Source: Candidatus Marinacidobacterales bacterium (lineage in GTDB: Bacteria; Acidobacteriota; Vicinamibacteria; Marinacidobacterales; SMYC01). Taken from it: a DNA stretch of 64,000 bases. This document shows, piece after piece, positions 1 to 64,000 of the stretch. The stretch is from contig OZ250169.1 of NCBI GenBank assembly GCA_965237955.1, positions 3,936,001-4,000,000 on the forward strand. The letters are read 5' to 3'. Position 1 is the stretch's first letter, and each line of letters opens with the position of its first letter. Under the pieces are notes generated by a model, which worked only from the letters and a program-made list of their open reading frames with translations, made no database searches and was not told where the DNA came from. The translations under genes were made by a program, and so were the position numbers.

Positions 1-51
1 CGTGACGAAACGGTCGCGCCGTCTCCATGGCTAAGATAGACTTGGCGCAAC

Positions 52-134
52 GTGTCGAGAAGACAGCGACTCCTTCATTGCGCCGTGCTCGCGGGCATGC
101 TCGGGTCTAGCGCGCGATGTGTGGGCCCATCCGG
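52..134 (+). pseudogene. N-terminal part (signal peptide/lipobox-like) of a secreted Ig-like protein interrupted by IS21 #1
   Basis: GTG-TCG-AGA... reads MSRRQRLLHCAVLAGMLGSSARCVGPS. It joins in frame through the TCCGG target duplication to SGLPDCEG... at 3081. Confidence 0.6.
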
Positions 135-135
135 T

Positions 136-292
136 TGCGTATTCCGGGGCATCGTGAACGCAGATTCCAGCCGAAGGTGAACATCCATTCCAAAGCATCG
201 TGAACACGGATTCCGGGGATCGTGAACATCGATTCCGGGGAAGGTGAACACGGATTCCAGGCAACGTGAACGCCGGTTCCGGCATCGCGAAC
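136..292. repeat. IS21 left-end subterminal repeats (about 7 copies of a 22-23 bp unit, ATTCCGGGGCATCGTGAAC-like)
   Basis: Tandem imperfect repeats with no unique spacers; degenerate inverted copies at ~3005-3079. Confidence 0.85.
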
Positions 293-355
293 GCTCATCG
301 ATAGCACGTTTCAAGGCAACTCTAGGTCGTACCCGGAAGGAGGACGATCTAGGAA

Positions 356-1913
356 ATGGCAGCTAAGAGGTTATCGATGAGAAAAACACGAGAGGTTCTA
401 AGGTTAAAGTACGAGCTGGGTTTTACTCACCGCATGATCGCAAAGGCACTTCGCGTGGCGGTTGGAACGGTGAGTGAGTACCTGGCCAAGGCGAAGAAGG
501 GTGGTCTGAGCTGGCCGCTCCCGGAGGAGCTGAGCGACGGGGAGCTGGAGGCAGGGCTGTTTCCGCCGCCGGGCTCGTCTGGCGCACGGCCGGGTCTGGA
601 CTATGCCCACATCCACGAGGAGCTGAGGCGTCACCGAGAGCTGACGTTGCTGCAGCTGTGGGTGGAGTACGCGGAGAATAAGCCGGGAGCGTACGGCTAC
701 AGCCGTTATTGCGAGCTGTACGGTCAGTGGAAGAAGAAGCTGAACCCGACGATGCGTCAACGGCATCGAGCAGGCGAGAAGACATTCGTCGATTTTTCGG
801 GGAAGAAGCCTCACATCGTCGATCCGAAAACGGGAGAGCTCGTCGAAATGGAGCTGTTCGTCGGGACGTTGGGCGCGAGCAGTTACACCTACGTCGAAGC
901 GACACTGAACCAGTCGCTGGAATCGTGGGCGAAGGCCCATAAGGGGATGTCGGATTACTTCGGTGGCAGTACGGAGATCTGGGTTCCGGACAACTTGAAG
1001 AGCGGCGTGGATTTGGTGGACCGTTACGAGCCAGGGATCAACCGGACGTACGAAGAGCTGGCGACGCATTACGGTGCGGTTGTGGTCCCGGCTCGGGTGT
1101 TCAAGCCGAAAGACAAAGCGAAGGTGGAGTCGGCAGTGCAGGTGGCGCAGCGCTGGATCCTGGCGGTGCTTCGTCATCGCACGTTCTTCAGCCTGGCGGA
1201 ACTGAACGAAGCCATCTGGGAGAAGTTAGAGGTCCTGAATGCGCGTCCGATGCAGAAGCTCGGTGTGAGTCGGCGGGAGTTGTACGAAAGGCTAGACCGG
1301 CCCGTACTGAAACCGCTACCGCAGGAGAGCTACCGAGTTATCGACGTGGAAGCGGTGCGGAGTGAACATCGACTACCACGTGGAGGTGGAGAACAACTTG
1401 TACAGCGTTCCCTATCAGCTCATTCACGAGAAAGTCGAGGCACGGGTGACGGCCTCGGTGGTGGAGGTCCTGTTCAAGGGAAAGCGCGTCGCGTCGCATC
1501 CCCGCAAGAAAGGAAAGGGGCACTACTCCACGAACCCGGAGCATATGCCACGTTCGCATCGGGAGCACCTGGAGTGGACGCCGTCGCGGCTGCTCCACTG
1601 GGCGGAGCAGTCAGGTCGCGCCACGGGAAGGCTGGTTGCGGGGATTCTAGAGAGTCGGCCTCACCCGGAGCAGGGATTTCGCTCTTGCCTGGGAGTCATG
1701 CGACTAGGCAGCCGCTGGGGCAGTGAGCGTCTCGAGGCCGCTTGCGCACGAGCGGAAGCTTTGAGCTCTTACAGCTATCGCACGGTGAAAAACATTCTCT
1801 CGGCTGGTCTGGATCGTGTGGTGCTCGAATCGGACGCCGAAGCGAAACCGCGAGAGGAGCACGAGAACATCCGAGGCGCGGATCACTACGAAGGAGGAGA
1901 GTCCCGATGCTGA
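356..1913 (+). CDS. istA: IS21 transposase IstA, +1 frameshift near 1334
   Basis: HTH N-terminus, DFSG/PDNLKS/KDKAKVE DDE motifs. The C-terminal half (VNIDYHVEV...) continues in ORF 1362..1913; TACCGAG in place of TACGAG suggests one extra C. Confidence 0.9.
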
Positions 1914-2665
1914 CACCCGAAACGATAGAAAAGATGAACGCCATGAAGTTGTTCGGCTTGGTGTCCGCGTTCGAAACCCAGTTGAGCTCGAGCGAATACA
2001 AGGAGCTGAGCTTCGAGGAACGTGTGGGACTCCTGGTCGATGCCGAGTGGACCGCCCGCGAACAGCGTAAGCTTTCTCGACGACTGCGAGCGGCAAAGCT
2101 CCGCTATCCGGCATGTTTGGAGAACGTGAACTTCCAAGCGCCTCGAGGCTTAAACCGCGAACAGATCTTGAGCCTGGGCAACTGCCGCTTTGTCGGTGAG
2201 CGCCATAACCTGCTCATCACCGGCCCGACGGGGATTGGCAAATCGTTCTTGGCTTGCGCCTTCGTGGAGCGGGCCTGTCGTCGCGGCTTCACCGGATGCT
2301 ACGTGCGAGCACCGCGCTTGCTCCACGAGCTCGCGGTCGCTCGTGGTGATGGTTCCTACGCCCGGCTTTTGACGAAACTCGCCAAGCTGGACTTACTGGC
2401 TATCGATGATTGGCTGCTTCACCCGCTGAAAGAATCGGAGAGACGGGATCTAATGGAGGTCATCGAAGACCGCGCCGAGCGTGGCTCCACACTCATCGCG
2501 ACCCAGATTCCGCTCAAGCAGTGGCACGAAGCGATTGGCGACCCAAACCAGGCAGACGCTATCTGCGATCGCATTCTCCACAGCGCGCACCGCATCACTC
2601 TCAAAGGAGCTTCTCTGAGAAAGACCAAGGCTGCGCCAAAGGCATTTGACAACGCCGATGCATGA
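1907..2665 (+). CDS. istB: IS21 helper ATPase IstB
   Basis: Walker A GPTGIGKS, Walker B LLAIDD, ADAICDRILH; GGAGGAG RBS before ATG 1907. Confidence 0.93.
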   Translation: MLTPETIEKMNAMKLFGLVSAFETQLSSSEYKELSFEERVGLLVDAEWTAREQRKLSRRLRAAKLRYPACLENVNFQAPRGLNREQILSLGNCRFVGERHNLLITGPTGIGKSFLACAFVERACRRGFTGCYVRAPRLLHELAVARGDGSYARLLTKLAKLDLLAIDDWLLHPLKESERRDLMEVIEDRAERGSTLIATQIPLKQWHEAIGDPNQADAICDRILHSAHRITLKGASLRKTKAAPKAFDNADA

Positions 2666-3080
2666 GCGAGCGAGGGACCACAGCGTCGATGCGATAAAAA
2701 CGGGTGAAACCGCCAAACCCGGGGTACCAGACGATGCGGCGCCAAAACGACGCGCGAGAATGCCTCAGGAAGCGTCTTCTCGAGCCAGGCCATACCCCAG
2801 CAACCCCCCGAAACCAGCCCCACATCGCCCGGGGTTCGGCCGCGGCAGGTCGCTGCCTACGGGAGCGGGAAGGTCGCTTCGCGTCTTTCCTTACGCCCGC
2901 TCCCTCCGGCACCGACCTGCCGCCCCTTGCTACACAACACGCAGGTAAGATAGGTTCACGTTTTCAATCAGTGGGAAGGAGGTCACCCAACACTTCATCG
3001 CTTCGATGAGCGTTCGGCTTCACCGGATTCGCTGTTCAGCTTGCTCTGGATTCGGCGTTCACGATGGCTGGAATACGCAA

Positions 3081-3485
3081 TCCGGCCTTCCCGACTGCGA
3101 GGGTCTCGTGTATTTCGTGACTCGGGCCCGGTGCTCGGACGATCCGAGGTGCGAGACGCTCGCCGTCCACCTGGAGGCGAATCCGCCCCGCGCCACCCTC
3201 GAGGTGTCGCGAGACGCCCGCGTCAGGGTGAGAGCGAAGGACTGCGCCGGGTTCTCGCTCTTTTCGATCACGGGCTGGCACTCGAGCCGACCCAGGGTCG
3301 CGAGCATTGCTCCGAACGGATTTGAGGGCCTTGTCACAGGTCTCAAGCCCGGCGAGACGAACGTGAGCGCGACCGTCTCCATCCCGGGCTCATCTCCCGT
3401 CGACGCGCCGTTCGCGGTTTGCCCCGACACCCCATGCCTCGAGCCCGTCCGGCTCGCGTTCCTGAGAGTCGTGTCCGGCGAGTGA
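3081..3485 (+). pseudogene. C-terminal part of IS-disrupted secreted protein with Ig-like (Big_2-type) segment
   Basis: W-x-SS-x-P-x-VA-S-I...GLVTGLKPGETNVSAT pattern; in frame with 52..134 once the IS is removed. Confidence 0.55.
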
Positions 3486-3998
3486 CTCGGACGGCCCACG
3501 ACGACCGCCGGATCTGCGACGCAGCTTTTTGGTGGGTGAAAAGCCTCTTCGCGCTTCATGCTTCGTAGATCGCGCGGTAGAGACTGATACAAGCGATCCG
3601 ACGCGTGAAACAGGGTGAGTCGCTTCCCCTGCGCCCGCGCCTATACAACTAGTAAGTGAACAGGTCAGACTATAGGGTATTGGATAAGAGGCCGCGCGGT
3701 ACTGAGTATCGGGGCTCGGGTGACGTAGCAACTGGCAAAGTCCCAGTGGTTTGAGGTGTGCACGGAGATTGGGTATCCAATGCACTGCGGGCGGCCGCGG
3801 ATGCGCGGATGGACCCGATAAACAACACCCCCCTCCCTTCTTTACCTAGTCTAGAAAGTAGTAGAACATTTAGAACATCTAGAAACATTCAATGGTATCA
3901 ATGGTTTGGGCGTTCTATTTGTGTTCTGTCAACGCCGGCCGAAAACTGCGCATTCATGGCGGATGAAAATTGCACACCCGAGCCATGGGTGGCGAACC

Positions 3999-4826
3999 CT
4001 ATGACGCCGTCGCCTCCGTGTATTTCCTATGAGATTTAGCCGGCGGGTGAGGTTCGTCCGAACCCGCCGGATGGAGCGCTCGCCACAGTTCGGAGTGCTC
4101 TCTCATGCGGTAACTGTTTCCTCGGATGTTGACGAGGTGGCAGTGGTGCAGAATGCGGTCGATGAGAGCGGCGGCCATGACTTCGTCGCCAAGGATCTCG
4201 CCCCATTCCTCGAAACTTTTGTTAGAGGTGAGCACGGTCGAAGCGCGCTCGTATCGCCTACTTATGAGCTGGAAAAAAAGCACCGCGCCGGTCTGGGTGA
4301 CGGGTAGGTATCCGATTTCATCGACAACAAGCAGTGACGGATAACTGAGAACCGCGAGTCGACGAGTGAGGCGGCCCGCGTCACGAGCCTCTTCGAGGGA
4401 GGTGATGAGCTCAGCCAGGGTGCCGTAATAGACGCGCCGTCCATTCTGGGCAGCGGCGATGGCAAGATGAGTTTTGCCCACACCAGGAGGTCCCAATAAG
4501 ACGACGTTCTCCTTACGTTCAACGAACCCGAGCTCGTGAAGGTTCTCAATCTGCTCGCGTTTGATCGATGGCTGGAACGAAAAATCGAACTCATCGATTG
4601 TTTTGACCGCGGGGAGTCGTGAGGAGCGCATCGCCGCTTGGAGACGACGGTTGTTTCTCAACGTGATCTGCGCTCCAAGAAGGTTCTCGATGGCCTCCGC
4701 CGTTGTGACCGCACCGCCATCGGCATCAGATAGTACGCGGTCGACAGCTTCGAGCGCGCCAGGCATCTTTAGGTCGGCCAGCATCGTACGGATCTGCTCA
4801 CGTCGCGATATTGTGCTCGCCTTCAT
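3999..4826 (-). CDS. istB: IS21 helper ATPase IstB
   Basis: GPPGVGKTHLA, LLVVDEIGY, TSNKSFEEWG, AALIDRILHH. Confidence 0.93.
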   Translation of the reverse strand: MKASTISRREQIRTMLADLKMPGALEAVDRVLSDADGGAVTTAEAIENLLGAQITLRNNRRLQAAMRSSRLPAVKTIDEFDFSFQPSIKREQIENLHELGFVERKENVVLLGPPGVGKTHLAIAAAQNGRRVYYGTLAELITSLEEARDAGRLTRRLAVLSYPSLLVVDEIGYLPVTQTGAVLFFQLISRRYERASTVLTSNKSFEEWGEILGDEVMAAALIDRILHHCHLVNIRGNSYRMREHSELWRALHPAGSDEPHPPAKSHRKYTEATAS

Positions 4827-5866
4827 TGTCCACCTCCAACGAGCCGCGTGTAGACTTCGAGGGGACGATGCTCGACATCCATCGAAGGCAGTGTGGTTAA
4901 GCAGGCTTTTGGAGTTCTTCTCGCGGGTTGGTTTGGCAGTACAAGAGAGCGATATGGCCGCTCAACGAGCGGTCTCAGAGTGGCCCTTTCATCGCGCGCG
5001 AATCGTTCTATCGGTCGTTCGTTGGTTGTGCGATGGAGTCGGACGTTGGCGACGTCACTCAGCCAACGCTCGATCTGAGCATCGAGGTCGTCATCGTTGA
5101 TAAAGTGGCGACCGTAGAAGAAGCTTCCTCTCACATAGCGGATTGGCCTTTCCACTTTGCCCTTGGTCTTCGCCCGATACGGGCGACACGCTCTTGTTCG
5201 AAACTCCCAGTGGTGGGCGAAGCGGACGAACTCTGGGTTCTCAACGAGAGGGCCACCTTCCCGGCGGTGATCCTCGACGATGACCGAACGCATCTGGTCA
5301 AAAAGGAGCTCTTTGGGAACTCCTCCAAAAAATAGGAAGGCCTGCTCAAGCCCCGCGAACAACGTCCGCATGTCCTGTCGCTTGAAAAACCGAAGCCATA
5401 GCAGCCTCGAGTATCCGAGCACCACGAGAAGTGCCCACCGACGACCCCATGGCAAACGAAAGTGTGCAAAATCGACCTGAGCTTGGTGGCCTGGTGAGGT
5501 CTCGAAACGCACCAGCGGCTCCGCCGGTGGCTGTGGGCGAATCTGCCGCACGTACTCCTTGACCTGCGTGTAGCCGCCTTCATAGCCCGCGGCACGGATC
5601 TCATCATGCAGGCGTACTGAACTCAGCTCCGGGAACTCGTGCAGGCGCGAATGAAGGATCTCCCGGTACGGGTCGATCCTGCGCTCGATCCGCGGACGCT
5701 TCTTGTAGCGCACCGTTTCCTCGTCCAACTCTCGGTCCAGTTGACCCGTCTTTATCCAGTGGTGGACCGTTCGGCGGCTGATTCCTAGCTTGTCTGCTAG
5801 CGCCGCCTTCTTGATTCCCTGCTCCAAATACTCTCGTAGTAGCACTCGTTTCTCCCTTCCGTACAT
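4823..5866 (-). CDS. istA: IS21 transposase IstA
   Basis: RFETSPGHQAQVDF, LFDQM, RPYRAKTKGKVER motifs. Confidence 0.93.
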   Translation of the reverse strand: MYGREKRVLLREYLEQGIKKAALADKLGISRRTVHHWIKTGQLDRELDEETVRYKKRPRIERRIDPYREILHSRLHEFPELSSVRLHDEIRAAGYEGGYTQVKEYVRQIRPQPPAEPLVRFETSPGHQAQVDFAHFRLPWGRRWALLVVLGYSRLLWLRFFKRQDMRTLFAGLEQAFLFFGGVPKELLFDQMRSVIVEDHRREGGPLVENPEFVRFAHHWEFRTRACRPYRAKTKGKVERPIRYVRGSFFYGRHFINDDDLDAQIERWLSDVANVRLHRTTNERPIERFARDERATLRPLVERPYRSLVLPNQPARRTPKACLTTLPSMDVEHRPLEVYTRLVGGGQ

Positions 5867-6805
5867 CGGCGCCTCCACTCCGGAAACGCCATTCTGATTG
5901 AAGGCGCGCCGTCATGTCTGGCACTCCAGACACACGACAACGGCCTCCTTTTACGGATGGCCGAGTGTGCAATTTTCGTCCGCCATAAGTGTGCAATTTA
6001 CGCCCGCCGCTAACATGTTCTACCCTCCCCTCGAAGATAGAACATTCAATCATATCAACGAGTTAGCCCACACCTCGGTCTACCTCGCACCTCTCGGCCC
6101 TCGGCTGGTCCTCCGAAGACAAAGGGGGGGCTGTTCAAAATCTGATGGTTGTTGAACAGGCGGAATTCGAGGGGTAAGTTATTGACCCTGCTCGAAGTTC
6201 TGGGCTTCGAGGAGGGGTAGAACACCTAACCCCTTCTATCTAATGGTTGTTCTAGATCTATATAATGTTCTATTAAGCTCTAAAGGGAAAGGGACACTTT
6301 GCCTCCGACGCACTCCCGAGAGCTCAAGCCGAGAGCTCAAGCCCTCTGGTACCCTACGCGAGCGTGCTGGTTTAACGGCTGGTCGGGCAGAGCAAGATTG
6401 GGTTCGTTTCGTAAAATGTGCTTATTCGCAAGGACGAAACGGCCTGAAACCGCGTGAAACAACCACCCGCTATTGAGCGGTGCCTGACATTTGGCGGGGT
6501 CCAGTGCCGCGTCGGCTGGTCTCCGCGAATTTCGAGAACGCCTCTAGGATTCGAGCTTTCGGCTCGGTTCGTGTTTTCGGACACGACGGGATCAAGGCCG
6601 ATTTGACCCCAAGATATCGTTGACGGCGCGACCTCGATCCCCACGATATTTGGGCGCGATTCGCCAACTTGACAGCAATGGCACTCGCCCGTGTGGGCGG
6701 AGGTCATCGGGGAATGAACGAAATCCGTTCGTTCACTCGAAAGTACCCTCAAAACGAGTTCAGAAACAGGTCGCGACGTGGCAGTGGTAACCTGAGCGTG
6801 GCGGC

Positions 6806-7315
6806 TCACGCAAACAGGCGCAAAGTGAAAAAAATAGCGACTTGCACTAGCCAACCTATGGCACAGACGCCCACGGCCCGCCCGGTGCTGGTGTAGTCCA
6901 GCGCCTGTCGGACCGCGACGACCATGGCGACCAGCATCCAGACGCTTGCCGCGAGCGCGATCAGACCGCCCAGCAAGGGAATCATTCCGAATATCCGGAG
7001 GACGCCCGGAGACGCCGAAAAGCCAATGGTCCGAAGCAGCTCGCCCAGATCTGCCTTGGTTTGCGGTTCGGGCAGGACCTTCGTGCCGATTAAGAAAGTC
7101 AGCGCCGCCCAGATGAACCAGCCCACTAGTGCGCCGATCGTTCCTGCAATCAGCCCAGACGCACCGCCCCCGACCGAGCCGATTCCCGCTGCAAGACTGG
7201 AGATGATGACCACCCCCATGGCCTGCCCCGTAGCCGTCTGGTCGTGTTCCACTTCCTCGTAGGTGTCAACGTCCAGCTTTGCAGCGCCGAGCATCCGATC
7301 CGTGAAGCTCGCCAT
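6806..7315 (-). CDS. YIP1-family membrane protein
   Basis: Multiple TM helices, YEEVEHD...AVRQALDY pattern; GAGG RBS. Confidence 0.75.
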   Translation of the reverse strand: MASFTDRMLGAAKLDVDTYEEVEHDQTATGQAMGVVIISSLAAGIGSVGGGASGLIAGTIGALVGWFIWAALTFLIGTKVLPEPQTKADLGELLRTIGFSASPGVLRIFGMIPLLGGLIALAASVWMLVAMVVAVRQALDYTSTGRAVGVCAIGWLVQVAIFFTLRLFA

Positions 7316-7557
7316 CGATTCCCTCCTCTGCTGTCACAGTGAGTTGCCTACAATCGAGGGGGAAGAATCTAGTTGGGATTGAACGCTCATGTCAACTGGA
7401 GCCGCCCAGTAAAGCTTGTAGCCCGCCTCGATGGAGACGGATCGTAACAGCGCGCGGCAGGGTGCTTCGGCCATGAACTGTTGGCGGCCAGGCGCTAACC
7501 CGTTCGCGTGCTAGAGCCTTCGTGTGATACTAGATCTCGACGGAACTCGGGTTGACC

Positions 7558-7700
7558 ATGCTGACGTCTGAAGCGATCATCCGGCCGGGAGCCTTCGCCG
7601 GAGTGTTCGGCCTGATGGCTCTGCGGGAGCTCGCCGCACCACGGCGCCGGCTTCGGATCGGGAAGCGACGATGGGCCGGCAACGTCCCGCTCACGATCAT
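7558..7700 (+). pseudogene. N-terminal fragment resembling a sterol desaturase-family membrane protein
   Basis: FAGVFGLMALRELAAPRRRL...RWAGN pattern, truncated. Confidence 0.45.
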
Positions 7701-7726
7701 TCGTTTTCAATCACGGAGAAACAGAT

Positions 7727-7834
7727 ATGGGTGATAAGGGAAGTAAAGATAAAGGCAAACGGGAACAACAGAAAAAGGCCCAGCTTAGTCCAAAGGAAAA
7801 ACGAAAACTGAAAAAAGAAAAGAAGAATAAATAA
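7727..7834 (+). CDS. Small Lys-rich hypothetical protein (35 aa)
   Basis: GGAG RBS, then MGDKGSKDKGKREQQKKAQLSPKEKRKLKKEKKNK-stop. Confidence 0.65.
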   Translation: MGDKGSKDKGKREQQKKAQLSPKEKRKLKKEKKNK

Positions 7835-7975
7835 ATCCGCACCGTTATGCACCGTCAAGTTCGATGGTGGAGCCTGCACCGGGGGTGCTTGCTCCGTTCG
7901 CTGTTGATCGGTCTCCCTCAAGCACAAAAGATCATGAGAGATACAGCGGATTTCTCAGCCCCGTACACTTGAGTC

Positions 7976-8914
7976 ATGAGGGCCATCCAGGACAAGGCGT
8001 GCTCCAAGCCAGGGTGCGAGAACTTTGGAAAGCTGGGAATGAACATCGGTGGCCACGGCTGGTTTACCACCAAGTCGGGTCGCCGACGGCGTTACCGTTG
8101 CAAGATATGCGGGGCAACCGTCAGCACGAATACGGGCACGGCGTATTCCGGCCTTCGCTGCACTCGGAGAGAGTTCGACCAAGTAGCGAGCACGCGAGTC
8201 GAGGGCATGAGCATTTCTGCCACGGCCCGTCTCACAGGTCGTTCCCGCAACACCATCGCCCGGTGGCTCGAACGCGCCTCGAGTGCGGCAGAGCACTTCA
8301 ACCGACAAATGCTGCGCGACTTCGAAATCGTTGAGCTTCAGGCCGATGAGCTCTGCACGTTCGTCGGCAGCAAGAGCAGGCCCACGTGGCTCTTTGCGAC
8401 CATCGAGGTGTGCTCCCGCTTGTGGGCGAGTAGCCTCGTCGGCCGCCGCTCCTTTCGAAACACCAAGGCCGTACTCGCCGACGTCATCCTCCGGGGGCGC
8501 CTCGTCGGATTCCCGCTGATCGCCACGGATGGCTTCGAGTACTACTTCAGGGTGATCGTGCGCCTCATTGGTCCTGCATGTGTCTATGGTCAAGTGATCA
8601 AGACCCGGCGGAACAATCGTGTCATCCGAGTCGAGCGGCGCCCGAAGATCGGCACGGAGAAACGCTTGAAGGAGGCGCTGTTGGCGTCAGAGGATTCCGA
8701 GACCCTGAACACGTCGTTCGTCGAGCGCCTAAACCTCACAATTCGTCAAGGGTCGGCGTACTTGCGCCGGCGGTCGCCATGCCACGCCCGATGCGCAGAC
8801 CAGCTCCGCCGGCACGTTGAGCTTCTGCGTTGTCATTACAATTTCGTCCGACCGCATAGAGCTCTGAAGTTCGGGCGGCGCCGATCGAGACCCTGTCGCT
8901 TAGTGCTCGGCTAG
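7976..8914 (+). CDS. IS1-family transposase (Zn ribbon-HTH-DDE), probably 3'-truncated
   Basis: CxxxxC...RYRCKIC, QADELCTFVG, TDGF, NTSFVERLNLTIRQ, YNFVRPH. Confidence 0.8.
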   Translation: MRAIQDKACSKPGCENFGKLGMNIGGHGWFTTKSGRRRRYRCKICGATVSTNTGTAYSGLRCTRREFDQVASTRVEGMSISATARLTGRSRNTIARWLERASSAAEHFNRQMLRDFEIVELQADELCTFVGSKSRPTWLFATIEVCSRLWASSLVGRRSFRNTKAVLADVILRGRLVGFPLIATDGFEYYFRVIVRLIGPACVYGQVIKTRRNNRVIRVERRPKIGTEKRLKEALLASEDSETLNTSFVERLNLTIRQGSAYLRRRSPCHARCADQLRRHVELLRCHYNFVRPHRALKFGRRRSRPCRLVLG

Positions 8915-8945
8915 CTCCTGGATCCTTGCTCGAGGACAGCTCGTC

Positions 8946-9058
8946 TTGAGATTCGACTGGGGTCGATTCTTCGATGAGATGAATGGCGGGGAGTACATCG
9001 AGAGCCTCCGCGAGCAGTGGAAGGACTCCTACGATGTCACGCTTATCGACAGTCGCAC
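8946..9058 (+). pseudogene. Internal fragment of a ParA/MinD-like (KGGVGR-variant) ATPase
   Basis: FDWGRFFDEMNGGEYIESLREQWKDSYDVTLIDSRT. Confidence 0.5.
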
Positions 9059-9139
9059 ACTTCACATAATGGATCACTTCACATTACCGACGCACAAGCT
9101 CGAGGAGCTGCTCCCGGCGCTTCGCACCCATCGACTCGA

Positions 9140-9395
9140 TCGATGCGCCCATCGGAACGACGGAACGACAGCTCGGCGACACGCTGGTCGACCGGGGGCG
9201 GCCGACCCCTCTCGACGAGGCGATGGAGGAAGAGACCCGGCGAAGCGTCGCGGCGGTGCTGCATGAGCTCCCCGACCGACAGCGGATCATTCTCTCCATG
9301 CGTCACGGGATCGGCTGCCCGCGGGAATGCACTCTGGAGGAGATCGGCGAAGCACTCGGCCTGTCGCGTGAGCGCATCCGACAGGTGGAGAGAAG
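9140..9395 (+). pseudogene. Sigma-70 family region 4 fragment
   Basis: LPDRQRIILSMRHGIG...TLEEIGEALGLSRERIRQVE. Confidence 0.75.
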
Positions 9396-9440
9396 TCGCC
9401 GTGGCTTCCGTCAAGGATTGGCTTTCGAAACACCGCCCCC

Positions 9441-9890
9441 AAGCTCCACCGTGACATTGCGGTCTCCCAAGCTGCGGCCTGGTTCATGCTGCATCGCATT
9501 CGCGAAGTCTGGAAGGCTCCGAGCGGCAAATCCTTCGCCGGTCCGGTCGAAGTGGACGAATCGTACTTCGGCGGAAAGCGTCGCAATATGCGAGCGTCTA
9601 AGCGAAAGGCTCTAACGGGCCGTGGGCCTTCGGGCAAAACTGCCGTCGTGGGGATGAAGGATCGCCAGACCAACAAGGTCCGGGCAAAGGTAGTCAAGAG
9701 TACGGACGCGCCTACACTCCAAGGCTTCGTCCTTGATAATTCAGCCCCGGACGCAAAGGTCTACACCGATGACGCCCTCGCTTATTCCGGGCTCACGAGA
9801 GACAGGGAAGCTGTCAAGCACTCGGTCGGCGAGTACGTCCGAGGAATGGCTCACACCAACGGTATCGAGAGCTTTTGGGCGACGCTCAGC
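9441..9890 (+). pseudogene. IS1595-family transposase fragment
   Basis: AWFMLHRIRE, VEVDESYFGG, VYTDD, HTNGIESFWA. Confidence 0.82.
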
Positions 9891-10089
9891 GCCAGCCAGG
9901 TCTCGGTCGGCGATTATCATTGGTTTTCTCATCGTGCTATATTTCTCCTGTGAGTTCGTGTCCAGCAGTTCGTCCACTCCCCAGGCTTCGTTCTGCCATG
10001 CAGCAGACCTGCAAGATGTGTGGGCAGCCGGATAAGTTCGACTTCCACGTTCCCGACGAATTGTGGCAGGCCATCGTGCCTCAAAATCA

Positions 10090-11561
10090 GCTGGGACGGC
10101 AAGAACCCGCATCGCATCGACGCCGAGCTGCCGTCGGGCGCCCTCGTTTCCGGAACCAATACGGCCACGATCGAAAATGTCGGTGACACCGACGCCGCGT
10201 TCTCGGCGTTTTTCCTCGATCGGTTCGAGCTCGCGTATCCACGACTCCTCGCCGCCGAGGTTGGTCAATTCGAAGGTGCCTTCCGAACCGCCGGTACCGC
10301 CACCGTCGCGGGATTGGATGCGAGCGCGCGTGTCGTCGACGTGACCGACTCCAACGCGCCGGTGTGGCTCAGGAACCTGAGCCAGAGTGCGGCAGGTGAG
10401 CTGGCGTTCCGCGTCGAGTCGCACGGTGATTATTTGGCTGCCTCGCCGGAGTCGATTCAAAACCCGACCGTAAGGCGAGCGGCGCGCGCCCTGCTCAAGA
10501 GAGCTCGGCGCGGTGCGGACTACCTACTCATTGGACCGCAAGCGTTTCTCGAAACGGCCGGGCCTCTCGCTGGGCTGCGACGTCGCCAAGGTCTTCGAGT
10601 CAAATTGGTTTCCTTCGAACAGATTCGAGACGAGTTCGGCTACGGTGAGCCGAGACCCGAGGCAATTCGGGATTTTCTCGAGTTCGCGTATCACGAATGG
10701 CGTGCACCGCGACCCCGCTACGTCGTGTTACTTGGCGACGGTACTTACGATTACAAAGACTGGATGGGGATGGGCGTGGCCAACCAGATACCGCCGCTCA
10801 TGGTCGAAACGTCGTTCCTGTGGACGGCGTCGGACCCTACCCTCGCGATGATCGACGGCGACGACATGCTCCCCGATGTCGCCATCGGTCGTTTGCCGGC
10901 AAAGAATGTCGACGAGCTTCGGTTGATGGTGGCGAAGATCCTCGCCTTCGAGAACGGCGACGCGAGCTTCCAAACGAATCCTTTGGTGCTGGTTGCCGAC
11001 AATCCCGACCGGGCCGGTGACTTCGTCGCCAATGCCGATGAGATCGCCGCGTCGGTGCTTCCGAGCGAGCGCGTCGAGAAGGTTTATCTGAGTGAGCTTG
11101 GTACGACGGCGACGCGTGCCGAGATCGTTCGATCCTTCGACGAAGGCGCGTCTCTCGTGAGCTACATTGGCCACGGCGGCATCCACGTGTGGGCCAACGA
11201 GAACATCTTCAATACCGCCGACGTCGAAACGCTGGCGAAGCAATCCCAACAACCCTTCTTCGTCACCATGAACTGCTTGAACGGTTTCTTCCACTTTCCG
11301 TTTTTCGACTCGCTCGCCGAAGGGCTGTTGAAGGCCGAGGGCCGGGGAGCCATCGCCGCGTTCTCGCCAACGGGGCTGAGCCTGAATACACCGGCGCACC
11401 GGTTCCACAAGGCGTTGTTAGCGGCTCTCGTCAATCAGCAGCACGAGCGTTTGGGCGATGCCGTGCTCGCAGCGCAGCAGTCCTACGCCGAGTCAGGAGC
11501 TTTCCCAGAGCTTCTCGCCATCTACCATTTCCTCGGGGATCCGGCCCTCCGCTTGAAATAA
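10090..11561 (+). pseudogene. C25 (gingipain-like) peptidase, N-terminally truncated
   Basis: YVVLLGDG, DVAIGRLPA, YIGHG, MNCLNG, YHFLGDPAL; no credible start. Confidence 0.78.
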
Positions 11562-11735
11562 TCCGACGCGTTTCGATGGACTCGCGGCGGAGCTCGCCCG
11601 TCTAACGGTGCGGTAATTACATCGTTTACAAACTTCTTGCACCGTCTTAAAGACTTCGCGCTCGCAGGCTGCCACTATGCCCACGAACACTCGCCACAAC
11701 CAGATTGGAGATCATTCGTGAAATAGAAATCGAGC

Positions 11736-12269
11736 TTGAAACCGTGGTTCGTGGGTATCGTCGCTCTCGCCGCTATATCTTTGTCGTTCGGATGTGGAGA
11801 CACCGCCACGTCGAGCGACACCACTGACACTTCCTTCGTCCCGAGCACCGCCGATCCGAGCACGACACTCGGCGTCCAAGCATCGGCGTCGAGCTTTGGC
11901 GAAGGACCGCCGGGCAGACGCCGCGGTGAGGGGCCACCCGAGGAAGCGCTTGCGGCGTGCGCCGACACGATGGTGGGCGAACTGTGCTCGTTCACTGGCC
12001 GGGAAGGCGACAGCCTCAGCGGAACGTGCACCGCAATGCCCGACGATTCCAGCCAGGTGGTGTGCCGCCCGGACGATTGGCCCGGACGCGACCGGCGCGA
12101 TCGACGGGGGCCGCCGGAAGAAGCGCTAGCAGCCTGTGCTGCGCCCAGCTTCGGTGAGGGCGACGAGTGCTTCTTCGAAGCGCCCTTTGGCTCGGTTTCC
12201 GGTTCGTGTCGAACTTCCCGTAACGGCGACGCGCTCGTCTGTTTTCCGTCGGATTGGCCGACGCGATAG
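11736..12269 (+). CDS. Lipoprotein with two Cys-rich GPPEEALAAC repeats
   Basis: Lipobox SFGC; two 4-Cys repeats ending CxPxDWP. Confidence 0.7.
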   Translation: MKPWFVGIVALAAISLSFGCGDTATSSDTTDTSFVPSTADPSTTLGVQASASSFGEGPPGRRRGEGPPEEALAACADTMVGELCSFTGREGDSLSGTCTAMPDDSSQVVCRPDDWPGRDRRDRRGPPEEALAACAAPSFGEGDECFFEAPFGSVSGSCRTSRNGDALVCFPSDWPTR

Positions 12270-12416
12270 CAAACGTCGCTTCCCGTCTCCCAAATAGGTC
12301 GACTCGGCCTATTTGGGAGACATCGGGAGGCGCCAGGAGGTGAAAGACGCGGGTTCTCGGTGGCCTCGGTTTTGCATTTGCAGTAAGGTTCCGATCTGAA
12401 GAGATCGGCGTCGGCC

Positions 12417-13607
12417 ATGACTACTTCCAGAACCTGCATCGCGCTGACCGCATTGCTTTTCGTCTCTGCTCACGCGTGGGCCGCCAAGAAACCCGTCGAT
12501 TTGGTACGTGCGGCCGTGGCTCCGGCCGAAGCGAGGTTGCTGGACATCCAGATTGCGGTCTTCGATCACGCGGACGACTTTTTCCCCGAGGTGAGACGAG
12601 CCGAAGCCCGTTACATTCCCGTGCACCTGAAGCAGACCCTTCAGACTGCCGGCTTTTGGGGAACCGTCCGGGTCGTCCCGGACATCCCGGCCGTCCCGGA
12701 AAGGGGAGAGGTCGACCTCAAGGTATCGGGAGCGGTGCGCGTATCGCATGGAGGTGAGCTGAAGCTCGAGGTCCGCGCCATCGACGCGACCGGCAAGGTG
12801 TGGCTCGACAAGGATTACAAGGCCAAACCCGACGCCAGCGTGTACCTGGACAAGGAATCCGAAGACGACCCCTTCCAGGAGATCTACCACCGGATCGCGA
12901 ACGACCTTTCGAAGAAGCACAAGAAACTGAAGGCCAAGGACGTTGAACGGATCCGCACGGTGTCGCGGCTTAGATTCGCGGCGAACTTGGCACCGGACGC
13001 TTTCGTGGACTATCTCGTCGTGAAGAAGAATCGCGTCGATATCGCGCGGTTACCGTCGCGAGACGACCCGATGATGGAACGCGTGACGCTTGTCCATGAC
13101 CGCAACGGGATGTTCATCGATACCGTCGACTCCTACTACGTGAGCCTTTTCGAGAAGATGCGGGAGTCCTACCGTGGTTGGCGCTCGCAGGACTATTGGC
13201 AGCGCGAGGCGCGGAAAAACGGCCCGCCCACGGCGACCGGCTCCGGTGGTCGTAACGCCCCATGGGGCGTCCTCATTGCCGGTAACGGCGGGACAGGCGG
13301 AACTGGGCCGGGTCAAGGCCTGATCTGTGGAACGCCGCGTCTGTTCGGCAACGGCTCGACGAAAGAAGACGAGAGGCGATGGGAAGAAGAGCGGCGACGA
13401 ACGCACCTCGACGTGCTCAGGGAGCTCGGCGAGTCTTTGGCTGCGGACGTCGCTCCCCTTGTCGTCGAAGTGGAAGGCAACGTGACCCAACTCACCGGCT
13501 CGGTCGAAGTGCAGTACGCCAAGTGGCGCACCTTGCTGAGAGAAATCTTCGCCGCCGAGACCGGCCTTGCCGTTTTGTCATCGGCAAAAAAAACCAGCAG
13601 GAATTAG
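12417..13607 (+). CDS. Secreted hypothetical protein
   Basis: Signal peptide (AHAWA), 396-aa ORF with typical codon usage. Confidence 0.7.
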   Translation: MTTSRTCIALTALLFVSAHAWAAKKPVDLVRAAVAPAEARLLDIQIAVFDHADDFFPEVRRAEARYIPVHLKQTLQTAGFWGTVRVVPDIPAVPERGEVDLKVSGAVRVSHGGELKLEVRAIDATGKVWLDKDYKAKPDASVYLDKESEDDPFQEIYHRIANDLSKKHKKLKAKDVERIRTVSRLRFAANLAPDAFVDYLVVKKNRVDIARLPSRDDPMMERVTLVHDRNGMFIDTVDSYYVSLFEKMRESYRGWRSQDYWQREARKNGPPTATGSGGRNAPWGVLIAGNGGTGGTGPGQGLICGTPRLFGNGSTKEDERRWEEERRRTHLDVLRELGESLAADVAPLVVEVEGNVTQLTGSVEVQYAKWRTLLREIFAAETGLAVLSSAKKTSRN

Positions 13608-13812
13608 CCTCTCCCCGATCCTCAACCTTGCGCGTTGTCTCCAGAATGTCGTGGTGGTTACCACGGCTGTCTACATTATCTATAAGGGGTACTAAGTGGC
13701 TTTGGGTTGTCGACAAAGGCTGCCGGGCGGCTGTTCTGAGCCAGGTCTTTGTGAAAGGTCTCAATATGCACAAGAAGCCGATCTGCTACGGTTTGATTGT
13801 CGCTTAACACAT

Positions 13813-14690
13813 TTAGTGGTAGAAGAAGACTTTGTGAGGACTTCTGCCTTTTCCGGACAATACGGGCCAGATGTCCTTGCCGTCGATCACTCGATCGCTC
13901 GGAAATTTCGCACCCGCCAGCTTTGCGACGGTGGGCAGCAGATCCATGGCAGTCACCAGCTCATCGCTCACGGTGCCGGCAGGAACCCGGCCAGGCCAGC
14001 GGACAACCGTCGGTTCACGCATCCCGCCCTCGAATGTGCTGCCCTTGCGGCCCTTCAACGGTTTGGCACTTCCTATCGCCGGGCCGTTGTCCGAAGTGAA
14101 GATCACGAGAGTGTTGCCATCGAGTCCTTGCTGTTTCAACGTGCCGAGAATTTGACCGACCGACCAGTCAATTTCGTTGATCGCCTGTCGGAAGAGTTTG
14201 TCGCGGGCCGCGTAATTGACGGGAATCGGATGAGGGATGTACAGGAAGAACGGGTGCTCTTTGTTCTTCTCGATAAATCGTACTGCGCGCTGCGTGATGC
14301 GTTTGGTCAGAGAGTCAGCGTCGGGATCCATTTCGATCACCTTCTCGCCGTCCAACAGTGGCAACGGCGGGAACGTGAATCGACTCTGATTCGGATGAAA
14401 CGGATGAATGTCGTGGCTGTAGGGAATGCCGAAATATTCGTCGAACCCCTGTCGGGTCGGGAGGAACTCGGGCTGGTCACCAAGATGCCACTTGAGTCCC
14501 TTTCTGTCCCCCGCAAGCAACACTGCGAAGTTGGAGCCCGTCGCCATATCGATTCGTTTGGGATAGCAACCGGTCATCAAGGCTGCGCGAGAGGGCGTAC
14601 AGACTGGCGCCGCCACATAGAAACTGGTCAGTTTCATCCCTTCCTCGGCCATGCGGTCGATGGGGGTGTACTCACATATCAGCGATGTTA
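13813..14690 (-). pseudogene. Arylsulfatase-like sulfatase, truncated with internal deletions
   Basis: CTPSRAALMTG formylglycine motif, KWHLG, FTSDNG, EGGMREP; both ends missing. Confidence 0.78.
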
Positions 14691-14711
14691 AAACTTCAGG
14701 ATAGAATATTG

Positions 14712-14750
14712 GCCTCTCCTGCTATTTCAGTGGACCCCGTCGAGCTCAGG
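14712..14750 (-). mobile_element. Solitary ISL3-type right-end remnant
   Basis: GCCTCTCCTGCTATTTCAGTGGA nearly equals the reverse complement of the ISL3 right end at 16792-16814. Confidence 0.6.
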
Positions 14751-14834
14751 ATCTGCACAACTTGGTGGCAAGCACGAGTAGCAAGAAGGTGGAAGAGGAG
14801 TTAGAGTCTCAACAGTAAGATGAGAGGACCTGCA

Positions 14835-15095
14835 ATGATCAAAACGAAACGAAATCGTATCGGAAACGTTGCTTTGCTAACAGGCATCCTGACTTGCCTG
14901 ATTTGCTGGCAGAACAGCTATCTTTTAGCTCAGCAGAAGGTGGAGGAAGAGACCTCTGATAAGCCCGTTGAATTGAGAGCGCCATCGGTGACCGAGCAGA
15001 CCATTACAGTGGATGGGAAATCCATAAACTACACGGCCACCGTAGGCTACATGATTCAAACGGATGCAGATGGCAAGACCATTGGTTACTTTTTT
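14835..15095 (+). pseudogene. S10 serine carboxypeptidase, N-terminal part (interrupted by ISL3)
   Basis: Signal peptide + ITVDGKSINYTATVG; rejoins FFYTAYT at 16815. Confidence 0.8.
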
Positions 15096-16814
15096 GGTTC
15101 TCCTGTCGTTTCGGGGGATCTGATTTGTGTTGGAGGGCATGGCCTATGGACGCTGCCGCGATTGTGGAAAACGCCGGAAACTCCGGGCGAGAGAGGCGTT
15201 TAGGGAAAGGTTGTGAGCACGTACAAACGTGGAGCGGCGTTTTCCACAATCGCTTGGAAAACGCTTCGCGTTTCCCACGAGCGCCCACAGGCCCCTCCTG
15301 ATATATATACAAGAAAGATTAATTCATATGGGATAAGGAAGGGGGGGCTCGATTAGTGGAGGCTATGGAAAACGCCCTTCCAGGCTTCGAAGAGAACTCA
15401 GTCGTGAGCAAGGTCTGAACGACCAGAACCGTGGGGGCGTTTCCCACAGCCTTGTCTCCCGCTGAGGGGCAGTGGCATTTGGTGAGGCCCGTGGGTTGAG
15501 AGGGTAAGCCATGTGTAGATGCGCATCGGCGAGAACGCTAGAATCTTTTTTTCCGAAAGAGAAAAGAGCGTTCCCGCGATGCGCGTTACTACGTTAGTCA
15601 ACAAGCTCATCGGATTGCAAGGCCTGTGGGTCCGAGGTTTCCACTTCCAGGCGGACAAAGCCAGAGTGGTGGTGGATGTAGTACCACGGAGGAGGAAGCC
15701 TCTGTGCGGGATTTGCGGACGAAAGGTCCGCAAGAACAAAGATCGCTACAATCGCTACTGGCGGCACTTGGACCTGTTCGGAGTCCGGACCTATCTTCGC
15801 TACTCGATCCGACGAGTGGTATGTCGGCGGTGTGGAGTGGTCAGAGAAAAGGTGCCTTGGGCCGACAAGGGAAGCCGCTTTACCAAAAGCTTCGAACAAG
15901 AGGTAGCGTGGCTGGCACAGAGGACGGACGTCAGCGCCGTAGCGAACTATTTCCGAGTGACGTGGCGTTCGGTGCGACGGATCATCCAGCGAGTGGTTGC
16001 CGAGCAGCGGGATGAGCGGCGCGAGCTCGATGGATTGCGGGTGATTGGGATGGACGAGATCAGCTACCGCAAACGCCACAAGTACTTAACAGTGGTAATA
16101 GACCATCTCAGCGGCCGGGTCGTCTGGGCGGGAAAGGAGCGCAAGGCCAAGACGCTGCTGCGGTTTTTCCGCAAGCTCGGACCACAAAGAGCCGCGGAGC
16201 TCGAAGCGGTCAGCATGGACATGTGGGAGCCGTACATAACTGTCGTCGGCAAAAAGGCTCCTCAGGCACGGGTGATCTTTGACCGCTTCCACATCGTCAA
16301 GCATCTGAACGAGGCCGTGGATAAGACCCGGCGCGAGCTGGTGCGCGAGCTCAAAGGGACTGCCCGGCGCAACCTCAAGAACACCAAGTTTCCCCTTCTC
16401 AAGGCCAAACACAACCGCAGCGCGAAAGACAAACGGGTGCTCCGCGAGCAGGTGCGAGCTAATCGTCGCCTCTACCGCGCCATGCTTCTGCGCGACGACT
16501 TCATGGACCTCTACACCTACAAAACCGAGACATGGGCCAAGAAGTTTCTCCGAGGATGGCTGCGGCGCGCTATGAGCTCGAGGATAGAGCCCGTCAAACG
16601 CGCGGCGAAGATGATCCGCAGCCACTTCGATGGCGTCATCGCGTGGGTCACGTGGAGACTCAGCAACGGCCGACTCGAAGGAATGAACAACAAAATCCGG
16701 CTGCTGAGCCACCGCAGCTTTGGACTCCACTCTGCCGAAGCTCTCATCAGTCTCGTCTACCTAAACTGTGGCGGTCTCACCCTCGAGAGGATCCACTGAA
16801 ATGGCAGGAGAGGC
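15096..16814 (+). mobile_element. ISL3-family insertion sequence
   Basis: Imperfect IRs GGTTCTCCTGTCGTTTC / GAAATGGCAGGAGAGGC; 8-bp direct repeat ACTTTTTT (15088-15095, 16815-16822). Confidence 0.88.
15579..16799 (+). CDS. ISL3 transposase
   Basis: CGICG and CRRCG zinc finger, IGMDEISYRKRHKY, SMDMW, DRFHIVK, SNGRLEGMNNKI. Confidence 0.92.
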   Translation: MRVTTLVNKLIGLQGLWVRGFHFQADKARVVVDVVPRRRKPLCGICGRKVRKNKDRYNRYWRHLDLFGVRTYLRYSIRRVVCRRCGVVREKVPWADKGSRFTKSFEQEVAWLAQRTDVSAVANYFRVTWRSVRRIIQRVVAEQRDERRELDGLRVIGMDEISYRKRHKYLTVVIDHLSGRVVWAGKERKAKTLLRFFRKLGPQRAAELEAVSMDMWEPYITVVGKKAPQARVIFDRFHIVKHLNEAVDKTRRELVRELKGTARRNLKNTKFPLLKAKHNRSAKDKRVLREQVRANRRLYRAMLLRDDFMDLYTYKTETWAKKFLRGWLRRAMSSRIEPVKRAAKMIRSHFDGVIAWVTWRLSNGRLEGMNNKIRLLSHRSFGLHSAEALISLVYLNCGGLTLERIH

Positions 16815-18107
16815 ACTTTTTTTACACTGCATACACCAAGCAAGGTGAAGATTCCGTTTCTCGTCCGTTGACTTTCTGCTTCAACGGCGGACCGGGAACC
16901 TCTTCGATCTACCTCCACATGCTGACCATCGGGCCCCAAAGGCCGTGCTTCTGAAGACGGCAATACTGCGGCACCGCCACCCCGTCTGGTGGACAATGTG
17001 GATACATGGCTTGGCTTCACCGATCTGGTGTTCATCGATCCCATAGGCACAGGGTTCAGTTTTCCCCATCCGGGAGCGGACACCAAGCAATTCTTCGGTA
17101 CTGCAGCGGATGCCGAGTCCGTTGGCGATTTCATTCGCATGTACATCACCGAGAACGCTCGCTGGCTGTCGCCGATTTTCGTGGCCGGTGAGAGTTATGG
17201 TGGCATTCGCGGGGTCCTGCTTGCGGAAGAGTTACAGAACAGTCGTCGCATCAAATTGAATGTCAACGGTCTCATCTTTATCGCGCCCGCTTACGATTTT
17301 CAGAGTCTGGGAACGAGCAGGCACAATCCCATGTACCTCTCACAGTATGTTTCGACGTACGCGACGACCGCCTGGTACCACAAGAAGCTGGACGACGACT
17401 TGCAGGCGGATTTCGACCAACTGGTCAAGGAAGTGACGACATGGGCCAGCGAAAATTATCTGGTGGCGCTTGTCAAAGGCGACAAGCTCGAGGAGTCCAA
17501 GAAGAAAGAGATCGCCGGCCAGATGGCCCGCTACACGGGACTGTCCGAAGATTACATTCTGCAGAAGAACCTTCGAATCACTTCCCCGGAATTCAGAGAA
17601 GAACTTCTGCGCGACAAAGGCATGAGTCTGCACCGGACGGATGCTCGATTCGAACTCGGAGCCTATGATTTGGCGAGGACTCTATCGCCAGTGTTGAACC
17701 ACTACGTCAGGGCCGTCCTCGGGTACGACACGATCAAACCGTACCTCGTCAGCGGTAATGTTCAACCATGGGCATGGGGCGGAAAACCTTCTCCGTTCTC
17801 GGTCGTGCCCAACCTGAGTGAAGCAATGAAGAACAACAGGAATATGAAGGTCTTCGTCGCTGCGGGATACTACGACCATGCCTGTCCCTTCGCGACCATC
17901 GACTATGCGCTCGATCAACTGCTCCTTACCCCTGAGTTGCAACGAAACATCAGTCGTCGCTACTACCAAGCCGGCCACATGGTCTATACACCTCAGTTCG
18001 AGTTGACGAGATTCACCGAAGACGTGAAGGAATTCATCGTGGATGCTGCAACGCCCGGCGCACACGCAGCACCTACGACGGCCAGCGTGGTCCGACATCG
18101 AGACTGA
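16815..18107 (+). pseudogene. S10 serine carboxypeptidase, C-terminal part (additional frameshift at ~16940)
   Basis: FNGGPG, DLVFIDPIGTGFS, GESYGG, GYYD, AGHMVY. Confidence 0.85.
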
Positions 18108-18156
18108 CCGTACTAGCTCTTTCGGCGGCGGAGGTAAGCGCTCGCACCCGCGGCGG

Positions 18157-18470
18157 TCAGGACGCACAGGGGGCGAAGAGCGCTCCGGGCAGTGCCGTTT
18201 GGGGGCTGAAGTGCTCGAGAGCTAGAGCCACGCCCAGGCCGGCGTTTTGCATGCCAATCTCGATGGCGAGCGTCAGCTGGTGTCGCCGGTCGAATCGGTA
18301 GAGCTTTGCAAGGTGCCAGCCCACGGTGTATCCCAAGGCGTTCACGACCACGACCAGGGAAGACCGACGGGCCCACCGTGGCAATACGGGGCTGGTTTGC
18401 GGCAACGGCGTAGGAGCAGAGGACAATGATGGCCACTGCGGCAACGGCCGGGCATATGCGCTCGGCCGTT
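18157..18470 (-). pseudogene. Bile acid:sodium symporter family, C-terminal fragment
   Basis: TLAIEIGMQNAGLGVALA motif, frameshifted and truncated. Confidence 0.7.
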
Positions 18471-18603
18471 CGGGTATGTCGCCCCCGTCTCTATGGAGAT
18501 GCCTACCAACATGCGCTATAACCCTCGGAGTGTAACCGTGTCGCTGTTTCGTGGGCAACGGGTTGGCACGAGATTTGTATCAGGCATATGCGAGGAGGTT
18601 TGT

Positions 18604-18927
18604 ATGAGACATTCCAGCGCACGGAAGCAGTTGACGGCTCGCCTCGAGCAGCTTCTCCCACAGATTGGGAAGATCGAGGCGCATTTGGCAAATCCTCTCG
18701 AAAAAGACTCTCAAGAGCGCTCCTTACAGCTTGAAAACGACGAGGTGCTCGGCGCTCTCGACGAGGCGGGGCGCCGGGAGCTCCTTCAAATTCGCGGCGC
18801 ACTGCAGCGGCTGGACGATGGAACGTACGGCACTTGCGGTCGATGCGGTGAGTCCATCTCCACCGCGCGATTGAAAGCACTTCCATCGGCCGAGCATTGC
18901 ATCCAATGTGCTGAGGCAGAGTCCTGA
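18604..18927 (+). CDS. TraR/DksA-family C4 zinc-finger protein
   Basis: ALQRLDDGTYGTCGRCGESI...RLKALP...CIQC; GAGGAGG RBS. Confidence 0.88.
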   Translation: MRHSSARKQLTARLEQLLPQIGKIEAHLANPLEKDSQERSLQLENDEVLGALDEAGRRELLQIRGALQRLDDGTYGTCGRCGESISTARLKALPSAEHCIQCAEAES

Positions 18928-19134
18928 GCTTCCAGCTATTGCTGTTGCGAGCGTATTGTTTCGTAGCGGTCATGCAGAAACGTCACGAGATCGAGAAGTT
19001 GCTGGACGACTCCTATTCCAAAGAACGTGCCAGGCGGACGGGTGGCAGCGAAGGCACTGCAGGTCGAAGGGACCGGGGTTGTGCTGATCGAGATCTCTAG
19101 GCGCGGAGCCTCGTTGACGCTATTGGGTGACTGC

Positions 19135-20952
19135 CTAACAGCTCACGCAGTTGTTGTTGTTCGTCGCGCCGAGGCCGACCAAGAGCGCAATCGTCTCCGG
19201 GAACGGTTGCACGCGTTGAACGGGGCCGTTGGCCATGTCGGCGGTCGTCTGCCCGTTCCGGGCCACAGCCGTGGGATCGGCGCCTTTCGATACCAAGTAC
19301 TCGATGAGCTCGTTGTCGCCACGAGCGGCTGCGTGGTGGATAGGGTTGTAGCCTTTGTAGTCCCTTGCGTTGACGTCGGCGCCGAGCTCTTCCACGAGGA
19401 ATTTGACCGCGGGGAGCCATCCGTCGGGGACGTGACGGTGGGAGTTTCCGGCATAGCCTTGACCGTGGCCGACGCCCGAGGCTGCATGGATCGGATAAAC
19501 GGCCGGCTCGCCGATGGGAACGGGCGGTAGACCGGAGGTGTCGATATCCTCGGCCTGTTCGGGCCGTCGCTGTTCAGGCACGTTGATGGTAGGGAGATTT
19601 CGATCGGCGCCGTAGGCGAGAAGAAGGCGCATGGCGTCGATGTCGAGCGCATGGGCCGCGCGCCAGAAAGGTGTCGCGCCCGCCCGGTTCACACCCAGGA
19701 GGTCACGATTGTAGGTCGTGTACCAAAGCGTTTTCTCGAGCCGCGGGTTCGGTTCGACTCCAGCTTTCAGGAGCGTCTCCATGACTTCCAGGTACGAAGT
19801 TTCCTGTTGCTGATACGCGACCGGTTGAGGATGTCGCGCTTTCGGTGCCCAATGCATGTTCAGGGCGGCATAGAGCGGCGTTGCTCCGGCGGCGCTCGCC
19901 ACGGTCGGATCCGCCCCGCGCTCGAACAAAAGCATGGCCAAGTCGAAGTGACCGTTGATCATCGCGATGAGCATCGGGCTGGTGTTGTCCGCCGCGCTCA
20001 CTTGGTTGATGTCCGCGCCACCCTGGGACGATATCAGTGCCAGTGCCGCCTCGGTGTGGCCTTCTCGGGCGGCCAGCAGAAGAGGTGTCAGACCACCGTG
20101 CGTCGCGACGAGGTCGGCGTAGTTCAGAGGTACGGGCTCGCCTCCGCGCCGGAGCGCCTCGTCACGGTCCTCCGGTTCTTCCTGGGTTGGCTGGGTTGGC
20201 TGGGTTGGTTTCGCAGGCTCGCTCGACTGCTTCTCGGGCTCGGGCTCTCGTTGCGAGGCCTTCTCCGCCGCCCGAAGTCGAGCGACGCGCCGAGCGATGC
20301 GCTTCGTCCGCTCCCGACGCTCCAGTGCATCTTCTTTATCGCGCGTGACGATGTCGACCACCTTCGCGCTCATCGAGGGGTCCGCGCCGTTTTCGAGCAG
20401 CACGGCGATGACCTCGGCGCGACCCGATGCGGCTGCGAACATCAACGGCGTTTGTCCCCACTGAGGCTCTCGAGAATCCGCCTCGGCGTCATGTTCCAGC
20501 AACGCGATCACCGCCTCGGCACTTCCCGAGGCAGCCGCGAAGTGAAGCGGTGTGGCTCCCGCGGTCGTCGTTGCGGTCGCATCGCTCCCGGCCTCGAGAA
20601 GAATCTCGACCACCGGCCCTCGTCCCGCTTTGGCAGCGACGTGAAGCGGCGTGTGCGCGCCGATGCGCGTCGTCGCTTCGAAGTCCGCTCCCCCGGCAAT
20701 GAGAAGCTCCGCCATCTCCGTGTTGCCGGCACTAGCCGCCCAATGAAGGCCGGTCATGCCATCGCCGAACGCGGTATCCACATCCGCGGATCGCGCGAGC
20801 AACGTACGGACCTTTTCGAGGTCTCCTTGTTTCGCCGCGTCCGCCACGGATTCCGGCGCGGCCACGATCGAGGCCGTCCCCGCGTAAAACAGTGCCGCCA
20901 GGGACAAGAACAAGGGGCGGCTCGCGGGCTTTCGCATGACTCGCTCCTTCAC
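19135..20952 (-). CDS. Secreted ankyrin-repeat protein
   Basis: Many GxTPLHxAA repeats, signal peptide, C-terminal CVSC. Confidence 0.9.
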   Translation of the reverse strand: MKERVMRKPASRPLFLSLAALFYAGTASIVAAPESVADAAKQGDLEKVRTLLARSADVDTAFGDGMTGLHWAASAGNTEMAELLIAGGADFEATTRIGAHTPLHVAAKAGRGPVVEILLEAGSDATATTTAGATPLHFAAASGSAEAVIALLEHDAEADSREPQWGQTPLMFAAASGRAEVIAVLLENGADPSMSAKVVDIVTRDKEDALERRERTKRIARRVARLRAAEKASQREPEPEKQSSEPAKPTQPTQPTQEEPEDRDEALRRGGEPVPLNYADLVATHGGLTPLLLAAREGHTEAALALISSQGGADINQVSAADNTSPMLIAMINGHFDLAMLLFERGADPTVASAAGATPLYAALNMHWAPKARHPQPVAYQQQETSYLEVMETLLKAGVEPNPRLEKTLWYTTYNRDLLGVNRAGATPFWRAAHALDIDAMRLLLAYGADRNLPTINVPEQRRPEQAEDIDTSGLPPVPIGEPAVYPIHAASGVGHGQGYAGNSHRHVPDGWLPAVKFLVEELGADVNARDYKGYNPIHHAAARGDNELIEYLVSKGADPTAVARNGQTTADMANGPVQRVQPFPETIALLVGLGATNNNNCVSC

Positions 20953-22349
20953 GCTGACAACGAGAACGGGCCGGTGCTGTCGCCGAAGCTTTCCATGTCC
21001 TCGAAACCGAGCTTTTGCATCAGGGCCAACATCACGTTCGCCATCGGCGTTCCCGGTTCGGCTCTGAGATGAACGCCGCCGTCGAGTTTTCCGCTGGCGC
21101 CCCCCGCCACGAAGAGCGGGCAGCGCTTGTGGTTGTGCACGTGGGGGTCGCCCATCGGCGAGCCGTAGATGACCATCGTCTTGTCCAAGAGGCTCGCTCC
21201 TTCTTCCTGGATGCTCTGGAGCTTCTCGAAGAAGTAAGGAAGCATCCCGACGTGGTATCGGTTGATCTGGAAGAACTCTTCGATGTTCTTCTCTTTGTCG
21301 CCGTGGTGCGATGCCGGATGGAAACCTTTGTCGATGCCGCTCGAGGGATACACCCGACCCGACGCATCGCGCCCCATCTTGAAGGAGAACACGCGCGTCA
21401 TGTCCGCCTCGAATGCGAGCGCCTGCAGATCGAACATCAATCGCACGTGCTCATCGTAAGAGTCCGGAACGCCTGCGGGGGCTTCTGGGAGCTCCCTCAT
21501 CTCACCGCTCGAGTTGCGCTCGACGACTCTTTCGATCTGCCGTTCGATCTCGCGAATGTTCTCGAGATAGCGATCCATGCGCTGGCGATCGCTCGCGTCG
21601 AGCTCCCGGCTGAGATCGTTCACTTCGCCCATGACGAAGTCGAGAATGCTCTTGCTCGCGCGTCGACGCGCTGCCCGCTCCTCGGCGGTGCCGCCTGCGC
21701 CGAATAGCAAATCGAACGCAACCCGCGGATCGCGGATCATGGGAAGTGGCTCGGTCGCCGTCGCCCAGCTAAGCGTATCCGTGTACACGCACGAGTAGCC
21801 GTACGCGCATCCGCCCGCCTGATCGACGTTCTCGATACAAAGTTGCATCGACGGAATCGGCGTGTCTTGACCGAAACGTTGTGCGTAGAGCTGGTCCATC
21901 GACGGCGCGACGAAGACGTCGGAGCTTTCGGTCTGCTTCGGATGCGACTGCGTCAGAAACACGGCGCTCGAGCGGAAGTGATCGCCGCCGATCTCTTGGG
22001 GAATGACCGCCTCGGCGCCGCGCACGTCAGTGTCACTGACGATGGTCAAATAGTTCCGGAACGGCTCGAGCGAGCTCAAAGCAGTCGGGCTGAGATCGAA
22101 ATCCGGTCCGACGTCTGCGGGTGACCAGAGGTTCTGAGTCGCGCCCCACTTGGTGCTACCGGCGGCGCCGTGGACCATCTCGATGGCGACGAGACGAGTC
22201 CGCTCGAGCGATGTCGCCGTCTCTGTTGCCAGAGCTTTCCCGGCAGGCACCATCGCGTCCAGAAACGGTAGCGCCACGGTGGCGCCCACGCCGCGCAGAA
22301 ATGTACGCCGAGGAATGCGCTTTCCGGTCAGAATCCACCTCATACTCAT
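20949..22349 (-). CDS. DUF1552 domain protein (Tat signal)
   Basis: RRTFLRGVGATVALPFLDAM, GxAYGYSCVY, SILD, HPASHH. Confidence 0.85.
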   Translation of the reverse strand: MSMRWILTGKRIPRRTFLRGVGATVALPFLDAMVPAGKALATETATSLERTRLVAIEMVHGAAGSTKWGATQNLWSPADVGPDFDLSPTALSSLEPFRNYLTIVSDTDVRGAEAVIPQEIGGDHFRSSAVFLTQSHPKQTESSDVFVAPSMDQLYAQRFGQDTPIPSMQLCIENVDQAGGCAYGYSCVYTDTLSWATATEPLPMIRDPRVAFDLLFGAGGTAEERAARRRASKSILDFVMGEVNDLSRELDASDRQRMDRYLENIREIERQIERVVERNSSGEMRELPEAPAGVPDSYDEHVRLMFDLQALAFEADMTRVFSFKMGRDASGRVYPSSGIDKGFHPASHHGDKEKNIEEFFQINRYHVGMLPYFFEKLQSIQEEGASLLDKTMVIYGSPMGDPHVHNHKRCPLFVAGGASGKLDGGVHLRAEPGTPMANVMLALMQKLGFEDMESFGDSTGPFSLSA

Positions 22350-22364
22350 CGTTCGGACCTCCAG

Positions 22365-24809
22365 CTATGGCTCGTCGCTCGCGCGCACGTTGGGCGCGGG
22401 CGCCGCCTTCATGCGAAACGCGGGGCTTTTGACGACGCCCAGGATGAAAGCGGACATGCGGTTGGCGTTTTCAGTGGCCGCGGCCTCGCGCTCGATCGCG
22501 CGGACGGCCGGCATGTCGTAGTACTCGAGCCGTCGTCCCAGAGCGTAGGCCATCAAGTTCTCAGTGAACGTTCGGATCAAAGACGTCGAGCGCGTCAGGA
22601 GCGCCGCGCGCAAATCTTCGGGACCGTGGAGCGGTGTTCCGTCGTAGAGCTCGCCGGACGTGTCGACGTCCACGCCTCGGTCTCGGATGCGCCAGGCGCC
22701 GGTGGCGTCGAAGTTCTCGAGAGCGAGGCCGAGCGGATCGATCATGCGGTGACACGAGTTGCACGCGGGGTCTGCCCGGTGTTTTTCCATCTGCTCGCGC
22801 ACCGAAAGCAAACGACCGCCGGCGGCCTCTCCGGTTTCGTCGAGCTCCGGCACGTTCGGCGGCTGCGGCGGCGGTGGGCTCCCGAGCAGTACTTCCATGA
22901 TCCATTTGCCGCGCAGCACCGGAGACGTCCGGCTCGCGTGCGACGTCAGCGTCAAGACGCTCCCGTGACCCAACAGTCCTCTCCGTCGCTCGTCCGGATA
23001 CAAGACGCGGCGGAAGTCATCGCCTCTCACGTCGCGGATTCCGTAGTGGTTTGCAAGCCGCTCGTCGAGAAACGTGTAGTCCGCGGTGAGAAGCTCGAGC
23101 ACGCTCCGGTCGTCGCGGACGACGCTCTCGAAGAAAAGCTTGGTCTCGAGCCGCATCGAAGCCTTCAGCTGGTCGTGGAAATCCGGATACGTCCGCACGT
23201 TCGGATGCATCTTTTCCAAGTCCTGCAACCGAAGCCACTGTGCGGCGAAGCGCGTCGAAAGTGCGGCCGAGCGGGAGTCCGCCAACATCCTGCGGGCCTC
23301 GGCTGCGAGCACATCGGGATCCGAAAGCCTTTTGTCGCGAGCCAAAGCCATGAGCTTTTCATCCGGACCGGCGCCCCACAAGAAAAACGAGAGACGTGAT
23401 GCGAGGTCGATGTCGCGGATGCGGTACATCTCACCGGGACGTGCGTTCGCGGGCGGCTCCTCGAAACGGAAGACAAAATGGGGGCTCGCTAGAATACCTT
23501 CGAGTGCAGTGCGAATGCCAGATTCGAAAGAAGCATCGAAACCGCCATCGGAAGCGCCGATCTCGTAAAGCGACATCAGCGTACCGAGAGCGTTCGGCGC
23601 AAGAGGCTTTCGATACGCCTTGGAGGCTAACCGCGCGACGATCTCTTCCGCACACGAAACCTCGTCGTCCGCGGACACGGGACGGCAGCTGAAGATCGCC
23701 TCGCGACTCGGCGACTCCGAGACCCCGGTGGGGTTATACGGTCCGGTGATGGCGAGATCTCTCAGGTGAGGGACGCTGGTGAAACCGTACGCGTCTGCGA
23801 TGCTCGTGCTCGCGATGGACCAATCGTGCGGCGACATGAGGTCCTGCAGCGGGCCTTCGACTTTGTTGATGAACGCCGCGGAGATGCGCTGAGGACCCGA
23901 GTGGATGAAAACCGGCTCGGTGCGCATGTCGAGTCCCTCCGGGTCGGAAGCATGCATCCACCGGTCGATGTCGAGAAGCGCCACCCGCTCACCGTTGACG
24001 GAAATCTCGAGCTGCTCCACTACGTCAGTGGTGTGCAGTGCCGCGCGACCACTACCGTGGAGCGCACCCGTCGTCTCGTGGTGGAAAGAGACCCGGAACC
24101 GGTACTCGCCGTCGGCGAGGAAGTTGTGGACGACGGAGACCCCGCCCCGGGTTCCGTACGGCGCGCCTTCGACGTGCTCGGTTTGCGACACCCAGCGCGT
24201 GACCTTGTAGGTGGCTTCTCTGGGGCCGGCCGTCGCATCGCCAATCGCGAGGCGGCTCACCTCTGAGGCGGCGCGAAGATACGCTTCCATCAGTGTCGCC
24301 GAAAGCATCTGGACATCGGCGATGTTGTCGAAGTTGGCGCTTTTGGTGTCGAGCGGGAGGTAATCGCCCGCGTCGATGTCGAGCGCGAGGAGGTCCCGGA
24401 TCGAAGCCTCGTACTCGGCGCGATTGAGACGCTGGAACGTGCGTCGGCCCGGGTTGGGGTTCGCCGCGGCGAATTGGTCGAGCCGGGTCTCGAGCACGGT
24501 GGCGAGCGCGAGAAGGCGGTCTTCGCCGGGCCGGGGTACACCCGCGGGAGGCATCATGCCCGCCCGCAGTTTGCGGATCATCTTCTCGGCAAGCGCCGCA
24601 TTGGCTTCCGCTTTGGCGACCTCGAAGGTCTCGAGCGACATGTTGCCCAGGTGCGCCGCGTCGTTGTGGCACGCGTAGCAGGTCTCGTCGACCAACGCCT
24701 GCGCGGCGCCAATACTTTCTGGGCTCCCTGGCGACTCGGCGCCGCTTGCGAAGCCGGCCAAAATCAGGAGGAAAGCTGCGGCGCCCAGCCTCGCCGCGGG
24801 ACTTGTCAT
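22365..24809 (-). CDS. DUF1592/PSD-PSCyt cytochrome-c-like protein
   Basis: CYACH and CNSCH heme motifs, RLNRAEY, LASRLSFFLW, TSPVLRGKW. Confidence 0.87.
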   Translation of the reverse strand: MTSPAARLGAAAFLLILAGFASGAESPGSPESIGAAQALVDETCYACHNDAAHLGNMSLETFEVAKAEANAALAEKMIRKLRAGMMPPAGVPRPGEDRLLALATVLETRLDQFAAANPNPGRRTFQRLNRAEYEASIRDLLALDIDAGDYLPLDTKSANFDNIADVQMLSATLMEAYLRAASEVSRLAIGDATAGPREATYKVTRWVSQTEHVEGAPYGTRGGVSVVHNFLADGEYRFRVSFHHETTGALHGSGRAALHTTDVVEQLEISVNGERVALLDIDRWMHASDPEGLDMRTEPVFIHSGPQRISAAFINKVEGPLQDLMSPHDWSIASTSIADAYGFTSVPHLRDLAITGPYNPTGVSESPSREAIFSCRPVSADDEVSCAEEIVARLASKAYRKPLAPNALGTLMSLYEIGASDGGFDASFESGIRTALEGILASPHFVFRFEEPPANARPGEMYRIRDIDLASRLSFFLWGAGPDEKLMALARDKRLSDPDVLAAEARRMLADSRSAALSTRFAAQWLRLQDLEKMHPNVRTYPDFHDQLKASMRLETKLFFESVVRDDRSVLELLTADYTFLDERLANHYGIRDVRGDDFRRVLYPDERRRGLLGHGSVLTLTSHASRTSPVLRGKWIMEVLLGSPPPPQPPNVPELDETGEAAGGRLLSVREQMEKHRADPACNSCHRMIDPLGLALENFDATGAWRIRDRGVDVDTSGELYDGTPLHGPEDLRAALLTRSTSLIRTFTENLMAYALGRRLEYYDMPAVRAIEREAAATENANRMSAFILGVVKSPAFRMKAAPAPNVRASDEP

Positions 24810-24876
24810 CGGTGTCTCACCTCACCTGCGAGCGTAGGATACCACTCGGCATCATTATTAATACAATAGGCTCTCC

Positions 24877-25501
24877 ATGCGCGATCTCGACACGGAATTC
24901 GGACGGATCGACATCTATCTCTTCGACCAGTTGCTACGCGGCAACATCCGGCACGGCGTCAGGATACTCGACGCGGGGTGTTGGTTCGGGACGAAACCTC
25001 GTCTACCTGATGCGTTCGGGCTACGAAGTTTTCGGGGTCGATGCGAATCCCGAGGCCATCGATGATGTTCGGAAGCTCGCAGCGACACTGTCGCCTCAGC
25101 TACCGGAGACCAATTTTCGCGTGGAAGCCATCGAGGCCATGACCACCCCCGACCAGTCGGTCGACGTCGTTCTCTCGAGCGCGGTGCTGCATTTCGCCCG
25201 CGACGACGATCACTTCTGGGCTATGGTGAATGCGATGTGGCGCGCTCTCGCTGATGGCGGGCTGTTCTTCTGCCGTCTCGCCTCGACGATTGGAATGGCG
25301 GATCGTTGCCGGCGAGTCGAGGGACGGCGTTTTGTCTCGCCCGACGGGGTGGAGCGCTATCTCGTGGACGAAGCCATGCTCGTCGACGCCACGGTGAAGC
25401 TCGGAGGAGAGCTAGTCGACCCGTTAAAAACCACCGTCGTCCAGGACCAGCGATGCATGACCACATGGGTCGTCCTCAAGCGGCGCAAGAAACGTCCCTA
25501 A
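24877..25501 (+). CDS. Class I SAM-dependent methyltransferase, frameshift at ~24980
   Basis: DIYLFDQLLRG..RILDAGC then GRNLVYL...SAVLHFARD in a second frame. Confidence 0.78.
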
Positions 25502-25532
25502 ACCCTCCCCCTCTTGGGGGAGAGAGTTTCAC
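25500..25532. repeat. REP-like palindrome, copy 1
   Basis: AAACCCTCCCCCTCTTGGGGGAGAGAGTTTCAC; near-identical copy at 30358. Confidence 0.55.
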
Positions 25533-25554
25533 GGAGGCTCGCAAAGCGAGCCGG

Positions 25555-25977
25555 ATGAGGGGGCGCCGCCCGAAGCCAAACTCGACTCCGAAGCCTACGA
25601 ACGCGATCTCCCCGCCCGACACAACCCTAGGGGAAAAAAAGCCCAAAAAAGTCGATTGGTACTATCAACGCAAAGGGTGAACGAGCTGTGGAAGAGCGTC
25701 CAAGTTCATGGACGCCAAGGGTGTCGAAGCCAAAGAAGTCATTCCCGCTTCGAGAAAGCTCGATCGACGCGATGCCGCGGAGCTCGTCAAGGCCGCGAAG
25801 AAAGTGATCGTGGCCAAGGGTAAGAAAGTTCAAAGCTTTCCCGGCGGGAACGCGACCAAGGAAGTCGTCGACGCGCTCCTCGGCCCAACCGGGAACCTGC
25901 GCGCACCCACCGTGCGAGTAGGGAAGTCTTTGTTGGTGGGTTTCGACGAGAGCTCCTACGCCGACGTTCTGGGTTAG
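25555..25977 (+). CDS. ArsC/Spx-like thioredoxin-fold selenoprotein (UxxC); true start probably ~25639
   Basis: ...VDWYYQRKG-TGA(25678)-TSCGRASKF... in frame with the GPTGNLRAPT core; SECIS-like hairpin downstream. Confidence 0.8.
25696..25715 (+). promoter_or_regulatory. Putative bacterial SECIS hairpin
   Basis: GCGTCCA-AGTTCA-TGGACGC perfect 7-bp stem starting 15 nt after the UGA, G in loop. Confidence 0.7.
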
Positions 25978-26040
25978 GGGCCCGAACAGGGGTGCCGGTC
26001 GCTGAACCCTTCGCGAAGACGACACGGAAGGGAGCGCGCG

Positions 26041-26217
26041 TGCCAAACGTTTGGCAACAACATCAAGGGCCCCAACCGCCCAACAGGAGGTGTAGGTCTG
26101 CCAAACGTTTGGCAGACGGGACAGGGGGCCGTAGCGCTTTCGCGGCGTTCCCGAAAGCGCGTCTCTCGCAGCGCCGCTCGCGGAACGACGACGCCGCGAA
26201 GTGCCAAACGTTTGGCG
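26041..26217. repeat. Three copies of the palindrome TGCCAAACGTTTGGC(A/G) with unique spacers
   Basis: Copies at 26041, 26099 and 26202; spacers of 42 and 87 bp. Confidence 0.85.
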
Positions 26218-26302
26218 CTTCGAAACATTCTGCCCCCCGGAGCACCGGATCGGACACACTCCTTCCCCTCGATCGATAGCCTCCGGTCTGTAATCGCTTC
26301 GC

Positions 26303-27412
26303 TCAGGCGTGAAGCGGCTCGCCGAGCTCCATGTCATTGTCAATGTCAGCGAGACCCTCCACGTCAATCTCGGCCAGCCGTTCGTGGCGCTCCATTGCCG
26401 TCTCCATCACCTTGGGCCGACGCCATTCGAGATCGACGGGAGCTTTCCCCGACAGACCGATCAGCCCCGCGTGCAGCATCCTGTGGTGGAACCAACAAAG
26501 CGTCAAAAGATTCGACGGGTCGTTCATCTCCCACCACTTCTTTTTCCCGAACTTGCTACGGTGCTCCAGGTGATGGACATGCAAGCCGTAGCGCACGCGA
26601 CAACCTGGGTATTGACATAAATAGCCATCGCGTTCGAGGACGGACTTGTGGATAGCCGCATAACAGCGCACTTCCACCGACGGCAGGTCGGCGCCTTCCG
26701 GACACATGAGAGCTTCCACCTTGGGATCCAGCTCCAGGGAGATCGGCTCCGACACCGATACCGTCTCTGCTTGCTCTTGCGGCACGTCGGCCTCGTCTCC
26801 GCCGTCACCCTCAGCTTCCGCCGCGTCGTGCTCCATTGGCTCCACGCGCGCCTGGTACGTCGCGAGGAACTCGGCTGCGATGTACTCGAGTGCCAGACCC
26901 ACATCGATCTCTTCGCCGCTCACGCGGCGGACGATCTCCAGAGCCTGCGCCCAAATCGACGCCTGTTCAGCGGTGAGGTAGATGCTGATCTTGCCTCCGT
27001 GGGTCTGCACCTCGTCACGGATCAGGCGCTCGAGATCGCGGAAGGAGTTGTTCACTGCTTTTTCGGTCCACTCCTCATCAGTCTCGGGACTCGCCTGCGA
27101 TGCGGCCTTCGCTGCTTTGGTCCAGCCGAGCTTGCCGGTGGCGAGCGCTCGGGTGAGCCGCGGTAGCTGAGTGAGCTTGCGCGCGAGGTACAAGAGCGTG
27201 CGCGTCTTGGAATGACAGAAGCTGAATCGCTCCATCGCGTAGTCGTAAATATTCTCGAAGCCAAAGACGTGGTAGTGGCGGCGGCGGTTGATCTGATAGA
27301 GGTAGAAGCAAATCAACTTCTCTGCACGTTCATGGTCTTGGACCGCCTTTTCGAGTCGATGATCGAGCTCTGCCGCGGAGAGCGGCGTGGCATTGGGAAG
27401 AAAATCGTACAT
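26303..27412 (-). CDS. HNH endonuclease (DUF222-like helical N-terminus)
   Basis: VLERDGYLCQYPGC...HVHHLEHRS...NLLTLCWFHHRMLH; AAGGAG RBS. Confidence 0.85.
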   Translation of the reverse strand: MYDFLPNATPLSAAELDHRLEKAVQDHERAEKLICFYLYQINRRRHYHVFGFENIYDYAMERFSFCHSKTRTLLYLARKLTQLPRLTRALATGKLGWTKAAKAASQASPETDEEWTEKAVNNSFRDLERLIRDEVQTHGGKISIYLTAEQASIWAQALEIVRRVSGEEIDVGLALEYIAAEFLATYQARVEPMEHDAAEAEGDGGDEADVPQEQAETVSVSEPISLELDPKVEALMCPEGADLPSVEVRCYAAIHKSVLERDGYLCQYPGCRVRYGLHVHHLEHRSKFGKKKWWEMNDPSNLLTLCWFHHRMLHAGLIGLSGKAPVDLEWRRPKVMETAMERHERLAEIDVEGLADIDNDMELGEPLHA

Positions 27413-27742
27413 CGTTATTATCTCCTTGAAACAAATAGCTTTAGATGGTAAAACACTGACGAATTGTAAGGTATATATTAAGTAAAAGTAGTGGGCCAAG
27501 TCAAATCGGTATGACTGTTAAGTGTTTTCGAATCAATTAGTTACAGAGTAAAAATAGTGCAGGCGAGAAGTCGTGCGCCTTCAAACTGTTGTTACAAAAT
27601 GGGTTACGTCGGTGGATGCGAGTCAAGACTCGAGAGATTCGGTCTCGAACGACGCGGGCAACGCGACTTCTAGTAACTCCAAATCCGTCGAGCCGTCGGC
27701 GAACGCGTAGGACATCCCTGCCGGCAAGACCACAGAGTCCCT

Positions 27743-28828
27743 GCCTTGGTGCACAACTCCGATAGAGGCCGAGAGCTCGCTTGGCCCCGACTCCCATCAT
27801 CCGATCATCTCGCTATCAGGCATCCCGAGCGCCGTCATCGTGTTGAGAATCTTGCACCCGATCCTTGCCTCGACTCTCTGTGCCGCTAACCCTCTCGCTC
27901 GCATCGCTGAGCCCACGATAGCCTTGTAGCGATGGAACGTTGTCTCGACTTTGCTCCGTTTGCTGTAGCCCGATTCTGTGTGCCACTTTCGTTTGCCGAG
28001 CCGAGCTTGTGCTGCAATGTTGCGATTGCGCTGTCGGCTGCTCGCCGGCCCCGATGCGAGCTGGGCGCCCTTGCGCGGCGGTATCAGCACCCTCGGCGAG
28101 CAATGAGCGCTGTGATTCTCGATTGCCTCATAGACGCCGCCGGCGTCGTATGCGGTGTCAGCTCTGGCCGATGAGATGGGACTGTCGATCTGTCCGACAA
28201 GCGATGCAACCCGCGATGAATCGCGGGCTCTTTTGCTCGTCAAGCTCGCCGGCGACGACTTCGCCAGTCTGCTCGTCGACACACAGATGGAGCTTGCGAT
28301 AGTCCCTGCTCTTTGGTGCTCTGCGCAGCTGGCCGGCGTGGACAGCGAGACCGCTGCTGTCGATCAAGATGTGCAACGGCGTCTTCTGCTTGTCTTGGTA
28401 GAAGGGGACCTTACCCAGCTTCGCCTTGCGCCTCGAGATCGTGGTGTGATCGGGCACATCATTGTCTAGCTTCATCAGAGCGAACAACGATCGCAGCAAT
28501 CCCTCGCTCTGCCTAGATGACAGATGAAACACCATGCCCAGGGTGACAGCCGTCTCGATGGCGTGGTTCGAGTACTTGCGTTGACGGCCCGGTTTCCTCC
28601 TCCTCGGCCGGGGCGCGTCCCAGTTCACAAGCTTGCCGGCGGTGAGCGAGATCCAGACGGTCAGGCTCCCACGGTTGCGTAGACCCGCCTCATATTCACG
28701 CCAATTCCTCACGCGATAGGCCTTCTTCACATACTTCCGCTGAGTGCGTTTGAAAATGCTCATGGGGAACCTCGAATCCGTGAGTAAAGGACAATTGTGG
28801 ACCGAGATCGCGAGTTGTGCACCAAGGC
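27743..28828 (-). mobile_element. IS5-family (IS903-like) element, copy 1
   Basis: IRs GCCTTGGTGCACAACTC / GAGTTGTGCACCAAGGC; near-identical to two other copies. Confidence 0.9.
27797..28763 (-). pseudogene. IS5-family transposase, frameshift at ~28242
   Basis: NWREYEAGLRNRGSLTVW, IDSSG, ADTAYD, RSKVET; one extra A relative to copy 3. Confidence 0.85.
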
Positions 28829-28866
28829 AGATTTTTCCTATCCTTCTGAATCGGCGTGCCTGGATG

Positions 28867-29574
28867 TTACGGCCGGCGGCGCCGGAGCGCGGATACCTTG
28901 TCGACGAGGATCTGCACCGGCCCCCGATTGAACGGGTTCCACCTCTTTTGCGTGGTGTTGATGAACTGTAGCTGGCCATCGAACGTAATGCGCGCGTTCA
29001 AAGCGTAGGTGTTCCGCTCCTCGATCCGTCGCTTTGGATAGTAGAGGCGGAACGGAAGCGGCACTTGGCGTCCACCGGTCACTTGCACCTGTTGCGCGAT
29101 CACATCCGCAGCGACGTCCTGGAGCGACACGTCGTCGAGCCGAACGATGTAGACGGCGTTGGGCGGAAGCGCGATGCGCTCACGGTGCACGACGGTTCCG
29201 GAGACAGTGTCGATCGCGTCGTCGTTCCGCTGGTACTTCCCGGCGAGGTAGCGCTGGCCCAAGAGGACCAGCCGATCGTCGCGGACGGCCTGGATCCCGA
29301 GGCGGTACTCGAGCGGGTCAGGAGCGTGCTCCGAGTTGGTGGTCAGGAACAGGCCGTCCACTTCGCGCCTCCAACTAATGCCGCTGATGCGCGGGACCCC
29401 GGCCACGCCGAGAGTACCATCGGGCTCGAGAATGATGGCCTCGAAGACGCCGGGGGCGTTCGGCGCTTCACGAACCCAGGTGCCAGCGATATCCCGGGCA
29501 GCCCCTGGATGGGCGATGCCGAGGAGAGCCAAAGCGGTGATGGTGATGAGGTGGTGCAGAGAATTTCGACACAT
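28867..29574 (-). CDS. Secreted protein with YbaY/YscW-type domain
   Basis: Signal peptide; VSGTVVHRERIALPP...DVSLQD...QVPLPF..Y...ARI. Confidence 0.8.
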   Translation of the reverse strand: MCRNSLHHLITITALALLGIAHPGAARDIAGTWVREAPNAPGVFEAIILEPDGTLGVAGVPRISGISWRREVDGLFLTTNSEHAPDPLEYRLGIQAVRDDRLVLLGQRYLAGKYQRNDDAIDTVSGTVVHRERIALPPNAVYIVRLDDVSLQDVAADVIAQQVQVTGGRQVPLPFRLYYPKRRIEERNTYALNARITFDGQLQFINTTQKRWNPFNRGPVQILVDKVSALRRRRP

Positions 29575-29850
29575 GATGTTATCTCGTGAAGCCGTGGGTT
29601 TACAGAAGCTCGGAAACGTGATTATAGATCGGTTCTCTTGATACGCCCGTAGTGTGCCAAGATTCAGCCGCGCGGATGTCGAGTGTTGGCAGGCCATTGA
29701 TTTTTGAACCCCGTAACGGCCGCGTGCCTTGCTGCTCATTCGGGCGCGAAATTCCGGACTGTGGGCTTCAGAAAGCAAATTCTCATCTGACGAACTCGCT
29801 ACTGCAAGTTATTGACCCGGTCATGAAATATTTGGACCATGTCGCATAGC

Positions 29851-29977
29851 AAGGATTGGAAATTTCCAAGCCTGCCCGGGGCGTTCCACTGCGATTTCTC
29901 CAGCTTGACCGACGTGGCGTCACGTCATTCAGTATCGGTGACATTTAGCAAAGGGTACGTAGCAAGACAAGGCGGTG
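29851..29977 (-). mobile_element. IS91/ISCR oriIS-like end relic, copy A
   Basis: Homologous to 62292-62417; the minus strand ends GCTTGGAAATTTCCAATCC. Confidence 0.5.
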
Positions 29978-30161
29978 AGGGCGGAGTGTTTTCAGGGGGA
30001 AGACACAGGTGTGGTGTTGCGTTGTCAAAGAAACGGCACAGAGGAGATGAAGGGGAGAGACCGAAGCTAAGGCTGAGGAGGAGCGCGTGAGTGGGTCTTG
30101 GACTTTTTGAAATGAGCCAAGATTTTCCGAATCCCCTTCTGCTCGGTGATGAAGGCGACGA

Positions 30162-30240
30162 TTGTCCGAAAAGTGTCCGAAAACAACTGCCTACACCGGG
30201 TGAACACCGACAACGATGATCCCGCTAATTTGTTTATTTC
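30162..30240. repeat. Tandem TGTCCGAAAA repeats, possible integrase arm-type sites
   Basis: TTGTCCGAAAAGTGTCCGAAAA about 110 bp upstream of the tRNA fragment, followed by an AT-rich tract. Confidence 0.45.
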
Positions 30241-30287
30241 TTAGCGGTCCTTCGTTTTTGGTTGTCGGGTCTCTCGGTATTCTTTGG

Positions 30288-30332
30288 CCTGTCACGCGGA
30301 GGTCGCGAGTTCGAGTCTCGTCGGCCCCGCCA
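30288..30332 (+). tRNA. 3' half of tRNA-Asp(GTC), att-site duplication rather than a full tRNA
   Basis: CCTGTCACGCGGAGGTCGCGAGTTCGAGTCTCGTCGGCCCCGCCA: anticodon loop, T-arm and CCA present; no matching 5' acceptor or D-arm. Confidence 0.82.
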
Positions 30333-30357
30333 TTACCTAATGCTTGATGCTGATGTT

Positions 30358-30387
30358 AAATCTCCCCCTTGTGGGAGAGAGTTTCAC
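30358..30387. repeat. REP-like palindrome, copy 2
   Basis: AAATCTCCCCCTTGTGGGAGAGAGTTTCAC. Confidence 0.55.
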
Positions 30388-30768
30388 TGAGACCGGCGCA
30401 AGCACCGATAACGTCGTCCAACAGCTCGGAGCATTCCGGACAGGCGTCCGCGGAGTGAGAGGGCTCTGCGGTTGGTAGCAGACTATCGACTCATCGTGTT
30501 GCGAGGACCGGGCTACGCTATAGTAGGGGTTGTTGGTAAGTCATTAAATGTCCAATTTCCAGTGTCGCGCCAGACACCTCATCCCTATTGGGATTGCCCT
30601 TGCCTTCGTCGCGGTGTTCGCACTGGCCTGTCGCGACCAACGTGAGCCCGTCACGCAGGAAGAGAAGGAGACCTGGGACGCGACGGCGCTTTTCCTGGCC
30701 GGCGTTTTCACGGTCAGCAAGAGCAGCTTCGACGACCGTCCCCAGGTCGTTGGGAACTTCTGGGACAA

Positions 30769-31302
30769 TTACGACTCGCCTTGCGCCGGCGGGGTCATGT
30801 CGTGGCGTCCGGTGATGACGAGGCTTCGTGCGGTGTTGTCTTCGGCGTCGAAGCTCGCCATGCCGTGCAAGAAAATGGCGGCGTCTATCGTGTCGGGGTG
30901 CTCTGAAGCAAGCAAGATGAGGTTCGCCGCTCCGTTCGACCAGCCGATGGCGTGGACGCGCTCGAGCCCCAAGTGCCCGCGGAGGGCGTGGAAATGCGTA
31001 CGGCGGCGGCTCCGAGGTTGGTCTCCTCATGCGCCGCCTCCGAGTCGCCCATGCCGCGGGGATCGAAGTAGACCATGGTCACGTGCGGCTCGAGCGGGCG
31101 GTAGAGCGCCCGAAGTCCCTCCAACGAAAGGCCCCACGAGTTCGGCACGGTCATGGAGCACCGGGCCGGAGCCGTGCACCTCGTAGTGGATGGCGAAACC
31201 GTTCAGCTCCGCTGTGAACGAGCCGGTTTCGAGCTCCTGAGAGGGAGTGGTACAACCGTTTATAATTAATGATGCAGCTGATGCTGCCAAACAGTCCCGT
31301 CA
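30769..31302 (-). pseudogene. Alpha/beta hydrolase, frameshifted and internally deleted
   Basis: IHYEVHGSGPVL, YFDPRGMGDS, IGWSNGA nucleophile elbow, LVITGRHD spread over several frames. Confidence 0.72.
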
Positions 31303-31376
31303 TGTCGTTTCTTACATCCTTAGTGCCCACGTTAATATAAGATGAGGCGGGATCGTCAATCTGGCAACTCTAGGTT

Positions 31377-32741
31377 ATGAGGTATTCGATGTCTATTCGC
31401 CAACTCGTTAGAATCGCAATCGTTCTTCTCATCTCCGTCGGCCCGGCCGCCGCACAGTGGACGGCTGAAAAACCTGGAAGCGACAACATTGAAGTCTTGT
31501 CACACATTCCGCTCGGACCGAGGCTCAGCGTGTCCGATACCGATATCGAGCAAGAGATGGACCGGCCGTACGCTTACGTCGGCCGGACGGACTTTGGTAC
31601 GGCAGGCGAAAAGGGCATCGACATCATTGACTTGAGCGATCCAACGAATGCCAAACGCATCTACTCGTGGCGCATCGAGAACCAGGATCTTCATCTCGGC
31701 GCGGGCGGCATGGACGTCAAGCACTTCAAGTGGAAGGACCGCTACTACGTCGTACAGTCGCTCCAGTTCCGCCAGGGTGGACCCGACCCCGACCTCGGCG
31801 CCGTCGTTCTCGACGTAACCGGCCTCCCGGACCCCGCGACGGTCAAAGAGGTGGCTCGCATTCGTGAGCCCGACTACCCGGGCGGGTTCCACAACATCTT
31901 TATCTACAAGCACAGCAACGGTGCTGTGCTTCTGTTCACCACGGTTGCCGGCCCGTTCGCGCACGTTTACGACCTCGGTCGGGTCGTCGACGGCGATGTC
32001 AAAAACGCGCTCGTCGCCAAAGTGCCCGTTCCGATCGGGGAGGAATACGAGCGCGGCGTCCAAATGTCCGAGGCGTTTCGAAAAGGGTATCACGATTTCT
32101 ACGTCGGCTATCACGAGGATACCGCCGAGGATCGCTTCTATGGTGGCGGCACCGGTGGCTACTACGTCTACAACATCACCGACCTCGAGCAGCCGGAGCT
32201 TCTCGTCCCGCTCACCGGCATCTCCGGCGTGCGCCGTGGGCACACGTTTACCCCGACGCCAGACGGTCGCTATGTCATCGCCGAGACCGAGTATCAGTAC
32301 GCTCCGCTCCGCATCTTCGACCTCAAGCCGGGTCTCGACGGCGAGGTCGAGAGCATTTCGCGTCCGATCGGCGCGTGGACGGCCGACTGGCGACATCTCG
32401 TGCACAACCACGAGGTCCGCTGGCCCTACGTGTTCGTCTCCGGCTACCTCGACGGGCTTCAAGTGTTCAGCTTGATGGACCCGACGAACCCGACGACGGT
32501 GGCGTACTACGATACCTACACCGGTCCGCCGGCGAGCGACTCAGTGCTCGACGGTGCTTTCGGGGTCGACGTCCGAAACGAAGACGGGCTAATCGTCATC
32601 AGCGACATGACGACTGGGTTTTGGGTGTTTCGCATGGAAGGCTTCCAGGGTTGGAACGGTGAAGACTGGGGTATGCCGAACATCTCGAGCGCCCAGGACT
32701 GGGACAAGACGCCGGCTGAGGGGACGGACTCGAACCCATGA
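31377..32741 (+). CDS. Secreted LVIVD-repeat (beta-propeller) protein
   Basis: Signal peptide, IIDLSDPTN, FHNIF, HDFYV, VHNHEV, VAYYDTY. Confidence 0.78.
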   Translation: MRYSMSIRQLVRIAIVLLISVGPAAAQWTAEKPGSDNIEVLSHIPLGPRLSVSDTDIEQEMDRPYAYVGRTDFGTAGEKGIDIIDLSDPTNAKRIYSWRIENQDLHLGAGGMDVKHFKWKDRYYVVQSLQFRQGGPDPDLGAVVLDVTGLPDPATVKEVARIREPDYPGGFHNIFIYKHSNGAVLLFTTVAGPFAHVYDLGRVVDGDVKNALVAKVPVPIGEEYERGVQMSEAFRKGYHDFYVGYHEDTAEDRFYGGGTGGYYVYNITDLEQPELLVPLTGISGVRRGHTFTPTPDGRYVIAETEYQYAPLRIFDLKPGLDGEVESISRPIGAWTADWRHLVHNHEVRWPYVFVSGYLDGLQVFSLMDPTNPTTVAYYDTYTGPPASDSVLDGAFGVDVRNEDGLIVISDMTTGFWVFRMEGFQGWNGEDWGMPNISSAQDWDKTPAEGTDSNP

Positions 32742-33325
32742 GAGCTCTCTCTGCCATACTCTTTTTCGCCGCTTCCGCGTCTTCGTCGACGTCCGCGGGT
32801 GAGGTGCGCTCATCGCCTTGGAACGTGCCGTTCGGGTTCTCGGGCTCGTGCACCGCGGCGTCGACCATCGCCATCCCGGACTTGCCGTCGAACTACTACG
32901 GCATTGACATGGTTCCGACGAAGCGCGTTCCGGGGACCGGCGCCGGGGTCGGGATCGGTGTCGTCACGTTCTCGAAATCGCCCTACGGAGTCTCGGTTAC
33001 ACCGGATGGAACCTACGTCGTCGACGTGCACTTGGCGCTCGATCGCATCAAACAACCGAAGCGAGGGGTTCTGACCGCGTGGGCGACCAAGGACGATCTG
33101 ACGGAGGTCAAACGTCTCGGCACGTTGGACGCATCTCTCCGCGCGTCGGGGCAAGTACGCTGGAACAAGTTTCTGCTCGTCGTCACCCTCGAGCCTTCTG
33201 CGGAGCCGACCGACATTTGGAGTGGGCCCGTAGTGATGCGGGGGATGTCTCGAAGCGGGCTCATGCACACGCTTGCGGGGCACGGCCCGTACGAAAAAGA
33301 GCCCTGCGCGAAGTACGGGTTCTGA
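32738..33325 (+). CDS. Secreted hypothetical protein, coupled to the LVIVD and multicopper oxidase genes
   Basis: ATGA overlap with the upstream gene, signal peptide, C-terminal HTLAGHG..C. Confidence 0.7.
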   Translation: MRALSAILFFAASASSSTSAGEVRSSPWNVPFGFSGSCTAASTIAIPDLPSNYYGIDMVPTKRVPGTGAGVGIGVVTFSKSPYGVSVTPDGTYVVDVHLALDRIKQPKRGVLTAWATKDDLTEVKRLGTLDASLRASGQVRWNKFLLVVTLEPSAEPTDIWSGPVVMRGMSRSGLMHTLAGHGPYEKEPCAKYGF

Positions 33326-33330
33326 TCCTC

Positions 33331-35010
33331 GTGAAACGTCTTTTGTGGGTATTGGTGTTGGCGTGCGCGCCGGCGTGGGCGCAGCACGAGGACCACGGCA
33401 TGCCGGTTGATGCCGCCGGCGATCCCAAAGCGTGGCGCATGCCGCCCCACGATTTTCCGATGCCGCCCCTTCCCGGCATCGCCGGCGCGGTGCCCATCGT
33501 CGGACCGTTTCTCGCCAAGATGGACGCGATGGATCTCACCGCGTTCCCCGAAGCACGGCCGAGCGAAGTCGTCGAGATGGCCGACGGCGAGAGGCTCGTC
33601 ATGAACGCGAGCGTCGTCCGCCGCACCATCAACGGCAAGACGTTTCTCATGTACGGCTACAACGGCCAGTACCCGGGGCCGCTTATCAAAGCGGAGCGGG
33701 GTGCCACCGTCATCGTCGAGCTCAAAAACGAGATCGAGATGCCGACGACGGTGCACTGGCACGGGCTCCGGCTCGATAACCGCTTCGACGGCGTGCCCGA
33801 CATCACCCAGCCGCCGGTTCTCCCGGGGGAGAGCTTCACCTACGAGGTCTATTTCCCCGATACCGGCATCTACTGGTACCACCCCCACGTGCGGGAAGAC
33901 ATCCAGCAAGATCTCGGCCTCTACGGCAACATGCTCGTTGCCTCGCCCGAGCCCGACTACTACAGCCCGGTGAACCGCGAAGTCGCGCTCATCCTCGACG
34001 ACATCCTCATGGATGATCTCGGACCGATTCCGTGGGGCGACCGCGCGCCCACGCACGCGCTCATGGGCCGGTTCGGAAACGTCATGCTCGTCAACGGGGT
34101 CACCGACTACGAGCTTTCCGTCGATCGCGGCTCGGTGGTCCGCTTCTATCTCACCAACGTCGCCAACACGCGAACGTTCAACGTCGTCTTCGGCGGCGCG
34201 ACCATCAAAGTCGTCGCCTCCGACGTGAGTAAGTACGAGCGTGAAGAGTGGGTCGAAAGCATCGTCATCGGCCCTGCGGAGCGCTACGTCGTCGAGGTGC
34301 TCTTCGACGAGCCCGGCGAGCTCGCGATCGATAACTCGATCCAGGCGATCGACGACTTCATGGGCCGGTTCCACCCTCATGTCAAAAAGCTCGGGACGGT
34401 GCGAGTATCGGACACGCCCGTCGCGGTTAGCCATGCCGAAGCGTTCCGTAAGCTGCGCGATAACGCCGACGTTCAGGAGGACATCGAGTCGTTTCGTCAG
34501 TACTTCGACAAGCCGGTGGACCACACTCTCGAGCTCACGCTCGAGCTCGAGAACCTGCCGATGCAGATCGTCCAGGCGATGCAGTTCGAGGCGGGTCTGT
34601 ACGCGCCGCCGATCGAGTGGAACGATGCGATGCCGGTGATGAACTGGCTATCGAGTGCCGAGCAGGTGCACTGGATACTGCGAGATCCCGATACCGGCAA
34701 GAAGAATATGGATATTGGCTGGAAGTTCCAGGTGGGCGACGTCGTCAAGATCCGCATCTTCAACGATCCCGAAACGATCCACCCGATGAACCACCCGTTC
34801 CATATTCACGGTCAACGCTATCTCGTGCTCTCCCTCGACGGCGTTCCCAACGAGAACCTCGTATGGAAAGACACCGCGATCGTTCCTGTGGGGACCACAA
34901 TGGATATCCTCGTCGACATCACCAATCCGGGTGAATGGATGATGCATTGTCACATCGCCGAGCATCTTCACGCGGGGATGATGACGTCGTTCACCGTGAC
35001 CGAGCGCTAG
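33331..35010 (+). CDS. Multicopper oxidase family protein
   Basis: VHWHG, YWYHPH, HPFHIHG, HCHIAEHLHAGM copper motifs. Confidence 0.93.
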   Translation: MKRLLWVLVLACAPAWAQHEDHGMPVDAAGDPKAWRMPPHDFPMPPLPGIAGAVPIVGPFLAKMDAMDLTAFPEARPSEVVEMADGERLVMNASVVRRTINGKTFLMYGYNGQYPGPLIKAERGATVIVELKNEIEMPTTVHWHGLRLDNRFDGVPDITQPPVLPGESFTYEVYFPDTGIYWYHPHVREDIQQDLGLYGNMLVASPEPDYYSPVNREVALILDDILMDDLGPIPWGDRAPTHALMGRFGNVMLVNGVTDYELSVDRGSVVRFYLTNVANTRTFNVVFGGATIKVVASDVSKYEREEWVESIVIGPAERYVVEVLFDEPGELAIDNSIQAIDDFMGRFHPHVKKLGTVRVSDTPVAVSHAEAFRKLRDNADVQEDIESFRQYFDKPVDHTLELTLELENLPMQIVQAMQFEAGLYAPPIEWNDAMPVMNWLSSAEQVHWILRDPDTGKKNMDIGWKFQVGDVVKIRIFNDPETIHPMNHPFHIHGQRYLVLSLDGVPNENLVWKDTAIVPVGTTMDILVDITNPGEWMMHCHIAEHLHAGMMTSFTVTER

Positions 35011-35093
35011 GGGCCGGATCGAGCCTGACACCGCCGCCGGACAGGTGTACCCTTGCGGCCACCAAAACGCTGCAGGCGTCAGGGGGTTAGGCA

Positions 35094-36097
35094 ATGAGGT
35101 TGACGGGTCTTCTGGCAGTCGTGGTGATCACGGCTGGCTTCGCTACCGACGCGCGCGCGCGAAATGATGCGCCCAATCGCTATCGCACTCTCGAGGACTG
35201 GGCGAAGTTGCCCGACGGCAGAACTTGGGGCGCGACGAGCGCGGTCGATGCAGCTCGGGACGGGTCCGGGAATATCTGGGTCGCCGAGCGCTGTGGTGAG
35301 AACAGCTGCCTCGGCAAGGACGACGTGGACACGGTTCTCCTGTTCGACCCGTCCGGGAAGCTCATCAGAAGCTTTGGGGCGGGGATGTTCGAATGGCCCC
35401 ACGGGATTCACGTCGACGCGGACGATAACGTCTGGGTCACCGACGCCCGGGGAAGTAACGTCGTGGGCATCAGATCATCAAGTTCAGCCCGGAAGGTAAG
35501 GAGCTCATGCGTCTCGGCAAGGCCGGGGTCGCGGGCGACGGGCCGGGTGAGTTCAACCGTCCGTTCGACGTGCTGGTTGCGCCCAACGGCGACATCTTCG
35601 TCGTCGATGGACACGGTAGCGACGGCAACAACCGCGTCCAGAAGTTCTCCAAGGACGGGAAGTTCATCAAAATGTGGGGGAAGACGGGGACGGGCCCAGG
35701 TGAGTTTCTCGACCCGCATGCGCTAGCGATGGATTCCCAAGGGCGGCTTTTCGTCGGCGACCGGAAGAACAATCGCGTCCAGATCTTCGATCAGGACGGG
35801 AACCACATCGCGAGCTGGACGCAGTTCGGTCGCCCGAGCGGGCTCTATATAGATGATAACGACATCCTGTCCTCCGCCGATTCCGAGTCGAATTTCAGCG
35901 CCAATGCAGGCTGGAAGCGCGGTATTCGGATCGGGAGCGCGAAGGACGGCATGGTCTTCGCGTTCATCCCGGATCCGGAGTGGACCGGCGACGTGCGCGG
36001 CACGACTGCCGCAGAAGGGGTCGCGGTGGATGCCGACGAGAATATCTACGGGGCGGAAGTAGGTCCGCGAGCTCTGAGAAAGCATGTGAAGCGGTAA
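35094..36097 (+). CDS. NHL-repeat (PAL-like) protein, frameshift at ~35460
   Basis: PHGIHVD..NVWVTD, FNRPFDV, DGHG, PHALAMD, DRKNNRVQIFD. Confidence 0.8.
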
Positions 36098-36115
36098 GAA
36101 AAAGGAGAGGGAAGC

Positions 36116-38055
36116 ATGACCAGTTTTAAGCGATCGCTGTGGTTGGTCGCGGTGGTGCTGTGTTTGACGCAGCCTCTCGCGGCGCAAGAGTGGACCCACT
36201 GGGGCGCGGATTCGAGAAGCTCTCGCTATTCACCCGCGGATCAGATCAATCGAGAGAACTTCGAGGATCTCGAGGTCGCGTGGGTATGGCGCGGTGACAA
36301 TTTCGGGCCGAGCGTCGACTACATCCTGCGGGCGACGCCGATCTACGTCGACGGCAAGCTCTACACCGTTGCTGGACAGCGCCGCACCGTTGTCGCCATC
36401 GAGCCCGCGACCGGCGAGACACTGTGGACGTTCCGCGAGCCAACCACCAAACGGTGGGAGTACTCGATGCGGGAGAACTATGGCAAAGGCGTCGCGTTTT
36501 CCGAAGTCGACGGCCAGGGCCGGATTTACCTCGTGAGCCCGGCGTTCAACCTCCACGCGCTTCACGCCAACAACGGTCGTCCCGTCGAGCAGTTCGGTAA
36601 CGAAGGCATGGTGGACATCCTCGACGACTTCGGGTACCCACATGATCCGAACCTGGGTATCCCGCTCGAGACCGGCTACATCACGAGCTCATCGCCGGCG
36701 ATTGTCGTGAACGGCGTCATCGTCATCGGGAACACGCATCAGCAGGGCTATTACCAGACGCGTCGGGAGAACGTCCCGGGGCACATCATGGCGTACGACG
36801 CCAAGACGGATGAGTTCTTGTGGAAGTTCAACATCATCCCGCAGCCGGGCGAGTTCGGGCACGACACGTGGGAGAACGACGCGTGGTCTTACACCGGGAA
36901 CGTATCGACGTGGGCGCCGTTGTCGGCAGACCCCGAGCTCGGGCTCGTCTACTTCGCGACCGATCCGCCGACGAACGATTTCTACGGGGGCTTTCATCCC
37001 GGAGCCAACTTGTTCTCGACGACCATCATGGCGGTCGACGTGAAGACCGGCAAGCGCACGTGGCACTTCCAAACCGTCCATCACGACATCTGGAACTACG
37101 ACAATCCGACCGCACCCACGCTCGTCGACATCACTCAGAACGGAGAGAAGATTCCGGTGCTGGTGCAGACGACGAAACAGGCGTTCGCGTACGTGTTGAA
37201 CCGTAAGACCGGTGAGCCCATCTGGCCTATCGAGGAGCGGCCGGTGCCGCAAACGACGGTTCCGGGCGAGAAGACGTCACCGACGCAGCCGTTTCCGACG
37301 AAACCTGCAGCGTACGACAAGCAGGGCCTCACCGAAGACGACTTGATCGACTTTACTCCCGAGCTTCGCGCGGAGGCAGTCGAGGTCATCAAGAAGTTCA
37401 AGACCGGTCCGCTTTTCAATCCGCCCTTGCACCGCGATAACAGCGACGGCTATGTCGGTTCGCTCCATTGCCCGGGTGGCGCCACCAACATCATGGGCGG
37501 AGCTGCTGTGGACCCGGAGACGGCGATCCTCTACGTCGCGTCCGTCGCGGGCTGTTCCTCGCCAAATCTCGTTCCCGGTGAAGAAATGGACGATCCCGAC
37601 ACAGGGAAGACCGTCATGCGATGGGTCAGCGGGCCTTCGGCCGGATGAGCGTTCAAGGATTATCGATTCTCAAACCACCCTACGGCAAGATCACGGCGAT
37701 CGATCTGAACACGGGGGAGCACCTGTGGTGGATTCCGAACGGTGATACCCCGGATTTCGTGAAGAACCACAAAGCGCTCCAGGGAGTCGATATCGGAAAC
37801 ACCGGCCAACGCGCCCACGCCACCGCGCTCGTCACCAAAACACTCCTCATGTACGGCGAGGGAAGAAACGGCGAGCCGCGGTTCCACGCGGTGAACAAGA
37901 AGACCGGTGAGCACATCGGTGTCGTGGATATCCCGGCCCCGACCAACCAGGCGCCGATGAGCTACGTGCACGACGGCAAGCAATACATCGTCGTGGCGAT
38001 TGCCAGCAACACCCATCCAGGCTCGTTGGTCGCGCTCGCGCTGGCGGAGGAGTAA
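36116..38055 (+). CDS. PQQ-dependent dehydrogenase family protein, frameshift at ~37640
   Basis: RYSPADQIN, WHFQTVHHDIWNYD, KPPYGKITAIDL, PMSYVHDGKQYIV. Confidence 0.85.
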
Positions 38056-38078
38056 CAGCAAGACCCCGCCGTCGAAGC

Positions 38079-38436
38079 TCAAGTGCTTCGGCGGCGGGAG
38101 CGTAACTGTGCGAGCCCGTCCTCGACTTCTTCGCGCGGTAGCTTGCCCCTTAGCGAGCTCGTCATCGCTTTTCGCGAGCAGGCGCTGGTAGAGCTCGATG
38201 CCGGGGACGATGACGTCTTCGTGTCCCGCGTCGACGAGCTCGAAGAGAACGTCCTCCGCGTCCGCGAAATCACCTTGTCGCTCGTAGTGGAAGACCAGTT
38301 TCTTTTGAACGGCGGGTACGGGGAGATAAGCGGACAGAGCCTCGGTGAGAGCTTCGATCCGGCGCAAGTAACGGCCGGCGTCAGGAATGCGATCGAGGCT
38401 CTCCCGACCCGAAACCTCGAGCAGCAACGAGAAGGT
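38079..38436 (-). pseudogene. DUF6483-like helical protein, truncated by IS5 copy 2 and frameshifted
   Basis: YERQGDFADAEDVLF...YQRLLAKSDDEL..G.LPREEVEDG. Confidence 0.5.
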
Positions 38437-39525
38437 GCCTTGGTGCACAACTCCGATAGAGGCCGAGAGCTCGCTTGGCCCCGACTCCCATCATCCGGTC
38501 ATCTCGCTATCAGGCATCCCGAGCGCCGTCATCGTGTTGAGAATCTTGCACCCGATCCTTGCCTCGACTCTCTGTGCCGCCAACCCTCTCGCTCGCATCG
38601 CTGAGCCCACGATAGCCTTGTAGCGATGGAACGTTGTCTCGACTTTGCTCCGTTTGCTGTAGCCCGATTCTGTGTGCCACTTTCGTTTGCCGAGCCGAGC
38701 TTGTGCTGCAATGTTGCGATTGCGCTGTCGGCTGCTCGCCGGCCCCGATGCGAGCTGGGCGCCCTTGCGCGGCGGTATCAGCACCCTCGGCGAGCAATGA
38801 GCGCTGTGATTCTCGATCGCCTCATAGACGCCGCCGGCGTCGTATGCGGTGTCAGCTCTGGCCGATGAGATGGGACTGTCGATCTGTCCGACAAGCGATG
38901 CAACCCGCGATGAATCGCGGGCTCTTTTGCTCGTCAGCTCGCCGGCGACGACTTCGCCACTCTGCTCGTCGACACACAGATGGAGCTTGCGATAGTCCCT
39001 GCTCTTTGGTGCTCTGCGCAGCTGGCCGGCGTGGACAGCGAGACCGCTGCTGTCGATCAAGATGTGCAACGGCGTCTTCTGCTTGTCTTGGTAGAAGGGG
39101 GGGGACCTTACCCAGCTTCGCCTTGCGCCTCGAGATCGTGGTGTGATCGGGCACATCATTGTCTAGCTTCATCAGAGCGAACAACGATCGCAGTAATCCC
39201 TCGCTCTGCCTAGATGACAGATGAAACACCATGCCCAGGGTGACAGCCGTCTCGATGGCGTGGTTCGAGTACTTGCGTTGACGGCCCGGTTTCCTCCTCC
39301 TCGGCCGGGGCGCGTCCCAGTTCATAAGCTTGCCGGCGGTGAGCGAGATCCAGACGGTCAGGCTCCCACGGTTGCGTAGACCCGCCTCATATTCACGCCA
39401 ATTCCTCACGCGATAGGCCTTCTTCACATACTTCCGCTGAGTGCGTTTGAAAATGCTCATGGGGAACCTCGAATCCGTGAGTAAAGGACAATTGTGGACC
39501 GAGATCGCGAGTTGTGCACCAAGGC
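38437..39525 (-). mobile_element. IS5-family element, copy 2
   Basis: Same IRs and near-identical sequence as copies 1 and 3. Confidence 0.9.
38491..39460 (-). pseudogene. IS5-family transposase, frameshift in an expanded G-run at ~39100
   Basis: G8 here versus G4 in the other copies. Confidence 0.85.
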
Positions 39526-39617
39526 AGTCCCAGGTCAAAAATATTCGACCCGAGGCCAGCTCGCCGAGCTTGCTTTCTGCTTTGCTTCCGATATTCTGCG
39601 CTCTTTGGAGGATCGTC

Positions 39618-41135
39618 ATGACTCGACTCATGTGGTCCGGAGTCCTGTTGGCGTGGGCGGCCTGCACGACGTCGCAGCCGGAAGCGCCTGCCGAGCCCGA
39701 CCGCCCCAATGTTCTATTCGTCTTCTACGATCAATACCGCCCTGACATCATCGGGGCGTATGGCGGCGGGAAGAACATCACGACGCCCAATCTCGATCGC
39801 CTCGCCCAAGAAGGCGTGCTGTTCACCAACGCGCTCTCGACCACGCCGGTGTGTACGCCGTATCGAGGCATGCTCATGACCGGTCGCTACCCGACCCACA
39901 CGGGGATCATGCTGAACTTCCTCGAAGCCAACACGTCGCAAACGAATATCGCCGATGTGTTCTCCGAGGCCGGCTACCGAACCGCGTTCATGGGTAAATG
40001 GCATCTCGCCGCCGGCGGCTTCAAGAAGGCGTGGGTCGGTGAGGAAGACGGCTCGTGGGACTACGCGAGGCCTTACATGGAAGAGAACCCCGACTATGAT
40101 TTCGTACCACCGGGACCAGCGCGACTGGGTTTCGAGGACTGGGCGGCGTACAACTTCCACATCGATTTTCTCGCCGCGCCCTATTACAAGAACGAGCCCA
40201 AAAAGCTCATCATGGACGGCTACGAATCGAACGCGCTGACCGATATGGCGATCGCGTACATGGAAGAGGCACGAGGCGCGGGCGAGCCGTTTTTCATCAT
40301 GGTCGCGCCGCATCCACCCCACCCGCCGTTCGATCGACTACCGGAAGGCTACCTCGAGCGGGTGCCCGAGACGCTTCACTGGGACGACAACGTGCCGGAG
40401 GAAATGAAGACCGGCAAGAACCTGGCAGAAGCCCGCGCCTACTACGCAATGGCGAAAAACGCCGAAGACAACATGGGACGTCTGCTCGACTATCTCGACG
40501 AGTCGGGATTGACCGACGACACGATCGTCGTGTTCACGTCCGATCACGGCGAGATGCTGGGAAGCCACGGACGCCGCAGCAAGAGGGTTCCCTATGACGA
40601 GGCGGTGCAGGTGCCGCTTCTCATCCGCTGGCCGGGCCATCTGGCGTCGGGCTCTCGCACCGACACGCTCCAGACGCCGCTCGACCACATGCCGACGCTC
40701 ATCGCGATGGCCGGGCTGAGGGCACCACAGGGACTCGACGGGATCGATCTCAGCGGCGAGCTGCTCGATGGCCAGACCGTCGAGCGGAACGCGGCGCTGA
40801 TGAGCAACTACACCGCGGATTGGGACTTCTTCACGACGGCGTCCCAAGCGAACGCCAACCGGCCGGAGTGGCGCGGGGTGAAGACGAAGCAATACACCTA
40901 CGCGCGATGGATCGACGGCGAGACCGCGCTCTACGACGACCTGGCCGATCCCGATCAGCTGACCGACCTGAGTGACGATCCAGCCAATGAGGAGTTGGTG
41001 GACGAGCTGGAGGCGACGCTCCAGAAACTCCTCGCCGAGGCCCACGACGAGTTCCTTCCAGGAAACGCCTACGTCGAGTGGGTGGACCGGGAGCGCAACA
41101 TTATTAAGACAGGCCTGGGACCCGTCACGGAGTAG
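39618..41135 (+). CDS. Sulfatase (lipoprotein)
   Basis: Lipobox WAAC, PNVLFVFYDQ, CTPYRGMLMTG, GKWHL, PHPP, TSDHG. Confidence 0.9.
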   Translation: MTRLMWSGVLLAWAACTTSQPEAPAEPDRPNVLFVFYDQYRPDIIGAYGGGKNITTPNLDRLAQEGVLFTNALSTTPVCTPYRGMLMTGRYPTHTGIMLNFLEANTSQTNIADVFSEAGYRTAFMGKWHLAAGGFKKAWVGEEDGSWDYARPYMEENPDYDFVPPGPARLGFEDWAAYNFHIDFLAAPYYKNEPKKLIMDGYESNALTDMAIAYMEEARGAGEPFFIMVAPHPPHPPFDRLPEGYLERVPETLHWDDNVPEEMKTGKNLAEARAYYAMAKNAEDNMGRLLDYLDESGLTDDTIVVFTSDHGEMLGSHGRRSKRVPYDEAVQVPLLIRWPGHLASGSRTDTLQTPLDHMPTLIAMAGLRAPQGLDGIDLSGELLDGQTVERNAALMSNYTADWDFFTTASQANANRPEWRGVKTKQYTYARWIDGETALYDDLADPDQLTDLSDDPANEELVDELEATLQKLLAEAHDEFLPGNAYVEWVDRERNIIKTGLGPVTE

Positions 41136-41139
41136 AATT

Positions 41140-41210
41140 CTACCGACGTCCCTATCCCCCGGAGCCAAGCTCGGTCCGTACGAAATCCTCTCGCTGCTCG
41201 GAGCCGGCGT
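41140..41210 (+). pseudogene. N-terminal scar of a Ser/Thr protein kinase
   Basis: LSPGAKLGPYEILSLLGAG. Confidence 0.6.
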
Positions 41211-41784
41211 ACATTGTAATCTTCTGATGCTTCGAAACCTGCAGGCCGAGCCCGAGCTCACGCGTTTGGTCGAGCTCGCTCGCGAAAAATCGAAACAACT
41301 CGACGCCTGAGTCGATGGCCTACCTGAGAAATCGGCGAAGCCCTAATCCTCCGCGTCGGCGACGAGGCTTCTAGCAGCGGCATAGCTTTCGAGGTAGTCG
41401 TCTCCTTCTCTGCAAGCTCGCGAAGACGCTTCATCGATTGCTCACCTAACCTGACGCTCAAAACGTTCTCACTGTTTCTCTCCGTTCAAACCAGCTGCCC
41501 GGACACGGAGCGCGGCATCTTCCAAGATTCGAGAATGGTAACGTCCAAAACGCTCGAGCTTTCCGAGCCGCTCCGAGGCCAGTTCCCGGTCCAGTTCACG
41601 TGCTTCCGTCAAGGCAACCAGCAGGCCGATCGCCGTCGTGAAACGGATGCCGAGCACTTTGCAGCAGCGTATGTACTACATTCGTATTCGTCAAACCACT
41701 CCAACTTGCCACTGCGCGTTCAAGCACAGGTTTTCGTGCGCCCCTGATGCTTCTGATATCCTCGACGAGACTGAAGGAGGAGTG

Positions 41785-42195
41785 ATGCGGTCTACGCTCG
41801 AGCCCGGAACTTCCCGAACAGAGCGCATTACCATCGAACGGGATCGAACCATCGGCTTTCTCGGCGAGGAAATGCGCCTCTACAGCACGCCTTCCATGGT
41901 GCGCGACATCGAGTACACCTGTTTGAATCTCATCCAGGAGCACCTGGACGAGAGTGAAAGCTCGGTCGGAATCCACGTCGCGGTCGACCACTTGGCGGCG
42001 ACACCTCTCGGGCAATGGGTCGACGTCGAGGTCACGGTCTCGGAGGTCGACCGGCGCAAGGTCACGTTGCTCGCAAGCGTGCGCGATGCCGTCGAGGAGG
42101 TCGGGCGTGGCGAGCACGTTCGCTTCGTCATCGACGTCGAGAAGCATCGAAAGCGCTTGCAGAAGAAGCTCGCGCAACTCGGTCCCGGCGATTAA
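41785..42195 (+). CDS. Thioesterase (FlK-like hot-dog fold)
   Basis: YSTPSMV..IE, SVG..V.VDHLAATP.G, GRGEHVRF; GGAGG RBS. Confidence 0.85.
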   Translation: MRSTLEPGTSRTERITIERDRTIGFLGEEMRLYSTPSMVRDIEYTCLNLIQEHLDESESSVGIHVAVDHLAATPLGQWVDVEVTVSEVDRRKVTLLASVRDAVEEVGRGEHVRFVIDVEKHRKRLQKKLAQLGPGD

Positions 42196-42230
42196 CGCTT
42201 GCCCGCCGGAAATAATCTGACGAGGGGCGC

Positions 42231-42686
42231 TTACGCGGAGTTATCGATGGAGTCGGAATGGTCGAGCGGGTGCTGCCACTTGAGACCGGGAAATCACGCG
42301 AAATCGCGATCCGTTGTGATCCAGGTACATCCTGATTCGACCGCAAGAGGAGCAAACCAGGCATCTGTAACAAGATTGGCTCTCGCGTTCGTAGCCTCAC
42401 AGAGGCGAACGAAGAGCGACCACTGGTGAGGTGACGGGCGTACGACGCGGCAGTTCGGGTGCTCTCGTATCGATTTCGTGAAAGCGATCGCTTCTTTGAG
42501 CGTCGTCGGCTCCCTGAAGATCTTCGGATGCGTCGTGATGCGAATGACGCTTGTGAGCACGTGTTCGGAAATCGCGAAAGCCGCGTCCCCATTCAACAGC
42601 TCGAGCATCCAGGCGCGGAACGCATTGCCCCGCTCCGCGTCTCGACTGAAAGAGTAGATAAGGACGTTGACGTCGAGAAGGTTCAC
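42231..42686 (-). pseudogene. vapC: VapC-family PIN toxin with an in-frame stop near the C-terminus
   Basis: LLDVNVLIY, NLVTDAW, TTDRDFA-TGA-FPGLKWQHPL. Confidence 0.78.
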
Positions 42687-42830
42687 CCGCGGTCTTCCAT
42701 GACGTCTTCGAGTCCCGCGTTCGAGTCTAGATCGACGCCCGGGCGCAAGCCACCCCTACCTGAAACGGGGAGCGTGAACCGGCGCGAGCGGGTTTTTGCT
42801 GGTTTGTGTCGATACATGGAAGCTGCACTT
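42683..42830 (-). pseudogene. VapB-like antitoxin C-terminal fragment
   Basis: FTLPVSGRGGLRPGVDLDSNAGLEDVME overlapping the vapC start. Confidence 0.6.
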
Positions 42831-42869
42831 GCCGCACAAGTACGCCTCGATCCGACTCTCTCACCCGAG

Positions 42870-43457
42870 TTAGCGGCTGGGGCCAATCAGGATTGAGATG
42901 GGGTGCTCGGTGCCGGGCCAGTGGGGGCCTCTGGAGACGTCGACGCCACCGTCGCGGAAGGCGTTGAAGATCGAGTTGCCGAATGTGTCCGGCACATCCG
43001 AAGAGATCCCCAAAATCACTCCGGCGGGAACGGTCTCCTGACCGGGCTGCAGCACTGGGCGGTACATCATGCCGAACGACGGTGGGACTTCCCAACCGGC
43101 GTCGTTCAGGATGGAAACGATCTCGCGGGCGTACTCGGTCGTCTCCAAATCAGACGAGTTGGCAAGAACGAACGCGGTCGGGCCGACGAAGTCACTGAGT
43201 GCCCCGACCAATTGCGCACGAGCCTCGGCGGTGAAACCGCGTTGCGCGGGCGCCGCCTCGAGCTCGGCGATTTTCTCTTGGCTCGCCCGAAGCTCATCCT
43301 CGAGCCGGTCGCTTTCCCGAGCGCCGAGAAACCACACGCCGAACACCGCCGCGGCGAGCACAACCGATGCACCGGCGCCAGCACGGTCCTCGTGCCGGAG
43401 AAAAACGTAGAGCCCGAGAAGCAGGATACCGGCACCGACAACGAGTGTGAAAACCAT
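42870..43457 (-). CDS. Hypothetical membrane protein (2 TM + soluble domain)
   Basis: 195-aa ORF with two N-terminal hydrophobic helices. Confidence 0.6.
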   Translation of the reverse strand: MVFTLVVGAGILLLGLYVFLRHEDRAGAGASVVLAAAVFGVWFLGARESDRLEDELRASQEKIAELEAAPAQRGFTAEARAQLVGALSDFVGPTAFVLANSSDLETTEYAREIVSILNDAGWEVPPSFGMMYRPVLQPGQETVPAGVILGISSDVPDTFGNSIFNAFRDGGVDVSRGPHWPGTEHPISILIGPSR

Positions 43458-43730
43458 TCCTGACAGAATACCCGACTCCTTTGTGTTCTACCATGTGCTC
43501 GTGCGTCCTTTGTTCCAGATCTACCGAGACGCGTTCTCGGGACTGTCGAGAGAGCTCTAGGTTCTCGGCATTGCCGCGCTCCTCACCACGGAAAGAGGTT
43601 TCATCGTCGCGCCGATCACTGGCACGTACGTCTACGAACTGTTCGGACCGCTCACGTTGTGGCACGGGATGGGTGTTGTCGGGGTCGGTCTTTGGGTGAG
43701 CTCCGTCGTGCTGAAACCCTACTTGAGAGG

Positions 43731-44099
43731 CTAGAACCCTCGTTTTCTGCCGCGGATGTTGCGCCGGCTTCCCTTGGGCTTTCCGCCTTTGCCTCGGGGT
43801 GGGCCTGCTCCGTAGCCACCACCAGCGTCCGAGTAGCTGGGCGGACGGCGCTGCCGCTCTTCGGCCTCGCTCACGCGAAGGTTTCTGCCTTGCACCTCGT
43901 GACCATCGAACTTTTCGATGGCTGCTGCTGCGGCGGTTTTCTCGGTAAACTCGACGAACGCGAAACCTCTCGGGCGACCCGTGCTGCGATCCGTCGGTAC
44001 GAAGATCTCGACGACCTCACCGACTTCAGAAAAGATAGTTTCGAGCTCGGCGCTCGTCGTGTCGTAGCTCATGTTCCCAACGAAGACTTTGCTAGTAAT
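43731..44099 (-). CDS. RRM RNA-binding protein, probable ATT start
   Basis: RNP2 KVFVGNM, RNP1 RGFAFVEF, Gly/Arg-rich tail; AAGGAGGT 5 nt before ATT. Confidence 0.87.
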   Translation of the reverse strand: MTSKVFVGNMSYDTTSAELETIFSEVGEVVEIFVPTDRSTGRPRGFAFVEFTEKTAAAAAIEKFDGHEVQGRNLRVSEAEERQRRPPSYSDAGGGYGAGPPRGKGGKPKGSRRNIRGRKRGF

Positions 44100-44267
44100 G
44101 ATGGACCTCCTTTATCGAATCATTGTACACGTTTTGAAATACTCATGCGGTCATCTCAAGATCGCTTCGGGTGCGAGCTCGCCGTTTGCGAGCCGAAGCT
44201 CGATGAGGCCGGTTGCGTCCGTTTAACATCAGTCAGCCTGTCAAGTTTTGGCCGGCTGCGGGTGGCG

Positions 44268-45352
44268 GCCTTGGTGCACAACTCCGATAGAGGCCGAGAG
44301 CTCGCTTGGCCCCGACTCCCATCATCCGATCATCTCGCTATCAGGCATCCCGAGCGCCGTCATCGTGTTGAGAATCTTGCACCCGATCCTTGCCTCGACT
44401 CTCTGTGCCGCCAACCCTCTCGCTCGCATCGCTGAGCCCACGATAGCCTTGTAGCGATGGAACGTTGTCTCGACTTTGCTCCGTTTGCTGTAGCCCGATT
44501 CTGTGTGCCACTTTCGTTTGCCGAGCCGAGCTTGTGCTGCAATGTTGCGATTGCGCTGTCGGCTGCTCGCCGGCCCCGATGCGAGCTGGGCGCCCTTGCG
44601 CGGCGGTATCAGCACCCTCGGCGAGCAATGAGCGCTGTGATTCTCGATTGCCTCATAGACGCCGCCGGCGTCGTATGCGGTGTCAGCTCTGGCCGATGAG
44701 ATGGGACTGTCGATCTGTCCGACAAGCGATGCAACCCGCGATGAATCGCGGGCTCTTTTGCTCGTCAGCTCGCCGGCGACGACTTCGCCACTCTGCTCGT
44801 CGACACACAGATGGAGCTTGCGATAGTCCCTGCTCTTTGGTGCTCTGCGCAGCTGGCCGGCGTGGACAGCGAGACCGCTGCTGTCGATCAAGATGTGCAA
44901 CGGCGTCTTCTGCTTGTCTTGGTAGAAGGGGACCTTACCCAGCTTCGCCTTGCGCCTCGAGATCGTGGTGTGATCGGGCACATCATTGTCTAGCTTCATC
45001 AGAGCGAACAACGATCGCAGCAATCCCTCGCTCTGCCTAGATGACAGATGAAACACCATGCCCAGGGTGACAGCCGTCTCGATGGCGTGGTTCGAGTACT
45101 TGCGTTGACGGCTCGGTTTCCTCCTCCTCGGCCGGGGCGCGTCCCAGTTCACAAGCTTGCCGGCGGTGAGCGAGATCCAGACGGTCAGGCTCCCACGGTT
45201 GCGTAGACCCGCCTCATATTCACGCCAATTCCTCACGCGATAGGCCTTCTTCACATACTTCCGCTGAGTGCGTTTGAAAATGCTCATGGGGAACCTCGAA
45301 TCCGTGAGTAAAGGACAATTGTGGACCGAGATCGCGAGTTGTGCACCAAGGC
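44268..45352 (-). mobile_element. IS5-family element, copy 3
   Basis: Same IRs; intact transposase. Confidence 0.9.
44322..45287 (-). CDS. IS5-family (IS903-like) transposase, intact
   Basis: Continuous 321-aa ORF with DDE motifs. Confidence 0.9.
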   Translation of the reverse strand: MSIFKRTQRKYVKKAYRVRNWREYEAGLRNRGSLTVWISLTAGKLVNWDAPRPRRRKPSRQRKYSNHAIETAVTLGMVFHLSSRQSEGLLRSLFALMKLDNDVPDHTTISRRKAKLGKVPFYQDKQKTPLHILIDSSGLAVHAGQLRRAPKSRDYRKLHLCVDEQSGEVVAGELTSKRARDSSRVASLVGQIDSPISSARADTAYDAGGVYEAIENHSAHCSPRVLIPPRKGAQLASGPASSRQRNRNIAAQARLGKRKWHTESGYSKRSKVETTFHRYKAIVGSAMRARGLAAQRVEARIGCKILNTMTALGMPDSEMIG

Positions 45353-45551
45353 AGTATCGAGCTCGGTGAGCGCGCTCGCCCCTATTTGGACCGCTTGGCC
45401 GAGCGCGGTGTTCTTGCGCTGACAGCAGGCAAGAAAGTCCTTCGCCTCCTGCCACCATTGATCATCACCCGCGACGAAATTGAGCGCGCGGCCGAAGCGG
45501 TCCGGACCTCAAGTGCTTAATGCTCGTGATGCTAAAACAAAGAAAGAGACG

Positions 45552-45635
45552 ATGAAAGAAAGCAAATTCCCGCCAGGCTGGGACGAGGCTCGGGTCCGAA
45601 GAGTGCTTGCGCATTATGAGCGAACAATATCTTAG
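45552..45635 (+). pseudogene. Truncated small hypothetical protein
   Basis: MKESKFPPGWDEARVRRVLAHYE followed by a premature end. Confidence 0.4.
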
Positions 45636-45637
45636 TT

Positions 45638-46792
45638 TCACGCTGGCGCCTCGGGCTCGAGCGGTGGCGCGAGTGCACGGAATGCCGTCGGTGCAATCGT
45701 CGCAGTGACCGCAGCGAGCAGAATGGCGATGGCGCGATCCTCGTTCGTTAGAAAACCGAGCTCTACGCCGACCGTCGCCACCGCGATGATCAGGCTCAGC
45801 CTGGCCGATAGGAGCATGCCGGCCGCCAGTACTTCCCGAAGCGAGAACCCGCGCAGTGCGAAGACGAAGCTCGGAACTATTTTGACGATGAAAGCCGCGC
45901 CGATGATCGCGAAGGCCTTGACGAGAACATCTAGGTCCTGGAGAAGGGCAATCTCGAACCGAAGACCGACATTGATGAAGAAAATCGGGATCAGAAATCC
46001 GTACGAGAAACCGTTGAGTTGGTGCTCGAGAACGCCGCGACTTCGAAAGACAAGGGCGAAGACGGTTCCGGCAAGGAACGCGCCGAGGATGGGCTCGATG
46101 TCGAGCGCGATCGACAGCCCGACGAAAGCAAGCATCAGCGCCAGGCTCGCCCGCATCCCGAGCTCTTCCGGGTCGTCGGTCGAGAACAGACGGCGAAACC
46201 GCTCCGGAAACCACCAAACGGCGAGCCTCAGACTGCGCAGTACCATGATCACGGCAAAGAAGAGCGCCGGCATCTGCAAGAGATGGAGGCTCACGCCGTG
46301 GCGCTCGACGAGCGCAAGGATGGCGACGAGCACGAGCGTGAGAAAGTCCGCCATGATCGCGGAAATCAAAACATATTGGCCGAGTCGGGTCGCCGTCCTC
46401 CGGGTGTTGCGGAGCGTCGGCACGACCAGACCGACCGAAGTCGTTGCGAGCACGAGGGTCATGAACGCGTTGTAGCCGAGCTGCACGGTAAACCAGTGCG
46501 CGGCGACGAGCGTCAAAGCGAACACCCCGACCAGCATGAGAAGGCGCTCGCGGCCTTGTCGTTCGAGTGCGCGGAAATCGATCTCGAATCCGGCGAGGAA
46601 CATGAGCAGAAACAACCCTAGTCGCGCGAGAAGATCGAGAAGCTCCGAACCCTCGATCCATCCGGTCATGGGTCCAATGAAAATGCCGAATAGAAGCTCG
46701 AGGACGACGGCGGGCGTGCGGAGACGGGTTGTGAGGAGCGGCAGGCAGAATGCAGCCGCTGCAATGAGGATGAGAGAAGTTGCTTGCTCCAC
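45638..46792 (-). CDS. Cation:proton antiporter (CPA2)
   Basis: LMFLAGFEID, TTSVGLVVPTL, LGAFLAG, PIFFINVG. Confidence 0.88.
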   Translation of the reverse strand: MEQATSLILIAAAAFCLPLLTTRLRTPAVVLELLFGIFIGPMTGWIEGSELLDLLARLGLFLLMFLAGFEIDFRALERQGRERLLMLVGVFALTLVAAHWFTVQLGYNAFMTLVLATTSVGLVVPTLRNTRRTATRLGQYVLISAIMADFLTLVLVAILALVERHGVSLHLLQMPALFFAVIMVLRSLRLAVWWFPERFRRLFSTDDPEELGMRASLALMLAFVGLSIALDIEPILGAFLAGTVFALVFRSRGVLEHQLNGFSYGFLIPIFFINVGLRFEIALLQDLDVLVKAFAIIGAAFIVKIVPSFVFALRGFSLREVLAAGMLLSARLSLIIAVATVGVELGFLTNEDRAIAILLAAVTATIAPTAFRALAPPLEPEAPA

Positions 46793-46869
46793 GCTCGAAA
46801 GAGAAAGAGAAAGTTTCGCTACTGGTTATAGGGGATTGCGGGTTCGTTGACAACTCCGAAGGCTTGGTG

Positions 46870-47096
46870 AAACTTCATGCACGCTCGGTGAGAACGACGT
46901 CCGCGTACTGTGCCCACGCACTTGTACATCGCTCCTCGCGAACCGCACGGATGGCGGGAGCTCTACCACGAGCTCTTCAAACTGAACGTCGAGCTGGAGT
47001 GGTTCGAAAAAGCACGTACGGGGCCGCGACTATGTCTGGGAGGGCGCCCCGGGCGATGAGGAGGAAGAAGAGGCGAAGACAACGGAGAATCCCTAG
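46870..47096 (+). pseudogene. S9 peptidase C-terminal fragment
   Basis: HLYIAPREPHGWRELYHELFKLNVELEWFEK then RDYVWEGAPG in a shifted frame. Confidence 0.55.
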
Positions 47097-47175
47097 CGGG
47101 CTGAACCTCCGTAACCGAATCAGAGCAGCCGATCGAACCGCTACTGCGCCTCGCTTCACACGATCGAAAAGAAAT

Positions 47176-47209
47176 GATAGGATCCTGTCATGAGAGACAG
47201 GATTCTATC
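47176..47209. promoter_or_regulatory. 14-bp inverted repeat straddling the regulator start codon (putative operator)
   Basis: GATAGGATCCTGTC-ATGAGA-GACAGGATTCTATC, 13/14 match. Confidence 0.55.
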
Positions 47210-48251
47210 TAGCCAGGTCAGCGCCGCGCGTCGCGAGCGCGGGTGGTCTCAGCAGGAGCTGGCGGCGAAAAGCGGTGTGTCGCGGGCCGAAATAAGCGCA
47301 GTGGAGACCTCTCGCCAGGCGCCGTCGACCGCGACGGCGCTCGGTCTCGCCGCCGCGCTCGGGCGGACGGTCGAGGAGCTTTTCACCCTCGCGCCGGCGG
47401 GTGAGCATTCGCCGAGGTGGGCGTGGGCGCCCGAGCGTGAGGCAGGACGCTTCTGGGAAGCCGGCGTCGGAGCGCGGCGGCTGCTTTTTCCGGTGGAGCC
47501 GACGGCGCGGGGAAGTCTTCCGCACGACGGATGCTTCGGTCCGGAGGGATTGGTCCGCAGGGCCTGGGCCGAGCCAGAGAGGACCCTGGTGGTGGCGGGA
47601 TGCGACCCCGCGGTCGGCCTTCTCGCCGCCGAGCTCGCCCGGCACCATGGGATACGGCTTCTTCCTCTGACGCGGGGAAGCCGCGAGGCGCTCGAGCTTC
47701 TCAAGCGCGGCCTCGTCCACGCCGCCGGCTTGCACTGGTCGGACGATTCGGGCGAGGACGCGAACGCCGCGATGGTCGCGAGCGTTCTTGGAAGCGGGTT
47801 TCGTCTCGTTCATGTCGCGAGATGGCAGGAAGGCGTTGCGCTCGAAAGCTCAGTGCGGGCTCGCTCGGCGGCATCGATCGCGCGCGCGAAGCTCCGTTGG
47901 ATCGCACGGGAGGAAGGCTCCGGCGCCCGTCACGTGCTCGACCGTCTTCTCGGTGCGCGGTCGCGTCGGTTTCGCCACGAGGTGCGCGACCATCGTGCGG
48001 TCGCGCTTGCCATCCGAAGCGGCTACGCCCAGGCGGGGATTGCGGTGAGGTTGGCCGCCGAGGAGGCAGGGCTCGACTTCGTGACACTACAGCAAGAGGA
48101 TTATGAGCTCTGCTACCGCAACGATCTCCGTGGCGATGAGCCGCTCGCGGCCCTTCGAAAAGCGCTCAAACGAGCGGAGCTCAGACGCCTCACTCGAGAT
48201 CTTCCGGGCCTCGAAGTCGCCCGGATGGGCGAGGAGCGCTCCGTTGCCTAG
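47190..48251 (+). CDS. XRE-HTH + periplasmic-binding-type domain regulator (molybdate-associated)
   Basis: SQQELAAKSGVSRAEISAVE HTH; AGCDPA, GSREAL, REEGSGAR. Confidence 0.82.
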   Translation: MRDRILSSQVSAARRERGWSQQELAAKSGVSRAEISAVETSRQAPSTATALGLAAALGRTVEELFTLAPAGEHSPRWAWAPEREAGRFWEAGVGARRLLFPVEPTARGSLPHDGCFGPEGLVRRAWAEPERTLVVAGCDPAVGLLAAELARHHGIRLLPLTRGSREALELLKRGLVHAAGLHWSDDSGEDANAAMVASVLGSGFRLVHVARWQEGVALESSVRARSAASIARAKLRWIAREEGSGARHVLDRLLGARSRRFRHEVRDHRAVALAIRSGYAQAGIAVRLAAEEAGLDFVTLQQEDYELCYRNDLRGDEPLAALRKALKRAELRRLTRDLPGLEVARMGEERSVA

Positions 48252-49032
48252 CCTTGTGCTGCTTCTCGTCGGGCTGTCTGCTTCGGCGGAGGCGACGCGA
48301 CCGACTGAGCCGACTGAGCCGACTGAGGATGCGGAGCTGATTCGCATCTTCGCCGCTGTGAGCTTGACCGACGCGCTGTCCGCGGTCATCGTGGATTTCG
48401 AGAAGGCGCACCCCTCGTCTCGCGTCGTCCCTCAGTTCGGCGGGTCGAGCGATCTCGCGCGTCAGATTCTCGCCGGGGCGCCCGCGGATCTGTTCTTCTC
48501 GGCGGACCAGCGGCAACTGGACCGCGTCGCTCGAGAAGGCTTCATTATTAATAATGATGGCGCGCGCGCGGACGTCCTGTCGAACGAGCTCGTCGTCGTG
48601 CGCCATCGCGACCAGCCGGACATGGTGGACGAGCCCGGAGACCTCGAGGCGCTCGGCCGCATCGCGATGGCGGATCCCGAAGCCGTCCCCGCCGGCGTCT
48701 ACGCCCGACAGTACTTGGAAAGCCAGGGCCTGTGGTTACGCCTTCGGAACAAGATCGTCCCGACCCTCGACGTTCGGGGGGCGATGGCGGCGGTGGCGAG
48801 CGGCAACGTCGACGCGGGCTTCGTCTACCGCACCGACGCCGCCATCGAGGATCGCGTCAAGATCGTCTATACGGTGCCGCGAGAGGAGGGCCCGCCGATC
48901 TTTTACACGCTCGGCATCATCGAAGGTCGAGAACGACAAGACGTCCGGGGGCTGTACGACTACTTGAGGTCGGAGGCCGCAGGTGAGGTCTTCACGGGAT
49001 TTGGATTCGTTTTTCTCGAGTTAGGGCGATGA
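48244..49032 (+). CDS. modA: Molybdate ABC transporter substrate-binding protein
   Basis: FAAVSLTDA, GGSSDLARQI..GAPADLFFSA, PAGVYA, GFVYRTDA. Confidence 0.9.
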   Translation: MPSLVLLLVGLSASAEATRPTEPTEPTEDAELIRIFAAVSLTDALSAVIVDFEKAHPSSRVVPQFGGSSDLARQILAGAPADLFFSADQRQLDRVAREGFIINNDGARADVLSNELVVVRHRDQPDMVDEPGDLEALGRIAMADPEAVPAGVYARQYLESQGLWLRLRNKIVPTLDVRGAMAAVASGNVDAGFVYRTDAAIEDRVKIVYTVPREEGPPIFYTLGIIEGRERQDVRGLYDYLRSEAAGEVFTGFGFVFLELGR

Positions 49033-49715
49033 CGATCGATCTAGGGCACCTCCTCGCTTTCAGCGTACAGATGGCTCTCGCCGGCGTGCTTCTCACGCTT
49101 CCGTTGGGCGTGACGCTCGGTTTTTGGCTGGCCCGCACCCGCCGCCGCGGCAAAAGCCTCGTCGAGACCCTGGCCACGCTTCCTCTCGTCTTGCCGCCCA
49201 CGGTGGTCGGGCTCTTTCTTCTCGAGCTCTTCGGCCGCAACCGGCCGCTCGGGCGCTTCCTGTACGAGAGCTTCGGGCTCTCCGTTGCCTTCACCTGGCG
49301 CGCCGTCGTCGTGGCGAGCGCGGTCGTGGCTTTTCCGCTCCTGGTTCGCACGGTACGGACGTCGTTCGAGGACATCGATCCGCGCCTCGAAGCCATCGCG
49401 CGTACGCTTGGAAAAAGCCCGCTCGTTGTTTTCGCCACGGTGAGCCTTCCGCTCGCCTCCCGCGGGATCCTTGCTGGCTTCATTCTCGCGTTCTCGCGCG
49501 CCCTCGGCGAGTTCGGCGCGACGATCATGGTCGCGGGTAACATCCCGGGAGAGACCCAGACGCTCTCGCTCGCCATCTTCCAGCTCGTGCAACTCGGCCG
49601 CGATCCCGAGGCCTACCGTCTTGCGGCCGTCACCGTGCTCGTGGCTTTGGCCGCGATCTGGCTCGCCGAGCGGCTTGCAAGACGGCCTCGCTCGAATCAA
49701 CCCGCACTCGGATGA
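49029..49715 (+). CDS. modB: Molybdate ABC transporter permease
   Basis: LPLVLPPTVVG, RALGEFGAT..VAGNIPG.TQT. Confidence 0.93.
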   Translation: MTIDLGHLLAFSVQMALAGVLLTLPLGVTLGFWLARTRRRGKSLVETLATLPLVLPPTVVGLFLLELFGRNRPLGRFLYESFGLSVAFTWRAVVVASAVVAFPLLVRTVRTSFEDIDPRLEAIARTLGKSPLVVFATVSLPLASRGILAGFILAFSRALGEFGATIMVAGNIPGETQTLSLAIFQLVQLGRDPEAYRLAAVTVLVALAAIWLAERLARRPRSNQPALG

Positions 49716-50785
49716 TCGTTATTAACGTCCGTCTTCCTCTCGACGCGTTCGAGCTCGACGTCTCGCTCGATCTGAACGAGCCGGTCACGGCGCTCTTCGG
49801 CCCCTCCGGTGTGGGCAAGACGTCGCTTCTCGAGACGATCGCCGGCCTCCGGCGTCCCGCCGAAGGAGAGATCGGGATCGACGACGACGTGCTGTTCTCG
49901 TCGCAGCGCAAGGTCTCTCTACCTCCTGAACGGAGGCGCGTCGGTTACGTGCCGCAGGATGGTCTGCTCTTTCCTCACATGAGCGTTCACCGCAACCTGC
50001 GCTACGGTGTGCGAGGGGGCGATGGCTCGATCCCGGTGGACTCGGTCGTCGAAGCCCTCGAGATCCAGCATCTGCTCGAGCGCAATCCCTTGACGCTCTC
50101 TGGAGGCGAACGCCAACGGGTCGCTCTCGGCCGCGCGCTCGTCAGCGGACCGCGACTTCTGCTGCTGGACGAGCCGCTGGCGGCGCTCGACGTTGGGTTG
50201 AAAGAGCGCATCCTTCCTTACCTCCGCCGGGTCCGCGAGCGGTACGGAATTCCAGCTCTTGTCGTCAGCCACGACGTCTTCGAGGTCTTGACGCTATGCG
50301 ACGAAGTGGTCGTCCTCGAGCGCGGCCGTGTCGTCGGCCGGGGAGCGCCGCGAGCGGTGCTGACCCGTCCGGGTGCTGGGGGCGAGCTCTTTCGCGGCCG
50401 CTTCGAGAACGTGCTCGATGTGCGCGTTACTGCCCACGAGCCGGAAGAAGGGATCACCCGCGTCGAGACGCTAGGCGGACTCGCGCTCGCCGTGCCGTAT
50501 CGGCCCCATCGACCTGACCCCAAGGGAGGGCGCGCGCTCGTGGGGATCTTCGCCGAGGACGTTCTCCTTGCGCGAAAACCTCCCGAGGGGATCTCGGCGA
50601 GGAATGTCTTCGCCGGCACCGTGGAGTCCATCGACGAGAGCGGGGGAGTTGCGATGGTGCGCGTGGCGACGCCGGAGCCCGTCTATGTGAAGCTCACCCA
50701 TCGTGCCGTCGTGCAGCTCGGGCTCGAAGCTAGCACCCCGGTGCATCTGATCGTCAAGACGCACTCGATCCACCGTTTGGGCTGA
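49712..50785 (+). CDS. modC: Molybdate ABC transporter ATP-binding protein with TOBE domain
   Basis: GPSGVGKT, LSGGERQRVA, LLLDEP, ISARN. Confidence 0.92.
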   Translation: MIVINVRLPLDAFELDVSLDLNEPVTALFGPSGVGKTSLLETIAGLRRPAEGEIGIDDDVLFSSQRKVSLPPERRRVGYVPQDGLLFPHMSVHRNLRYGVRGGDGSIPVDSVVEALEIQHLLERNPLTLSGGERQRVALGRALVSGPRLLLLDEPLAALDVGLKERILPYLRRVRERYGIPALVVSHDVFEVLTLCDEVVVLERGRVVGRGAPRAVLTRPGAGGELFRGRFENVLDVRVTAHEPEEGITRVETLGGLALAVPYRPHRPDPKGGRALVGIFAEDVLLARKPPEGISARNVFAGTVESIDESGGVAMVRVATPEPVYVKLTHRAVVQLGLEASTPVHLIVKTHSIHRLG

Positions 50786-50808
50786 TCTTCCCTATAGAAT
50801 GATGCGTC

Positions 50809-51370
50809 ATGGTGTGGGTTGTGCTCGGGCTCGTCATCGTCCTCGGGGGGGCGCTCGTCGTCTTCAACCGTCTCGTTCAGCTGAGGAATCGTGCGGCGGG
50901 GTCGTGGTCGGACATCGACGTCCAGCTCAAGCGACGTCACGATCTGGTGGGAAACCTCGTGGAGGCCGTGAAAGGCTATGCCTATCACGAACGGCAGGTG
51001 CTCGAGAAAGTTGCCGCGGCGCGCTCGAGCGCCGAGGGCGCCCGCACCGAAGGCCATCCCGGCGCCGCGGGAGCAGCCGAGTCGACGCTGTCAGGGGAGA
51101 TGGGAAAGCTCTTCGCGCTCGCGGAAGCTTATCCTGACTTGAAGGCAAGCGAGCAGTTCTCGAGCCTGCAAGCGCGCACTGACGAAAGTCGAGGACGATT
51201 TGCAGAACGCCCGTCGCTACTACAACGCAATCGTGCGCGATCTGAACACGCGCATCCAATCATTCCCGGCTCTCGTCGTCGCCCGCTCACTCGGGTTTCG
51301 GGAACGGGAGTTCTTCTCGCTCGAGGACCGGAGTGAGGCCGCTGCGCCGCGCGTGGAGCTCGGATCGTGA
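50809..51370 (+). CDS. lemA: LemA family protein, frameshift at ~51175
   Basis: WSDIDVQLKRRHDL, AEAYPDLKAS, then ARRYYNAIVRDLN..I.SFP in a second frame. Confidence 0.85.
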
Positions 51371-53095
51371 GAGCTCGACTTCTTCTTCTTCTTCTTCTTC
51401 TTCTTCTGCTGCTGCTGCTGGCGTGCGTGCTCGTGGCCGCGCCGCTCGCCGCCGATCGCGGCGGATATCGCATCGCAAGCTTCGACGTCGAGCTCACGGT
51501 GGAGGCGAATGCCGATCTCCTCGTGCAAGAGCGCCTCGTCGTCGACTTCTCGGAAGCTCGACACGGTATCTATCGCACCATCCCCGTTCGCTATACCGAT
51601 CCCCGCGGCTATCTCTACTCACTCGAGTTTCGTCTCCTCGATGTGGTTGACGACAGCGGCGGTGCTCACACGACCCACGTCACCCGCGAGGGGAAATACG
51701 TGAAGATCGGGATTGGGCACCCGAACCGAACCGTCCACGGCCGTGTGGTCTACGTCGTGCGCTATCGGGTTCGAGACGCGGTAGCGCATTTCGCGGAGCA
51801 CGATGAGCTCTACTGGAATGCGACCGGCAACGAGTGGCAGGCTCCGATCGATGCGGCTTCTGCGCGCGTCGAGCTACCGGCGCCCGTTGCTCGAGACGAG
51901 ATCGAGGCGGTCGCTTACACGGGTGCCTTTGGCAGCCGCGAGCAAGAAGCCATCGTCGATTACCCCGAAGAATCCGTTATCACCTACTGGGCATCGAGCT
52001 CTCTCGCTCCGCTCCGGGGGTTGACCATCGTGGCCGCTTGGCCGCACGGAGTCGTCACATTTCCGGGCACCGCCGGAAGAACAACGCGATTTGTCGCCGA
52101 CAACTGGATCGTCCTCGCTCCGCTCTTGGCGCGTCGTTATTGGACGGCAGGCCGCGATCCTCGAGGGCCGGCGTCGGTCGTCGTGCGCTACGAGCCGCCG
52201 CCCGATCTCACCCCCGGTGAAATCGGCGCTCTCGTCGACGAGCGTGTCGATCTCCGAGACCTGACGGCGACGGTCGTCGATCTCGCGATCAAAGGCTATT
52301 TGCGGATCCGCGTGGACCAGAAGGATCGCCTTTTTGGTCTTCTCAAGAAAGACGAGACCTGGTTCGAGCGAAGCGATCGCTCGTGGGACGATCTACGCGA
52401 CTACGAACAGAAAGTGCTCTCGGGAATCTTCGCGAGTGGAAGCCTTGTTTCGACGGATGACCTCGAGGAAAAGTTTCTACAAGCAGATCCAGGGAATACG
52501 AGACGCGCTCTGGGAAGACCTCGCGAACCGTCGCTATGTCGCCGGAAAGCCGAACGCGGTGCGGCGCCTATGGAAGATCCTCGGTGTCGTTGCCGGTGTA
52601 CTCACCGTGGCCATCGGCTACGGGTGGGCGGCCTTTCGAGGCGCTATCTTCCCGCAGGCGCTTGTTCTGCCGATCGTAGCGGGCGTGGTCGTGGCTTTTC
52701 TCTTTCTCGTCTTTTCGCGTGGGATGCCGCGACGTACACGCAAAGGCGTGGAGCTCCGGGCGTGGGCTCTCGGGTTCGAGGAGTTCGTCGATCGTGTCGA
52801 GCGCGAAAACCTCGAGGCTCAACGTCAGAGAAACGTCTTCGAAGCTCTTTTGCCGTACGCCATGGCCCTCGGCGTCGCCGCGGCGTGGGCCCGCCAATTC
52901 GAGGGGATTTACGCGACCGCTCCTCCGGTGTGGTTTCATGGTCATTCGGCATCGACATCCGGATTCTCCACACCGAGGTTCGAGCGCACTTTGAGCACCG
53001 CGATGTCGCGGGCAGGAACCGGCATGACCGCCGCCCCGCGCTCACAAGGCTCGAGTGGCTTCGGTGGCGGCGGCGGAGGTGGTGGCTCCTGGTGA
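51367..53095 (+). CDS. DUF2207 membrane protein, frameshift at ~52478
   Basis: HGIYRTIP, DELYWNATG, LLPYAMALGV, C-terminal GGGGGGGSW; follows lemA. Confidence 0.82.
51379..51420 (+). repeat. (CTT)9(CTG)5 trinucleotide tract encoding poly-Leu in the signal peptide
   Basis: Read directly from the sequence. Confidence 0.8.
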
Positions 53096-53279
53096 GCGAT
53101 CGACCGATATGTTGCAGATAAGCAGCATGACGGCGAGGTATTTCCCGAAAAGGACAGCGACGATTGCGATCGCAGCGGCGATGCTTCCCGGGCCGATCTG
53201 ATCGGATTCGGCCTGAAGCTCGTTATCCGTGTGCCTCTTTACACCAAAAGCCGATTCTTGTGAAGAGGATACAGGTAGT

Positions 53280-53870
53280 TCAAGCCCGAAGCCGCGACAG
53301 GAGAACGTCGGCGTCCGGTGGTCTCTGTACACGCGCGGTCGCGGACAGAAGATTTTTGGGATCGGCATCGGCCTCGAGAGTGAGCCGCTCGCACCCTTGA
53401 TACAACCTGTCGAGAAACGGGTGCAGCGTTTCCTCCAGCGTGTTCGCGCAAGCGGTCGTGCTCGGAGCGAGAAGACGGTTGCGGATGCGGAACGACACCT
53501 CGTCCACGCGAAACTCGAGAGCGCCTTTCAAGGTTGGCTCCTCTTCGAGAAACCGGCAGGCGGTGAGCGCGGCGCGAAAAGCGGCGCCGAGGCGGGTCAC
53601 CGGGTCGTCGTCGGACGCGCGCTTGCGGGAGTAGACAAGACTCGGACGGCCGTTCTGCCTCAGAGCGTAGTCTGCGGCGTGGCAAACGAGGACGACACCG
53701 GGGCCGTGGCGGACATGCCGGTAGTCCGCGACGTCGATGGGGATCTCGTCTTTCAGGCGGTCCTCTTGAATCCAGCGATGAAATATCGTGACCACGGCGT
53801 CGGGGTCGACGCGGGACGACTCGTCGGCGTAGAACTTCACCGTAATCTGGTGGGCATCGAGTGGTTGCAT
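53280..53870 (-). CDS. Conserved hypothetical protein downstream of the sulfite/nitrite reductase
   Basis: FHRWIQ...IDVADYRHV.HGPGV; AGGAG RBS. Confidence 0.7.
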   Translation of the reverse strand: MQPLDAHQITVKFYADESSRVDPDAVVTIFHRWIQEDRLKDEIPIDVADYRHVRHGPGVVLVCHAADYALRQNGRPSLVYSRKRASDDDPVTRLGAAFRAALTACRFLEEEPTLKGALEFRVDEVSFRIRNRLLAPSTTACANTLEETLHPFLDRLYQGCERLTLEADADPKNLLSATARVQRPPDADVLLSRLRA

Positions 53871-53880
53871 GGGCTCCTGG

Positions 53881-56133
53881 CTAGACTTCGGCCATACGCC
53901 CGTAACAGGCGTGCGTGGCTTCGATGAACAGTTGCGCTTCTTCGATGAGGTGATGCGCAGCGTCCGCGCTCACGTCATCGAGAATCTCTTTGTGAGTTCG
54001 GAACAGGTAGTGGGCGAACTTTCCGCCGGCGAAGCGGTCGAAGAAGAGTTTGGTGTCGTAGAACCGGCTTTTGAACTCGTCCACGATCCGCGAGGGGTCG
54101 CCGTTCACGTCCGTACTCTGGGTGTGCACCAGCGCTGCTGCGGCGGACACCATGGCATCGTAGGCGCCCCCGGCGGCGCCTTGGGCATCTCCACGTTCCA
54201 GTTGAAGCTGTGCTTCGAAAACGCGCCTCTCGCTCGCCGCGACCTCGAACGCGAACCGGGAGATGACCTCGCCCGCGCACTCGCCACGACCCATGTCCCC
54301 GATGGTGAACTCGCGCGGGTCACCCCAGTCGGAGTAAAGAGACGAGTCCTCCTCGTAGGCGGGAACATTCATCAAGTCGTCGAGCAGGACACGAACTTTG
54401 TCTTTGCCCATGCTCCGAATCAACGAGGAGAACGTCTGCCCCGACTGCGCCTCTCGCCGGTAGAGATCCGTGAGCCTGGTGACGACCTCGGGGATGCGTT
54501 TCGAGGGCACGGCGCCAATGGCTAAACCGAACGATTTTGCGTTCTCGGTCCATTGCCCGCCGAGCACGACCTGGAAGTGCGGGACCGTTCGTCTGTCGAA
54601 CTGGCGGCTCACGCCATAGAAGCCCACGTCGGCAACATGGTGTTGGCCGCACGAGTTGAAACAGCCACTCACTTTGATGTGAAGGTCTTTCACGGCGGTG
54701 TCGGAGGCCAGGTCCTGCGCCAGGAGGCGGTCTCTGAGCTGGGAGGCGAGGCCGCGCGACGAGGCGATGCCGAGCTTGCAGGTATCGGTTCCAGGGCAAG
54801 CGGTAACGTCCACGATCGTGCCGGCGCCCGGTTGTGCGAGCCCGATGGAATCGAGCGCGGTGAAGAGCTTCGGAAGATGCGCTTCGGCGACGTAGCGAAG
54901 CACGAAGTTCTGTTCCACGGTGGTGCGAAGCGTGTCGCCGCTGGACTTGCCGAACACTCGCGCGACCTCGGCGAGTGCCCTCGCCTGGTGGGCCGAGATG
55001 TCTCCGAGCGGAAGCGTCACCACGGCCACGGCATAGCCCTCTTGGCGCTGCGGACGGACGTTCGTCGCTTTCCATGCGTCGAATGCTGGCGGCACGTCGG
55101 GTGCGTCAACGTCGAGCGTTAACGGCGGCGGCGTCACGAGCTCGCCATCGCCTTCGCTCAGGTACTCCGTCCAGCGAGAATCTCCCGGCAATTTCCTTCT
55201 TTCTTCGAGAACGAGACGCCGGAGCTCGTCGATGCCCAGTTTTTTGACGAGAAACTTCAGCCGGGCCCGCGCGCGGTTTTTCTTCTCACCGAGGCGGGCG
55301 AAAACGCGGCAAATGGCCTGGGCGATCGGAAGGATCTCCTCTTCGGGGAGGAACGGATCGAACAACTTCGCCGGATGCGGAACCGCGCCGAGGCCGCCAC
55401 CAACGTAGAGCTCGAATCCGCGCCGTGTGCGGCCGTCTTCGGTTCGGGTCCGTGCGATGAAACCGAGATCGTGAAACGTGGTGAGCCCGCACGGCTCGTC
55501 CTTGCAGCCGGAAAAAGCAACTTTGAACTTGCGACCAAAGTCCTGGGCATCCGGATGACCCAACAGGAAGTAGGCCATGGCTCTCGCGTAGCGGGTCACG
55601 TCGAACGTTTCACCGCAGCAGACGCCGGCTAGAGGACAGGCGGTCACGTTCCTCACCGAGTTGCCACAGGCTTCGCGGGTGGTGATGCCAACCGCGGCGA
55701 GACGACGCATGACGTCGGGTGTGTCCTCGATGTGGACGTAGTGAAGCTGAAAATCCTGGCGCGTGGTGACGTGGAGCACGCCGGCGGAATACTCTTCGGA
55801 GAGCTCCGCGAGGACGTCGAGCTGATCCGGTGAGACCGACCCGAACGGGATCTTGATGCGTTGCATCCCCGGCGCGTCCCAGAGCGTTTGCAGGCCCTTG
55901 GTGAGCGCCGCCGAAGGGTAGGTGAGTGTGCGCGACTCGTTGCCGTCGTGCCGGTGGCCGTTGTCGTAGCGTTGCCCGTAGACACCTCGGCGAAGGCGGC
56001 TCTCGCCGAAGATCTTCTCGTCGAGCTTTCCCTGCCGGCGAAGCTCGAGCTCGGTCTCGTAGATGTCGATCTCGCGACCGAGATCGGGCGGGATCTGCGC
56101 CCCGAGTTCTTGTTTCCAGGTGAGGATACTCAT
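53881..56133 (-). CDS. Siroheme/[4Fe-4S] sulfite (or nitrite) reductase with C-terminal HEPN-like domain
   Basis: HVTTRQDFQ, REACGNSVRN, RKFK.AFSGC, CPGTDTC, SGCFNSCGQHH. Confidence 0.9.
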   Translation of the reverse strand: MSILTWKQELGAQIPPDLGREIDIYETELELRRQGKLDEKIFGESRLRRGVYGQRYDNGHRHDGNESRTLTYPSAALTKGLQTLWDAPGMQRIKIPFGSVSPDQLDVLAELSEEYSAGVLHVTTRQDFQLHYVHIEDTPDVMRRLAAVGITTREACGNSVRNVTACPLAGVCCGETFDVTRYARAMAYFLLGHPDAQDFGRKFKVAFSGCKDEPCGLTTFHDLGFIARTRTEDGRTRRGFELYVGGGLGAVPHPAKLFDPFLPEEEILPIAQAICRVFARLGEKKNRARARLKFLVKKLGIDELRRLVLEERRKLPGDSRWTEYLSEGDGELVTPPPLTLDVDAPDVPPAFDAWKATNVRPQRQEGYAVAVVTLPLGDISAHQARALAEVARVFGKSSGDTLRTTVEQNFVLRYVAEAHLPKLFTALDSIGLAQPGAGTIVDVTACPGTDTCKLGIASSRGLASQLRDRLLAQDLASDTAVKDLHIKVSGCFNSCGQHHVADVGFYGVSRQFDRRTVPHFQVVLGGQWTENAKSFGLAIGAVPSKRIPEVVTRLTDLYRREAQSGQTFSSLIRSMGKDKVRVLLDDLMNVPAYEEDSSLYSDWGDPREFTIGDMGRGECAGEVISRFAFEVAASERRVFEAQLQLERGDAQGAAGGAYDAMVSAAAALVHTQSTDVNGDPSRIVDEFKSRFYDTKLFFDRFAGGKFAHYLFRTHKEILDDVSADAAHHLIEEAQLFIEATHACYGRMAEV

Positions 56134-56891
56134 ACAGGAACTCCCTTCGATGAAACTTGGCCTTCCGAGCCTTTGGAGATTGTCGCGCCGAGACTGACGA
56201 CGTCGCCGACGATGATCACGCCCGGCGCTCCAGGGAGAGGAACGGGCGTGCGCGCGAGCGTTGCGATGGTCCCGGTCCAAGTGGCGGTGTCGGGCGACGA
56301 GGCGTTGCAGGTGATAGCGGCTGGGGTCTCTCGGCTCCATCCGCGCTCTATCAAGAACTCCGCGAGCGTCGTGCGAGTCGAAAGACCCATCAGCACGACG
56401 AGGGTCACCGAGTGAGGATCGATCGAGCCGAGGACCGTGCCGAGGGCTTCCGGGCTGTGGCCGGAAAGCACGACGAAAGCCGAAGTGAGGCCGCGGTGGG
56501 TCACCGGCATGCCAGCGAGCGCGGGTGCGGCAAGCGCCGAGCTGATGCCGGGCACGATCTCGTAAGGCACACCGGCTCTCGCCAGAGCGAGCGCCTCTTC
56601 GCCGCCTCGACCGAGAACGAACGGGTCGCCGCCCTTGAGGCGGACGAGACGATCGCCTCCGCGCGCAAATTGGATCATGAGCTCATGAATGGCTTCCTGC
56701 TCGATCCTCCCGCAACCCTTCCGTTTCCCGACGTCGAAGCACTGCGCGTCTCGAGCGAGCTTCAACACTTCGTCCGATACCAGCGCGTCGTACAGGACGA
56801 CGACCGCCTCTTCGAGGCGCTTCACCGCCTTCACTGTCAAAAGCTCGGGGTCGCCGGGTCCCGCACCGACGAGAGAGACTAGACCCGTCAT
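56130..56891 (-). CDS. cobA: Uroporphyrinogen-III C-methyltransferase
   Basis: LVGAGPGDPELLT, RLKGGDPFVLGRGGEE, PVTHRG. Confidence 0.92.
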   Translation of the reverse strand: MTGLVSLVGAGPGDPELLTVKAVKRLEEAVVVLYDALVSDEVLKLARDAQCFDVGKRKGCGRIEQEAIHELMIQFARGGDRLVRLKGGDPFVLGRGGEEALALARAGVPYEIVPGISSALAAPALAGMPVTHRGLTSAFVVLSGHSPEALGTVLGSIDPHSVTLVVLMGLSTRTTLAEFLIERGWSRETPAAITCNASSPDTATWTGTIATLARTPVPLPGAPGVIIVGDVVSLGATISKGSEGQVSSKGVPV

Positions 56892-57457
56892 CCGCGCGCT
56901 GCCTTTTCGTAGAGCTGGTTCACCGCTTGGAGGAGCAGAGGATAGCGGCGCTCCATCGGAACGCCCGCGGCCCGCCACTCGCGACGCTTCTCGACCGCGA
57001 GACTCCTCCATCGATCGAGATCGGCAGGGAGGAGCTCGGCGAGAGCTTCGCGCAATAGTCGCGACAGCGCCGGAGCGGCTCCACCGGTCGAGATACTCAC
57101 GGTGACGCCGGAGCGGCGCACCACGGCACCAGCGTAGGCGCTGCAAGACGCTTTGTCGTCTACGGCGATCACGAACCGCCGCCGTTTCTCCGCGACGTTT
57201 GCGACCAGGTGGTTGATCGCAGGCGTCGCCGCGGCAATCACGAACCAGGCGTTTTTGAGATCGCGAGCGTGGAAGGCGCGCCGATGCAACGTGAGGTTCG
57301 GGTGCGTCCAGGCGAAGCCGATCGACGGCGCGACGACGGTGACGCGGGCCCCCGCGTCCAGAAGACTCTTGGTCTTGGACTCTGCCACGGCGCCGCCGCC
57401 GACCACGACAGCGTCCCGTCCGTCGAGGTCGAGAAAAACCGGAAACAGTGCCGGCAT
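56888..57457 (-). CDS. Precorrin-2 dehydrogenase/sirohydrochlorin ferrochelatase (CysG N-terminal type)
   Basis: FPVFLDL.G...VVGGG.VA..K, ISTGGAAP. Confidence 0.88.
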   Translation of the reverse strand: MPALFPVFLDLDGRDAVVVGGGAVAESKTKSLLDAGARVTVVAPSIGFAWTHPNLTLHRRAFHARDLKNAWFVIAAATPAINHLVANVAEKRRRFVIAVDDKASCSAYAGAVVRRSGVTVSISTGGAAPALSRLLREALAELLPADLDRWRSLAVEKRREWRAAGVPMERRYPLLLQAVNQLYEKAARG

Positions 57458-57474
57458 GTTCGTGCTCCTAAAGT

Positions 57475-57511
57475 AAAAAAGGCCCGGCTCCCTTCACAGG
57501 AAGCTGGGCCT
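57475..57511 (-). terminator. Intrinsic terminator/attenuator in the leader of the siroheme-reductase operon
   Basis: GGCCCAGCTTCC-loop-GGGAGCCGGGCC-TTTTTT on the minus strand, just upstream of the RBS. Confidence 0.75.
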
Positions 57512-57534
57512 GGATTGCCGCTTGGGCTAACGAT

Positions 57535-57678
57535 CTACATAGCTACCCCGAGGCTCAGGCTCGCCACTTGGCCGCCCGGCCCGTCGGTCCCGTTCCTATC
57601 AACGCGATGCAGCAATTTCTTGAAGCAAGGCCCAGTCCCGCTGGGCCGGATACACTCGCAATAAATGGAAACTGTCAT
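57535..57678 (-). CDS. Putative Cys-containing leader peptide (47 aa)
   Basis: MTVSIYCECIRPSGTGPCFKK...VAM-stop, ending ~25 nt before the terminator. Confidence 0.55.
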   Translation of the reverse strand: MTVSIYCECIRPSGTGPCFKKLLHRVDRNGTDGPGGQVASLSLGVAM

Positions 57679-57704
57679 CGCAAAACTCTCGAATCAGACA
57701 ACCC

Positions 57705-57773
57705 AATATGACAAAAACCATAGGAGTTGTCAAGTTCGAAGGTCTTGACAAGCGTGCCGGATTGCGCCATGCT
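57705..57773. promoter_or_regulatory. Back-to-back sigma70-type promoters
   Basis: Minus: TTGACA(57733-57728)-17 bp-CATATT. Plus: TTGACA(57745-57750)-17 bp-CATGCT. Confidence 0.65.
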
Positions 57774-57783
57774 GTGTCGAGCG

Positions 57784-57906
57784 ATGAGTTTACTGGCGTG
57801 TACCAACTGCGCATGTAGCGGGCCCGCTCGCACGGGCCAACATGCCACCATGCCAAGATACGCGGGATCGTATCTTGGCCGAGAGGAACTAGCGATTAGC
57901 CGCTAA
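57784..57906 (+). CDS. Putative Cys-containing (near-leaderless) leader peptide (40 aa)
   Basis: MSLLACTNCACSGPARTGQHATMPRYAGSYLGREELAISR-stop. Confidence 0.6.
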   Translation: MSLLACTNCACSGPARTGQHATMPRYAGSYLGREELAISR

Positions 57907-57934
57907 AGCCCAGGCAATCTCACACGGCGTATTG

Positions 57935-57970
57935 GCCCAGGTCGAAAAAGGACCTGGGCTTTTTGCTTTT
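57935..57970 (+). terminator. Intrinsic terminator/attenuator upstream of cysH
   Basis: GCCCAGGTC-GAAAAAG-GACCTGGGC-TTTTTGCTTTT; competing AAAGCCCAGG at 57905. Confidence 0.78.
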
Positions 57971-57985
57971 GTGGCGGAGGTAGAA

Positions 57986-58711
57986 ATGGAAACGGAAACT
58001 CAGTCGGAGCGCCTCGACGAGTTGCACCGAGAGCTGAAGTTACGAGCAACGGTGGAAGTGCTTCGCGTCGTCACGGAACGATTCCGCGACCGAGTGACGA
58101 TGTCCACCGGCTTCGGTGTCTCGGGCTCGGTTCTTCTCGATATCGCCGCGCGCAACGCGATCCCGCTCGACGTCTTCACGCTCGATACCGGACTTTTGTT
58201 CCCCGAGACGTACGCGCTCTGGGAGCAGCTCGAGACCCGGTACGGGATGACGATTCGCGGCGTCCGACCGGCCATGAGTGTCGATGAGCAAGCTCGAAAG
58301 CTCGGCGAGGCGCTCTGGGAGAGAGAGCCGGACGCGTGCTGCCGGCTCCGGAAAGTCGTTCCGCTCGAAGCGGCGCTGAGCGGATTCGATGCGTGGATCA
58401 CGGCGATCCGCCGCGATCAGACCGCGGATCGCGCCGATAGCTCGTGGGCCGAGATCGACGAGCGTTTCGGTGTGGTGAAGGTCAACCCGCTCATCGAATG
58501 GACGTCGGACGACGTCTGGCACTACGTCCGCCGCTACGACGTGCCCTTCAACCCTCTTCACCTGCACGGCTTTCCGAGCATCGGCTGCGGTCCATGCACG
58601 ACGCCAGTCGCTTCGGGCGAGTCGCGCCGCGCCGGTCGATGGCGAGGACGCGGCAAGACCGAGTGCGGGCTCCACGGCCGGCCTCGCTCGGAGACTTCAC
58701 GCGAGAGTTAG
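57986..58711 (+). CDS. cysH: APS/PAPS reductase (Fe-S type)
   Basis: LDTGLLFPETY, CCRLRKVVPL, SIGCGPCT, RAGRW, ECGLH. Confidence 0.93.
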   Translation: METETQSERLDELHRELKLRATVEVLRVVTERFRDRVTMSTGFGVSGSVLLDIAARNAIPLDVFTLDTGLLFPETYALWEQLETRYGMTIRGVRPAMSVDEQARKLGEALWEREPDACCRLRKVVPLEAALSGFDAWITAIRRDQTADRADSSWAEIDERFGVVKVNPLIEWTSDDVWHYVRRYDVPFNPLHLHGFPSIGCGPCTTPVASGESRRAGRWRGRGKTECGLHGRPRSETSRES

Positions 58712-58759
58712 GCGGCCGGTCACCGGCCCATGGTATCGTGCGCCGTCGCGCGGGGATTA

Positions 58760-58915
58760 GAGTAAACGATGTGACGGTATCGTCGAGCTGATCGCTTTGC
58801 TCGAGGTAATCCACGACGCGTCCGATGTGGAAATCCATGTTCTCGACCATGGCTGCGTAGAGCTCCATCGCGCGCGCATACGTTTGCTTCGACTCTTCGT
58901 CGAGGTGTGGAGGGA
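58760..58915 (-). pseudogene. Arylsulfatase internal fragment
   Basis: MELYAAMVENMDFHIGRVVDYLEQSDQLDDT. Confidence 0.65.
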
Positions 58916-58966
58916 GACTCGAGTTGCATCGGCGCTCCCGTGGACGGGCTATACTCGGCACACTCG

Positions 58967-60223
58967 ATGTCTGCACTGTGGCGCCAACTTCGCCGACGCG
59001 GCAACCGTACTCTCGTGGAGCTCGGGTCGCAGTCGGAGAGAGCGGTCGAGACTTCGTTTCGAATACTGCTGCTCAGAGCGCCCGATGCAACCGAGCGTCG
59101 CGACCGCTCACGCGTGCTCGAGGGCGGGCAATCGCCAGACGAGCTCAACCGAAGCCTTTTTGGCTCGGCCGAGTTTCGCCAGGTGCACGACGGACTCACT
59201 GGCAGCGGCGATCTCGGCCGCAATCCCGACGTGGTCGCACGGGAAGTACTTGCGCGCGTCGGCGACCGCGCTACATTCGTTGCGGCTGCCTACCGTTGTC
59301 TTCTTGGACGTGACGCGGACGCGGCCGGCCGTGCGTACTACCTCGAACGTCTCTCCCAGGGCGCGTCTCACCTGAGCGTCATCAAAGCGCTTGCGCTGTC
59401 GGACGAGTTCGATGCGCGGTACAAGGAGATCTGTCCTCAGGTCGGTCTCATTCCCTACGACGCTCAGCTTTGCGAGCTCGCCAATCCTGCGAAGTGGGAC
59501 AACCCCGAGTGGGTGTCCTTGCTGCGATCGGTCGGTACGGTGCCGCCCGACAAGCTATCGATGCATCGCAAAGCCTACGAGTTCACGCAGACGCTCTTCG
59601 GTCTTTCTCGGCTGGACCGGCTGCGGGACGGCGTGCGCATTTTGAGCGTTGGTGCCGGCCATGAAGCCATCCTCTACTGGCTAGCCAACCGCGTCGGTTG
59701 CGTCGTCGCTACGGACATGTACGACACCGAATGGAAAAACGCTCGTGCCGGCGAGGGCGACGAGAACGTCGCTAGACGACCCGAGGAGTTCGCCCCATTT
59801 CCCTACAGACAGGACCACCTAGTCTTTTCGGAGATGAACGGGCGGACGCTCGGATTCCGTGACGAGTCGTTCGACGTCGCCTACTCGCTGTCCTCGATCG
59901 AGCACTTCGGCGGCTTCGAGGGGGGGCGGGATGCGATCGACGAGATGGCGCGCGTCGTCAAGCCTGGCGGGCTAGTCGTGGTCGCGACCGAGTATCTCCT
60001 TGCTGGACCAAGAACCGACGAGACGTTTCCGCCCGACGAGATCCGCGCGCTTGCCGACCGCCCGGGGCTCAAACTCTTGCAGCCCATCGATGAGCACATT
60101 TACGAACGCTACCAGCTGGAGGCCGTCGATCTCCTGACGAACCCGTACCAGACACCGCAGATGTTGGTACGAAATGGCGACACCGTGTTCACGTCGGTGA
60201 TGCTGTTTCTCGAGAAGGCCTAA
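58967..60223 (+). CDS. SAM-dependent methyltransferase with N-terminal DUF4214-like repeats
   Basis: FVAAAYRCLLGRDADAAG..YY...SDEF; MHRKAYE, LSVGAGHE, SLSSIEHFG. Confidence 0.78.
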   Translation: MSALWRQLRRRGNRTLVELGSQSERAVETSFRILLLRAPDATERRDRSRVLEGGQSPDELNRSLFGSAEFRQVHDGLTGSGDLGRNPDVVAREVLARVGDRATFVAAAYRCLLGRDADAAGRAYYLERLSQGASHLSVIKALALSDEFDARYKEICPQVGLIPYDAQLCELANPAKWDNPEWVSLLRSVGTVPPDKLSMHRKAYEFTQTLFGLSRLDRLRDGVRILSVGAGHEAILYWLANRVGCVVATDMYDTEWKNARAGEGDENVARRPEEFAPFPYRQDHLVFSEMNGRTLGFRDESFDVAYSLSSIEHFGGFEGGRDAIDEMARVVKPGGLVVVATEYLLAGPRTDETFPPDEIRALADRPGLKLLQPIDEHIYERYQLEAVDLLTNPYQTPQMLVRNGDTVFTSVMLFLEKA

Positions 60224-60238
60224 CAACCATGAGCAGCT

Positions 60239-60335
60239 CGGTCGAGGTTCCGCTCGTCGCCATCATCGGGTTCAAAGACGGCAAAGTCGCGCACGAGCGC
60301 ATCTACTGGGATCAGGCATCGGTGCTGGTTCATCG
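60239..60335 (+). pseudogene. SnoaL-like/ester cyclase C-terminal fragment
   Basis: RVEVPLVAIIGFKDGKVAHERIYWDQASVL. Confidence 0.55.
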
Positions 60336-61201
60336 TGGGATCCGTGTAAGCCCGTAAGCCCGTCCCTCTGCTCTTCCTTTTTGAGAAACAAGAACGAATC
60401 GAGCCGCTCCAGGCGATCGGTGTTGATGAGATCGACACCCGCGCGGTAGAGCTCTTCCCAGACAGCGGCGTTGTCCGGTGCGGCCCAAAAGCGGACCATG
60501 CGGCCAGAGCGATGGGCCTTCCGAACAATCTCTCGCAGCCTCGTCCTCTCTTCCTTTGGCATCGTCCCATCACCTCGCCACTCGAAATGCTCTTCCCAGT
60601 TGTCGCTGATGAGCGGCATCACGTGGCTGGGTATCCTGGAGTCCAGGTCCGAGAGCCGTCCGTCGATGCCGGCACAACGTAGCTTGTCGGCCGAAATACG
60701 ATCGATTGCCCGGTTGCCGCTAATGACCGCCGTCATGGCGCCCGCTGTCATCCGGTTATCCTGCATGCAGCCGAGGATATCCTTGTATTCGGTCAAAACC
60801 TGACGCAACGCTCTGTAGGTCTCCGAACCGTCGGATTTGATATCGATCAACAGAATTAGCGGCCTGCCTTCGGACCTGCCTTCGGAAAAGACGCGACCGC
60901 CATGAATTTCGATTCGACGACGAAGTGGTTCCAGATACATTGTCGTGAGGGTTTCTTCGGCATGAAGCTTCTCTCGCTCATGGCCCACTAGCAATCTACC
61001 GTCCACGAGAAAGATGTCGACTTCAACGCTGCAGGCGCCGTACTCTAGCGCATCGAGTAGCGGCCTATCATTCAAGAAGTCATTGTGTGCATGAGCACAA
61101 GGCTTTGGTCCGGCCGCGCCCTCCACGCCCCTGGCGAAGTTGAGAAGCGTCAAGGCCGAGACCGCCACCAAAACCGATGAGCAAGAGAGCTTTCGTGTCA
61201 T
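60272..61201 (-). CDS. PI-PLC/glycerophosphodiester phosphodiesterase-like secreted protein
   Basis: AHAHNDF..RPL.DAL, SVEVDI, LLIDIK, RFWAAPD, INTD. Confidence 0.8.
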   Translation of the reverse strand: MTRKLSCSSVLVAVSALTLLNFARGVEGAAGPKPCAHAHNDFLNDRPLLDALEYGACSVEVDIFLVDGRLLVGHEREKLHAEETLTTMYLEPLRRRIEIHGGRVFSEGRSEGRPLILLIDIKSDGSETYRALRQVLTEYKDILGCMQDNRMTAGAMTAVISGNRAIDRISADKLRCAGIDGRLSDLDSRIPSHVMPLISDNWEEHFEWRGDGTMPKEERTRLREIVRKAHRSGRMVRFWAAPDNAAVWEELYRAGVDLINTDRLERLDSFLFLKKEEQRDGLTGLHGSHDEPAPMPDPSRCARARLCRL

Positions 61202-61256
61202 CCTAATGAAGGATGGTACACTGCTTCGCTAATCGGGAAAGATTCTCCGGCGGCTG

Positions 61257-62213
61257 CTACGGTAGATAACGCTTGGGATACTTCGCGACGACCGTATAGG
61301 CGGGGTCGACGATGTTGGCCACGGTGTTCTCGGCAAGCTGCCCGAGAAGCGCATACGCGTCCAAGCGGTCGAAACCATAATCCGCCTGGAGCCATTCGAC
61401 CAGCTCTACGTGCGCCAGACGGAAGGCATCGATGAGAGGCCGTGCGCTCCCCGCCACCATGATGTAGTCGTCGTCCTCGAGGCGCGGCCAGTCGATCGTC
61501 TTGCCCTTGATGAGGTCGATCCGGAGCTCGACGTCCATCGACGTTTCAAGGCCGGTGCCGCCAACCTCGCCTTCACCCTGCCGCGCGTGACCGTCGCCGA
61601 AATAGAAGTAAGCGCCGTCGTGAAAAATCGGAAGATAGACCGTCGTACCTTCGCGTACTTCGGGGGCATCCATGTTTCCCCCGAAGTCCCCGGGCCATAA
61701 TCCGCCGAAGGCCTCCTCGCCACGCGGCGCGACCGCGACCCGTCCGAGCATGGGTTGTAGATCGACGGTAATGGACCCCATGCGGCTACCGGGAAGCTCG
61801 GTGGTTCCGGTCATTTCTTCTCGATCGAGCCGCCAGACGTAGCGGCGCTGCCCGATCGGATCGGCGAGAAATCGTACCCGGCTCTCGCCCGCGAGCCCCC
61901 CGAACGAGGACGAAACCTGGGCGGCAGCGATAGTGTGATTGGGCCGGACTTTCAACACCTCCACCACGAGCGTGTCTTCCGTAGTCGCGCCCTCGATGTA
62001 GAACGGACCGACCTCGCCCGGAAAGGCGCCGCCCTGCTCGGTGTAGTAGGGCCCCATCATCGTGTTGGAAACGAGGATCGTGTTCGGCCGAATGCGCAGG
62101 ACGGGCTCGCGCACCGCGAACGTCGGGTAGCCGATTTCGGGCGTGAACTCGACACGCTCCTGCGCTGCCGCGCCCGCGGCGACGAGAAGAATGGTCCACA
62201 AAGGCATACGCAT
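61257..62213 (-). CDS. Acetamidase/formamidase family protein
   Basis: GPFYIEGA, FGGNMD, GDGHARQGEGE. Confidence 0.88.
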   Translation of the reverse strand: MRMPLWTILLVAAGAAAQERVEFTPEIGYPTFAVREPVLRIRPNTILVSNTMMGPYYTEQGGAFPGEVGPFYIEGATTEDTLVVEVLKVRPNHTIAAAQVSSSFGGLAGESRVRFLADPIGQRRYVWRLDREEMTGTTELPGSRMGSITVDLQPMLGRVAVAPRGEEAFGGLWPGDFGGNMDAPEVREGTTVYLPIFHDGAYFYFGDGHARQGEGEVGGTGLETSMDVELRIDLIKGKTIDWPRLEDDDYIMVAGSARPLIDAFRLAHVELVEWLQADYGFDRLDAYALLGQLAENTVANIVDPAYTVVAKYPKRYLP

Positions 62214-62291
62214 GGCTTGACCTCCTAGCGCTTTCGTTGCGGCAGCAACCAGAGAACGAATTCTACTTCCCGGTACGCTTTGTCCCACGAA

Positions 62292-62700
62292 AAGGATAGG
62301 AAATTTCAAAGCCCGCCCGGCGTGTTCCACTGCAGTTTCTCCAGCTTGAACGAGGTGACGACACCTCACTAAATGTCGGTGACACTAGCAAAGAGTACGG
62401 AGCAAGACAAGCCGGTTTTCGGAAGACGACAACGGTAGCCTGCCGTGAGCGACGCGGCGGAGTTCTGCAGTATGACTATCGTGCCGCTCCCGTCGTAGAC
62501 GACTGGGCTCGGTGCGTAGCCGCCGACCCCGCCGAGCCGTGCCGTTGGGCAGAGGGCTGGCCCGCGCGAAGCGTGGGCATCTCCAAGGCGCTGCCTGGTG
62601 GATCTCAGTTAGGGTGCGGAGGGGTTCTGAGCGGCGCGAGAACTCCGTGTAAATCTTTGACTTCACAGGCGGACGGGTATTGACGAGGGACAGGGGAGAT
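62292..62700 (-). mobile_element. Degenerate IS91/ISCR-family relic with oriIS-like end, copy B
   Basis: Minus strand ends GCTTTGAAATTTCCTATCC; an HGVLAP-encoding stretch lies at ~62635-62652. Confidence 0.5.
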
Positions 62701-62741
62701 GCCAGTTGACGAACGGTTAGTGGCGGGGTAACGATGCGCAG

Positions 62742-64000
62742 ATGATGGCCTTCGTGTTTTTGTCGTTACTCTCGACCGTCGCGCCTTTCGACGTCGTTCA
62801 GTCCGAGCACAGCCTGATGATCCCCATGCGCGACGGTGAGCGGCTCGCGACGGACGTTTTTCGCCCCGCGCGCGACGGACAAGTCCTCGACGAGAAGCTT
62901 CCGGTGCTTCTCCAACGCACGCCGTACGACAAGACGGGGCGATCGCTCGTGGAGCGGGCCAAGTATTTCGCTTCGCACGGCTACGTCGTGGCGCTTCAGG
63001 ATCTGCGGGGCACCTACGCGTCCGAGGGCGAGTTCACGAAGTACATTGGCGAAGGTCAGGACGGCTACGACGCCATCGAGTACCTCGCGAAGCTTCCTTA
63101 CAGCAATGGCCAGGTGGGCATGTGGGGAACGTCGTACGCCGCTCACGTTCAGGCGAACGCCACGAAGCTGAGACCACCTCACCTCGCCGCGATCGTTCTC
63201 AACATGGGCGGCATGTCGAACGGCTGGGACCACAAGATTCGCAATCACGGCGCTTTCGAGCTGCAGCAGCTCACGTGGGCGTTCCGTCAGCTCCACAACG
63301 AGACGAAGGACCCCATCGTGAAAAAAAGCCTCGAGCTCGAGCCGGTGGACAAGTGGCTCTATGCGCTCCCGCTGAGAAAGGGCCTCAACCCTCTGTCCGT
63401 CGCGCCCAACTTCGAGGACTACATCCTCACGATGATGAGAAGCGGCGACTACGACGAGTACTGGCAGCACCACGACATCAACTGGCAGGAGCACTACGAC
63501 GAGACGGCGGACATCCCGATGGTACTCGTGTCGGGCTGGTACGATTCCTACGCGGGCGGAACCGTTTCAAACTACGTCGAGCTCGAGAAAAGGCTGACGT
63601 CACCCGTGTCCCTCGTCATGGGTCCCTGGACTCACGGCGGCAACACCCGGAGCTATGCCGGCTACGTTTCGTTCGGTGAAGCCGCTGCGGTTTCCGACTT
63701 CCATGACGCGTTCCATCTGAGGTGGTTCGATCGCGTCTTGAAGGGCAAAACCACCGGCGATGCCGAGGCGCCCGTTCGCGTCTTCGTGATGGGAACGGGC
63801 GACGGCCACCGAGACGAAGACGGCCGCATGTTCCACGGTGGGTACTGGCGGGACACCGATTCGTGGCCGCTGCCAGGAACACGGGAGGCCCGTTTCTATT
63901 TCCGCGCGGACGGGTCGCTGTCGGAGAGCCCGCCTCGTCGCGCCGTCGCGCCCACGACCTATACGTTCGACCCCGAAGACCCGGTGCCGACCATCGGCGG
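62742..64000 (+). CDS. CocE/NonD-family hydrolase (runs off the window end)
   Basis: MIPMRDGERLATDVFRP, QRTPY, QDLRG..ASEG, WGTSY, GWYD, GPWTH. Confidence 0.9.
   Translation, partial: MMAFVFLSLLSTVAPFDVVQSEHSLMIPMRDGERLATDVFRPARDGQVLDEKLPVLLQRTPYDKTGRSLVERAKYFASHGYVVALQDLRGTYASEGEFTKYIGEGQDGYDAIEYLAKLPYSNGQVGMWGTSYAAHVQANATKLRPPHLAAIVLNMGGMSNGWDHKIRNHGAFELQQLTWAFRQLHNETKDPIVKKSLELEPVDKWLYALPLRKGLNPLSVAPNFEDYILTMMRSGDYDEYWQHHDINWQEHYDETADIPMVLVSGWYDSYAGGTVSNYVELEKRLTSPVSLVMGPWTHGGNTRSYAGYVSFGEAAAVSDFHDAFHLRWFDRVLKGKTTGDAEAPVRVFVMGTGDGHRDEDGRMFHGGYWRDTDSWPLPGTREARFYFRADGSLSESPPRRAVAPTTYTFDPEDPVPTIG

Follow-up and report, generated by a model that had tools for sequence, protein, structure and literature searches.

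What kind of unit, if any, is formed by a gene for an HNH nuclease and the three short palindromes which trail it? In the 64,000-nt stretch of DNA analysed as a whole (the window), an ORF of 369 aa (26303-27412, minus strand) runs from an ATG at 27412 to a stop codon at 26303-26305. Three copies of the word TGCCAAACGTTTGGCA, to which no strand is assigned, are found 85-260 bp 3' of the stop. The distal copy (26041-26056) is exact; the second (26099-26114) is exact as well, and lies within a perfect palindrome of 22 bp (26096-26117); the gene-proximal one (26202-26217) matches at 15/16 positions and keeps a perfect 14-bp core. Gaps of 42 and 87 bp separate the copies, and the nearest ends 85 bp from the stop codon. 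Copies, spacing, distance from the stop and length of the ORF had all been described in an initial annotation of the locus, and were the same on recomputation. Its remark that the motif is seen nowhere else in the window holds up to 3 mismatches, a level at which three matches are found against 0.19 expected; 0/100 shuffles gave as many as three.

The palindromes are part of a longer inherited sequence. The 14-bp core occurs 6 times in the 8.1 Mb of the host genome (G000, 8.13 Mb), in 2 clusters. The second cluster (G000:1522405-1522705) is a copy of the whole 305-bp 3' tail of the gene (25999-26303, minus strand), 85.7% identical over 307 bp. Identities are 47/48 in the repeats, 33/44 in spacer 1, 77/87 in spacer 2, 67/87 in the part next to the gene, and 41/42 over the last 42 bp (25999-26040, minus strand). 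Similarity ends at 25999, plausibly the 3' end of the unit. At its other side the second copy terminates at the position equivalent to the stop codon of the 369-aa gene, and no close homolog of this gene is present at G000:1522405-1522705; a more distant family member, truncated by an IS5, lies ~500 bp beyond. The spacers, initially described as unique, thus recur in both copies, and their duplication identifies the array as an inherited 3' gene tail rather than a record of acquired spacers. Nor does the notion of a mini-array extend to the family, since most homologs carry 1 or 2 copies of the palindrome, sometimes in frame inside the ORF.

A search with the 305-bp tail DNA gave no match in 60 relatives, and the tail is therefore found in 1/61 genomes, G000 itself. 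The 14-bp core is found among 100 relatives at 9 places, which group into 7 sites distributed over 5 genomes. Close orthologs in G007 and G008 have it at their 3' end, the G007 copy being in frame. In G011 two copies follow a partial ortholog, and two more lie in another version of its tail that is truncated on the 5' side; 3/7 sites in related genomes are accompanied by neither gene nor gene tail. Genome-wide mapping, which the initial annotation had advised, yielded 6 copies in 2 clusters, and not a word scattered independently of HNH genes. The pattern of a sister word was found at 7 places in 55 genomes, 6/7 of them gene-linked, a linkage which is partly by construction as the pattern was built from the same loci; the one further place is a 44-bp gene-less tail (G021). 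In metagenomes the exact 16-mer was met in at least 122 stretches. The family HMM found 0/121 of these loci among the matches listed (best E 3.5), only 80 of the 121 having 2-kb flanks, and L131 is the sole locus, among the metagenome matches listed, to share tail sequence. Because chance matches dominate, the scan says nothing in the reverse direction, from word to gene; taken globally, the exact 16-mer does not mark the gene family. Other multi-copy perfect palindromes of 14 bp (15, 13, 10 and 7 copies) are present in G000, within repeated elements that for the most part lie at a distance from HNH genes.

The association of gene and palindrome is a property of the family. Homologs had been suggested as the place to look for adjacent palindromes, and these are present there: a perfect palindrome of at least 14 bp is located 50-450 bp after the HNH in 26/35 non-redundant Acidobacteriota loci, against 1/34, 1/36, 1/36, 5/36, 2/33 and 2/30 in six equal control intervals and 4.8% of random 400-bp stretches of G000; since the +50 to +450 interval was chosen with the data in view, and related loci do not count as independent, such counts are effect sizes, not p-values. 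A distant clade, in part from Krumholzibacteriota and including Fibrobacteraceae, carries its own word in or around the gene in 34/39 loci, versus 2-4 of 32-35 controls. Duplicates between the G-handle and GTDB locus sets were dropped from the counts, together with loci covering less than half an interval and loci lacking an HNH anchor (L004, L044, L058, L073 and five of the distant clade). Several of the 9/35 loci devoid of a perfect palindrome in the interval have palindromes with 1 mismatch; L040, L044 and L055 have none even at one mismatch.

The word follows the protein clade. In a tree of 78 loci, based on N-terminal domains with at least 85 matched columns and with deep joins flagged as long-branch, the window protein and its orthologs in G007 and G008 make up a 100/98 group, all members of which carry TGCCAAACGTTTGGCA. 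Other protein groups are associated with TGGAAAACGTTTTCCA, GTGCAAACGTTTGCAC, TGGCACACGTGTGCCA, TGACTCACGTGAGTCA, TGTCAGGCGCCTGACA or CTTGCGCCGGCGCAAG, and several different words coexist beside paralogs within G000. Sites in the clade of the window protein are confined to the 3' side of the gene, a long way from its promoter; p2 and Krumholzibacteriota loci have them upstream of the gene and inside it as well. The p2 branch (G000:1521036-1521995, minus strand, and ~17 similar loci) features palindromes of 20-22 bp with TCCGGA, TCTAGA or CCCGGG centres, placed ~240 bp upstream of the gene and inside it, and sometimes again 1.6-3.7 kb upstream. Conserved blocks in two clades (L061/L064, L066/L069, L282) contain a TGTTAC hexamer, possibly a second recognition or nick site, at ~15-25 bp from the palindrome.

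The symmetry of the palindromes extends to their centre. When inverted repeats with arms of at least 6 were collected leaving the four central bases free, the centre was self-complementary in 27/37 and 43/48 cases, versus 1/7 and 1/10 in control windows, and the centre itself varies (ACGT, ATAT, GCGC, CCGG). The loop of a hairpin needs no symmetry, a duplex site read by two domains does; judged from these sequences, centre symmetry therefore points to a duplex binding site, and fits a dyad better than an RNA hairpin.

The initial annotation had described the protein as a helical N-terminus joined to a Zn-bound HNH domain. The HNH part is well founded, but the likeness of the N-terminal region to the DNA-binding domain of ParB had been overlooked. 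The HNH domain (aa ~253-314; 26471-26656, minus strand) has intact catalytic and Zn residues, and Pfam HNH_2 scores above its cut-off. In 25 aligned homologs the Zn ligands C266, C271, C306 and H309 are at least 90% conserved, as are H281, N301, H310 and H314, with H281 and H314 invariant. An acidic disordered linker (~aa 203-249) precedes the domain. Further upstream the ORF encodes a long N-terminal helix, a ParB-like HTH domain and a conserved middle region. The latter (aa 136-190; 26840-27005, minus strand), strand-helix-helix-like and of low model confidence, could by guess be a dimerisation module; a search of the ESM Atlas with aa 134-195 gave no match at 0.9 or above.

The domain at aa 26-135 (27008-27337, minus strand) is predicted, on the basis of the structural model, a fold search and hhalign, to be a DNA-binding domain of the ParB/Spo0J/KorB type. 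About 40 residues, forming one long helix, precede the HTH region, and aa 1-135 were modelled by AF2 with a pLDDT of 92.8. In a VIA search of 48,161 chains ranks 1-4 were all taken by ParB/Spo0J/KorB DNA-binding domains (Z 6.8-7.8): Spo0J (Z 7.8, rmsd 2.5, 91 aligned), KorB (Z 7.4, rmsd 5.0, 118 aligned), the ParB domain on parS (Z 7.3, rmsd 3.3, 96 aligned) and the KorB domain on its operator (Z 6.8, rmsd 3.3, 97 aligned). The first non-ParB chain follows at Z 5.6; values of Z below 8 are modest, and may reflect a common helical arrangement. The top rows listed by Foldseek are all ParB/Spo0J, at a non-significant E of 0.4 or more, Pfam HTH_ParB matches weakly in 10/102 homologs, and an hhalign alignment to ParB stays collinear through 88 columns (E 0.0027, reversed control 0.28, probability 11%). 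A search of PDB sequences with the protein returned HNH matches alone, and no ParB. In the hhalign alignment H67 falls opposite R173 and T98 opposite G201, two specificity positions of ParB as numbered in passages of PMC7383237. Between clades that carry different words, residues of the recognition helix (about 66-73) and residues 101-102 vary, which fits that role but is confounded by descent. Taken with the clade-specific words, the modelled fold makes it quite likely that the N-terminal domain binds the palindrome of its own gene.

Neither the ParB/Srx CTPase domain nor any such Pfam family was detected in 102 members. DUF222 (PF02720) does not match the window protein, and matches weakly in 15/25 and 34/102 homologs (best E 2e-8); neighbours in the ESM Atlas include DUF222 clusters. 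Relatives are numerous, 5,409 at E of 0.001 or less among representatives at 50% identity, a figure that partly includes HNH-only matches. The DUF222-like/HNH superfamily accounts for 26 loci in G000, and its genes are multi-copy and often broken. In 7 pairs, a set which leaves out L001/L032 (saturated) and L006/L007 (broken frame), dN/dS is 0.05-0.25 and dS 0.14-0.70, as for functional but old copies under purifying selection.

Paralogs also help to define the unit. The sequence common to a pair measures 1.2-1.6 kb and begins 174-310 bp 5' of the gene. In 8/11 pair comparisons the shared sequence extends only 3, 3, 4, 5, 5, 5, 9 and 15 bp past the last shared palindrome; in the remaining 3/11 it extends 42, 95 and 121 bp, the 42-bp case being the window locus itself, and the 95- and 121-bp cases coming from a clade whose sites are in frame. 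Beyond the last shared palindrome L006 and L007 have additional palindromes that they do not share. L061 and L064 are identical over a 40-bp block that stops at the palindrome, and the upstream sequence has diverged. Such boundaries suggest that the palindrome is probably a functional marker of the end of the unit. The 5' end is less sharply placed. Two contigs of one sample match the window through the leader (27413-27565, minus strand) up to 27565, and then diverge, which makes 27565 a weak candidate for the 5' end. The AT-rich leader holds a sigma-70-like promoter match (27475-27504, minus strand; 9/12), by consensus only. Enrichment of an IHF-like motif, by an assumed consensus, upstream of the genes was considered and rejected (10/32 versus 5.7 expected from shuffles, and 4/43 versus 2.4).

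Tails lacking a gene are not restricted to the second cluster. Two tails of 75 bp derived from another paralog (G000:4698719-4698793 and 6096566-6096639) have the same two ends, unrelated flanks and a MITE-like aspect; no target duplication is evident at either. The 305-bp tail of G000, the 5'-truncated tail of G011 and the 44-bp tail of G021 add to these. In runs X3 and X4 of one sample a joint at depth ~3 connects 26123 to 26640, removing palindrome 3 and the HNH domain, so that gene-less tails can arise by deletion; the joint starts 6 bp from the 22-bp palindrome.

Neither a target-site duplication nor an empty-site allele of the unit was found; the empty-site alleles which the initial annotation had recommended looking for did not emerge, as no such joint occurs among the matches listed and the tail is absent from the relatives searched. 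Of the neighbouring IS5, G000 contains 80 copies at 95% identity or more. Old copies of the unit beside a near-identical IS5 indicate that mobility is at best rare. Plasmids searched with the protein by tblastn gave no match, and the 9 weak loci recovered from viral contigs all lack both an in-frame HNH motif and any palindrome of at least 14 bp.

The surroundings of the gene comprise a methyltransferase gene, a small ORF with no Pfam match and an IS5 transposase, and no ParA. The IS5-family element (27741-~28990) has its transposase split over two ORFs. The small ORF (25641-25977, plus strand; searched in Pfam as translated from 25708), which we take to be ArsC-like, has four paralogous stretches in G000, and the intergenic region after the methyltransferase gene (25505-25628) has 11 partial matches elsewhere in G000 and is REP-like. 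In a different part of the genome (G000:6789563-6791434), a 1.8-kb block between 65-bp direct repeats holds a broken gene, presumably O-methyltransferase-like, and 66 bp further on comes a palindrome belonging to another clade. The metagenome contig related to the second locus (L131:1-1114) has a 250-bp deletion beside the palindrome, and two tail pieces in it flank an AT-rich segment with a small ORF, ribbon-helix-helix-like by our assumption.

The initial annotation had regarded the repeats as possible binding or nicking sites of a selfish HNH element. That they belong to the HNH gene is borne out; binding by a selfish element is the best reading, as a prediction. We lean towards a small selfish single-gene unit of ~1.55 kb (25999-27565), predicted to bind its own palindrome, to nick DNA by its HNH domain and to be copied by repair. 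Two ParB-like domains would bind, as a pair, the end-proximal palindrome of their own unit, and the flexible linker would let the HNH domain nick DNA nearby; host repair would then rarely copy the unit, or the tail alone, elsewhere. HNH enzymes cut DNA by hydrolysis and do not reseal it, and any transfer therefore needs host recombination or repair. Nick-driven copying of the unit is the somewhat doubtful step of the scheme. It is proposed more tentatively, and with doubt prevailing, that DUF222-like/HNH genes may constitute an undescribed class of mobile elements, in which a ParB-derived domain is coupled to an HNH nickase, clade words mark the ends, and tails and palindrome-bounded cargo are copied in trans; orthogonal protein-word pairs coexisting in one genome would then represent a natural library of 16-bp-specific nucleases.

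The same linkage and fold evidence can be read in a different way. The palindromes might be cognate sites serving as a cis sink, or as an autoregulatory operator, which parks a toxic or stress-induced nuclease; dispersal would be due to other mobile elements, and tails would be leftovers of gene loss. Such a role, which we hold to be rather unlikely, would suit old copies kept under purifying selection, the joint deleting the HNH domain in one sample, the abundance of IS in G000, and the sites located upstream of, or inside, the gene in the p2 and Krumholzibacteriota clades. Related mycobacterial 13E12 genes are moreover listed among LexA targets in passages of PMC4181829. An operator is, however, hardly expected solely downstream and far from the promoter, as in the window clade, and a sink leaves unexplained why units end 3-15 bp from the palindrome in 8/11 comparisons. 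Independent deletions, besides, rarely give two 75-bp tails with the same two ends and unrelated flanks.

It is improbable that the locus is a domesticated system of the RAYT/REP kind, in which host-kept nuclease genes seed or cut palindromes bordering swappable blocks of genes. Protein and palindrome do covary, as RAYTs and REPs are described to do in PMC2817692. The 65-bp direct repeats flanking the 1.8-kb block (G000:6789563-6791352) start with a family palindrome, L131 has its two tail pieces around an AT-rich gene, and a Ser/Thr kinase gene is found no more than 3 kb away from 7/26 family loci, versus 6.4% of random positions (66 such kinase loci in G000 underlie the count). The word has, however, just 6 copies in 2 clusters in 8.1 Mb, and the sister word 7 places in 55 genomes, and it is the nuclease genes themselves that are multi-copy and often broken.

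The suggestion, advanced in the initial annotation, that the repeats are hairpins of an associated ncRNA, and the related one of a CRISPR-like mini-array guiding the HNH nuclease, are both very improbable. The HNH domain resembles that of IscB, yet the score with the IscB model is 24.5, where the cut-off is 175, and it comes from the HNH part only. The 331-nt region folds somewhat better than shuffles on both strands (z -2.4), but three palindromes alone would give such a value, and Rfam has no match on the region (best E 0.82). Spacers are duplicated and not acquired, the four central bases of the palindrome stay self-complementary, and orthologs have single or in-frame copies. A phage search, of the sort proposed at the start for the spacers, returned a single weak match of 52 bp (81%, E 7e-3, in 4 records). 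CRISPR had been dismissed from the outset, and the nearest cas1 detected in a dedicated search lies ~341 kb away. Equally improbable are operators of an unrelated host regulator, or neutral passengers: the palindromes resemble, we assume, LacI-family sites, and metagenomes show the exact 16-mer in numerous unrelated contexts, but the sites are placed inside ORFs or in the gap where convergent genes meet, different words accompany different paralogs of one genome, and the word changes with the nuclease clade, not with the host.

DUF222-HNH genes of the REP13E12 type are abundant, and the pairing of a predicted ParB-type domain with a clade-specific 16-bp word offers a directly testable mechanism. 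To it the locus contributes clade-by-clade covariation, the test of centre symmetry and the mapping of 3' ends. Were mobility confirmed, the unit would exemplify a route of transposition using a hydrolytic HNH enzyme with ends read by a protein, and the family would be a source of nucleases with long sites and switchable specificity.

Among known systems, DUF222-HNH/REP13E12 genes (PF02720 plus HNH) are the closest: like the window gene they combine a helical N-terminus with a C-terminal Zn-HNH domain, in dispersed multi-copy units. Lacking a DUF222 match, the window protein represents a distant branch of them. In passages of PMC13061034 the DUF222-HNH family has no defined function and appears as a gene-conversion hotspot; REP13E12 is treated as a repeat family with no defined function in passages of PMC13061034, PMC10589994, PMC4181829 and PMC3592412, the last of which lists DUF222 as a partner domain of HNH. 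Neither a cognate palindrome nor a ParB-like domain is described for them in searchable papers, whereas both are proposed for the window gene; no description of the gene-palindrome pairing was found in the main texts of open-access PMC and bioRxiv papers.

ParB-parS, Noc-NBS and KorB-operator systems share with the window unit the predicted fold of the DNA-binding domain and perfect dyad sites of 16 bp. In passages of PMC7383237 two ParB domains bind one palindrome, and four residues switch specificity. ParB, Noc and KorB have a CTPase and ParA, while the window gene has neither, and is fused to an HNH nuclease; unlike theirs, its sites are at the end of the gene itself. G000 has a single perfect parS (G000:2357828), upstream of parB, which differs from the window word. 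With no CTPase domain, no ParA and a word unlike parS, the unit does not qualify as a partition system.

Free-standing HNH homing or nicking endonucleases and IscB/OMEGA likewise join a Zn-HNH domain to a separate recognition module. Insertion of a homing endonuclease disrupts its target, whereas the presumed site is carried inside the window unit. IscB/OMEGA or HEARO systems have RuvC, HNH and a guide RNA; in the window protein there is no RuvC, and no guide RNA was found (no Rfam match).

RAYTs (TnpA-REP), with REPs, REPINs and BIMEs, share with the unit a nuclease gene coevolving with adjacent palindromes, and non-autonomous copies, as told in PMC2817692; here coevolution was judged on kin loci, which are not independent. 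RAYTs are HUH tyrosine transposases, while the window protein is an HNH enzyme, and the nearest Y1_Tnp gene is ~224 kb away. REPs exceed 100 copies genome-wide and are stem-loops with a free loop; the window word has 6 copies in 2 clusters, and its sites are loop-less dyads. Again unlike RAYTs, the genes are multi-copy and, in the window clade, sites are on the 3' side only. By analogy, the unit is comparable to RAYT-REP in its logic and to ParB-parS in its recognition, and is a member of neither.
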